Source: Sphagnum compactum | Taxonomy: Eukaryota | NCBI GenBank assembly: GCA_965153455.1 | Contig: OZ234494.1 | Span: 11,842,001-11,906,000 of the forward strand | Direction of reading: 5' to 3' | DNA length: 64,000 nucleotides | Shown: in pieces, positions 1 through 64,000 of the stretch | Numbering within the stretch: the first letter of the stretch is position 1 | Layout: every line of letters begins with the position of its first letter | Notes under the pieces: model-generated | The model's database searches: none | The model's input: the letters and a program-made list of their open reading frames with translations, nothing else | What the model was told of the DNA's origin: nothing | Position numbers and translations under genes: made by a program

Positions 1-3000
1 GCATTTTTGTAACTTTTTTGTGACATTGATTTTTTTATTTTTTATTTTTTATGTGCTTCTTGTCGCCATCTTCTCTTACACGCTCTATGTTCTTTTCCTA
101 CAACACAATTATGCAACACACTTTATCTTCTTCTTATGCAAATTTTCTAACGATCTTCATTATTTTTTTAATCTGAAGTTTTTCATTGTTGTTTCCCCTT
201 GTTTATTCATTTCTTCCATTATGTGCGAAGTGAACCACACTTTCTTTTCTTTGTTTATCATTTTCCATGCACAACGCTTTTGAGAGCCTTCTTGGCTCTA
301 TTAGTTTTTTATCCTCCATTTGATCTTAATTTGATTTTAAAAAAAATTCTATTTTCTCCTTCCCTTACATTTTGTACTCATCTTTTTTTTTTTTTTTTCA
401 TTTTGTACATTATTTTCGTGGACTGAAAAATCACTTGTTACTTCTTATGCAAAGTTGATAAAATTTTGTTTTGGAAAACTTTTGATTCATATATATATAT
501 TTTTTATTTTTTCCAGTGAAAAATGCAACATAAAAGTATAATTGGTTTTCCATTTTTCTATTTTTTTTAGAATTATGATTTCAAATTTCCAAGTGTTTTT
601 TCCCTCCATGCTTTACAATTTTCTCTTACATTGCGATGCAAGGCCTATGTTTTGCAGCTTGAGTTTTACTTATATGTTGCATAGAGCTCTGAAGAACTTG
701 AACTTGACCTGGATGCTACAATTCAGGATGTTGTGGGTTGCTTGAACTTTATTTGGACGATGCAATTCACGATGCTGCAAGTTTTGTTGTTTGGAGTTGA
801 CTTGAGTTACATATTCAATTTTTGTACTTTTACAACATCTTCATTTGTAAATGTTGGACTTGGATTTGTGTTTCATATTCATTTTAAGAGTTCAAACATT
901 TACATACTCAGATTTTTGCACTTTGAAATACATTGGGATTTAGTTTTTTTTTTCATTGTATGGGAATCTACTTTTGGAATCTGTTGTTAAAATTGGAATC
1001 TGGTTTTGGAATCTTTTGTTTAGTTTGAATTTCAAATTCAATAGATTTTGAAATTTTTATCTAAAATGAGTTAAAAGAAGATAAGAAAATCAAAAGAAAA
1101 TAAATTTTGATGTAAGTAAAAGAAAAAAAAGATTAAAATTTTAAAATTTTGAAATTTTTTTAAAAAATGAAAAAAAAAAACCTTCTAGATTTCAAAAGGC
1201 CCAATACAAGCTATACTAGACCTTCCAAAATCCGGAAGGTACAATTGACAAAAACTATAAAATTTGGACAGGCAAATGCCTTAAAAATACAAAGAAAGAA
1301 TTCGATTGGTTTTTTACGGTCATAGAAAATTGAATAGTTTTGTTTTTCCATGTGTTATGTGGAGCGATCCCTTTAACCCATGTGCAAAACCAACATCCAA
1401 CCATTGTTTTATTTTGCCACATGTGTAAGTGTTCTTTTTATTGATGGCATGGATGGGCATGTTCCAAATCTATTTCAACTCATTAAATTGTTGTTTATAT
1501 TAAACATTCTGATATTTGAGTAGTTTTTTCTTAACCACCTTTGAAAACCAATATCCATAAGTTATAACCTTTACACATGACTTGGAGTATGGTTATGTGA
1601 TATTTGTTTTAGCTTTTTATCAAGTCATTTACAATTTCAAGTATGTGTAAGTACATTTGTTCACCAACCACTTTGGTTGTGTTTGGATGCAAACAAATAT
1701 TAAGTTTAGTGATTCATGTTACTTTAAACCTATTAATATGCAATTAAACTTTAATCTTTTTTAATTAGCTATTATTTAAAAATATTTGATGTGTCTTCTT
1801 TTGAATTATTTGGTTAAATGTGGAGAAAGGTAGTTATTAGGTGAATGTTTATCACAACTTATAAAGTTTCAATCTTTTCATTTAGTATTAAATTGATGCA
1901 TGATATATTAAGGTATAATATTGATATTTTGTAATGTTAATGCCTTGCACAAGTAGTAATCGGGGGTTTGATCAAAAGGTGCATATTGAAGCCATTGTTG
2001 CAAAGTTCTCTACAACAAAATTCAATGCAAGGCTAATAGTCACAAAATAACAAATATTGAAAGCCTTTGACATGGAGTATAATAGTGAAAAATCGTTGGC
2101 TAGTGAAGAAATGGAAGAAGGGGACTAGGAACAAAACACAATTGACTTGGACAAGATGAACAATGATTTTTCAAAGGAGACACCATGTGTGGGCTTCACA
2201 TGCAAGAAAATGAACAAATCTTCCATGTAGGCATGTGTATTCCAATACAAACCTTGGAATGTTTTATGTAATACTATAATTTAATTGGTTAATGGAAAGG
2301 TTAAAATATTGACATAATTACATAAATGTTCATTTTTTTTGCAAATTTGTATTACATTTGGTAAACAAGAACTAACTTCAAATGTAATTAAAATGGCTTT
2401 GGAATCAAATATTTGCTTGTACATAATGAAACCTTGAAAATAAATAAATGAAAGAATTAAATGAACAATATTAAAAATATATTTAAGTAATGGAACCCCT
2501 TCTAGCATTACTTATTTTTTTCATTTCCTTAATTTTTTTGAAATTGCACCATTAGTTGATACCATTTGGTGAAACTTTTATCTGTTATTATTTAATTAAA
2601 GATTAGCGCTATTAATTAACATAGCCACCTTAAACTATGTTCATAATGAACACATTAGTAAACTTCCATTAAAAATATTATTTCCAAAACGTACAAAAGA
2701 GATGCCCTAAAATGGATCATCATTGAAAATACTAGAAATAAGTAACCAATGTTTTTGTAAATTGTTGAAGACGGTTTGTTAGGTGGGAGGTTACTACTTA
2801 CTACCACGGACTTTTCTGAAGACAAGTCACATGACTCCATGCGTAGTGCTAATAACAATAAAAGATTTATGTGATTACATGATTTAAATTTGTAATTTTT
2901 GTTCAATGCATTTGCTTGGTCAAACTTTCAAGTTTGCTTGCTAGTTGTGATGAAGGTTAGCCTTAGAGTTTGAGTAATTGTGCACTTCCTTTAGTATATG

Positions 3001-4741
3001 GTGGCTAACTTATTACGTAACCCCTTGATATTAGATTTTTTTTGAATTATTAATTTTCAATACATATTTTTGGTCATTACAAATTTCAACAACATGAACA
3101 TAGAATTGGCCATTCAAATTGATGTACAATCATGTGTTGAAGGATTTTTTTTTTAAAATCAACTTTTGGATTTTCTTCCTTCCCTTTTTCATAAACAGTG
3201 CAAAGTGTCAATGTGAAATATGCACAAGAATTCGTCAAAATTTGTAATGAAACAATTCTTGTAAAACACATTTCCAAAAATTTTGTTCCAAAACATCCAC
3301 TAAATTGAGATTATTTTATGTAGGATAAAAAAGTCACCCAATTGTTAATATAAATCACAATTACATTAAGATTATTTTAAGTTGTTATATTTAGATTGAG
3401 AAAGGTATTTTGAATAATTGGGAAGGATATTAAGTTTCCATATATTGGAACAAAATTCATGTCATTGTAAGAATAATTTATGGCTAGGTTGGACAAATAA
3501 CAAAAGGACACAATAAATGAACTAAAGTTCAATTAACTATTTTTATTTGCTGAAAATGTATAAGCATTGCTTGACTTCAATTAATGTTGTTAAACATATA
3601 ATAATAATTCCATGAACACATAATGACATGCTAGACATCGAAGTTTATTAGATTTAGTAAAGGCAAAATGGTTTGATTACTAAAGTTGGATTAAGTATGA
3701 AAGCTTAGTTACCATGTCACATGATGCCATGTCAAATCATAAGTGACATGATGTAAGTCTAAGTCAAATGTATTGGATATTTCAAGAATATCAAACATAT
3801 TCAAATATATAAGAAAATGATGTAAAATATTCCATGAATTTTAATGGTATATTCTTGAAATAATGATGTAAAATGATGTTGTGACATCACATCATGATAT
3901 GACATGACAAATGATGTAAAACCCTTGTGTCATGACATATTTGACAACCATGTATGAAAATGATGTTGCAAGGGGTGCAAAATGGCCGCACCTAAAGATG
4001 GAGTTTTGCCAATAATCAAATTTGCAAAACACACATTAAACAATGATGCAATGACATGGAACATGGTGCCACAATAGAGTTTCTAATGTGTTGATAGAAG
4101 TTGGTATTGCATATACATAATGTGTAAAAATTAGAGAGTTAATGTAATATTTGTTTTCACAATAAGTGAATATGTTTTGAAATCTATTATGTTTTTGGGC
4201 TTCTAAGATAGTTTAAGAGGGTAAAAATGATTTTGAGGTGTGCAAATCAATGTGGTGTTTTTGGAAATCCTACTTTAAATAAGCTTTAAATCATTTTTGA
4301 ATGAAAGCTTGTGTTTTACTAAAATCATATTTGTAATAATTGGAGAGAAAATAATGGGACAACGATTATGTGCATTAATAGGTTCTAAAAACCTTTGGTT
4401 TTTTGTTTGTTTGTTTGGTTTATTTTGTTGCTTGCTTTAAAGGTGAAAAATTGTGAACATGAAAATGAAGAAAACAAATTCTTCATGGACATGGTGGTAT
4501 ATTTCAACCATCATTTAAATTTATAAATCATGCATGCATACCTTAATCAAATCAAGGATGGAAAACAAACAGAAAAAATGTAGAGTTTTTATGAGTACAT
4601 TAAACTTCGAAACTGTATTCAGTAGGGGTATGATGGAAAAACAAAAAAATACAAATAAAAATGGCAATAAAATGGACAATGAAGTGTTGTAAGCCCTAAA
4701 ATTAAATGGTTCAATAAATCATGTCAGACGTAAGTAAGAAA

Positions 4742-6575
4742 AATGGTTTTGAATTTAGTGTGAATTATGATTAATGGAAGGTTGAAATATAATCATGTTT
4801 TGTAATTTCAAAAATAACAATTGTGAATTGAATTGATTTATGATGAGTGAGAATTGAAATAAAGTCATGTTGTGTAATTCAAAAATAGTAACATTCAAAA
4901 TAATTATGAAATGTGGTGGATTGAATTGAATTGTAACATGATATGGGGTTGTACACATTAGTTGGTTTCACACTTGTTGGAATCCCAATAAATGGTTGTC
5001 CAATCATCTATTATTTCCTTCACATAGTTGGCATGTAGCTTAACATCCACATTGCCAAACGTTAATGATCTCATTTTCTTGCAATATGAACATGTTTTTT
5101 CAAAGGGACATCCTTATGTTAAGGGACCATTCATCTTTTAAACCATGATATTATTTTGAAACCATATTATTACTAAAAGTTCAATAGAAACTGTATTCCC
5201 AAGGTAAGAGTAATGGTTTTGAGTTGAATTTAAATTGTGATTGATTAAAAGTTGAAATACAATTATGTTTTGTAATACAAAAATAACAATTGTGAGCTAG
5301 ATTGATTTGTGATGAATTGAACATTGAAGTAGAATCATGTTGTATAATCAAGAGAAGTAACATTCACATGATTATGAGTTGTGATGAATTGGACTGAACT
5401 ATAACATGAGATGGGATTGTACACATTAGTGGGCGTCACAATTTAATAATTTGAATGCCAATAAATGATGACTCAATCACCCATTACTTCCCTCACATAG
5501 TTGGCATGTAGCCAAACATTCATGTTGCCAAACACTAGTGATTTCATTTTCTTGCAAATATGAGCAAGTTTTTTTCAAAAGGGACATCCGTATGTTGGGT
5601 GACCTTTCACCTTCTAAACCATGATATTACATTGAACTATTAAAAGCTCAATAAAAACAGATTATTCCCAATACAAGAACAATGGTTTTGAAGTGAAAAT
5701 GAATTATGATTAATTGAAAGTTGAAATATAATCATGTTTTGTAATAAAAACTAACGAGTGCGAGTTGAATTGATTTGTGATGAGTTGGACATTGAAGTAG
5801 AATCATGTGTAATCAAGAAAAGTAACGTTCAAATAATTATGAGTTGAGATGGATTGAATTGAATTGTAACATGAGATGAGATTGTACACATTAATGGGTG
5901 TGACAACTTAGTTATTGAAATGCCAATAAATGGTGATTCAATCACATAGTTGGCATGCAGCCAAACATCCATTTTGCCATGTGATCTCATTAGTGATCTC
6001 ATTTCCTATAACATGAACATGTGTTTTTGAAGGGGTATCCTTATGTTAGGTGACCTTTCACTTTCTATACCATGAAAATTACTTTGAATTACTAAATGTT
6101 CAATGGAAATTGGTTATTCCCAAGGTAAGAGTAATGGTTTTGAATTGAGCATGGATTGCGATTGATTGAAAGTTGAAATATAATCATGTTTTGTATCTAA
6201 AAATAACAATTGTGAGTTGAATTGAGCATTGAAGTACAACCATGTGTAATCAAAAGAAGTAACGGTTCAAATAAATGTGAGTTGTGATGGATTGAAATGA
6301 ATTGTAATGTGAGATGAGATTGTACACATTAGTAGGTGGCACAATTTAATTATTGGAATGCTAATAAATGACCATTCAACCACCCCTTATTTCCCTCACA
6401 TGGTTGGCATGCAACCAAGCATCCATGTTGCCAAACATTAATGATCTCATTTTCCTTTAGTTCGAAAAGGTTTTTTTCAAAGGGGCATCCCTTTGTTAGG
6501 TGATTAACTTTCACCTTCTAGGGCACGAGATTAACTTAAACTATCAAAATTTCAATGGAAATTACTTATTCTCGA
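4742..6575. repeat. Diverged tandem array of four units of about 450-470 bp
   Basis: AATGGTTTTGA recurs near 4742, 5213, 5681 and 6133. Each unit contains TTGTACACATTA, GTTGGCATG and a TGATCTCATTT-like block in the same order. Confidence 0.88.
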
Positions 6576-8054
6576 AAAGGATTGTCACATTTCATTTTTC
6601 AACAATCATTTTACTTGTAACCTTACTTGGTTGATTTGAAAACATCGATTATCTTTTTCATTTAAACTTTGCTATTAAATAATTCATTTGTAACACCCAC
6701 TATTGAATAGGTTTGACATTTAGGCATTGATGATTTGGAAAAAAAAAGAAACATGTTAAAAAGTTTGAAGGTGCACTAATTAATTGGAGTAGAATAAACT
6801 TATTGTCCAAATATATGACTAAGTTAAATTAAGAAACAAATAATAACATTAGATGAAAGAAAAGAAAGAAAAGAAAAATATGAAAAGTGAACAAAAGGCA
6901 TTGAAAAACGTTAGACCATTTAAGTTTAAATTGAATGAACATTTTTCATGAAAACAAATTCATACGATAAAAATATTGGTGTTTGTTTGTCTAAGTCCTT
7001 TTGTATATATGTATTTACCTATATACCATAGTTTAGGGTTAGTTTCCACAAGGTCAAAACATATATATATATATATATATATATTCTAATGACAATGTTT
7101 CATCAAATCTAGTTTATGTAGGATGGATATTTTGGTGATTGTCATTATGATAATTCCAAAGTCATTCCGAATTATAATTAATCATAAATCAAAATTCATT
7201 TTCAGAATCTTTTTTTTTGTTATTTGTTTTGCACCCTTTTTAGACAAACCCTTTCAATTGTTTTTTTTTTTTTTTTTTTGGGTTTGTTTGTATCTTGTTG
7301 TGAACTTTTCTAATGAATCAAACTTTCATTGGCATTTTGCTTAGCAAATAAAAAATGTAAAAAACTATTAATAGAACAAAATGAATGAAATTTACAATTT
7401 TTTTTTAAAAGACAAAATTGATTACAACAAATTATTATGTCCACACAAAATAATTTGATCATCGTCATTGGTAGTGCAAAACAACATGAAGCCCAAATTT
7501 GAAACTATTATTATTTTATGATCTACTATGAAATTGTCATATGAAAGAATAAAATTATTTAGAACATAGTCTACCATATGTATGATGGTTTTCAACACGT
7601 TAACTTCATATTTTCATGAAAATTAAATTCTCTATTTTAAAGACTATTTAATGAAAAAAATATTTATTTTGCATTTTACGAGGTTTAAAAAATTAATGGT
7701 GAACAATAACCAACTTTCCCCCTTCATTATGATAATCAATTAAAAAATCAACAAGGGACAAAACCATAGACAAGATTAAAATAATAATGAACTCTACCGA
7801 TGAGATAACACGATTCAAGATTGAAAAAATGGGAATTTTGGGAAATTTTCCATAATGTGATTTTCACTATTTTTTCTTTCATTTGGGTGGAAAAAATTGC
7901 CAAAATTGCGATATCACAAAATTGGAAAAAAATAAAAATCCTTTGCATGCAACATGGTTAAGTAATTTGATTGCAAAATGAATCAAAATGATATAAATAA
8001 TAAAAACAAATAGCAGCCTTTTAGTTAGGTCTTTGGCTATATATATATATATAA

Positions 8055-8826
8055 CTAGGGGGGAACTAACCAAGGGTTTACAACAATTAAGGTAGTAGGT
8101 TACAAAAGTGGGATGAATAGATAGATGGATGGATGGATGGATGAATGAATGAATGAAATGGGATGAAGGAAGTCCCAATAAGTGACCTAACCGGCTTGTT
8201 GTGTTTGGTTATAACTTAAATCTAAGTGATTAATTAATCAAATTAATTAATTAATTAATTAATTTTGGTGTGATACCCAACTGGTACCCACTGAGTATAA
8301 TTACCAGAAAATTTATTATTATTATTATTATTATTATTTTTTTTTAGCAGGTCTTTACGCTCGTAATTTTACCCTTACACTTTCCTCTGGGCAGGGGGCA
8401 ACCAAACAGAAAGAAATTGAACTAGGGGGGAACCTAAGTAAGGGGTTGACAACAACAAAGGAAGAGGGCACGAAAGTGGGGATGGAAGGATGGAATGAAT
8501 GAATGAAGTTCCCATCAAGTGAGAGCTATAACCAGCTTATTGTGTGTGCTTCATAAGTGGGCACCAAAGTGGGGATGGAAGGATGGAATGAATGAAGAAG
8601 TCCCCATCAAGTGGGCTAAGCAGCTTATTTTTGTGTGTGGTTAATAAGTGGGTACGAAAGTGGGGATGGAAGGATGGAATGAATGAAGAAGTCCCATCAA
8701 GTGAAGGTAAAGCAGCAGCAGCTTATTTTTGTGTGTGGTTAATAAGTGGGCACGAAAGTGGGGATGGATTATCGGATTATGAAATGAGCTGAATGAAAGT
8801 GGCAACAACGTGACCTAACCAGCTTG
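8055..8826. repeat. Diverged tandem repeat of about 90 bp upstream of DCL1
   Basis: AAAGTGGGGATGGA recurs near 8473, 8566, 8657 and 8755, mostly followed by AGGATGGAATGAATGAA..GTCCCATCAAGTG. A more diverged copy lies near 8105. Confidence 0.85.
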
Positions 8827-8880
8827 AAGGTTAGCATGGTGGTCATAAACTAATCACGGTTACTGTGTGCTCAAACGAAA

Positions 8881-9177
8881 CCGGATGTAAAACAACACGC
8901 AACAGATGTAAATTGGATGTTAAACAAACATTCAACGGATGTAAAACAACACGCAACGGATGTAAAACAATACTCAACGGACGTAAAACATTGGAATGGA
9001 TGTAGAAAAACACTGAACGGATGTAAAGCAACCTCAACGGATGTAAAACAACAACACTCCAACGGATGTAAAACAATACTCAACGGATGTAAAACAATGA
9101 ATAGATGTAAAACCACACTGAACGGATGTAAAGCAACACTCAACGGATGTAAAACATTCAATGGATGTAAAGCAACT
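8881..9177. repeat. Minisatellite of about 15 units of roughly 18-24 bp with core AACGGATGTAAA
   Basis: Directly visible repeated core. It explains the spurious repetitive ORFs at 8843-9459. Confidence 0.92.
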
Positions 9178-9418
9178 CTTATCTTCGGCGACCGGCGGTC
9201 GCCGCAGTTGGCTCGAAGGAGGCGGGCGGAGAGGGAGGTGCGACGAGACACGAGGAAGAGGAGCTTCGCACAAACGCTCTTCAGCTCTCGCACGCACCCC
9301 TCCTCCTCCTTGTGCTCGCTCTCGCCTTCTCACGCAAGCCTGGATCTCCAGGCCTTGCCTTGTGCCTGTGTTTTTGTTGTTGTTGTTGCTGCGGAGGAGG
9401 AGGAGGAGGAGGAGCTAC

Positions 9419-12400
9419 ATGGATTGGAGATGGCAACAAGAACAACAAACCCACAATAACAACAATGATAGAGGAGGAACTAGAAGGATGCGTCCTCTGG
9501 TGGACGAGCAGGGAGGAGGAGGTGCTGCTGTCGGTGGTGCTCGTCCTCCGGGAGGAGGAGGAGGAGGAGGAGGAGGAGAACAACAACAACAACAGCGAGC
9601 AGGAACTACTGCTAGGACGCGAGCCAGTGATGAGGACGATGGCGGTTCCGAGCGCTGGAAGAGAGTGAAGGTAGACGGAAGAGAGAACGGGTTGCGTGGG
9701 AATTGGGAGTTGGATTTTTATAGGGATCGCGCTGCTTGGGAAGTTGGGAATTCGCAATTGGGAGAAGGCAGAGCGACGACGATGGCGGTTGGGATGATGG
9801 GTGGTGGTGGTGGGCAGGTGGTGAGAGAGGATTCAGCTGGACGGAGTCGAGAAGCTGAGAGGTTTAGTGGTGGAGTGGGGAGGGGACAAGAGTTGGAGAG
9901 GAGAGGAGGAGGAGGACGAGGAGGAGGTAGCAGGAGGATGCGGTCGCCGGAAGAAGTGGTGCTGCAACATGAGTCTGAGAGAGATGAGAGTAGCAGACGC
10001 AAGAGGTTGAAGCAAGAAGAAGGGCTGGGGAACGGCAGCAGTGGGAGAGGGAGAGAAATGGGATTTGCAAGTGAGAGAGAGAGAGACAGAGAGAATGGAC
10101 GTGATCTTCGCATGAGGGATTATGAGAGAAGAGGTCCTCATCTCGAAAGGGATGGATTCAGAGGAGGAGGAGAAAGAACGGTTTTCAGGCCGCCTCCTCC
10201 TCGACTCAACAGAGAGGGAGACAGCAGAGAGGGAGGAGGAGGAGAGTTCCAAAGAGACCGATCGAAAATCAGGGAGAAAGAGAGAGTAGGAGGAGAGCCA
10301 CGGAACGGGGAGCAGAAGAAGAAGATGGAGCAGCCACCAGCAGCAGCGGCAGCAGCAGCACCACCAGCCAAAGAGAGAAGGGGCGAGGAACAAGCTCGGA
10401 AGTACCAGCTGGAGGTTTTGGAACAAGCCAAGGTGAAGAACACCATTGCTTTTCTAGAGACAGGTGCAGGGAAGACTCTCATAGCAGTGCTGCTCATGAA
10501 GCACAAGTATGAAACCATGAGGCAACAGAATCAACGCATGCTGGCTGTTTTCCTTGTACCCAAGGTTCCCCTTGTTTACCAGGTAAAAAAAATTCTCTCT
10601 CTTCTCTTTCAAAGAAAAAGATCATCATCATTGTGAGTTCAACCCACCCATTCGACCGAAAGCTGTCACATGACATCCATGAAATTGTCACCCTTCAGAT
10701 CCTTACTCTCATCATCCCACATTCAGCAGAGACGGAGAAGAGAATTCTTCTCGTGCAGATAGATTGAAGAAAAGGTTTTTTTTTTTTTTTGCAGTTTGTT
10801 TTTCTGGGTTTGGGATTTTTTGCTGATGGTTTCTCTCTTTTTTGGCCTCTCTCCTTTCGGGTTTGTGTGTGTGTGATTGTGACTGACTGACTGTTTGCAA
10901 TGTGGATGGCAGCAAGCGGAGGTGATTCGTGAAGGCACCGGATACCATGTTGGCCATTACTGCGGAGAAATGGGTCAAGATTTCTGGGATGCAAGAAGAT
11001 GGCAACGGGAGTTTGATACGAAAGATGTGCGTTAAAGATGTTTCCCCATTTGAAAAGTCTGATTAAATGTTCAGGATCACCGTTATTGATCACTGTTTGC
11101 TGACATCCATTTCAGTCTTCTTATAAGTCTTACATTTGATGAGGGGACTTGCTAAATCATCATCTTCTTACAAGTCTCTTTTTGATAATGGGACTTGCTG
11201 AATCATCATCATCTTCTTCCATGGCCCGAGCAGGAGAATCTGAAAAAGAACCAGGAATGCATGTGAGAAAGAGGAGGTGATGTTGTTGTTGTTGATGGGG
11301 GAGCATGTGTGAGTGTGTGCAGGTTCTGGTGATGACTGCGCAGATATTGTTGAACATTCTGCGGCATAGCATCATACGAATGGAGGCTATTCACTTACTG
11401 ATTCTTGATGAGTGCCACCATGCAGTGAAGAAGCATCCATATTCATTGGTCATGTCGGAATTCTACCACATCACAGCCAAGGAGAAACGACCATGTGTCT
11501 TTGGCATGACTGCATCCCCTGTCAATCTCAAAGGTACGCGGGCAGGTTTTGAACTGTTTTTGAGGTGATCCGATCACATCCATCGAGTGTCAGTCAAAAT
11601 GAAGAGCTCAATTTGGGAAGTTGAACGTCTAGGAAGAAACAGTCTGCTGCTGTTTTTGTGGATTTTGGCAGCTGATTAGTGTTTCGAGGACAATATTGGA
11701 AATCACCAAGTTGACAATTGTGGTACTGGGCATCATTTGAGCTGTGCAGGAGTATCGAATCAAGAAGATTGTGCAATCAAAATTCGTAATCTGGAGAGCA
11801 AGCTGGACTCGATTGTGTGCACAATCAAGGATCGAAAGGAGCTGGAGAAGCATGTGCCAATGCCCTCTGAGACAATGGTGGAGTATGATAAACCGGTACT
11901 GCTCTTCTCATTACGGGAGCAAGTGAAGCGGATGGAAGTAGCTGTGGAGGAAACTGCGAATTCAAGTCACAAACGCAGCAAGTGGCGCTTCATGGGTGCT
12001 CGTGATGCTGGTTCGAAAGAAGAGTTGCGGCTGGTGTATGGTGTGTCTGAGAGGACCGAGAGTGATGGAGCAGCAAGCCTGGTCCAGAAGCTGAGGGCTA
12101 TAATATATGCTCTTGATGAGCTTGGTCAGTGGTGTGCTTACAAGGTTAGGACATATCCCTTGTTGCCCTGGAGGACAGAAGAGAGTTGTTGCTGTGTCCT
12201 GTTCATTCCAGGGACTTTCAGAATCTGGAAGTTGTTGACAAATTGTCCACAGTTTTTCCAGGATGGTTTTCTAGAGCTTTCAGAGTGTGAATGAACGGGA
12301 TGATAGATCCTGGCACAAGACCCAACACATGATGGATGATGGATGGTGTCTAATTGTTTTTGTGTGGATTTGCAGGTGGCGCTGACATTTCTTACGAGTT

Positions 12401-15400
12401 TGCGGAACGATGAGCGGGTCAATCATCAGCTGGACGTAAAGTTCCAGGAATCCTATCTGAGGAAAGTGTGCATTCTACTGCGATGCAATTTGAGTGAAGG
12501 GGCTGTGGGGAGTAATAAAGATGCAGCTGATATTCTTGGAAGCCAGGGTGATGAGGGTGAGAAGCTGGAAGAGCCTATGGATGTTGAGGAAGGGGAGCTT
12601 CCTGATACACAAGGTTTGGGCACCCTTGATGCCCTTTCAGCTTCTCTTGCACTTGATATATCTTTTAGTGGCAAGCTCATTTGCTCTATGCTCTAAATCT
12701 ATGCACTAATTCTGTGATTGCAGTGGTTTCGGGAGGGGAGCATGTGGATGAGATTCTGGGAGCAGCAGTAGCAGATGGAAAAGTGACACCTAAGGTGCAG
12801 TCACTGATCAAGATTTTGCTTCGCTATCAGCACACTGACGATTTCCGAGCAATTATTTTTGTGGAGCGTGTAGTCGTGGCTCAGATCCTTCCCAAGGTAC
12901 ATAACAAGAGTTTGCCAGGTCTTGGATTTTTTTTCCAATGTAGTTTTCTTTGCCAGTTGTGGGAGTGAGAAAATGAGTCATGATTCTGTTATGTTGTCCA
13001 GTAGAGGAGGATTTCACCTGCTGCTCTGCAGAGAAGAATCCCATCAGGCCAACATGAGGTTGAGATGACTTGTGGTGACTAAATGTGGTGGTTTTTTGCA
13101 ATTGGGTGTGGGGGTTTTTTTTTTTTGCAGGTTTTTGCAGAGTTGCCATCACTGAAGTTCGTGAAATGTGCCTGTTTGATAGGGCATAACAACAATCAGG
13201 ACATGCGGACAAGGCAGATGCAGGAGACGATCTCCAAGTTCCGAGATGGACGGGTGTGCTATTCTCTTGGTTTAGTGTGAGCTTTCCTGGGGTGTAATTG
13301 ATTGTTGTGGGTGGTGGTTATCTGACAAAAGCCTGATAAAGCTTCTCTGGATTACTAGGTGGTCTTTGATGACATAGGCCTTAACTCTCAATGTTTTTGC
13401 TTGAGTTAACGCCAGTGTGATCAGTGATGACCTAGTGGCCCACCTGGGTACTACTTTTTCCTCTATGCAAAAAAGACATCTGCGTGGAAGGCTTCTGAGT
13501 TTCTGGGTATCCAGGTTTGCCCCTTCATCATGTGGTGGGTTCTTTTGTGTGGCATCCAAGCTTTTGTCATCAATGGCAGGTTTGATATGTCGGATGCCAT
13601 AATCTGACTTCATATCTTTTTTTCCACCTGTCAGAGCAAACCATATGCCTCTTGTGTATTGGTGTGGTTTTTCTGCAACAATTGGGTCTGTGTGGTCCAG
13701 TTTGCAGCACACAAATCTCTTGATTTTCTAAAACCCTGAATGTTGTCAGGAATTGCCCCCAATTTGCTTAAGCTCCTCTCTCACACTTCCTTGGTTGATG
13801 AAGGAATTTGCATGAAAAAAGGTGCCTTAAAAAGACACATTGTGCATGATGAATCAGGAGTTGCTATGTTTCTGTGAGGTTATGTATCAAGCTGAATTTC
13901 CGATTTGCAGTTTTGGCGATTGTTCCCTTGGTGGGTCCTGAGGTTGAAAGTTGGTTGAACCTAGGTGACATTGCTGGTGGCAACAAGCGTGGCAGAGGAG
14001 GGATTAGACATTCGCCAATGTAATGTCGTGATCCGGTTTGATCTTGCCAAGACTGTGCTGGCCTACATTCAGTCACGTGGTCGTGCGCGCAAGCCTGGCT
14101 CAGATTATATACTGATGCTTGAAAGGTAATGTGCCAGATGATGTCTTCTGGTGCTGCCTCTACTCTTTTAACATATTGTTGATGGGTTGCTGCACATGAA
14201 CGCTTCTGTATTCTCATTGGAATTTGACCCCTCTGCTAAGCACTGGTAGAACCTCCTGAACCTTAGGCATAGTTATATGGTTTACAAAGGCAAGACTCTG
14301 GATGTATGTAGTGGTCATGTAGAGCTTTCTGATTGGATAATCGCAATTGAGATTTGAGATTGGCTATGTGTTGTGAGATGATGTTGTCGAATAAAAGCAT
14401 GCACAGCTGCCCTTGTAGTAAACCCTTATGTCTCTTCTAAGTCTGGAAAATGCTTGGTGTCTGGTTTTGCTTGGGCAGGGGGAATTTGACACATGAGGCT
14501 TTCTTACGCAATGCACGCAACAGTGAAGAGACTCTTCGGAAGGAAGCTATTGAAAGAACTGACATTGGGTCTTCAAGGGAGGCTGCAATACTGGCCTCCA
14601 TTCAAGGTGTGGAGGGTGAGATTTATCAGGTGCCTGCCACGGGGGCAGTGGTGAGCTTGAATTCTGCCGTTGGTCTTGTTCACTTCTACTGCTCTCAGCT
14701 TCCCAGTGACAGGTTTGTAGTCTGACTGATTTTATCCCATCTTACTTGACCTGCTTGCATTTCTGAGTGGAACTATTTGTGCATGCTTTTATTTTTTTAC
14801 CATTGACGCCTTTGATCAGCTATGTTTCTTGAGTGCTAGCCATCACCATGACCCAGTCTTCCTGTGTCTTCTGGAAATGGAACAGGTACTCGATCCTGCG
14901 CCCTGAGTTCATAATGCACCAGCATGAGAAAGAAGGGGGTGTCGTCAAGTACTCATGCAAGCTGCAGCTGCCTTGCAATGCCCCCCTGGAGACAGTTGAG
15001 GGGCCTATCTGTAGTTCCATCCGGGGTGCACAGCAGGTGAACCTGAACTAAGGATCTCATTCTGTCATAGCCTGTATTCCTGAATCAAGGAGGCCCATAC
15101 AATAACCAATTATATGGTTTTTTCTGAGGAAATTCAAGTAATTGAGGAAAGATTGTCATTTCCATCAAAAAAAGAGAGTTAGCAATAGGGTTTATTACTC
15201 AAGTTACCCGTGGGAAGTGATAAGAAAATACAAGTATATATCTGTTTCTTTTGTTTTCGAAAGTGGTGTAAAGGCTGTTTGAGCTAAGTGTTGCTAAGTC
15301 TTTTGTGCCACATTTGGCCAATGTGGAATATGGGTTTTGCAGGCGGTCTGTTTGGATGCATGCAAGAAACTCCATGCTATGGGTGCGTTCACAGACATGC

Positions 15401-18400
15401 TTTTACCAGACAAGGGAAGTGGTGAAGAGGCAGCTAAAGTAGATGGCAATGAAGAGGGGGAGCCTCTTCCTGGAACTGCTCGACACAGGGAGTACTACCC
15501 TGAAGGCATTGCTGAGATCCTGAAGGTGATGGACATATTGAAATTCTCTCTTTCAGGAGTTTGGGGAAGTTTTTCCTTTCTTGCACATTTTTGCCATTGA
15601 ATCTCAACTTTTATGAGGATGAGATTCTGACCTGAATGAGGCAGGACTTTGCTCATGTATCTAGAATCCATGTGTCACTGTGTCTTATGTTTTATCACCA
15701 CAATTGAATGATGAATGTGATAGGAGGAGCTCATTTGGTGTTTGTTGACAGGGTGATTGGATATTAGCTGGAAATGATTGGGAGACAAACAAAATGAGCA
15801 AGGTGTCGCTTTTTGTTTACAAGGTTGAGTGTGAAAATATTGGCTTCTCCAAGGACCCACTTCTGACTGAAACATCAAACTATGCAATTCTTTTTGGCCA
15901 AGAGCTGAATTCAGAGGTGAGTACTTTACTGTTTGGGTGATGTGCTTCTCTCAAAGCCATTTTATGCTCTTTGTTAACTGAAATCTCAAGACTATGTGAA
16001 GCTCTGTAGGACAATGGCACAATGTTCATGAAAAGCCTCATGATATGGAACTGTGACTTGGAGGAACTTCAAGGCAGTAGCTTATGAGTTTGTGTTTGTG
16101 GTTTCATATGGCACCTTGCAGGTGCTAACAATGAGCATGGATCTATTTGTGGCAAGGACCATGACCACAAGGGCATCTCTCGCCTTTTGTGGGACCATTG
16201 AGATGAATATGAGTGAGGTATTGAGCTGCTGACAGCTTAAGCAATTTTTCTTGGTAGCTTGAAGGACCTATGAAGTAAGGCCAAGAAGTTGGTTGATATA
16301 GCAAAAGTTTCAGTCTGACCCATTCTTGTCTTGAAAAAGCCTGGCTGGATTGCTTTATTTGTTGTGGGTGTTGGTTCTGCAGTTGAATCTGATCAAGAGT
16401 TTTCATGTGAGGCTCATGAGCATTGTCCTGGACGTGGATGTGGAGCCAGCCACAACTCCATGGGACCCAGTGAAGGCTTATCTTTTTGCACCCATCTTGG
16501 AAAAACCTTCTGATGCAGCTGCAAGTATCCTGGATTGGTCACTAATACGAGGAACAGTCACTACAGACTCTTGGAACAATCCTCTACAGCGTGCACGACC
16601 TGATGTGTACTTGGGGACAGATGAGCGTGCTCTTGGTGGCGACCGAAGAGAGTATGGGTTCGGAAAGCTACGCTATGGTTTGGCCTTTGGACAAAAGGCA
16701 CATCCAACTTATGGGATCCGAGGAGCCGTTGCCCAGTTTGATGTCGTTAGAGCAACTGGGTTACTGCCTATTCAAGATGTCCTAGAAACCGAAAAAGTGC
16801 AGGAAGTGGCTCCTGAGGGGAAGCTTTTCTTGGCCGATGGTCTTGTTGACACTGAAGGATTGGTTGGCAAAATTGTTACAGCAGTTCATTCAGGGAAAAG
16901 GTTTTATGTGGATTCAATACGCATGGACATGAATGCAGATAGCTCATTTCCTCGAAAAGATGGCTACTTGGGTCCCTTAGAGTATACCTCATATGCCGAC
17001 TACTACAAGCAAAAGTAAGTATATATGTGGGAACTGTCTGTATGTGCATCCTGAGAAAGAACTTTGTGGGTATTGAACTTGTTGCACTGGTGACTATGGA
17101 AGTGTATGCATTTATCACCAAGTGTTGCCTCCTTGAAATTGGGTATATGGTTGGCTGGTCTCTATGTGTTTGTTGTTTGTAGCTCAGGTTTTTAGGGTTT
17201 TAGTGTTTAGGATGGGCTGTGGCTTCTTATTTTGAGGTTGAAGACAGAATTGATGTCTGGTGAGGGATGCATGAATTGGGGTGCAGATATGGAGTTGAGT
17301 TAGTCTGTAAAAAGCAACCTCTGCTCAGAGGCAGGGGAGTTTCTCACTGCAAGAATCTTCTTTCACCTCGCTTTGAAACTGCTGAGGGTATGTTGTTCTT
17401 CTTGAGCTTGAAATGTGAATCAATTGGGTTAGAGAAAATGATTTCTGTTTTAGTGTAAGGTTTTTGATTGGTCTACTGTGTATAGCTGAAGTTGCGAAAG
17501 TTTGTAATAGATTCATTCGGAGGATGTGTGAATCCTAGTGAAATCTTTGCAGGTGGGACAACCAGTTCACTAGAGGCGTTAGACAAGACATATTATGTCA
17601 TGCTGCCACCAGAATTGTGCTTAGTGCATCCGCTTCCAGGACCCTTGGTGCGGGGAGCACAGCGTCTTCCCTCTGTGATGAGGCGAGTGGAGAGTATGCT
17701 GCTAGCAATCCAGCTCAAGCATGAGATTGCATATCCCATTCCTGCTATTAAGGTCAAAAACTACTTGCACCTATGTGTTAACAACTATGACAGAAATGTT
17801 TGTGAGACTGCAGAAGAGAACAGAACTATTGAGGATTTGGCTATTGACATGGTTGTGTCTTCCTACACTCACAACTTATCTGCTGTGCTGTGCAGGTGCT
17901 TGAGGCACTGACAGCAGCTTCTTGTCAGGAAACTTTCAGCTATGAACGAGCAGAACTGCTTGGTGATGCATACTTGAAATGGGTGGTGAGTCGAAGGTTG
18001 TTTCTAAAGTTTCCAAGCAAACATGAAGGGCAGCTGACACGCATGCGACAGCAGACTGTCAGTAACTCTGTGCTCTACCAATATGCCTTAGAGAAGGGGC
18101 TTCAAAGTTACATTCAAGCAGATCGGTTTGCTCCGTCACGATGGGCAGCACCCGGTGTGCCTCCTGTGTTTGATGAGGATACAAAGGATGGGGAAGAGCT
18201 AGACAAACGGAAACTGCCTACCGAAGAAGAGAAGAGAAAAGCTGAACAAGAGGAACGGGAGGAAGAAGAAGAGGAAGGAGAGGAAGGAGAGGTGGAAACA
18301 GTTGTAGAAGTGGTGGATGATGATGATGCAAGCAACATGGAGGATGGAGAGATTGAGGGTGATGCAAGTGCCTATCGGGTACTTTCGAGTAAGACATTGG

Positions 18401-20363
18401 CAGATGTGGTTGAAGCTTTCATTGGTATCTACTATGTGGAAGGAGGCCAACCTGCGGCTACCCATTTGATGAACTGGATAGGGATTCCTGTTGAATTTGA
18501 CACCATAGATGGAGAACAGGCACAGGCAGGTTGTCAAGTTCCTGAGACGGTGTTGCGAAGCATTGATTTCACAGCAATTGAAAGTTATGTTGGCCACCAG
18601 TTTCGGGAGCGGAGTTTGTTGGTGGAGGCTATAACACATGCCTCCCGTCCATCTTCAGGAGTGCCTTGTTATCAACGGCTCGAGTTTGTCGGGGATGCAG
18701 TCTTGGATCACCTCATCACCAAATATCTTTTCTTCAGCTATACCGACCTGCCTCCTGGACGGCTCACAGACTTAAGAGCTGCAGCTGTGAATAATGAGAA
18801 TTTTGCCCGTGTTTCAGTGAAGCATAAATTTCACCTCCATTTGCGTCATGGTTCTAGTGCGCTGGAGACTCAGGTAATTTTGCTGCAAGTTTGTGGGTTG
18901 GGAATCTGTCTTAAACTAATGCACCCAAATCTCAGAAATGGATGTTGTGGATTGTGAAGCAGTATCAAGTATCATCTCAGACAGTATTTGAGGCAGTTTT
19001 TTTGAACTATGATATGTGTTAGATGTTCAAGTATTGAGTTTTGTAGGAATATGACATATTTTGTTTCCAGATTCTGCTTTGTGGTTTGAGTGAGGCATGT
19101 TTGTAGATTTGCAAAAGTTTGAGAAGTAATGGGACTCTGTGTATCTCCCGAAGTGTCCCAGTGATTCCATTTCACCTGTGTGTAAGATCATTTGTTTGAC
19201 AGTTGACAGCTGATTGCTTGCAGATCCGTGATTTTGTGAAAGACATTCAGACTGAGCTTGATAAGCCTGGAGTGAATTCTTTTGGGCTCGGAGATTTCAA
19301 GGCTCCAAAGGTGCTTGGGGATATTTTGGAGTCCATAGCCGGTGCTCTTTTCCTGGACACAGGCCTGGACACCAATAAAGTTTGGGAGGTGAGTTTGATT
19401 TTTTTTTCAAGCCTCTTCTCTCATCGTTTCTGTCCAGCTCTTCTGGCAATTTTGTTGATCTACCAACCAGGTTACAAGTTGCATCTTATGTCATAAAGTT
19501 AACTGCTGTGTTGTGGAATTTAGGTTTATGATAACCTTTGCCTTCTTTGTTTCCTGGCCAACAGGTGTTTGAGCCACTTCTACAACCAATGGTGACACCA
19601 GAAACATTACCCATGCATCCAGTGCGTGAACTGCAAGAACGCTGCCAGCAGCAAGCAGAGGGTCTGGAGTACAAGGCCACGCGAGCAGGCAATGTGGCGA
19701 CTGTGGAGGTCTATGTAGATGGGGTGCAGATTGGCTCAGCTCAAAATGCACAGAAGAAAATGGCTCAGAAGTTGGCTGCGCGCAATGCACTCGTGATTTT
19801 GAAGGAGAAGGAGGTGATCAAAGAGCAAGCTGCAAAGGATGCTGCCGGTGAAGCTGGGGATGCCAACAATGGGAAGGCCAAAAAAAATGGGAATGCCCCC
19901 TTCACACGACAAGCACTGAATGACATCTGCTTGAAAAGACAATGGCCAATGCCACAGTACAAGTACATTTTTTTTCTGGCCTGAATTCTACTTTGTTCTA
20001 TTCTCTTATCCATGATCAGATGGGTACAGGATCAAATGTACGTTTTTGGTTTTTGTGTCAATAAAATTCCTTAACTCATCTTCTTAGTGGATCAGATTGC
20101 ATTTCTGCTCATGATGCATTGCTGCAGTATTCTGGTTAGAGTAGGAAGAGTGGGAAGTAGTGATTTTTAAACAGGCCCAATTTCCTTACAGGTGTGCTGC
20201 AGAAGGTGGACCAGCGCATGCTAAGAGATTTACATATTCAGTGCGAGTGCACACCACTGACAAGGGGTGGACAGAGGAATGTGTTGGAGAACCAATGCCA
20301 AGTGTGAAGAAAGCTAAGGACTCAGCTGCAGTGCTATTGTTGCAGCTCTTGAAACGCGGGTAA
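9419..20363 (+). CDS. DCL1: Dicer-like 1 endoribonuclease, 20 coding exons, about 2017 aa
   Basis: GT-AG exons: 9419-10582, 10913-11026, 11323-11533, 11750-12144, 12376-12613, 12724-12896, 13131-13253, 13965-14125, 14479-14712, 14886-15036, 15343-15525, 15752-15916, 16122-16217, 16383-17014, 17287-17387, 17553-17752, 17896-18873, 19224-19388, 19565-19962, 20192-20363. Total 6054 nt with continuous frame. Motifs: helicase [24 protein letters not shown] and QSRGRAR; DUF283; PAZ; RNase IIIa ERAELLGD; RNase IIIb QRLEFVGD; two dsRBDs. Start at ATG 9419 (MDWRWQ) is inferred. Confidence 0.96.
13348..13442 (+). ncRNA. Putative intronic miRNA precursor hairpin in DCL1 intron 7 (MIR1047-like position)
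   Basis: Arm 13348-13387 pairs with arm 13403-13442 with no bulges: 34 of 40 positions paired (5 G:U), 15-nt loop. A 21/21-nt duplex with 2-nt 3' overhangs fits at 13354-13374 and 13418-13438. Confidence 0.8.
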
Positions 20364-23127
20364 CAAAGAACCTTTTTATTTCATGATGGGGTCTGCAAAT
20401 TGCAGCAAAATTTTTGCGATGACACAGCATTGACTTTTCAGAAGTTGGAAATCAACTCGGGAAATTTGTGCAAGTGTGTGGGCGAGGTTAAGGAATTCAT
20501 TTATATTGTTATGTTTATGCTTTTTATTCATCAGCCAGTTTGGGCGAGCATTTGTGTGACATAAAAAAAAAGAAGAAGCCATATCTAGCTGTCTACCAGT
20601 TGTATTGGGTTGCAAAGAATCACAACTCAATCACTTTTTCTGACTTGGAAAGACTTCACCACTGAAACCTCTTAAGCCTTGGGGCTGTGTACTAAATTTT
20701 ACTGGTGGAAGTTAGGACAGTACTTTTGTACTTCATGGATGAACCTGTAATGCCCTGTTGGTTGGGATAAGGGCACTTGTGAGATTCTACATAGTTACTT
20801 CTGTTAAACCCTAAACTCTAAACCCTAAAGAGTCTACAAATTGTTGGTTGGTGGTTGATAGGTTTTATGTGTGCTATTCCACCACTTATTGAGGTGGATT
20901 TTGTGCATGTTCCAGCGGGTGCTGAGATGGATTTTATGACATGTATGAAATTGCACATGGGAAAAAGTAGACATGGTAGGCAACACGGTTTCCTGCTTTC
21001 CCCAAATACCTTTCCTTCCTAGAGTAACTTTATTAAGTTGTGCAAAATTTTGCGCTGTGGCTAAATTTTTGAAAATCTTTGTTGTAAATTCAACGATTTT
21101 TTGAAGTATAGCCAAAGGTTGAAAAAGTTTTCAAAAAAAATCGTAGCTATCTACACATGCTTCAAGTACGCATCCAAAAGCATAGAAGGATGTTAAAAAA
21201 TTTCCTTTTATATTTTAATAGCCAAATTTTGGCTATATCAGGTTATGGAAGATTGTCACCTCAGCTACATGACAAAATTGAAAAAGAAAAAGAAATCACA
21301 GCTAATCAGGAGTGAGGACCATAAATTTGTTGCTCTTGGACACATGTAACAATAAGTAAAACCTCTGCATGATTTCATTTCATTTTTAATTATCAAAACA
21401 ATAAAATTGCATCAACTTCAATGTGTTATCCTCCTACACAACCTAATGCCTTCCAAACATGGTTAATGTCCCATGATCAGAATGAAGAGAAACCATTAGT
21501 TCACTGTAATTAGTCATGTGACACCATCTTCACTCATCATGCAATGAGCCAAACACAATTTCAAGGATTTTATCCAAATTGAAAATTTGTGGGTTCTCCC
21601 AATTGTTCAAGTTTTAAGGTGGGGTGCAATTGAAGACTTACAAAACAGCTACAGGAAAACACTCATCAAATCTTTAAGAACTTATTTATGAGGATCACCA
21701 TGTGAAAGGTTAAACATATGATGCGTTACAACAACAATTCATCATGAGAATCACCATGTGAAACCATAAATATATGATGGATTTGAATGAATCAAATATA
21801 AAACTTGGCATCCTAATCAAACCAGCAACTGATTGATTGCATAAATGGTTCTACCCTTTATGCCACGTTCAATCAAAATCACAAATTACAATAAAACAAT
21901 ATCACTTGGCCACATAATTTGGATGCAAAATGAATTTGACAGGAAAAAGCAACATAGCAAATCAAGCTAGATGTCTTCTGTCATTCACAAATTGGTTCCA
22001 AGTTTGAGGCAAAAAAATTATGTGAAGTCTTCTAGAGCAAAGCCAACAAAACCAGAATTTGAGTGGAAAACAGAAAACTTCTTAATAGAGCATTTGAAAA
22101 AAAACACATGTATGTGGAATTGCAAGAGTTGAGAAAGAGATATCCATTACATGATACACAAGAATATTCAACCTGGGCAGATCCAAGCATATAAGTGTGA
22201 GAAGAGTACATTCCTATGACCTGTACAGGATGCTAAATAAACACCGTCAGTTACAGAAACTAACAAATTTTGACGTCCAGCTGGTACAAACCTATGAGTG
22301 CCTTCTTGAGGTTATTTATGAGGATCTGGTGAAAACTCCACAAAGCACTTTCATGGTAAGCATGGAGATAGTTCGAGCCAAACCAAAACAAACATGAGGA
22401 AAATGAGTGCTGCCACAACCTTGTGTTACTCACAGAGTATCGGACCATCACCTTCATCTTGAATGCCACCTGAATGGCTGCAACTAGCTGCCATTAGTCC
22501 CCACTGATGTATCATAGGTAAGTGTAAGCTCAAAATTTCAGGCAAAACACTTATAAATGAATCTTCATCCTCTGTTCCTGTCAAATTTCCAGAAGCAATG
22601 GGAAGACTCAGTCATGATATCAGCTAGTACTCAAGAGGCCACGAATCAAAAAAAGTCAATATTAGCCTCATTCAAGCTGTAACAAACTTGTGAGGATGAG
22701 CTTTGTTTGATTTTAGCTTGCCCCTGTACAAGCAAGCATCTAATCCTAAAGGCATAGAGAGGCCTAAAGAGAGAGAGAGGGGGGGGGGGGTTGTGGTTGG
22801 GGCCTAATGCACCCTGAACATATCCATTAAGCAGACCACTGGTGACTACTTGGATCCAGTACATCCACTTTAGCCACTGGAAAACATATTTATGAGATTG
22901 CAGAGAGAACACTCCACAATAACACTCTGAAGGTAACTGTCGGGTGGGCTATTATTGGTAATGTCCAACATCACACCTCCCAGCCCTTGCCTTTTGCTTC
23001 ATAGCTGGCACAATATCTGAACCAGATATTCTTCTCTGAACTCCCACTTGTTGTGACAAACAGTTTGTCCTTTCATCATAAATTTGCATGACAGAAATTG
23101 ATGTCTGCTGTCTTACTGCAGCCTAGA

Positions 23128-26458
<3,331 letters not shown>

Positions 26459-29178
26459 CTTCTCAAGCTAGGCAGCCGTCTACACACTCTTCTTCTGTTT
26501 GTCACGGGTGATCTCGTCAACTTTCCAAACGAGTCCTCTGCGATGTGGTAAGACAAATTCCCTGTGGCGCTGTTGTTCACCAAAAGAATGTGAGAGCAAA
26601 GTGGATATGAGAGATGGGTTTCAGGCCTGCTGGTTCTATACTACAGCTGGACCTCAGATCACTTGATGACGCGCTTCCTGTGTTGTTGTGGCCCCGAGGT
26701 CTCATCGCTGTAGCGCCTGGAGGAGGACCCCGCCATCTCCAGGCGTCGTCGTCTCCTCCTCCTCCTCTGCCCACAACCCGCCGCTTTGCCGGCCTTTTGT
26801 TTGTCGTGTCTTTTGGCCCGTCGTTTTGCCGGCCTTTTGTCCTACACCCACCATGTTCCAACATTATTATATGTGCTTCAGCAGTTCCCCCCCCCCCTAA
26901 TCGAAAATTTGGTGAATTTCTTTAAAAATTAGAAAAATTAGCCAAATTTACACTTAAAAAAAAAACCTAATGAAAGGATCACAAACTTAATTGATCATGA
27001 ATACATATAAAAATATTTTTTATTCAATATAAGACTCATGCAAATTCTTTTTATATATTTATGATAAAAAAATTGGATTATCAAACATATCATTATCCCA
27101 AAAAATTGTTAATAAACATTCATTTTGTCACAAGACATGCACAAAATGTATTTTAATATGTTTATTCATATTATAGAACATGTGTTATATAATAATGATG
27201 TGATGCATAAAACTTAATCAAATTATCAAAACATATATCAAAATACAATTTTAATCAAAATTAAAATAAACATAGTACGACATTAAAAAAAATAGTTCAT
27301 CTTTTTTTTTTTGGGTTCATAAATTATTTCAATTGTTTCTTTCACATAATGCACACATAATGAGGTGAATATCGCTTGGTGTGTAACACTATAAGCGAGT
27401 GCAAATCACAATGAAAAAGAAAAAATATGTGCATGCCTAAACATAGAAAACTCATTACATGTTCAGATGTCAATTGACATGAAATGTTGAAATAACTTTG
27501 ATAAAGATGAATTTCGACCAAAGGGTAATGACAACATAATGTAATGTGTAACATGCAATAAATCCTCTCATTCTTTGCACCAAGACTAAAAGCATTGGAA
27601 AAACAAGAAAACAACAAATATCATTATGGACCAAAAAAAAGATTTTGAGTGTTGTTGAAATGAAAGACACTAATTTATTCTTGTATGAAATTGAAATCCA
27701 TTCAGTGTATTTGCATTCAATTCCAATTCAACAATTGGATTAAGATTCAATCGATTTGAATTCAAATTCAATAAAAAACAAATGGTATGCAAATTGGTGG
27801 AGAATGTATTCAATACTTTTTTGTGAATATTATGTTAATTTTTTAAAAAAAATACACAAATCTGAAAAGACACCTTTCCATGCTTCTTCACTTGAGAATG
27901 GGCTAAAGAAATTTTCAATTTGAAATTGTTCAATGTACAATGATTTGAGGAACTTAAGATTATCCTACCTAAACCAACTCACAATGAATCATTGTCATTA
28001 GAATTAAACATGAGTTTTGACATTATCTTTTGCCACCTTTTATGCATGTCCAATGTACTATGTAAACAAAATTGAAATAAATTTATCTTTTTGAAATTAT
28101 TAGCATACAACCTTGCACACATTCACACAAAATGTTACACAAAACAAAAAAATTGTTGCATGAAAAAATATGGGTGTTGCCCCTTGCACCATGGTACAAA
28201 AATGCGAGTCCGAAAAAAACCCTAACCAAAGTGATGAATGTATACAAGCTCTAAGTTTCAATAGGGGAGGAGGAGGAGGACAATGAGGAGATTCCTTCTC
28301 CAAGCCCTCCTTCTATTACTACTACCGCCTCCACCACCATGAATCGATATAGGCCTTCCTCCTACTACCAAGAAAATAACCATAAAAAATGAAAACAAAA
28401 ACAAAAAAGTAAAAAAGACACAGAAAAACATAAAACAAAATACAAGACAAAAAAAAACAAGAGAAAAAACAAAACCCAAAAAAGAGAAAAAAAGAAAAAA
28501 AAAAAAAGGCTTTCAAGAAGAAACAAGAAGATCAATAAAACAAGCTCTGGAAAAGAAAAAAGAAAGAGCGAGCAAATAAGCTCTCAAGAAGAAAAAAGAA
28601 TAGCAATAAAACAAGCTTTGAAGAAGAAAAAAAGAAAACCACAGATTGTGGTAACCTACCTAGTAATAGGATATGGGGACTAGAGGGCAGGGAGAGACAT
28701 AGACACCCTTCAAACTGACATTTTGACAAGCAATCCTTGTCTCAAATCAATCTGCCCATTTTTGTCATTTCTTGGTTAATCTCTCATACGGTACAAAGAG
28801 AAGGGATTTGCAGCATGCTGTAATACAACATAATAAGGCATAATTACCTTGACAGCGCTAGTCACACTAAATGCTTATATCCTCCTATGGCAATAGGAAA
28901 TCTATGGGCTGTTTCTACTGTAATCACCTCATGACGTGTGCCACCAAAACCCTTGTTGATACAAACAGGGGACTAATCTGGTGTAATAGACTCAAAAACT
29001 AGAGGCCAAAAGAAACTTTGTTTCTAACAGTGACCAGAAAGAACAATAAGGGTATGTATAAGAGGAGAGACCCCAGCTCTCCAGATGTGAACAAGAACCT
29101 TTTTTCAGTGAATTGTCAAATCCCTCGTGATTCTCAATATAATTTGATCAAGCAGTAGTATTTCTGTCATCATACATT

Positions 29179-31580
29179 TCAATCACTTTTGGGGATGATC
29201 TTTGGCTTCCGCATAGTCCTGCTGAAGGGCCCAACAGAGGGATCTGTTATGTACTTGTAAATTACATGTGTCCATGATGTATGAAATGCAAGATGGTCAT
29301 AAAACTCCGGGGCAATTTGCCGCACCTTCACAAGGCACAGAAACAGTGCAAATGAGTATGCGAACCAAGTCTTGGCAGAATGGGATATTTTTGTGATCTA
29401 TCTATCAACTTGTGTAACTTAAGAACATGATTCGAACAAGAAGAGTTTCTTTTTCTTTTACAGCCTCTAATATTTTCACCTAGAAGCCAAAATTGACAAT
29501 GGGTTGAGTAGAGACCCCTGTCTTCAGAAGAAGGAAACCTCCAAAAGAAAAAAGAGGCTCACCCTGTACAGTTTACATCCAGGAACTCGAGGGAAATCAT
29601 GGTGTTCAACATGATACCCAACATTCCAAGTCAAGAGGTTAAGAGGCCCATAATATGAGTACGTCTCCTGACCCTTCAAGAAGACATAGTGCTCAGCAAT
29701 GAAGTGGCCAGCAACTGGGTGCATGCCTCCCCCAAGAAATGTTGAAAGCACCAAATAGACCAACGCTTTCCATCCAGAAAAGTAAACCAGTACAGCATCG
29801 AATCCCAATTGGACAATGAAGTTGGAGGCTTCCCATAATCCTGGAGTCTTGGGGTTCAGAAAGAGGGGCCGGAGTGCATAAAAGAAGAGCTGGCAAATGA
29901 CCCACAAAACTTTCATCACAATATTGGTCACGACACGGCCCTCAGCATAGCTTGGGATGTCCATGTCAAAGCCTTCCACTCCTTGGAACCGGTGGTGCTC
30001 AAGATGGTACTTTTGGAATGTGATGGACATTGGGATGCTCACTGGCAGATTTGCAAATAAGCCAAGGAATCGATTGTAAATCGGTCTTGAGAATGCAAGG
30101 TTGTGGCTTAGTTCATGGATAGCCAGGAATAAGTTGTGGTTCAGAATAGCTCCAAAGCAGTAGGATACAGCAAGAAGTACAGGCCAACTCACTTCCTGCA
30201 TATAGGTTGCTGTCCATGTCTGTAGCAACACAACTGCAACAATCTGCTATGGGCAAACAACATAAACCCAGAAAAAATTCAGAAACATGGGTTTCTCTAG
30301 ATGAGGGGGAGAACCACAAAACAATTGCATTAAAATTCTGAAATTCTAAGTGGTAGAGCCTGTTTGTCTATGTATTGACTTCCTGTTCAGAGTCCTTTTT
30401 CTTCAATCTCATCCTATGTGATGTGTGCTAAGTTATGAAGACAAAACTGTTGATGGATGGCATTTCTCAAACACTGCATTTTCTCCAAAGGGTTAGACCT
30501 GAAAAAGAATCCTGAAAGGATAATCTTGTTGCTGCTATCATATGCATACATACACTGGATGTCAATCCCCTTCAACTTCACTGGCCAAGATGTAAATTGG
30601 TATTCCTAAGCATGGCACATTTCCAAGCATATTCTAGCTTCTTCTTACAATGTAGTGAGATCAGGAATGCAGTGCTCTGTTTCTGAATTGTTGGCAATGT
30701 AGTTCTTTACAATGTATTGTAAGGAATCTGCTCTGTTTCTGAATTCCTAGCAAATGTAGTTGTTTACAACATAGTGTCAGAAATGCAGTGCTCTGTTTCT
30801 GAATTCCTGACAAATGTAGCCTTTTACGATGTGCCTGAGATCTGAAACTAGTTCACGAATCAAATGCAAAACTTGCTGGTAAAAACCTGCTGATAGCCCT
30901 ATCCAGCATCTGACATCTAGTGTAATCATGGATCTGAGCTTCCCAATCTACTCAAGATTTTAGCCAATACCGTTTTTATCAAAAACTGCTTCCTAATGTA
31001 ATTCCTCGGTATATAATCTGCTGCTCCTCAGGATAGGTGGGTGTTGCAAACACAGCCCAGAAAGTGCTCTACTGAGGTCCAAAGAAGCATGAGACGATTT
31101 TCTACTGACCTACATTGTCAGGGACTCTCCTTCCTTTGGAAAATGCATAGCAGATCCCCACACCTGGGCTAGACTCAAGAAGAAAAACCAGAAATTAAGG
31201 GGAGGGGGAAAAAAGCCCACCCATTTCAACAACTTCCCTCACAAAACAGCAGAAGCAACCAAGCAAGCAACCCAAATAAATAAACACAATAAGAAGAAGA
31301 AGAAGAAGATTGCGAGTACAGATTCACTCGCCTGCGGCAATGCCCAAGGATCCGGTCCAAACAGCTCACGGATTTCGGGGTGCGCTGCCAGAATCTGCTT
31401 ACGCCTGGTTGCATGTGGCTCGTCGCTTTCAGACCAAAAGAAGTCAATAGCCATCATACTCTTCTTCCGCTTCTGGTTGATGGACTCCTCCTCCTCTACC
31501 TCCTCCCCCGTAGCCGCAGCAGGAGGCGGCACCACTTCCGTAGCTTCAGGTGGAAAGCCTCCATCCCCTCCACGACCCAT
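29179..31580 (-). CDS. DES1: Sphingolipid delta-4 desaturase (DES1-like), 3 exons, about 358 aa
   Basis: Exons 31580-31332, 30243-29563, 29325-29179. N-terminal DFFWSESDEPHATRRKQIL domain; histidine boxes HELSH, HLEHH and HVEHH. Intron 1 has a GC donor. Confidence 0.93.
30643..30833. repeat. Three copies of an approximately 60-bp repeat in DES1 intron 1
   Basis: TGCTCTGTTTCTGAATT...AATGTAG occurs three times. Confidence 0.85.
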
Positions 31581-32019
31581 CTCTCAAAAAAACACTACAA
31601 ACCAATACAAAAAAAGGCAATGCAAGGCAGGTGACGATGATCACCACCTCCACCACCACAAACCAACAACAAGAACGCAGCAGTGGAGAAAAGATGAACA
31701 AGAGTGTGAAAAATACCCCAAACCACAAATTCATACAAGGATCCCGTAAGAGACGCAGAAGGACGAGAAGAAGAAGAAGAAGAAGAAGAAGAGAGGGAGG
31801 AAGCGAGCGCGCAAGAAAGAATGGAAAGAAAGGGCGGAAGCGGACGCGGTTGCAGGCGGAGGCAGGCAGCAGCGGCACCAGCGTTGCAACAACGACAGTA
31901 GTAACGGCGCCGCTTCATTCCCTGGGCTGATACCCTGTCTTCCCATATACCCGGAGGTTCCATTTTCGAAGTTGGTTTCCCAACACTTCGTGATAGGATT
32001 CCTAGATTTTCTGCTTCTC

Positions 32020-32760
32020 TGTTTGTCTTATAGCCAGATTTGGCTAAATCCTCTTGTGGCTGATCGCCACTTTTGGAGCAACATGAGAAAATTGAAAAGA
32101 AAAGCCAAAAAAAACCCCAAACTAAGTGTTTTTCTTTTTTTTTCTCCCCCCTTTTTTTTCTCTCCCTATTTATTTAGGGAAAATAAATAGTTATTTTCTC
32201 CAAATTGGTTGGCATTATGCAGTGTTGATCGGGCTTTTTTTTTTTTCAATTTCATGAGGTGAGTGGACTTGTGGTGGCACGCATCCCAAAGAGGACTTAG
32301 CCAAATTTGGCTAGAGCCTAGGCCAAATTTGGCTAGAGTATACCTGATGTGTTTTTCAAACCCCATTATATACTGGTAACATACAACAACCTTATGTTCT
32401 AATATGGCGAGTTCAACCCCTTTTTCCCCCCCCCCCTCTAAATATGGAGACTTTAGGCCTTTTTTCTTTTTTCCCAAAAAAAATCCCCTTTGGACACCTT
32501 GTAGCGCCATTTTTTTCTGGTTGCCAAATGGTGAATTTAATTCGCCACAAAAAAAAACCCTGACGTAAATCGGTGATATATATACATATTTTAATTTTTT
32601 GATGTTCCATCGTTGGCCAATATTCTAAGAGAGATTTAGCATTAAATGGCGACATGTTTTAGAGCCTGCCAAAATTGCAAAGAAACTATTTAAAAAAATG
32701 CTACTCAACTAAAATCAGAGTCTAAATGTGGCGATTTTCTTTTTTAAAAAGAAGGAAAAA
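32020..32760. repeat. Dispersed non-coding repeat family carrying the palindrome TAGCCAAATTTGGCTA
   Basis: The motif or single-base variants occur near 32030, 32298 and 32321, and also near 21219, 33780 and 55864. Boundaries are approximate. Confidence 0.65.
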
Positions 32761-34034
32761 ATTAGATACCCGAAAGAAAAAATCAGACTAAAGAACCGTC
32801 CCATTTGGTGGCGGTTCTCAGGCACAAGCGGGCCGGCTCTTTCATGACCTGACATTCATCACTTGTCAGTTGTTCCTCTGGTGGCGGTTCTTTCGACAAA
32901 ATGATGACCGGAACTGCCCACCAGAGGAACCAACTGAACTCACAACCAGAGCAGGTAGGTTGTGAGTCGCGACCAGTGTGGGGGCGGGTATTTGATTTTT
33001 GTAATACCCATCAGTTCTGGGGCATTTGAAAAAATTCGGAATCAAAGACCCTTCGGTTCTGGGTATTTGAAAATTTTCGGGATCAAAAAAGAACCGATGA
33101 TGGGTGGTGGTCGCGGTATTTGCACTCTGATTCAACGAACTGTCGGTTCCGGGCATTTATAAACCTTCAAAGAACCATCGAGTTTCACGAAACGAGCCGA
33201 CAAAGACCCGACAGCTTGAAGGTGGTCATTTGATTTTTTTGAGAACCATGATTATATATAATAATCCAGTATTTTGATTTTTGATAACTGCAATTGTATA
33301 TCAAAACCAGGCGCATTTGATTTTGTCGATAATCAGGATTATCAACTTTGATACCCGGATTGATACCCAGCAGGGGTTTGATGCAGTTTCTAATACCTGT
33401 CTGACTCTGGTTGTGACTAGTGGTGTGCGTGTAAGTGTCAATAGTTGTATATATAGCGTGTAAATCTTGTGTAAATGTTAAATGATTTACACTTCTGCGT
33501 CCAAACTTTTTACACTGTTAGCCTGTGTATAATGTCTTTTACACTTACACAAGGCCATTGTAAATATATTTGTCAAATACACTTACACAGCCCTATGTAA
33601 ATGTTCGACAAGGTGACCCAGGTAAATATGTTAATACCAGTGTTGGGTGAGTACCCAGTTTGGCAGGATAGAAACGGTCGGTTCTGGTTTGAGTTGCGTC
33701 AAAACTGGGAATAAATGAAATCTCCTTGAAATTTTACTTTGGGCAGGTCTTAACAACATGGCATCACCCTAAGATGATTTAGCCAGATTTGGCTACATAC
33801 TAGATATGAAAGTTTGAAAAAAAACCATAATCCTCTTATGTATTTTTACTTGTTGGAACTTATCATAAAAAATTTGGTGATTTGGATTTTATTTTTATTT
33901 CGAAATCTGGTAAATTTGGGTCCATTATTTCCATGAAAAATCCTTGAAATCATCATTTTTTCAGGTCAAAACTTTGGCAAAATTTGACCCAAAAATAAAT
34001 AAATGCTGGCTGTAAACCCATTCCAAGGGTTTCG

Positions 34035-37000
34035 ATCGTTGTATTTTGAAAGAACCAGCGTCCATAGAAGATAGTTATGTTAATGGAAGGTACATTCCAC
34101 CATTCTGCACGATTTTAATGCGCGAACTGCAATGTTACCAAATACCATCGACATTAGCGACCTTTGTGAACTGTTACAGGTGCCTGAACTCACTTAGACT
34201 AAGCAACCAAATGCTGTGGTTAAGCGACAAAATCGCGACGCCAGTGTTGGCGGCTGGGGCCGCGAGCTTTTAGACCTATGTTGTGACGCTGGGTTGCTCA
34301 TCATCAACAGTCGGACACTTGGCGACGAATAAGGGGAGTTCACTTGCTTGGCAAATGGGGGGCGTAGCACTGTCGATTATATTGTTGGCTCACTTGCAAT
34401 TTGGCAAGCTGCTACACACCTCGAGGTGATAATAGACGACACCCACTATTGCGCGATGGGGGAAGACTCTGACCACAGGCCGTTACACTTATGGTTGAGC
34501 ATCGATTGTAGCTTTGTTGAGCCACAACATATAGTTGTAACAAAAAATTCTTACCTAGGTTCACATATGATAAATCAAAAGCTGAAAAGTACCAGTTTGC
34601 CCTAACAGCGAATCTTGGAAACCTATGGGTTGCTGACTCAATCGGGCATCTGGGGGCAGGCGGGTTAGCTGACCTACTGCAGCAGTGCGTGGGTGCTGCA
34701 GTAGAGTCTACTTTTAGCAATAAGCCTTCGGGAGGAAACTGCAAAGCGCGACATTGCCATAAACCCTGGTTTGATGTTGATTGTCGTATAGCGAAGCAAG
34801 AGCTGAGGCTCTGGCTAAAAGCTAACCTCGATTTGCACACCGTTAAACATCAGGCAAGTAAATTCAAAAATTTATTAAAAAAGAAAAGAATTTTCTGGAA
34901 AATTGCAAAGAGTTCAACATATGTCGCAACCCCACTTTGCCCAAGTGTGGGGGTGAAGCCCAATGTCGCAACCCCACTTTGTCCAAGTGTGGGGGTGAAG
35001 CCCAACACTTGGAAAAGTTGGAGGTTTGGAGTCCTCCGGGACTCCCGAATGTTCAGAGCTCGACAGCAAGGCCCAAAACACCTCGCATTGGGGTTTTCTT
35101 GGTGTCATTGGAAAGGTCTTGAAACGTAGATATCGAAAATGGCCTCGCATTGGTCATTTGGGCTTCTGCAACCCAAGTTATGGGCAAAAGAAGGGCCGGG
35201 AGTCAAATTGGCAGTTTGACTCCCGACCACTAAAAGTCGGGAATCGACCTCTTCCCGACATCCGATTTGAGAGTGCGACATGGCGTTGGAAAGATCTCGA
35301 CGAGAGCTACAACTTTGGTTCAGACCTCGTTGCAATCGGACTCTGCAGTTGGGAGTTATGGCCGTTCAAAGTTCTGGGAGTCCAGCCGGGACAATTTCGG
35401 GACTCCATTTCGGGAGTCCCAACAAAATGTGCCATTTGGATGTAGCCTTCACGGCGAGCTGCAGAGATAACTATAAGGGGGAAGGTGGTGGCTTCCCCCG
35501 AGTCCGGGCCGTGGTGAGTCAAGTAGTCCAAAGTGCCTGTGGCTTGTCCCAACACCCAAGGGTGTTCCCGAATGTGAACTAACCCATTTGTGGTTGGTTT
35601 TGGATGCAGATTCGTGCTTGATCTACTAGTCCATCTTCCTAGTCTAATCCCGGGGCTTCCAACTCGACCCTCTACCCCTTTCTAGAGTTGGAAGTCGGGA
35701 GCATGCCCTTCGGTCCCAACTTTCTGCAACTTCACATTGGTGAATCCTCAAGTGGGTTCACCCCGGGACCAAGGAACGCGTCAACATATGTGTACGCTTA
35801 CGAAGGTGGATGCTCTCTCGTTCTGGAAAAAGTACCGGCCAAGGGCACCCGTTGTGGACAAAATTAGTGCAGTTACGCTTTTGGAAGGCTTCCACGGGTT
35901 AGTTGGCCAGTCTCCGCCACCCATCCGACTGCGAATTGATCACTCGGCCCAGGTGACGGAACCTCCACCTAGCCGCACCCTAAACACAGATATCACACTT
36001 GCTGAGCTATTTCAGGTGCTGAAGAAGCTACAAAGGAATAAGGCTGCTGGTTTGGATGGTATGAAAGCTAAGTTCATTTTGGATGCGGGAGAGCTGCTAC
36101 ACATGCCATTATTGACAATATTCAACTGCTTTCTGGCGAAAGGCTTTCCATAAGCCCTTTTCACTGGGGTGGTCCACGCGCTTTTTAAAGGGGGCGATGC
36201 TTCCGAATTTGATAACTACAGGGGGATAACTGTTGGGCCTATCCTAGCAAAGCTGTTCGCTATGATCCTTGACAAAAGGCTGAGCGAGTGGGCTGAACAA
36301 CATGGGTTGCGTGCCAAGGGTCAATTTGGGTTTCGCAAAGATTACCGCACTACTGACCAACTTTTCATATTGCGAACTTTGATAGAACAGAGCAAGGCAA
36401 AAAAGAAGCCACTCTATTGTTGCTTTGTGGACTTCAAAAAGGCGTTCAATACTGTGCCGCGTGAAGTGCCGTGGGAGGTGTTGGCTAGCCTTGGGGTGGA
36501 AGGACGCTTCTTGCGATGCCTACATGCAATGTATACTAAGGATACCATATGCATCAACCACCCAAGCGAAGGTGTCACCTCCAGCTTCAGGTGCCAACAA
36601 GGTGTGAAGCAAGGTTGCCCTCTCAGCCCCCTATTGTTTGGGTTATATTTGGATGCCCTGGAGGGGCGCTTGGACGGCAGAGAATGCGATGCACCGACCC
36701 TAGCAAATGTGCATGTATGGCTGTTGCTTTTTGCAGATGACCTTGCTCTAACGTCGGAGTCAGAGGTGGGACTGCAGCACCAGTTAAACGGGTTCCAGCA
36801 GTTCTGTGCTGAACGTGGACTTATAGTGAACGTGAAAAAAACAAAAGTCATGGTGTTCAACTCTGTTGACCCATGCCAAAAGTTTGTGTTTAAAGGTGAT
36901 GCTATTGAGCGTGTGTAGACCTTCAAATACCTGGGGATCTTGCTCGAGACCACCCCAAACCTAGACAATGCAGTGGAACATCTAGCAGCTATTAGTAGGC

Positions 37001-38275
37001 GCTCGTTGTTCGCATTAAGCCGCCGTTGTGCGGAGCTACGTATTATGGACGTCCAATTATGCTGTAACCTCTTCAACATGTTGGTGCGCTCCACAACAAG
37101 TTATGCTTGTGAGGTTTGGGTGGACTCCAAGAAAATAGAGGCTATTGAAGTAGTGTACCGAGGGTTCCTCAAGTCCTTGCTCGGGGTGCGAAAAACAACT
37201 AGCACGTCCATCGTGCAGGCAGAATTTGGCAAATTCCCCTTTGAACACTTTGCATGGGGACAAGCACTGTTGTACTATAACCGTGTGAGCACGGTCATTA
37301 AAGACCGCATCTTGGGTAAGGCATGGGAAGCCTAACTCGCTATGCTTGCTGCGGGAAAGAACTATTGGGCTAGATTCGTGAAAAAATGGCTACTCAAAAA
37401 TCAGTACCCCGGATGTGGTAGGTTTTCTGCCTCCGGTTCAACCGTCGTTGGAAACGACGCCTAAGCCTGCAACAACCCGTGTGCTCAAGGCAAGAACTGC
37501 TTAACTGTTAGGAACGGCTCCTGAGACAACGCACATACATCCGACCCGTTTAGCAGGGGTGAGAGGCTAGGCGGAGAGCTAAGTACTTTGGTGCAATGCG
37601 CACAACGTATGGGTGGGAGTTCAGATGGCTCAGCTGGCCGTGCTACAACTAGTGCAGCCGGTTGGTGTTAGATCTACGACAGGAGGCCCGATTAACCAGG
37701 AGGCTGGGGCCCCACCCCCTCCAGGTTTTCCCCACACAATATTGAGTGTAAAAAGGGTGAAGGATAATATGCGGCTGGTTTACATTGAAAATATCTTTAC
37801 CAACCGCGAGATCGGGACCAGCGTGTAGACAACATACTTGCGCTTCAAGGGTATGTTGTATGAGAGCGAAAGCTACTTGTGTGACATCAGCTGCGTTCAG
37901 CTACGGGAAGCTCTAGCCCGATTTTGATGTGGTAACACGTAGTTTGAGGTAGTGCTAGGTGCGTGGAAGGGCGTGCCATACGCAAAGAGGCTTTGTCGAG
38001 GTTGCGATTTGGGGAAGGTTGAAGATGAAGAGCACTTGCTTCTTGTTTGTCCAAATACACTGAAAGTTAGGGAACGCTTTTGTTCGACCCTGCCCCTCAC
38101 CACACACTAACACTCACACACTAACACTCTTGCTGAGCTCATGCAGACTACAAACACGATCGCCCTGGCCAAGTTTGTGGCATGCTGCCAGTACCAGAGG
38201 ACAATCTGTCCTCCATGATCTACCTTTCGTCTAATGGACTCTCTCATCCCAAACGGACGTAACATTGTAAACAAG
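34035..38275 (+). mobile_element. Decayed non-LTR retrotransposon (LINE): APE endonuclease, RT and CCHC domains; 5' truncated, with multiple stops and frameshifts
   Basis: APE tail: GRELLDLC..., STVDYIVGS, DSDHRPL (about 34250-34500). RT: KAAGLDG, NYRGIT, QFGFRK, FVDFKKAF, QGCPLSP, FADD (36040-36920). C-terminal RLCRGC..EDEEHLLLVCP (about 37990-38055). In-frame stops near 34330, 36151, 36917 and 37333. Ends are approximate. Confidence 0.92.
34922..35783 (+). mobile_element. Solo LTR inserted in the LINE
   Basis: Begins TGTCGCAAC and ends GCGTCA (TG..CA). Exact 5-bp TSD ACATA at 34917-34921 and 35784-35788. LINE coding sequence resumes after it (QHMCTLTKVD). Strand is nominal. Confidence 0.88.
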
Positions 38276-39110
38276 AAACATTCAAAGTTTTCACCCTTCA
38301 AATGAAAGGAAAAAAAAAAAAACTTAAAAACTTTAATACTTTATGTTGGGGAAGGCCTACTCGTGCAAGTGTTGTACATGGTTATCTTTTACCCATATAT
38401 ACCCGTCGGGTATGTATAGGATATATTCCTTGCCCTAACCTAAACTCATATCACAAATTACACAATGTCATGCTGAACTATAGTAAATCACGAAATATTA
38501 ATAATTTGGAAAATATAAAAATGGAATGAGATTTTGATTTATTAATTAATTAATTAAAATTTTTTGGGGGGGTCAATGTGGAAGCTGACCCTAGGCTTAG
38601 GGTAGCAGCTAACGCTAATATTAGCCTAATAATAGGCTTAGGGCAAGGCCTTCAAGACGCCATCTCTGCAAGTGACAATAGCGCTGCTGCCATCGGACAG
38701 AGGATCATTCTGCCATCTTCTTTCACAGTTTCTTTCTCGGGCGGAATGAGGACTCACGGGCAGGGTCGAAATGCTAGCGGGCAGAGGAACATACAAAATA
38801 TCCAGAGGTGGAAAACAGGCGTGGACTTTCGACCTTTGGACTTTGGACAAGTTGAATGGCTGCGAGGAATCCCGTGTGAAAAGGGTGACAATTATTAGGG
38901 TTTGGCGCTCATGCTTCAGCCCAGGAAGAGGAGCGAGAGAAGGGGAGAGCGAGGGAGAGAGAGGGAGACGGAAGAAGGGGTGTTGGACACGCTTGATTCG
39001 GATACTATGCAACGCAAGTCTGCGGCCGATTTCCGAACTAGATCTCGGAAGGAAAGCTGTTTGGGGGGGAAGTGGGCGAAACCGTGTCTCATTGTCCGTA
39101 TCCTTGAAAG

Positions 39111-42100
39111 ATGAGGGGGGGTCTGAACATCGCTGCTAAGACTAGGAAGTTAGATGTCGACAATCGTCTGCCCCTCAAATTGTATTACCGCACAGCGGAC
39201 AACCTTTTGAAACAGGCATGTTACCACTGCACCTATATATGCTGCTCGCGACGGGATTCACTCTCTGGTATAGGTTTTGAGGGACTGATGGGTTGGCGAT
39301 ATACCACGTGAACTTCGTTTGCTAACGCGCTTTGTTGTGGCGATCCTGCACACAGGCTAGTATATATCGGGAGGAGAGGAATATCATAGATCTTTACATC
39401 CTTTTGCTACGATTCTCTAGGTATGTACTTTGCTGAACCGTTTGGAGCTGGTTTTGTCGACAGTGCTGAAATTGGGGTTTTCTCGCATTATGGAGCCACC
39501 ATGCACAGTTTTCTTTTCCATAGAAAATTGTCTTTGTCTTTGATATACTGGTGGCTATCTTTCTGCTTTTATGTTTTTCCCATGTGCAATGATAAACTTC
39601 ACATGTTATTGTTGAATTTTTGTGTCTGCAGCTTGGTTTCTGAGACTATTCCAGATCATCGTGATTATCGCTTGTATGTGGGAGAGAAAGCTAAGTATAG
39701 AAGGGTGAGTAGGGATTGCAAACTTGGTCCAGATTTGATTATCCTTGATTTTAGGTTTTTTGCAGATGAATTGGTGTTTGTTGCACACTGCTGATTGGGA
39801 GTTTGTTTATCAATTGCATATCAAAGATGATGTTTAGAGTCTTCAAAGATGACTCATCAAAGCTATTGGGAAAAACACTTGGTCTGTGTTGTTGCAGAGG
39901 TTGTTTGAGGTTGTTTCAGAGCTTGAATTGCTCAAGCCAGAGGTCCAGAAGCAAGTTGACCAGATTAATAATCCATACAGCAAGCCTTCTTCTTCCTTAA
40001 GCAATTTTTTTTCATCAGACTTGAGTGCCCCCCCTTCAGCTCCTTATGCCAGGAACCAGTCTTATGGCAATGCAAACTATGACAAGGTAGGACCAGGTTG
40101 GTCTTTCTACAATAATCTGATTCCCTGGCAGTCATTTTGGAGAGTCCATGATTTATGTTGGTGTGTCAGAATAGAAGTTGCTATAGAAGAGTCCCTCTCC
40201 ATCATGTCACATAAGTGTGTTTATCTTGAATCTGCAAAACTCACACAGTCTACAATGACCATTGGCCATGTGAATTTCATTTTTTGAGCAGTTCAAGCAG
40301 AGCTTGTTTTTGAATGTTGAGCCAAATGTCTGTTGAGGTTTTTGCAGTTTGGATCCAGGAGTACACAAGGTCTTTTGACTGGTTTTGGCGATCCAGGGAG
40401 TGCAGTATACAGCCCTCCTCCTCTTCAAGACCAATTCAATAACTTGTGAGTCCACTGTCTAGTACTAGCAAGCTGAAAATTCCTATGTAGTCTGATTTGT
40501 GATCACTTACATGGTTTTCTTATAGAAAGGTAGAACTGCAAGATGGCTACTTATTCAAGAGAAACCTAGTCCCAAGATTATCCTCAATGTATTTTAGTGT
40601 AATAAGCAATAAGGTAGAGAGGATCTTGTAAACTTCAACTGAGCTGTTCTTGAGATGATATTGAGGACCTGTGAATGAGCGAGATGAGAACCCTGAAACT
40701 GACACGGAAAACAGCTGTAAAAATTTTGACTTACTTTTCAAGTTCACTTAATGGAATTGGATTAAATGGTTATGGGTTGTGATGATGAACATTCAGTTCT
40801 TTGAGTACTTTGAATATACCACGACCAAGAGATGAGACATTATCAAGGCACTCATTTCTGGCACCGTCCAGCAATCAGAATCGAAGAGAGCACCAGCAAG
40901 TCCGGGTATGTTGTGGATGCATGGAAACTGATGCTTTGCTGATAATAGTCTATCTGGGTCAGAATGTGCCTGCCACACAATGTGTTGCTGCTGATAGATG
41001 TGTTGCAATTGCTGCACGCTGTATGGATCTCTTGTGACAGCTCTCTCCCATTGGTTGCAGGTGCAATACCCAAGCTACATTGATACTTCACCCATTGAGA
41101 TACCAAGGTTTGTGAATTTGATAACATTAGGTGCCATTTAAGTACCTGAATACTGTTTCCCATTCTTAACAGTCTAGTTGTGGTTTTGTTTCTGATGTGT
41201 GCCTTCTTGGGCACTTGTGGTGAAGCCTGAATCAGAGCTGGAGCTTACCTTCACAACCTGCTGTAGTGTCCACACCTGCTGTCTCCTTGGATACTGTTGG
41301 TGAACCTGCTCTTTGGCCAGACTCTGGATCTGTTGGTTCAACGGAGATTGTGAACATCATCCGACAGCCGTCACCACCTCCAATATTGGCTGTGGTACAG
41401 ACACTCCAAGAAGGTCTTAATGCTCATGATCATGTGCATCCCCAGCCACACCCTTCAGATGTTGCTGATCCTCGTCCTGGCCCTCCACAAGTATCAGACG
41501 ATGCCTTCACCCAATCCAAGGGTCCCAAAAGCCTGCATATAGTAAGTTCCTGGTCTTGGTTGCTGTTTCTGTAAACATATCTGATGAATTGGGGCCCTGA
41601 TGGAATTTCCTTCCTTCTGGTTCCTCTGCAAGGACATTGTCAAGGTGCCACTAGATTGCAGTACAATCGTTTCAGATAGCTGGGCATTTGCATGTGGGGG
41701 ACATGCAATTGGAGTGGCTGCCTTTTTAAAGAACAGGTAATTTTGCAAGCTTCTGTTTTTGGTTGCTCTGCAGCCTTTAGTCACATCAGACTTTAAAACT
41801 CTGCTCATTTGTTGCAGTCTACAAAGATGATGGATGAGTTCATGCAAATGGCCAAAGCCAATACTCTGCGAAATCTTGAAACATGTGGAGTGCTGGCTGG
41901 CTCTCTTGTAAGCAAAATCCTTTTGCCTGGGGTGTCCTTCCGACTGCTAAAATGTGATCAGATTCCTCTTATGAACATCAAGCGTCCAGCAGTAAAATTT
42001 TAAAAAAAAAAATTCTGTATCTTGTCAGATGAGACAATAGCTGATATGCAGCCAATTAGTGTAAAGCTTGTTGGGTCCCATGGTTGTTCTGTTGTTCGTG

Positions 42101-43541
42101 CAGGTTTATGCAATGACATATGAGCTTATTGTTAACCTAATGGTGTGCTGCAGAAAAAGGGTACTTTCTATGTTAGCACACTGATCATTCCAAAGCAGGA
42201 AGCAACATCAGATTCAGTAAGTAACATTATTTGGTGCCAAGGATCCATACATATTCTACAGTAGTTTGCCAATAATTTTTAGGGCTCTTCTTGTGTACAT
42301 CTGTTTTCTTGTGTACAAAAGGGTTTAAGGTGTAGTTGTGCAGTTAGAAGGCTCAATCTACCACCCTACAGGAATTGTGTTTTGGTAGTGTTCTCATCTA
42401 ATTCCACTGGTTGTTCTTAACTTGACTTTGCATGTTGTGTATGCCAGTGTCAGACTGTTAATGAAGAAGAGATCTTTGATACTCAAGACCAGAGAGGTCT
42501 ATTCCAACTGGGATGGATTCATGTAAGTAAAAGTGCAGTTTATGTGGGAGGGGTAGTATTGGATTGCAAGATGTTTCTGTTATCCTCAGAACCTTTTGTA
42601 GGTGCTGTGTCTAGTGTGTTGCGCAATTGTTGGTACTGTTTCTTGTTTGATAAAATTGATTGATATTCATTTGCAAGATGTTGATTAACAAGGAGACTTG
42701 CATATGTTGCTGTTTGCTGACTTGTCTGCTTTGTGTCCAGACTCATCCATCACAAACCTGTTTTATGTCATCCATTGATCTCCACACTCACTATTCTTAT
42801 CAGGTAAGAACTTCAAATCTATACTTGCTTGGGTTCAGCAGGCACTCGAAACTGGTGCTTTGATGGGCAATAATTTGATCTGTCTCATGCCATCAAAGAC
42901 GGGAAAGATTAGAAGAGTAGACCTTGAATGCTGATGGTAGTACTGTCTCACCATTTTTGGATGCCCATTCTCATCAGGGTACATGTGTTTGGTAGTGGCC
43001 TTTCAGTCTGAGACTGCACTATGAAGGCAGAGATTCTGGGTTCAGTCTGACTCTGTATGGCCTACTGCATTTGTGTAGAGCCTTGAACAAATGTAGTCTA
43101 GGTTGTTGTGACTGACCTTCTAGTAATGTAAGTTTTCAGTGGTAGTTATGCAGGTACTTTTGGTTATGAGTTTGGTGATATTTCTGGTGTTTTGATCCAT
43201 GTGTACTTGAATCTCTACAACAGATCATGCTGCAGGAGGCCATTGCAATTGTGATGGCACCAACAGACCCCTCTCGGTATGATGTGTAAAGCCTTACAGA
43301 CCTTCATCATGGAAATCTATTTGTTGAGAGATGGATGCTTGACACTTCCCTGTATTCATGTTGCAGGAAGTATGGTATATTCCGTCTGGCTGATCCTGGG
43401 GGCGTGAAAGTTCTTCAGCAATGTCAAAGGCGTGGTTTCCATCCCCATGAAGAGCCTCCGGATGGTGGTCCCATTTATGAGCATTGCTCCCATGTGCTTA
43501 TGAACCCAGGTCTGCCATTTGAGGTCCTTGATCTTCGTTAA
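39111..43541 (+). CDS. AMSH3: AMSH-like ubiquitin thioesterase (STAMBP/AMSH1-3 family), 14 exons, about 506 aa
   Basis: Exons 39111-39215, 39356-39420, 39632-39704, 39898-40086, 40348-40445, 40797-40905, 41061-41107, 41226-41541, 41818-41907, 42154-42216, 42448-42522, 42741-42803, 43224-43276, 43367-43541. N-terminal YYRTADNLLKQASIYREE; JAMM region NLETCGVL and [21 protein letters not shown]. Central exon edges and the AMSH1 versus AMSH3 assignment are less certain. Confidence 0.9.
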
Positions 43542-44290
43542 TTCTGTGTACAGAGGTCACATTCTTGTATTCACCTACAATTGAGTGAGATATCAAGCCA
43601 GACGTTTCAACAGCAGTTAAAGATCTCCCAACCTGCTTTATGTCTGGCTGAGGGTGAGAAAAAGCATTCAGCTCTCAGGCCCTTAATGGGCCATTTCCAG
43701 TGTTTTTTGTGGTAGGATGTAACTACTTAATGGCTCCAGCTGCCAGATGCCTTCTCAAGAGGGTGCATCACACCACTGTATGCCTGATTTACAGCCCCAA
43801 AATGCAGGGTCTTTGTTGCCATTACTTATGTTGAGCTATTGAGAGATGTTTATATGGCAAAATTGTAGTCAGTTCCCAGATTCCTGCACCCTAGAAGGTG
43901 TGCAGCACTGCTGGTGTGAATGATATAAGTACTTTTGGAGGAACTGTGAGAGGTGAATGTAGCTGCAGATGCCTGCTCCAAACCCTGGGATGTTTTCTTA
44001 ATGCGGAACGAAACAAAAGTTACTGAGGGAGTGGTGGGGTTTGGGGTGTGAGTGGGGAAAGAAGGTTGTAGGCTATCGTGTTCAATAAAAGATGAAAGGA
44101 GTCTGATTGTGGTTAGCGTTATGTATAGGAGGAATTCGTTATGGTGTGGTATGAGAAGTTGTTTGTGGATTCTTTATAAATGGTGTTTCCAGGTTCCCTT
44201 TGGCCAATTATGCCTTCAAGGAGGGGATAAGGCCACCCATCATTCGTTCTATACTTATGTCAACAATTCATCTACGATATGTATTGCTGC

Positions 44291-44554
44291 TTCCGAGAAA
44301 AGGTTGTTGGAGTTTTGGACTGAACCCAACAGAACCCAATTTCAAACTTTTTTCTTTCCTTGGACTTGTTTTGTCAAAATGGAGTTTCAAGCTACTTACT
44401 TTTTGTTTCAATTGCGTCTACAGTATGTGATTCTTGGTCTGAAGAAAAGGTTGCTGGAGTTTGGACTGCAACCCACAGAACCTAAGTTCCAAGTTTCTGA
44501 GTCTTCATGCGTCGAATTATTTTGTCAAAATGGGAGTTGCAAGCTACTTACTTT
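44291..44554. repeat. Two-copy direct duplication downstream of AMSH
   Basis: GAAAAGGTTG.TGGAGTT..GGACTG...TTTTGTCAAAATGG...CAAGCTACTTACTTT occurs twice. Confidence 0.8.
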
Positions 44555-46459
44555 GGGTATCAACCAATGTTGTGCAGGGCAAAGTAATTAAGTGTAAGGT
44601 CTATGGTCCTTTCTAATGGTCTGAAATCACTTCAGAAATTATGCAAACTTGGCCTAACTTTTATTGCAAAGGACTTGCAGTTGTTTCTCTTTTTTCTTTT
44701 GTCAGTTCCCAGTTTGACGGTTTCTTAATGAACCTTTGGTTCTGGGACCAATATGGGGCTGGTCTTTTGGTCTCAGTTTTCTTACATAGTTTTGAAGCCA
44801 GTTTCGGGTTATTTTCATATTTCAATGTTGGATTTTTTAAAAACAATCTAAAAGGGAAGTGTATCCATAGAAAATTTCTTTATTATATATCTACTACATG
44901 TCTAGTCGAAGGGAAGTGTTTGGGTCAAATTTTTAATTACAAAATAGTTTAGAAATAAAATATGACCACTATTCCAAGCATTCACCATGATTGAGTCACC
45001 CACATTGTGTCCAACAATAGATCGTCAAAATATCCAAGCACAACAGGCGCAAGTTCAAATCTTAAAATGATTTAGGTTTGCTTATCATGTGCACTTCCAT
45101 AATCCTTTCTAGTAACTAGGGGAAAAAGTCCCATCTACAACAAGTTGCAAGTGTGTGCAAACTTTGGGGCTATAGACTCCATTACTCCTAACAAAAGATT
45201 TAATTGATTTTTGTCTTGGGCATCACCTGCCAATAACAATTCGGGTCCAAAAGAAAAATAAGAATTAGCAACATTGTAAACATTTATTACAAATTAATTG
45301 GTTAAAGAATGAAGAAATAAAAATACATGTTCTTCCAAAAGTATTATACAATCCAAAAATATTGAAAATAATAATAAATAAATAAATAATTCCGCAAGCA
45401 TTTTCCAAAAAGTGATTGTAGCTATGCATTCTCGAAAAAACCTTCCTTTTCAATTAAAATTTCATTCTCCTCCAGCAAGTTTTCCTCATGGCTTATGAAA
45501 GTGGAAATAGACTCCTCGCCTCCCAAACAACTGAGATGAACATCATTGGGCCAATTTTTGGTAATCATCACAAGATGTTGTAAGTTTTCATTTCCAAGTT
45601 TAGATCGATAGAGACTTGTGATCACACTTGCAATAATAAAAATCCTTTCAGTCTCAATTTGATATTCAACAATCCCTAGCACTTGATGTGATAAAAAGGA
45701 GACATTTAGAAATGGAGTTTCATGTGTTGCCCACCACAAGAGAGGATTTTTCGCTTTTAATGAGTTGACATGAAAGAGGTGAAAGAAATGGAATTCATTT
45801 TTCATAGTAAAGAAGATAACATCATCATTAAAAACATCTTGACCAAAGAAATCCTCCTCCTTGTGATTGAATATTTGGCCAACTTGTACATTAACATGGT
45901 TTAAATGATAATAAACATGTAATAACATGGTCAACATTGTTTTTTTATCATACTCTTGAATTGTTGCTTGTGCCTTAGAAACATCCCCAAGAAACTCTTG
46001 AATGGTTTTCAAGCTTTTGAATCGAGGTCTAACATGATAAAGTTTCATATTGTGAACCTTGGTAGGTAGGAATATGGTTGTAACAAAAGCAAGGAAATGG
46101 GCTAGAAAGCTAACCACTTGGTTCAACATCCTTAGCTTGAAAGCACGAAATTTTGATTCAAAGACTAGATTATTAGTTTGGATCAATTAGACCTTGGTTT
46201 TCATGGTTATACTTAAGGAAAAGGTAGAAATTAGAGCATCTAAAGTAGCTAGTAGTCACACATTGTTTCACCACCAACATCAAAGTCTCGGTGATGACCT
46301 TTGCAATTGCCCACGTTTGGTTGGTTGGCATTCATGAAAATAAGTTAATGGTAGCTTGCTTACCATAGCAAATTAAAATTTCATCTTGGTATTGAAGCCT
46401 TTTTTGAAAGAAAAATACCTATGAAATAAACCATGTCTTCATGAGTGTTTTCAATATCT

Positions 46460-47088
46460 GAGTATTTGCATGCTAGAGTGGATCATTTTTGGCATTGTAA
46501 GTCCATTTTTGTAAGCACCCCTATGGATTAGAATTTTTCTCATGTTAAATGTTATTAAATTTTATGAAAAGGGACTTATGTATGTGATTTTTATATAATC
46601 TAATGTGATAGAATCTTGAAATTATTTGAAATTCAATTTTCTACACCAAATGGGGGACTTTTAATTGCATACTAGTTGGAGTGTTATAATATATAAAGGA
46701 TGTGTAAATGGACTCACCATATGTTGAGCTTCTAATGAACAAAATTCATGTTCTCTCCAAAATTCAAAAAATGTGGTTACTAATTTAAAATGGGTGTTTG
46801 CAAATCATTTGAATGTCACATAAAAGTTTTATGGACTTTACATAGGCCAAAAATTGACGAAAATGGTAAAGTCCCTCATTATCACATTTTTATGAATTAC
46901 TAAATTTTTTTCACAAACATTATAGCCTATGATGTATTACATGGTCATGTATCATTTGTTTCTGAAAAAGATGAACATTTTTATAAGTTTATAACTTTAC
47001 AATTTTAAGCATGTAAAAAATACATTGTGAAATGTACTTTTAAGGAAAAAATTGGTCAAAAATGATCCACTCTAGCTTGCACATATCC
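46460..47088. mobile_element. Non-autonomous TIR element (MITE-like, about 629 bp) inserted in the hAT ORF
   Basis: GCTAGAGTGGATCATTTTTG at 46472-46491 is exactly inverted at 47057-47076 and extends imperfectly to about 30 bp. Flanks are ATCT and ATCC. Excision restores the transposase frame PPR-ILKT. Confidence 0.8.
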
Positions 47089-47436
47089 ATCCGGGGAGGG
47101 AGACCTACAATAACACAATCATCTTTCCATTCCTGCAACTTTTTTGCTAATTTCTTTGTCCACGTTATGGTCTTTTGGAGTGTCGTTTGTGACGGCTTCA
47201 AACTCATTTCCATTATGCCTTGACATGTCTTGGAATCATGTGTGGCATATTGGGTAGCCTTTGACATAACATGCTTGAAATAAGACCCAACAAAAGGGCT
47301 AACCAACTTTAAAGAATGACACAACACTATTGAAGTTAGAGCAATGGTGAGGAATGCAAGGTCAGAGCTTTTGTCCATGACGTATGTAATAACCTTGTCC
47401 AATAGACCAAAAGACCCTAGTAACCCTTTCATTGGT

Positions 47437-48337
47437 TGACACGCCCCCTAACTCCTTAAGGAACCCAAATGTGGGTCCAAAGTGAAACAATGGAAAAGGA
47501 AAGGAGTTGGGGCATGTTCTTTAGCTTGTAGCACTTTGGGGTAGGAAGGCGTGTTGGAGTTCCGGGATGGGACTAGGACAAATTCACAAGCAAAAGTTCA
47601 AGATGAAATCAACCTACACAACCAAGGAAAAAGGGTGGTTAGTGCAAGTTGAATGCAAGTGGTGTGAGGGACTTAGTAGGGACAACCTTTAACACAAGCT
47701 TTACATGGCCTGCAACCTTTGGGAGGAGGCACAACTCCCTTCCCTATAGTATACTATGTGACTCTTTGCAGGGGTTACATCCAAATGACACTTTTTCCCA
47801 AGACTCCCAAAATTGGGACCTTTGTTGTCCCAAAACTTTGGATGCTCATATCTTTTTCAAATCAAAACTATTTGGAGCATGTGAGGGCACTATCTTATAT
47901 CCCTCAAAAAGATCTTTTCAAACGTGTATCACACGCCCTAATCAAAGATCATTTGACCCCTGCTCTAAGGGGATTTGTGATTGAGAGTCAAATTCCCAAT
48001 TTGACTCCTGCCCTTTCTTTTGATCATAATTCATGCATATTAGGTTTAAATGAACAATGCAAGAGCACTTTAGGCATCTACACTTCAAGACCTTTTCAAT
48101 GGTATCCTAGGGGCCCAATTTGGTGCTTGTTTGTTTTTCCAACCAAGACTCTAAACATTTGAGACTTTCGCATGAATGCAACTCTCAAAGTGGGAGTGCA
48201 CTTAGGAGTCATTGGGCTTCATCCCTTGCACTCTCTCCTATTTTTGAGAGTATGTTTCTCACCCAAACACACTTTCTTGGCCTCATAAACCCTTGCATTC
48301 CACATTTAGTCGCAAACCCAATGTTAGGGTTGCAACA
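47437..48337 (-). mobile_element. LTR-like insertion (about 900 bp) in the hAT ORF
   Basis: On the minus strand it starts TGTTGCAACCC and ends GCGTGTCA, resembling the termini of the solo LTR at 34922. It splits the transposase between VTKE and MKGLL. No matching TSD is seen. Confidence 0.75.
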
Positions 48338-51300
48338 CTTCTTTTGTCACATAAACACTTAAAGTATTTTGCACCGCAAACAATCCAATTGTTATGTGAT
48401 TTAGATGCCATGCATCATCAATAAAACTCACCATCATTGCAAAAGTGTCATAGCTTACACATGACATCCACAAGTCAAATGAAATTGTGGAAGAAACACA
48501 CCAAGCCAAAGTTGGAAACACATGAATTTCTATAGCTTTTGTAACAATATTAGGCAAAACATCTTTCACCAATTGGTGACAAGATGGAAACACAACTTTG
48601 CCATTTTGATGCATAACTAGTCACTTCAACCATGGAGTCTTGATTGAAGATAAAAGGCGATACCCTTTAACAATATAAAGAGACAAATATTTCAAGAATG
48701 TTTTTTGAGCAAGGTCATTTTTGGAATTTGACACCTTACTCCCAAAGAATGCAATAATTTTAAACAACATTATACCTTTGCACTTCTTATGTTTTTGTTG
48801 ATTTTCAAGTTCAAAATTCTTCTCTTGTTGCTTTAGGACATAGCCCCCCCCACCTTTTAGACTCCTCCACATGATCACATGCAACATGCTTGCTTAAAGT
48901 AGAGGTACCATTTTCCTTGTTGTATGCAATGAATCCTTTAATGGGGATTATGTTGCCATTTAATGCATGAACATTAGTTTGTTTCAAGGGACATATAATG
49001 TGTCAAAGTCGTTGTGGATTACATGAAGTTGTAGCACCACCATTGTTTGGCACAAAAAATGCCCAAAAACACAACATCCACGTCAAGGTTTGATGATGCT
49101 TTGGAATTGCCATCAATAATAAAAACTCCAAGGTTGGCTTTTTCGATGTCTATGTTGTCAAATATAGAATTCAGATGGGTTTGGCTTGTTGAAGCCATAA
49201 AACTTGCAAATTGAAAACAAATGAACCCTTCATCATTTATCATGTGCAAATGTAATGCCATCAATTACAGGGTCTTCAACTTATAAACAATTAATAATGT
49301 TTAAAGAATAAACATTCATGATCAACATTTTTTTTTTGACAAAATTTCAAATTGTGGCAACAACTAATTCTGGAAACCTTTTTAGGTTTCTAGGTTTTCA
49401 ATGCAAATTTGACTAAAAGTAGTGTTCTTTTACATATGTTGCCACTTTTTCAACTTCAAAGAACTGAAAAAAAATCCCTACTCATGAACTAGTTGAAACA
49501 ATTCTTAATACTAGATTTTGGTTCATTATTTTCTTAAGTCATGGTACCATAAATCCATACCATCATACTAATGGAAAAAGAAGAGCAAATCCCTTAGCTA
49601 CAACCTAATATTCTACATTTGCAAAACAACTTGCTTCCCCATCAATTTTCCAAATAAATTGCATGATTATTTGAGAAAAAAAAATCATAGAAGATAAGTG
49701 AATGGGACAAAAACAAATCTAGAGAAAAATAGTTTCTTTAGAAAAATCTAAATATTTGACATATGTTTGATAGTATGAAGATGGCCATAATGTTGGGGTG
49801 ATGTTTCATCTAATCTATTTTTTATTTATTTTTTGTGTATTGACTAAAAATTCAACAAACAAATCATTTGTTGATGTAAATTATTCAATTTGTGAATTTA
49901 GATATGGCAACAAAATTTTGTAAACATATCTTTTTGTGGTTTCCAAAGTTGACCAATATTGATTTTCACTAAAGGTGAGAAACCATCCATTGTTGATGCA
50001 CATGGTTGTACTTTGATTATACAAAGGCAATATTGTTCTATTTGTGGTATTTGTAAATATAGTCCTTGTGGACAAAGGCATATTTCATTTATAATTGATG
50101 GAAACAACTTGGTTAGTTATCACAAAGGGAGGTGGGCATGTGACCAATTTTCAAGTTGGTTCTCTTTCTAAACACTATTGGGTATCAAATTAAGTGATAC
50201 CTAGATTAATAACTGCCCCATCAATTCTCATTTCAATGAAAACTAACCCTTAAGAATTAGCTCCATTGAAGATTTTTCAAAAACTTGATACCCAAGTGGT
50301 GTAAAAGGGTTTTACTTGGGTCCAATTCTCAAGTTACTAGGACGTGTAGAGGTGTAGGTAGTTAAGGTCTAAAGTGTTAGGTAAAGTCTATGTTTCTGTT
50401 TTAAAGACTAGGGTTTCCAAGGCTTAGGGTTTAAGTTAGAAATTATGGTATCCAAGGAAAGGTATCTTAGTGGCACCCAATAGTATTGCAACAATTATGT
50501 CATGGGACTTTCAAGTTTCGGAAACAAAATGTTGTTAGATTGCATTTTGATCTTTTTAATTTTTATTTTAAAAACTTTAAGCAAAAAAAAATTTATCAAA
50601 TGAAAAAATGATAACTCGGTTCTGAAGCTTGATTTAGATAATTAATTGTTCTTCAATTTATGAAAATTAGAATTTATGCACAGTAAAATAATTCCAAAAC
50701 TTTAGTACATTAATATTTTGGAAAATTCTTTAAAGTTTGAAAAACTTTATTAAAAGAAGTGAGCTAATTCTTAAAACCCTTTTAAAAATCAAAACCAATA
50801 ATTCTTAAAAAACATGAGGATTCCCCAACATTATTTGTCACTTGCCTTCAATCCATAAAACTTTGATGTGTTTTGTACCCTTACACTCCCAAGTCCATTT
50901 TCTTGTTTTTGATACAATGTGTGCTCTAATTTGGTCACTATTAACCACTAGGGCTACAAGAATGTCATAAGTTTTTACAAGGTAAACAATTTTGTAACCC
51001 ATGTTTCACCCTTTCTAATTCCAATCATTTAGGGCCAAATCTGTAACCAAGAATTCAGTTTTCGCTCCATTTGAAATATTCAACTTGTAAGAAATAAGAT
51101 AACACACTTGAAGGTGGTACTGGAGTCTATGATTGATTAATGCACTAATTTATGTTGGTATTTTGGGTTTCACATCACATCTACATCCAGTTTTTTCACA
51201 TGGATTCGAAATTGAAAGTTGTTTGTTTTGGGCGTTAAAAAACCCATTTAATCATTGTGTTTATAATACATCGGAACTTCACCTTGCGAGTCTTGGATGA

Positions 51301-54300
51301 AGTTTGGATGAACAAGTAATCAATCAATTATTACATGCTCTTTAATGCATTTTTTGCAAACGCGAAGGTTTTCACAATGTTGTGTTAATGGGTGAAAGCA
51401 CACTATGGTGACCCCCTTTAAAGCACTTTTGGGTTTAATATTATAAAACATATAATATAATTGTTCCAAAAGTATGGTACATTTAATTTTGGGTACAAAT
51501 TTTGGTTTTTGAGCCTTATAATTATTATTTTTACAAAATTAATGTTATGTAATAATTTTTTTAAAATAAAAAAATTCATTATTTATATTGAAAGATTTGT
51601 GGGTATATTTATAATATACATTGGTATTATAAGACCATTATTTGGTTTTGACTGCATTAATTTTGAGGTTTCATTATTTTCATTAAAATAATCAATTTTA
51701 ATGGAATTGAAAATATGGCCCATTTAACTATGCTTGTCATCTTCCATGTGAATGTGATTACTTGTTAAAGTTTCAATTTACCACACATTTATTACATCTT
51801 TGCTAAAAAACTCATATTGTGAAATGAAATTTTCAAATTAATCACATGGTATCTAAACATGGTTCAAACTATGTGAAATGACATGGTTCAATCTACCTTC
51901 AATTTTCATAAAGATTATAAATTATTTAAATTATTTCTGAAATATATTTGTGTTTTTGAGTACATTGGTACACCACATTTGTTTCTACAAATATACTCCA
52001 ATCTCTCACTTTATAAAATGAAATGAAATAATTTCTTTTCTAGTATCTTGTTTAGATTATATTTTAACATAATATGCAAAAATATTGTAAAATTATTTCA
52101 AAAGTTTGAGGTGAGATACATTCAAAAATGCACACCCCTTCAAAGTAATACAATATGACATTCCAAAAAGGGTCATCGTAATATGCTTTCACCTTAATTT
52201 TCTTTTTTCATGACTTCAATCTTTTGATCCATTTCATTTCATTTTGTTGTTCTATTTGTGTTTGCATTTTGCTTCTCATGTCTTTTATTTCAAGTATTGA
52301 TGAATCCAATTTTGTGCAGCCTTGAAATTTGTTAAAGTTATAACCACTATGTTAGTGATATAAGTAGAATAGTTAACATTATAGGAAACTTGTAAGTTGA
52401 TGTAACTTAGAATGTGTCAATAACATCTATTCCAATTAGCCAAGTATGTGATACTTCAACTAACGAGTGGAACAAGAATTTAAAGAATATATATATTTAG
52501 GTGAATAACTTCAAATATATATATCTAACAATCTTCTATTTCTTTCCAATACTTGCACATTGTCTTTCACCTTTGTCTTGTTTGATCTCCTGGTTTAACA
52601 ATAGATTTGCAACATATTTTGTGAACTACTCATTGGTTGTTTTGCTTTTTTGCTTACTTTGAAAATGATCCATTTGGTAGAAATCTATGAATGTTATAAG
52701 CTAAACTCTTTTTCCTCACTTGTGATTTTCTTGGAGATCTAAAAGTAAATGTATTTTGGTGTGACTTTTCATTTCTCATCTATCATTCCATACTCAACAA
52801 AAGCCTTACAAATCAATCATCAAGCATTTAGGCAAATAATTACACATCACCACTCTAATGTACACCATTTTTCTAACAAAAGAGAACATGAACCTTGTGT
52901 ACTCACAAAGTATCTACCTATACCTCCATCCTCTTGCATGCATCAAGCATAATTTGGTATTTTAGGTAACAATGGGCTTGTATAGTATTTTGAGAGACAA
53001 TGAATTTGAGTGTCCTTAGCAAGTGAGCAAGGTTGAGTTCATTGCATGAAATTGGGTATTAGTTCTTTGCAGTGTATGTATTTATCTTGAAGATTGCATG
53101 CCACACTTCTAGCAAGATTTTGTCAATAACATGTAAATGGCATGTGTATGCTATCAAATCAAACTAGACTTGATACAAATCAGTTCCGTTTGATCTAGTC
53201 AATAACCAAAATTGGTTAGATCAATTGCATGCATGTAATGAATGGTGGTTCGCGGGCCAATTGGATTGAACTTTCAAGCACTTGACTAGTGGGCCCATGT
53301 GCCATTGGCCCAAGTATATTAAACCTTCTCTAAGGTCACCCATCTCAATACTATTCCATTGAAGTTTGTTTAATTTTAGAGTTTTTATGGAACCTTGATA
53401 AATGAATTGTGAAAAAACATTTAAAAATAATTCCAAAAACCATAAACAAAATTTCAAATTCAAGAACTTTTTCTCCATTAGTATGAAATTACAAAATGAC
53501 AAACATGCACATCACCTCATTGAGAGCTTTCCAATGGCACCTAAACAAAACAAGGGTTAGAGCTTGTTTTGTTAATATATAGAGTATAGATGAAGTTGTT
53601 GTGGCACATTTGCTGGAAATTAATTTGTGTTGTATGACTCATGCCTGCTTGGTCCTTGCATCCAACTACACTCACGTCCAGCATCAAGACATGTACTTTG
53701 CACCGAAGTTTGAAAAGTTAAAGGGGAGGGGGCTAGAGTGATTTGCAACTCCATGCCAATAGAAGAAACATGGTTTCAGAGTTCTTTTCTAAATGAAAGT
53801 GGCCATGATTATTCCTTTTTTGTATTTGATATATTGAGGTTTTTTTTTTTAATTCAATTTTTGTGATGTAGCACAAGTGGAAAACTTCCCAACAAAGATT
53901 CAGCATTAATTGGCAGCATATTTTTAGAAAACTGTCCAAATAATAGAAAATTTCCCCACCCCCAAAAAAAGAAGAAAAAAGAGCACCAAAACAATATTAA
54001 AATACTTTGTCAAAATTTGATGAAATGTTTTCCCTCAAAAAAGTTATTTTCTCAAAGTTTGGTGAGGATATTTTGAAAGAGCAAGCACAATTAGAATTTT
54101 CCATGGGTATGAGCTAAGTCAATTAGTTGAAGCCAACGTGTTCTTTTCATACAAGATGGGGAATATAATAGCGAGAGTTTGGGAACACCAATTTTCAAAA
54201 CAACTAATAACAACAGACGAAACACAAAGAACTTTTGGAGCAACAACTATGGGTAACTAAACCCTAAACCTTTGTACTACACCTTGCTCCTTGAGAGTTT

Positions 54301-57165
54301 TCGAAACATCAAACAAAAACACCTAAAACCCAAAGAAGGAGCAAGCGAGGAACCCAACAAGCACCCAATTGACATTTGTGATCACAACATCATTATTGTA
54401 CTTATCATGGGCATAAAAGCTTGAATGACTAAACACATGGATACAAATTAATTGATTGCTTAATTGTTCATCCCTTTAGGCAAGGACTACTACACAATTA
54501 TTTGGAATTGCAACATCACAACATTCTAAGTAGCTTGGAAGTTGGATGGATCTTAAGGTGCCAAATCCGATATTTTCAAGGACATCTATATATGATACCT
54601 AATAAACTTACAACTAACTACCTTTAAACATTGTATCCTTTGGACACAAAGATCTAGAACTAGGCAAGGAGATCTACAAGTAGGCAAGGGAGAGGCAAAA
54701 TGATTTGATATTCCACTTCTTTGAAAAGATCTATTCCATTGTTGTTGTGCATCTCTTTTTTTAATTTCATTCCTTTGCCATTTTGGTTTAATTGCATTTT
54801 GAATATTATGTTAAGCAATATAAATGTTATGTATAAAATAAATGAGATAATCTGAAGTGCAATTATGTTTACAACTAAATCAAGTTAGAATACATATCAT
54901 GCAAAAAATAAGAGCATGATGTGGGTTGTGGTCCCTCCCGCATCATCTTGAGTGAGTCCATGGGGCATATATCCTATCATCGGCTTATGCTTGGACTGTG
55001 GAAATTACTTTACTCGGGCCTGGTCATGGCCCACTCTTTTGGTTTAGAACATGTTTTCTAACATGTTCTAAACCCTAAACCACACTTGTTTATTCCAAGG
55101 GCACTCTTTCTTCTGCTAGCTAGCCATTTCCTGACATTAGCATACGCAAGTGCCAGCTTGAACCAACATGACCCATGAAATAAATGATCATGCCATGCCT
55201 ACATTGATTATATTATTTTCAGAAATGTTGCAACTTTCCAAGGATTTTTAAATTATTTTTTTTGGGGGTGATGGAAAAAATGAAGAATATTCTAGAATCT
55301 TCTCTTTTTTTTTTGGCAACTTGAATTCTTCAAAATAAAAATAATTATACAACACCGAAATGTTGAACTTTGCCATGGTACTATGTACAGAAGAATGCGC
55401 ATTCCAATTTTTTTAAATTTTATTGAGGAAAGAGAAAAGTGACCTTAAGACAGTTGTAGAGGCAATTCTGCCATTTTTAAAACTATATTCAAATGATTCA
55501 TTATTAGATGATATATAGGAAAGAATTGGGCCCCTTGAATGGCATGGCTCCCCTTTGATGGCCACTTGGGTTTGGAGAATTGCATTGCAGGAATGGCCAA
55601 ATTCGGGCCCCCCTTGCTATTTACTTATGGCAACCACTTTTTTTTTTTTTTTTCCTCCAACAAATTTTGTCTTCAAATTTTTTCAAGAGAAGAATTGGGA
55701 AATTTTTGGAACAACTTTTTCTAGTGTAAAATTTGACTGAACTTTTTAATGTTTGGAAAAAAATTGCCAATTTGATGGCCCAACCAAAGACCAGGATTTT
55801 TATTATTATTATTATTTCAATTTTGTGAGGTAGGTGGGCTGGCGATTATTTACAAAGAGGGCCTAGCCAAATTTGGCTACAGGCCACAGTAATAAGTCAA
55901 AAACTTTCAAGCCAATGGCTAAATATGGCAACCTGAGAACTTTCTACCTCAAAATTTGAGGACTTTGGCCAAAAATTTTCCCCAAAAAATCCTTTGAAGC
56001 CTTCATCTGGAGCCCCTTTTTTTTGGTTTCCAAGTGGCCAAAATGTCACCACTAAAATAAATAAATAAATTATTTTAAAAAAAATTTAAAAATGCATGGG
56101 CAAAGGCATGGGTACTAACTGAATTTCTTACTACTTACTACTCACCACCAACCAAAAACCAGTCACCCAATGGTTGGTGAACTAAATACAAAAATGTTTG
56201 AAAATAGAGGGATGATTTTCAAAGGGGATTCTCAATTAGACAAATGGGGGGGGGAAAAAAAAGATTAAAATGGGCTACCTATCATGCAATAGGGACGTGG
56301 AGAGTGGGTTTTGGGAAATTAAACGTGGAACGTGATTGGAAGGTTTCTTTAAAATATAACTTGGGAACCCCCCTCCCCTTACCATTGCCATTTTTCATTC
56401 ACTCCACAGCTTTCCCTTAGCCACCCCCCACTCACTCACTCACTCACTCACCCCTCCCCTCCTCACCCACAGCATTTCTCTCTCCCAGCAGCATAAGCAC
56501 AACTCCAATTTGAAGCTTTTCTTCCCATCTCTGGATCCAGTTCCAAAATTATTATTATTGTTGTTGTTGTTGTTGTTGTTGTTTGTACAAGACACCCATT
56601 TTCCAATTCCAAATTCAAAGAGTCCAAATTGGATCACTTCCTATTAAAGTTCTCCTAAATATTGTGAGCAAAATTTCTGATCTCTGAATTAGACTCTGCT
56701 TGCACCACTTTGACTTTGTTGATGGATTTCGATTGTATTATGATGTTAGAAATTGTGGTTTCTTGCAGAAGATCAGCTGCTGCTGCTGCTGCATGCTTGT
56801 TGTTTGGAAAATACATGATATAATCATATACATTTGCAGCTATTTGTGTGCAGAAACCCATTTTATATGTTGCTGCTGCACCAGGAAATTAATTCACAAG
56901 AAACTTTTTTAGGCGAAAAAGAGTGATCCAAATTACCTCTGACAAATTAAAGAACTTCAATTAACAACAGAAAAAACATAGGGAATAGTGGGACCAATAA
57001 TTTGCAATGTTTTCAATTCTAATTATTTTCCCATTGTGAAACAGAGCCTGGAACATTAGTATTTTCCCATTTTCAAAACAAACCATGTCATGTTTGCATT
57101 GGGGAAATTCTCAAGTTCTTCTTGATCAATGGTCTTCCCACAGAGAATCCTTTTTTTAAAAAAAA

Positions 57166-57294
57166 TTCTTGTGATATTTGCAGCTCTTTGTGTGAAGAGA
57201 TTTTCATGTTCTTGTGATATTTGCAGCTCTTTGTGTGAAGAGATTTTCATATTCTTGTGATATTTGCAGCTCTTTGTGTGAAGAGATGTTCATC
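57166..57294. repeat. Three near-perfect copies of a 43-bp tandem repeat upstream of the RHM-like ATG
   Basis: TTCTTGTGATATTTGCAGCTCTTTGTGTGAAGAGAT starts at 57166, 57209 and 57252. Confidence 0.93.
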
Positions 57295-57593
57295 TTCTTA
57301 TAGTATTCACCGTATGTTAAGCTGCTGCACCAGGAAATTCTGTATTGCTATCTTTTGGAATGGATCTATGCAAAAGTACTTAATTGCGATTTTTGTTGTT
57401 GTACATGAACTGCAGAATCTATAATATCATAGTTGGCTGCAGCGCTTGGACCAGCTATTCTAGTTTTAAGTACTCAGCTAGTTGATCGCTTATTGCAAGC
57501 AGCAAAACTTCTTCCACCAGATCCGCGGCAGATATAAAGATAATACATCTTGCAAAGACATTGGCAGGAGATATATAAACAGGGGCTGGAACA

Positions 57594-58769
57594 ATGGACG
57601 GACCCATCAATAACTACACACCGAGAAATATTCTCATCACTGGTGCAGCAGGGTTCATAGCATCGCATGTGGCCAATCGGCTGATCCACAAATACCCACA
57701 GTACAAGCTGGTAGTGTTGGACAAGCTAGACTACTGTTCAAACTTGAACAATCTGGTGCCTTCCAAGTCCACCCACAATTTCAAGTTCGTGAAAGGAGAC
57801 ATCGGAAGTGCAGATCTGGTGAACTACTTGCTCATCACTGAACACATCGACACTATCATGCATTTCGCTGCACAAACCCACGTTGACAACTCCTTCGGCA
57901 ATAGCTTCGAGTTTACAAAGAACAACATCTACGGGACTCATGTGCTACTGGAGGCTTGCAAAGTGGCAGGTACCATCAAACGTTTTATTCACGTGAGTAC
58001 TGATGAGGTCTACGGTGAGACCGAAGCGGATGCTATAGTCGGAAACCATGAGGCATCGCAACTGCTTCCTACAAACCCTTACTCTGCTACCAAGGCCGGT
58101 GCGGAGATGCTTGTGATGGCATATGGTCGCTCCTACGGTTTGCCTATCATCACCACAAGAGGCAACAACGTTTACGGACCTAATCAGTTTCCGGAGAAAC
58201 TGATTCCTAAGTTCATGCTCTTGGCAATGCAAGGGAAGCCACTACCGATCCATGGAGATGGATCAAATGTACGCAGCTATCTGTACTGCGAAGACGTAGC
58301 GGAAGCTTTTGATGTGGTGCTGCACAAGGGAATCGTGGGTCATGTGTACAACATCGGCACCAAAAAGGAACGACGTGTCTTGGATGTTGCCAAGGACATC
58401 ATCGCCTTGTTCAATCTGGATTCCGGCAAAGCCATTCAGTTCGTGGACAATCGACCTTTCAACGATCAACGCTACTATCTGGACGACGCCAAGCTGAAGG
58501 CATTAGGCTGGCGTGAACGTACCTCATGGGAAGAAGGCTTGCGCAAAACAATGCAGTGGTATAAAAGCAATCCCAATTGGTGGGGCGATGTTTCACGAGC
58601 TTTGGTTCCTCATCCTCGCATGCTTACCATCGCGGGATCTGAGAAGTTGGGAGAATTGCAAAAGGGAGAAGAAGACGATGATGAAGCCGCCATTCCGCCA
58701 CCTCGCAAGCTCTATTCACCACGCACCAACGGTGCTGCCGAGACTCATCTCATCAAAATGCGTATGTAA
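57594..58769 (+). CDS. RHM-like UDP-glucose 4,6-dehydratase (N-terminal half of rhamnose synthase only), intronless, 391 aa
   Basis: ILITGAAGFIASH, VLDKLDYCS, HFAAQTHVDNSF, STDEVYG, YSATK, NVYGPNQFPEKLIP and WWGDVS.AL.PHP match the plant RHM dehydratase domain. The ORF stops in the linker region. Confidence 0.9.
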   Translation: MDGPINNYTPRNILITGAAGFIASHVANRLIHKYPQYKLVVLDKLDYCSNLNNLVPSKSTHNFKFVKGDIGSADLVNYLLITEHIDTIMHFAAQTHVDNSFGNSFEFTKNNIYGTHVLLEACKVAGTIKRFIHVSTDEVYGETEADAIVGNHEASQLLPTNPYSATKAGAEMLVMAYGRSYGLPIITTRGNNVYGPNQFPEKLIPKFMLLAMQGKPLPIHGDGSNVRSYLYCEDVAEAFDVVLHKGIVGHVYNIGTKKERRVLDVAKDIIALFNLDSGKAIQFVDNRPFNDQRYYLDDAKLKALGWRERTSWEEGLRKTMQWYKSNPNWWGDVSRALVPHPRMLTIAGSEKLGELQKGEEDDDEAAIPPPRKLYSPRTNGAAETHLIKMRM

Positions 58770-58864
58770 GTAGCGGATGGACAGCCTTATTATTTCTGAA
58801 CAAAATAAGCTTATTGACCTCCCATAATGCTCATTAGTCCATAATTTGCTCGGTGATGACGATT

Positions 58865-59475
58865 TCCATACCCATCTCTATTTCTTCATCCATCCATACC
58901 CATCTCTAGTTCTTCAATCATCCATACCCATCTTTAGCTCTTCATCCATCCATACCCATCTCTAGTTCTTCATCCATCCATACCCCATCTCTAGTTCTTC
59001 AATCATCCATACCCATCTTTAGCGCTTCATCCATCCATACTCATCTCTATTTCTTCATCCATCCATACCCCATCTCTAGTTCTTCATCCATCCATACCCC
59101 ATCTCTAGTTCTTCATCCATCCATACCCCATCTCTAGTTCTTCATCCATCCATACCCCATCTCTAGTTCTTCATCCATCCATACCCCATCTCTAGTTCTT
59201 CATCCATCCATACCCATCTCTATTTCTTCACCCATCCATACCCCATCTCTAGTTCTTCAATCATCCATACCCATCTTTAGTCCTTCATTCTGAACCATGC
59301 CCAATTTAGTTCTTCAATATGAACTATGCCCATTTTAGTTTTTCATTCTTCCATACCCATTTAGTTCTTCATTCTTCCATATACGCATTAGGTCCTCATT
59401 CTTCCAAATACCCATTTTAGTTCTTCATTCTTCCATATACCCATTTTAGTTCTTCATTCTTCTATACCCCCATCT
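58865..59475. repeat. 28-29 bp minisatellite (CATCCATCCATACCCCATCTCTAGTTCTT), homogeneous to about 59280 and then decaying
   Basis: About 14 well-conserved units followed by diverged ones. Confidence 0.93.
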
Positions 59476-59717
59476 TGATCAATTCTTTCATTAATGGATG
59501 GCAATAAATATTCATTTTCATGCATCTTCATTCTTCCATGCCCATTAGTTTTTCATTCGTCCATTATAGTTCTTCCATTCTTCCAATCGTCATCAATTCT
59601 TTTCATTAATACATGGAATTAATATTCATTTTAAATTGCATTTTCCTACTTATTAGTTTATTCATTATCATGTTGATAAACTTCCATGGTTAAGTTCATC
59701 ACCATCCCTTTGGTACA

Positions 59718-60205
59718 CTTCATTTATTTATTTAGTTCATCCAATCAATTATGCCTTTTGCCAAATTTTCATATAATTTATTAGTTCATCCAATCAATTA
59801 TGCCTTTTGCCAAATTTTCATTTATTTATTAGTTCATCCAATCAATTATGCCTTTTGCCAAATTTTCATTTATTTATTAATTCATCCAATCGCTTATGCC
59901 TTTTGCCAACTTTTTCATTTACTTGTTAGTGCACCCATCACTTATGCCTTTGGCAAATTTTCATTTATTTATTAGTTCACTCTTCACTTCCGCCTTTAGC
60001 AATTTTTATTGTTTATTAGTTCATCTAGCACTAGAGCTCCCTTTGAGAATTTTCATTGTTACTTAGTGAATCATCCATCACTAATCCTTTTTTCAGCCAA
60101 TTTTCATTAAATTATTAGTTCATCCATCACCTCTTCCTTTGGCAATTTTTGATTATTTGTTAGATCATCCATCACCAAACCCTTTTTGGCAGTTTCCATT
60201 ATTTA
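59718..60205. repeat. Tandem repeat of about 49 bp that diverges progressively
   Basis: TTTATTAGTTCATCCAATCAATTATGCCTTTTGCCAAATTTTCA-type unit: 3-4 good copies, then degenerate ones. Confidence 0.88.
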
Positions 60206-61165
60206 CTAATTCTCCAGGCTTTAGTAATTTTACACACATGCCTTAGATAGATAGCATGACATTTGTAATGGCATTTTAATTTTATTGATCATACCGCAGA
60301 CTTTTAATTATATTACTTGCATTTCCAGGAACTCAATTTATTTGTGTTTTTTGAAATTGGGAAACCACATGCTTAAATATTATGTGTAAAGCAAAAATTG
60401 CATCAAGAGAATTTCATTGTTCTCCAATCACCAAAAACCCAATACCAAAAAAATCATGTAATGCTTACCATGGAGATTGATGAAGCCAGAGCACCTCCAC
60501 TCCGCAGGTAACTTTTAGTTCACACTTTCAACCATAGCTTAGTTCAAGTCTTAACTAACATAATCAAGTTTGCACTTGTCAATATGCACATATCCATAGA
60601 TGTGCCATTAATCATGCCCTGAGCTCCTAGTGAAGAAAAGAATTCCAGAAGCTTGCTTGCAAAGCATCCCCTCCTTTTGACTGATTCTGTTGATGAAAAA
60701 CACTGCGTAAAAAACATGACAGATATGTAGTGGCCATGTTCTTTGTTACGTATGCCTGTCATTAACAAATCCATTGAGCTTTCCTCTTCTGGCAGCAACT
60801 TACAGTCAGTCAGCCACAAAGCTGCAGTATTCACAGCTCGGTACCATAAACAAAGCGGGTCATCAAAATATGTCTAAAGGGGGAAGGAGATGGCATTGTC
60901 AAAGGGTTCCCCCCTAGGAACATTTAACTAACAAGCAATAAGAGAAAGGCCAACATTGCTACCTATCATAGACAACAGTATACCATGGGGAAAAATGTGA
61001 AAAAATACACTCGGAATTCTATGGCAACTTGACCCTTTGAATTTCTATATGGCAAGCTCCTCTAACAAGCAAACAATTGTTGATGTATACTTAAATCATG
61101 TCATCATTGATGGTGCGCTGGAATAAGCTGGAATTAGCAGTGGAAAGATCTTACTTGAAGGAATG

Positions 61166-63616
61166 CTAACTCCAGCGGCTTCTCTTATCTCTCTCTCGGT
61201 TTCTCTCCCTGTCCCGATCCCTTAGTCTATCACGGTCTCTGTCCTTCCCTCTCTCTTTGTCATGCCCCCTCTCTTCCCTCTCTCTTTCCCTGTCTCTCTC
61301 TCTTTCTCTGTCCCTATTCAACCTGTCTTTTGAACGGGGTGGGCTTCTGCTTCTGCTTCGGCTTCGGCTAAGGGTGCGTTTCTTCCATGATGTAGACTCC
61401 CTCTTTTCATCCCGCCTCTCTTTCCTTTCCAAGGTACCCCTTTCTGCAATCCAAACATATATAGCTCATTCAGCTGCAATCCAAATTGCCTGCAAATGTG
61501 TGCTGCTAACATTCCCATAGCACTTGAAAATTGTAACTTCAACCATGAACAACAGAAATAGAAACTCACAAAACACCAATGGAGTATATATGACATGCCA
61601 ACCTCACTACTTAATAGAAAGGACATGGGTATAATCCCACAGATTAGCAGGTAGCTGATGTAATCACCTGATGCCTGAAGGCCATCTGCTCCCTTCATGT
61701 CTTGGTCTCGACTTGACAGCCACTGTCCATCTACAAGCCCATAGTCTGCTTCATGCTTCTTCCTGAGCAGTGCCACTTTCTTTTCAATTTCTTCAGAGCT
61801 TTTTACTCCTCGCTCTTCAAGGGACTCACGATATTCCATCACTGCCACCTCCAGCCTGCGTAGCTTTTGCCTAGATCCAGAAGAAAAGTAGATAAAAACT
61901 GGAGTAAGATCTGAACAGCCACATGGCACAAGCTCTCTCTGCTCACAAAGCAGAGTCTGTTATAACAGAAAAATACAATTGCTTCACCCCACAACCTTTT
62001 GACCTTCAGACTTTTTTCCCTCTCCTTGAGTAAGTTGGTAGATAAATTGGTGAATGCAGTAAAGCAGATGCAAGGAGCTACTTATTTCGTTAGATTCCCA
62101 GCTAATAGTCTCCACTATAGTCTCACTGAAATCACTTCAGTCACAATCAGCCTCATCCTCTCTCTGCTCTCCACAAAGTGATACAAGTCATACACTAATT
62201 TCTACTTAGTTTGGAACTGTCAGGGGATCATGTCCAGTTCCAGGCCTGCCTTGTTCAAGTCACTGTTGCAAAGTTGTGAGGTGAATAGAAACAGGATCAA
62301 CCCCAGTTCTATGTCTGACTGGTACGTATCAAGAGAAATCTTCACCCTGAAATCTCTCCTTTGAAAAGAACAAACATCAAATTGGTTTATCTAGAATTCA
62401 TCTATGAGATTGTAGAGGGAAATTCACAACAAAACTTTTAAGGTGACACAAAGTACTGAAGGTTCATAGAAAATAATTGGATTCAAGAGGATCTAAGATT
62501 AGCCTACAACCCTCAGACTTCATGACAACCAATCAGCCAGCCAGCCCCTACAATTTATGAACATAATGGTTGATGAGTGTTCCATGGCTACCTTCTATCC
62601 TCATCCATGCTTGTATCGTTGGTCAAACCTGAGGAATTGGCAAAGCCACTGTCCACTTTCTGCCGCTTCATGATACTCCCAAGAAGTTCATCACTGCCAG
62701 ATGAAGAGTATCCCAATCCTATGCCTTTAACATCACCTTGTTCATCACCGTCACTCATATCGTCCTGCCGAGTCCACTTTGATGCAGGCAGGACTGGCTC
62801 AGGTTTCTCAACTTTTGCACCAAAAACATTGTGTTGTGGTTGTGGGATTGCAAGGGTCTGAGGGAGAGATACAATTCCTTGTCCTGCTTCCCCTACTCCA
62901 CCAAGTTTCCTTGTTGCCATCTCATCACCTTCTTGGTATTGGGGCCATGGTGCACTGAGGCCAGAGGTGTACACAGCTGCTGAGCCATGATTGGCTGGAG
63001 TTCCACTACCTGAATCACCATTCTCACTCTTACCTTGATGACCCCTCTCATACCTGCTTACCTCCTGCCACCCACTTCCAACTTCTGTCCATCCTCCACC
63101 AGAACTCCATCTCCCTTCTCCACGCCCTCTATACACACCATCACTTCCATCCTTGCCTACCACTGGTATTGGTCTCCCCAAAATGTATCCCTGTGCAGTT
63201 TTCAGCTCCTCTTCTTGCTCCTGATTCCTTTGCTTTTCAGCCTCTTCTAGGCCAAGGAGCCTTCCCACCATTACTTCCACACCCCCTCGAGTTGACAAGC
63301 CATTATGTCGGCAACGTCTCTCTAGCTCAGCAAGAGGCAGGCTAGTGAGCTCTCTTGCAGCTGCTCCCTCACCCATGGCAAGCGCTGCATCTTGCCCTAG
63401 ATCTCCATATAGACCTTCCCGCACATTGATTGCAATCTGCCTGCTGTCACTTTCACCTCCATTCTCCTTTGTAGGCCCTGCATCCCCATTTAGAGAGTAG
63501 AATGGAGGCACTCCTGAATTTCCAGGCCGTAGGAAAGTGGCTCGCAGACCATTCACGTAGGCATCAGAAAACAAAAACCAGTCTGCCCAGACATGCAGAA
63601 CCTTTAAAACACGCTC
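61166..63616 (-). CDS. RRC1: RRC1/U2SURP (SR140)-like splicing factor, last three exons; gene continues beyond the window
   Basis: Exons 63616-62592, 61870-61668, 61443-61166. End of CID domain ERVLKVLHVWADWFLFSDAYVNGLRATF; SAP-like ELERRCRHNGLS; cwf21-like RRQKLRRLEVAVMEYRESLEE; C-terminal RS/RD/RE domain. Confidence 0.88.
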
Positions 63617-64000
63617 CTGGAAATATACACACCCCAACAATATCCCCAACATTACAGACCAAAGAATTACTACAAATGGGCATGATCTGCATTTTGAAAG
63701 GAGCTCAACAGACTGAAATGCATATATATCTCCATAAGTATAGAGAACCTCTCAATACTTAGCATTTAAGTCAACCTGAAGACAAGAGAAATGACTTGAT
63801 CATAGGGTTATCAAATTCTCACATCTGACAACGTATCAGTGAAGATGGGAAAAAAGGAGACCCAACACTACAAGACAGGAAAACAGCTGCAGAGCAGTTT
63901 GGAAACAGCATGTTCATAGTTCATACACGTGTTCAGTGACCTTCAACAGCTGAACAGAAGGACAATAGAAAGTGGGTTGAGGAGCTTAGACAGAGGCTTA

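What the first reader, a model, noticed from the sequence alone, without database searches (positions are those of the whole stretch)
13254..13964. miRNA-like hairpin inside DCL1's own intron 7: candidate Dicer autoregulatory circuit
Seen in sequence: intron 7 (711 bp) is twice as long as any other DCL1 intron (next longest 353 bp). It contains a symmetric foldback at 13348-13442 with 34 of 40 positions paired and no bulges. A canonical duplex can be drawn between ACUAGGUGGUCUUUGAUGACA (13354-13374) and UGAUCAGUGAUGACCUAGUGG (13418-13438, 5' U), with 2-nt 3' overhangs and 3 mismatches. Established: Physcomitrium DCL1a carries MIR1047 in intron 7 and Arabidopsis DCL1 carries MIR838 in intron 14, where processing by DCL1 competes with splicing and truncates its own pre-mRNA. 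Inference: this locus has the same negative-feedback device. It would be unannotated in a protein-only annotation and would imply deep conservation within mosses. I cannot verify sequence homology to MIR1047, and the exact duplex register is a prediction.
Basis: partly seen in the sequence, partly recalled or inferred. Interest (0 to 1): 0.92.

Follow-up and report, generated by a model that had tools for sequence, protein, structure and literature searches.

The report
Hairpin in a moss Dicer intron
A moss gene for the enzyme that makes microRNAs carries a conserved microRNA-like hairpin in its own seventh intron, the same intron where the model moss Physcomitrium has a known self-regulating microRNA, so this feedback device may be old in mosses.

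Summary
Window 13254-13964 is a GT..AG intron, the 7th coding intron and the longest (711 nt, next 353), of a DCL1 orthologue (about 9419-20363, + strand). At 13348-13442 it holds an unbranched foldback with 34 of 40 stem positions paired (MFE -46.4 kcal/mol, z -5.75, 0 of 200 shuffles as good). The sense strand folds better than the antisense strand (-35.7).

The organism is not Physcomitrium. Its DCL1 is about 80% identical to Physcomitrium and Ceratodon DCL1 and branches as their sister.

In a metagenome relative (L005, 97% identical) the first 273 nt of the intron have no substitutions (8.6 expected, P about 2e-4). The only change there is a 6-nt deletion in the terminal loop. DNA depth is single-copy, so it is not a repeat family. 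One metatranscriptome contig carries the whole hairpin joined to exon 8.

Not tested: small RNAs, cleavage ends, and sequence homology to ppt-MIR1047, whose sequence I could not obtain.

Best reading (0.55): an intronic DCL1 substrate that gives negative feedback, the positional counterpart of MIR1047. It is a new member of a known kind.

The parts
9419..20363 (+). DCL1 orthologue, about 20 coding exons, from the candidate ATG to the stop codon
   Evidence: tblastn with Physcomitrium (P0005) and Ceratodon (P0001) DCL1. ATG and stop positions. The RNase III exon is 80-81% identical to moss and liverwort DCL1.
13129..13253 (+). Coding exon 7 (helicase C-terminal domain)
   Evidence: RNA joint 12894/13129 in X15. 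Translation.
13254..13964 (+). Coding intron 7, GT..AG, 711 nt, the longest in the gene. Read-through from exon 7 meets a stop after 9 codons.
13254..13526 (+). Segment of intron 7 with no substitutions against relative L005. It is part of the longest substitution-free run (13116-13526, 411 nt) in the 6150-nt alignment.
   Evidence: 0 substitutions where 8.6 are expected from the rate in the other introns (66 of 2107), P about 1.7e-4.
13348..13442 (+). miRNA-like foldback, 34 of 40 stem positions paired. Weaker pairs extend it to 13341-13449. 8 of the 41 pairs are G:U.
   Evidence: The antisense strand folds at only -35.7 kcal/mol.
13354..13374 (+). The register is unverified; a register starting near 13363 is equally plausible.
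   Evidence: Pair table. No small-RNA data.
13418..13438 (+). The register is unverified.
   Evidence: Pair table. No small-RNA data.
13388..13402 (+). Apical loop region. Relative L005 lacks 13392-13397 and still folds as the same hairpin.
   Evidence: -45.2 kcal/mol, z -5.54.
13965..14123 (+). Coding exon 8 (helicase motif VI). RNA contig record 19 joins it to the intron and the hairpin without a break (13333-14126).

Best explanation
The foldback at 13348-13442 is an intronic pri-miRNA-like substrate inside the pre-mRNA of the enzyme that would dice it. It is the positional counterpart, in a moss outside the Ceratodon-Physcomitrium clade, of ppt-MIR1047 in intron 7 of PpDCL1a.

Proposed mechanism: while intron 7 is still unspliced, DCL1 protein recognises the roughly 40-bp imperfect stem and excises a ~21-nt duplex. 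This cuts the pre-mRNA between exons 7 and 8. More DCL1 therefore means fewer productive DCL1 mRNAs, which is negative feedback. Transcripts that simply retain the intron are also unproductive, because read-through meets a stop after 9 codons.

Shown here: the structure, its strand bias, its single-copy state, its constraint among close relatives, its place in coding intron 7 of a DCL1 orthologue, and its presence in RNA joined to exon 8.

Inferred: dicing by DCL1, small-RNA output, competition with splicing, and common descent with MIR1047.
For: - Structure: -46.4 kcal/mol, z -5.75, 0 of 200 shuffles as good. 34 of 40 stem positions are paired, with only symmetric 1x1 mismatches.
- Strand: 8 of 41 pairs are G:U, and the antisense strand folds 10.7 kcal/mol worse. 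This fits an RNA read in the sense of DCL1.
- Host gene: the RNase III exon is 81% identical to Ceratodon DCL1 and 80% to Physcomitrium, Marchantia and Riccia DCL1. The window branches as sister to Ceratodon + Physcomitrium, support 89/91.
- Position: it is the 7th coding intron. Papers place MIR1047 in intron 7 of PpDCL1a (passages). Intron positions around it match those of a seed-plant-like DCL1 (L002), so they are old.
- Constraint: against L005 (97% identical) there are 0 substitutions in 13254-13526 where 8.6 are expected (P about 1.7e-4). This segment lies in the longest substitution-free run of the 6150-nt alignment. The one change is a 6-nt deletion in the terminal loop, and the hairpin still folds.
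- Not a repeat: there is 1 match in the 64-kb window at up to 3 mismatches. DNA-run depth over it is flat (about 30, 6 and 36), while real repeats in introns 9 and 10 reach 860-7400.
- RNA: in metatranscriptome X15, an 815-nt contig covers 13333-14126, the whole hairpin plus exon 8. The bins inside introns 4 and 8 have depth 0, so genomic DNA does not explain the contig. 6 of the 24 listed runs are RNA runs and hold 57-67% of the intron's sampled words.
- Precedent: deleting MIR1047 in Physcomitrium raises PpDCL1a expression and causes salt hypersensitivity (passages citing Arif 2022).
Against: - No small-RNA reads, degradome data or RACE ends could be examined, so processing is wholly inferred.
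- Constraint rests on one relative at about 3% divergence. For the 95-nt hairpin alone P is only 0.049. No compensatory change was seen because the stems are identical.
- For the four laid runs, 88 difference rows were not shown. Their identity over the hairpin therefore cannot be asserted.
- The RNA contig carries the hairpin intact, and contigs show neither strand nor ends.
- A contig that retains intron 6 also exists in X15 (12869-13158), so unspliced pre-mRNA in general is present there.
- No Rfam family reaches its gathering score. The best match is 20 bits against a threshold of 100, and the matches are to unrelated miRNA families by shape only.
- No convincing target site exists in DCL1 or elsewhere in the window. 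There is one hit at score 4, at 57826-57846.
- Homology to MIR1047 is untested.
- The seed-plant-like L002 has only a ~90-nt AT-rich intron at this position, with no hairpin evident by eye; it was not folded.
Confidence: 0.55

Rival explanations
1. The hairpin works the same way (DCL1 dices its own intron) but arose independently of MIR1047, as MIR838 did in Arabidopsis intron 14. That would be a third convergent case.
For: Passages state that MIR838 and MIR1047 differ in sequence and position and arose independently, so convergence has precedent. In the passages I read, miR1047 as a DCL1-intron miRNA is named only for Physcomitrium (in the label appears as a hit or candidate name in other organisms). 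No Rfam family links the two.
Against: It lies in the same ordinal intron out of about 19. That is unlikely by chance if intron positions are conserved, as they are with L002.
Confidence: 0.2
2. It is a conserved structured element of the intron that tunes the splicing or retention of intron 7, for example by slowing splicing, and is not diced into a miRNA.
For: The substitution-free segment (13254-13526) is wider than the hairpin and includes a second, weaker fold at 13436-13530 (z -2.68). The RNA contig holds the hairpin uncut and joined to exon 8. Retention gives an early stop.
Against: The stem has the length, the symmetric mismatches and the lack of branching that are typical of plant miRNA precursors. 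The Physcomitrium precedent in the same intron is a processed miRNA.
Confidence: 0.13
3. It is a young, neutral inverted repeat with no function. It looks conserved only because the available relatives are very close.
For: All relatives with the intron differ by only 1-3%. For the hairpin alone P is 0.049.
Against: A 273-nt intronic stretch has no substitutions where 8.6 are expected, and the only indel falls in the loop. The 8 G:U pairs and the strand-biased stability fit selection on the RNA, not a recent DNA duplication, which would give perfect arms.
Confidence: 0.09
4. It is a MITE or another transposon-derived inverted repeat inserted in the intron.
For: Introns 9 and 10 of the same gene do carry high-copy repeats (depth 860-7400).
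Against: Over the hairpin the DNA depth is single-copy in 3 of 3 DNA runs. The window holds only 1 match at up to 3 mismatches. No terminal repeats or direct-repeat flanks were reported.
Confidence: 0.03

Closest known systems
ppt-MIR1047 in intron 7 of Physcomitrium patens DCL1a (Axtell 2007 and Arif 2022, seen only through citing passages)
   Same: A miRNA-type foldback on the sense strand inside intron 7 of the miRNA-producing Dicer gene of a moss. The proposed effect is competition between dicing and splicing, which gives negative feedback.
   Different: The lineage differs: the DCL1 protein is only about 80% identical and branches as sister to Ceratodon + Physcomitrium. Sequence relatedness of the hairpins is untested. 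There is no small-RNA, deletion or stress-phenotype evidence here.
ath-MIR838 in intron 14 of Arabidopsis DCL1
   Same: An intronic hairpin in DCL1's own pre-mRNA. Its excision is reported to yield truncated, non-functional transcripts (passages).
   Different: It sits in a different intron (14 against 7). The papers state that it is unrelated in sequence and of independent origin.
miR162 targeting of DCL1 mRNA in flowering plants
   Same: Negative feedback on DCL1 through the miRNA pathway.
   Different: It acts in trans by target cleavage of the mature mRNA. Here no target site for either arm was found in the DCL1 exons, so any feedback would act in cis through processing.
Drosha cleavage of hairpins in DGCR8 mRNA in animals
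   Same: The processing enzyme cuts a hairpin in the transcript of a component of its own complex, which gives homeostasis.
   Different: The hairpins lie in the exon or 5' UTR of a partner gene, in animals. The proteins and substrate rules are unrelated to plant DCL1.

Membership tests
Plant MIRNA locus (community annotation criteria, recalled) | Single unbranched foldback under 300 nt. The miRNA/miRNA* duplex has at most 5 mismatched positions, at most 3 of them in asymmetric bulges. | tested here: met
   Foldback of 95-111 nt. The proposed duplex has 3 symmetric mismatches and no bulge.
Plant MIRNA locus (community annotation criteria, recalled) | Precise accumulation of a ~21-nt miRNA and miRNA* with 2-nt 3' overhangs in independent small-RNA libraries. 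| not testable with these tools
   All listed runs are kept as contigs of longer reads. No small-RNA reads could be laid.
Plant MIRNA locus (community annotation criteria, recalled) | Dependence on DCL1. | not testable with these tools
   This needs mutant or knock-down data.
MIR1047 | Lies in intron 7 of the moss DCL1a gene, on the sense strand. | tested here: met
   It is the 7th coding intron of the DCL1 orthologue and favours the sense strand. That it is the same homologous intron as in PpDCL1a is inferred from conserved intron positions and from the ordinal number given in papers. The Physcomitrium gene itself was not seen.
MIR1047 | Mature arms similar in sequence to ppt-miR1047-5p and -3p. 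| not testable with these tools
   The reference sequence is in no held paper text. No Rfam row is named MIR1047, and no eukaryote genome is held.
DCL1 self-regulation by an intronic miRNA (MIR838 / MIR1047 type) | The host gene is the DCL1-clade Dicer. | tested here: met
   Best matches are DCL1 proteins of mosses, liverworts and vascular plants at 67-81% identity. Tree.
DCL1 self-regulation by an intronic miRNA (MIR838 / MIR1047 type) | The hairpin-bearing intron is present in RNA, that is, in an unspliced precursor available for dicing. | tested here: met
   X15 contig record 19 covers 13333-14126, while the bins inside introns 4 and 8 have depth 0. This is one run laid, kept as contigs only.
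DCL1 self-regulation by an intronic miRNA (MIR838 / MIR1047 type) | Truncated host transcripts that end or start at the hairpin, and host mRNA that rises when the hairpin is removed. | not testable with these tools
   Contigs cannot show RNA ends. No genetics is available.
Any curated Rfam RNA family | Score at or above the family's gathering threshold. | tested here: not met
   0 matches at gathering score in the whole window. The best match over the hairpin is 20 bits against a threshold of 100.

The most novel reading that the evidence does not exclude
The hairpin is a true orthologue of MIR1047, kept in intron 7 of DCL1 since the common ancestor of this early-branching moss lineage and the Bryopsida. 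DCL1 self-dicing would then be an ancient, continuously maintained homeostat of the moss miRNA pathway. It would also be among the oldest known intronic miRNA and host-gene pairs in plants.
Probability: 0.4. Interest if true: 0.7.

Novelty: new member of a known kind. Interest (0 to 1): 0.5.

Why it matters
DCL1 dosage sets the output of the whole miRNA pathway. In Physcomitrium the intron-7 miRNA loop is reported to be needed for salt adaptation (passages). The papers I could read describe it as specific to Physcomitrium and as convergent with Arabidopsis MIR838.

A conserved, transcribed, single-copy hairpin in the same intron of DCL1, in a moss that branches outside the Ceratodon-Physcomitrium pair, makes one question directly testable: is this feedback an old moss invention, or does it arise repeatedly? 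It also flags a functional non-coding element that a protein-only annotation would miss.

Tried and rejected
- Getting the ppt-MIR1047 sequence. Arif 2022 and Axtell 2007, PMC1955733, are not held. The search for ppt-miR1047 / miR1047-5p / -3p found 3 papers, and no passage I read prints the sequence. Supplements are closed and may hold it.
- Own genome: none is held. I therefore could not search for genome-wide copies, paralogues (DCL1b) or trans targets.
- Earlier findings of this scan: three look-ups returned nothing.
- Metagenome scan with exon 8 gave 5 loci. L005 is a close relative and was used. L002 is a seed-plant-like DCL1 with a ~90-nt intron and no hairpin evident by eye; it was not folded. 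L001 holds only 137 nt of the intron. L003 and L004 match at 75% over part of the exon, look like other Dicers, and were not analysed.
- Read laying negatives. No spliced joint across intron 7 was listed in X15, although six neighbouring introns show joints, and the first ~79 nt of the intron may lack cover. Contigs show presence, not absence, so I draw nothing from this.
- Differences in the laid runs. No difference rows are listed between 13085 and 13817 for the four runs, but 88 rows were not shown, so I do not count this as conservation.
- In-window target scan: one hit at score 4 (57826-57846), which is about what chance would give.
- Second fold at 13436-13530: z -2.68, with 3 of 200 shuffles as good. 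It is not compelling.
- Literature on a DCL1-intron hairpin in other mosses: the listed papers show no such report, but only 20 of 286 and 12 of 478 papers were listed.

Full report

Yes. The stretch 13254-13964 starts with GT and ends with AG. It separates two exons whose translation runs through the helicase C-terminal domain of a Dicer, including motif VI.

tblastn with Physcomitrium DCL1 (P0005) and Ceratodon DCL1 (P0001) lays about 20 coding blocks on the + strand, from the ATG at 9419 to the stop at 20361-20363. Counting from the first coding exon, this is intron 7.

RNA contig joints in run X15 fix the neighbouring introns at 216, 231, 110, 234, 353 and 306 nt. The remaining intron lengths come from tblastn gaps and none exceeds 353.

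The foldback folds at -46.4 kcal/mol for 13340-13450. Shuffles average -27.7 (sd 3.25), giving z -5.75, and 0 of 200 fold as well. It also forms inside the fold of the whole intron.

The pair table gives 34 pairs among the 40 positions 13348-13387 / 13403-13442, with six symmetric 1x1 mismatches and no bulge. With weaker basal and apical pairs the total is 41 pairs.

Any long stem allows such a drawing. A register starting near 13363, about 15-17 bp above the 13345-13347 / 13443-13445 internal loop, fits recalled plant processing rules equally well.

**2. What is the host, and whose genome is it?**

The RNase III exon (325 aa) is 81% identical to Ceratodon purpureus DCL1 and 80% identical to Physcomitrium patens "Dicer-like 1" (B3SRP9), Marchantia and Riccia. 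Identity is lower to vascular plants. 386 proteins reached E <= 1e-30 among 8000 scored candidates, and 120 were listed.

I built a tree of 12 rows that I chose from those hits. It puts the window as sister to Ceratodon + Physcomitrium, with support 89/91.

So the window is not Physcomitrium and the hairpin is not ppt-MIR1047 itself. It comes from a moss outside that pair.

The runs that hold the intron are coded organisms plus "moss metagenome" and "plant metagenome" libraries. My guess of a peat-moss-like lineage is inference only.

**3. Evidence on the hairpin itself**

*(a) Strand.* 8 of the 41 pairs are G:U. The antisense strand folds at only -35.7 kcal/mol. The structure therefore belongs to the DCL1 sense transcript.

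*(b) Copy number.* A 23-nt arm probe finds 1 match in the 64-kb window at up to 3 mismatches. The three DNA runs have flat depth over the hairpin (about 30, 6 and 36), while repeats in introns 9 and 10 reach 860-7400. It is not a MITE family.

*(c) Constraint.* Metagenome locus L005 aligns to window 10956-17105 at 97%.
- There are 137 substitutions in 6150 nt.
- The nine other introns covered by the L005 alignment (coding introns 2-6 and 8-11) have 66 substitutions in 2107 nt (0.031 per nt). The exons have 30 in 2146.
- The first 273 nt of intron 7 have none where 8.6 are expected (P about 1.7e-4).
- The last 438 nt of intron 7 have 15 where 13.7 are expected.
- The run 13116-13526 is the longest substitution-free run in the alignment.
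- The only change in that run is a 6-nt deletion at 13392-13397, in the terminal loop.
- L005's hairpin still folds at -45.2 kcal/mol, z -5.54.

A variable loop with fixed arms is what miRNA precursors show. But this is one relative at about 3% divergence. For the 95-nt hairpin alone P is 0.049, and no compensatory change could be seen.

*(d) RNA.* 6 of the 24 listed runs are RNA runs, from 5 studies, and hold 57-67% of the intron's sampled words. I laid one of them, X15.
- An 815-nt contig covers 13333-14126 without a break. That is the whole hairpin, the rest of the intron and exon 8.
- Six neighbouring introns show spliced joints.
- The bins inside introns 4 and 8 have depth 0, so genomic DNA in the library does not explain the contig.

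Caveats:
- These are contigs, so there is no strand, no ends and no levels.
- A contig retaining intron 6 also exists (12869-13158).
- The lack of a listed joint across intron 7 proves nothing.

*(e) Consequence of retention.* Read-through from exon 7 meets a stop after 9 codons.

*(f) Targets.* Among 43 candidate 21-mers from both arms, the only site in the window scoring <= 4 is at 57826-57846. None lies in DCL1. If there is feedback, it acts in cis through processing.

**4. Comparison with what is known**

Passages in PMC3565333, PMC4429486, PMC4053937, PMC5426797, PMC10721683, PMC11799827 and PMC10379455 state three things:
- The MIR1047 precursor lies in intron 7 of PpDCL1a.
- Its processing is thought to compete with splicing.
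- Deleting it raises PpDCL1a expression and causes salt hypersensitivity.

They also say that MIR838 in Arabidopsis intron 14 is unrelated in sequence and position. I saw neither primary paper, Axtell 2007 or Arif 2022.

The ordinal intron matches. Intron positions around it are shared even with a seed-plant-like DCL1 (L002). Its intron at this place is about 90 nt, AT-rich and shows no hairpin by eye; I did not fold it. By parsimony the Physcomitrium intron 7 is therefore the same intron. That step is inference.

Sequence homology of the hairpins could not be tested. No Rfam family reaches its threshold, and the weak rows are shape-only matches to unrelated miRNA families.

**5. Verdict**

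The structure is real, strand-specific, single-copy, constrained among close relatives and present in RNA. It sits exactly where the one known moss precedent sits.

The most likely reading is an intronic DCL1 substrate that gives negative feedback (0.55). Within that reading, common descent with MIR1047 is more likely than convergence.

The rivals are:
- independent origin with the same function (0.20);
- a splicing or retention element that is not diced (0.13);
- a neutral young inverted repeat (0.09);
- a transposon remnant (0.03).

It is a new member of a known kind. It is interesting mainly because it would push the DCL1 self-dicing loop back to an early moss ancestor.

The decisive data are small-RNA reads, transcript ends and an alignment with ppt-MIR1047.

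Noticed in passing
window 32866-32937 (+): A second miRNA-like hairpin with a near-perfect stem of about 31 bp: -41.8 kcal/mol, z -6.89, 0 of 200 shuffles as good. No Rfam family comes near its threshold. Its context and strand were not examined.
   Followed up: partly
window 14716-14849 and 15118-15251: Stretches inside DCL1 introns 9 and 10 have depths of about 860-7400 in DNA runs where the flanks have about 30. Many contigs end there with loose ends. These are high-copy repeats, probably transposon fragments.
   Followed up: no
window 8462-8768 and 8915-9171: Tandem arrays just upstream of the DCL1 start: a 91-nt unit in 3.3 copies and a 21-nt unit in 11.6 copies.
   Followed up: no
window 9180-9320: A GC-rich stretch just upstream of the candidate ATG (9419) folds very strongly on both strands, down to -59 kcal/mol on the minus strand. 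It may be 5' UTR structure or a composition effect.
   Followed up: no
window 13436-13530 (+): A second, weaker fold lies directly after the main hairpin, inside the substitution-free segment: -33.2 kcal/mol, z -2.68, 3 of 200 shuffles as good.
   Followed up: partly
window 12869-13158: RNA run X15 holds a contig that retains intron 6 (depth 21.7) alongside the spliced exon 6-7 joint (depth 194).
   Followed up: no
L002 2893-2983: A metagenome contig encodes a seed-plant-like DCL1. Its introns sit at the same positions, but the intron here is only ~90 nt, AT-rich and shows no hairpin by eye; it was not folded.
   Followed up: partly
window 12540-12660 (+): The coding exon 5 region folds unusually well for an exon (-43.6 kcal/mol in a 110-nt window).
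   Followed up: no
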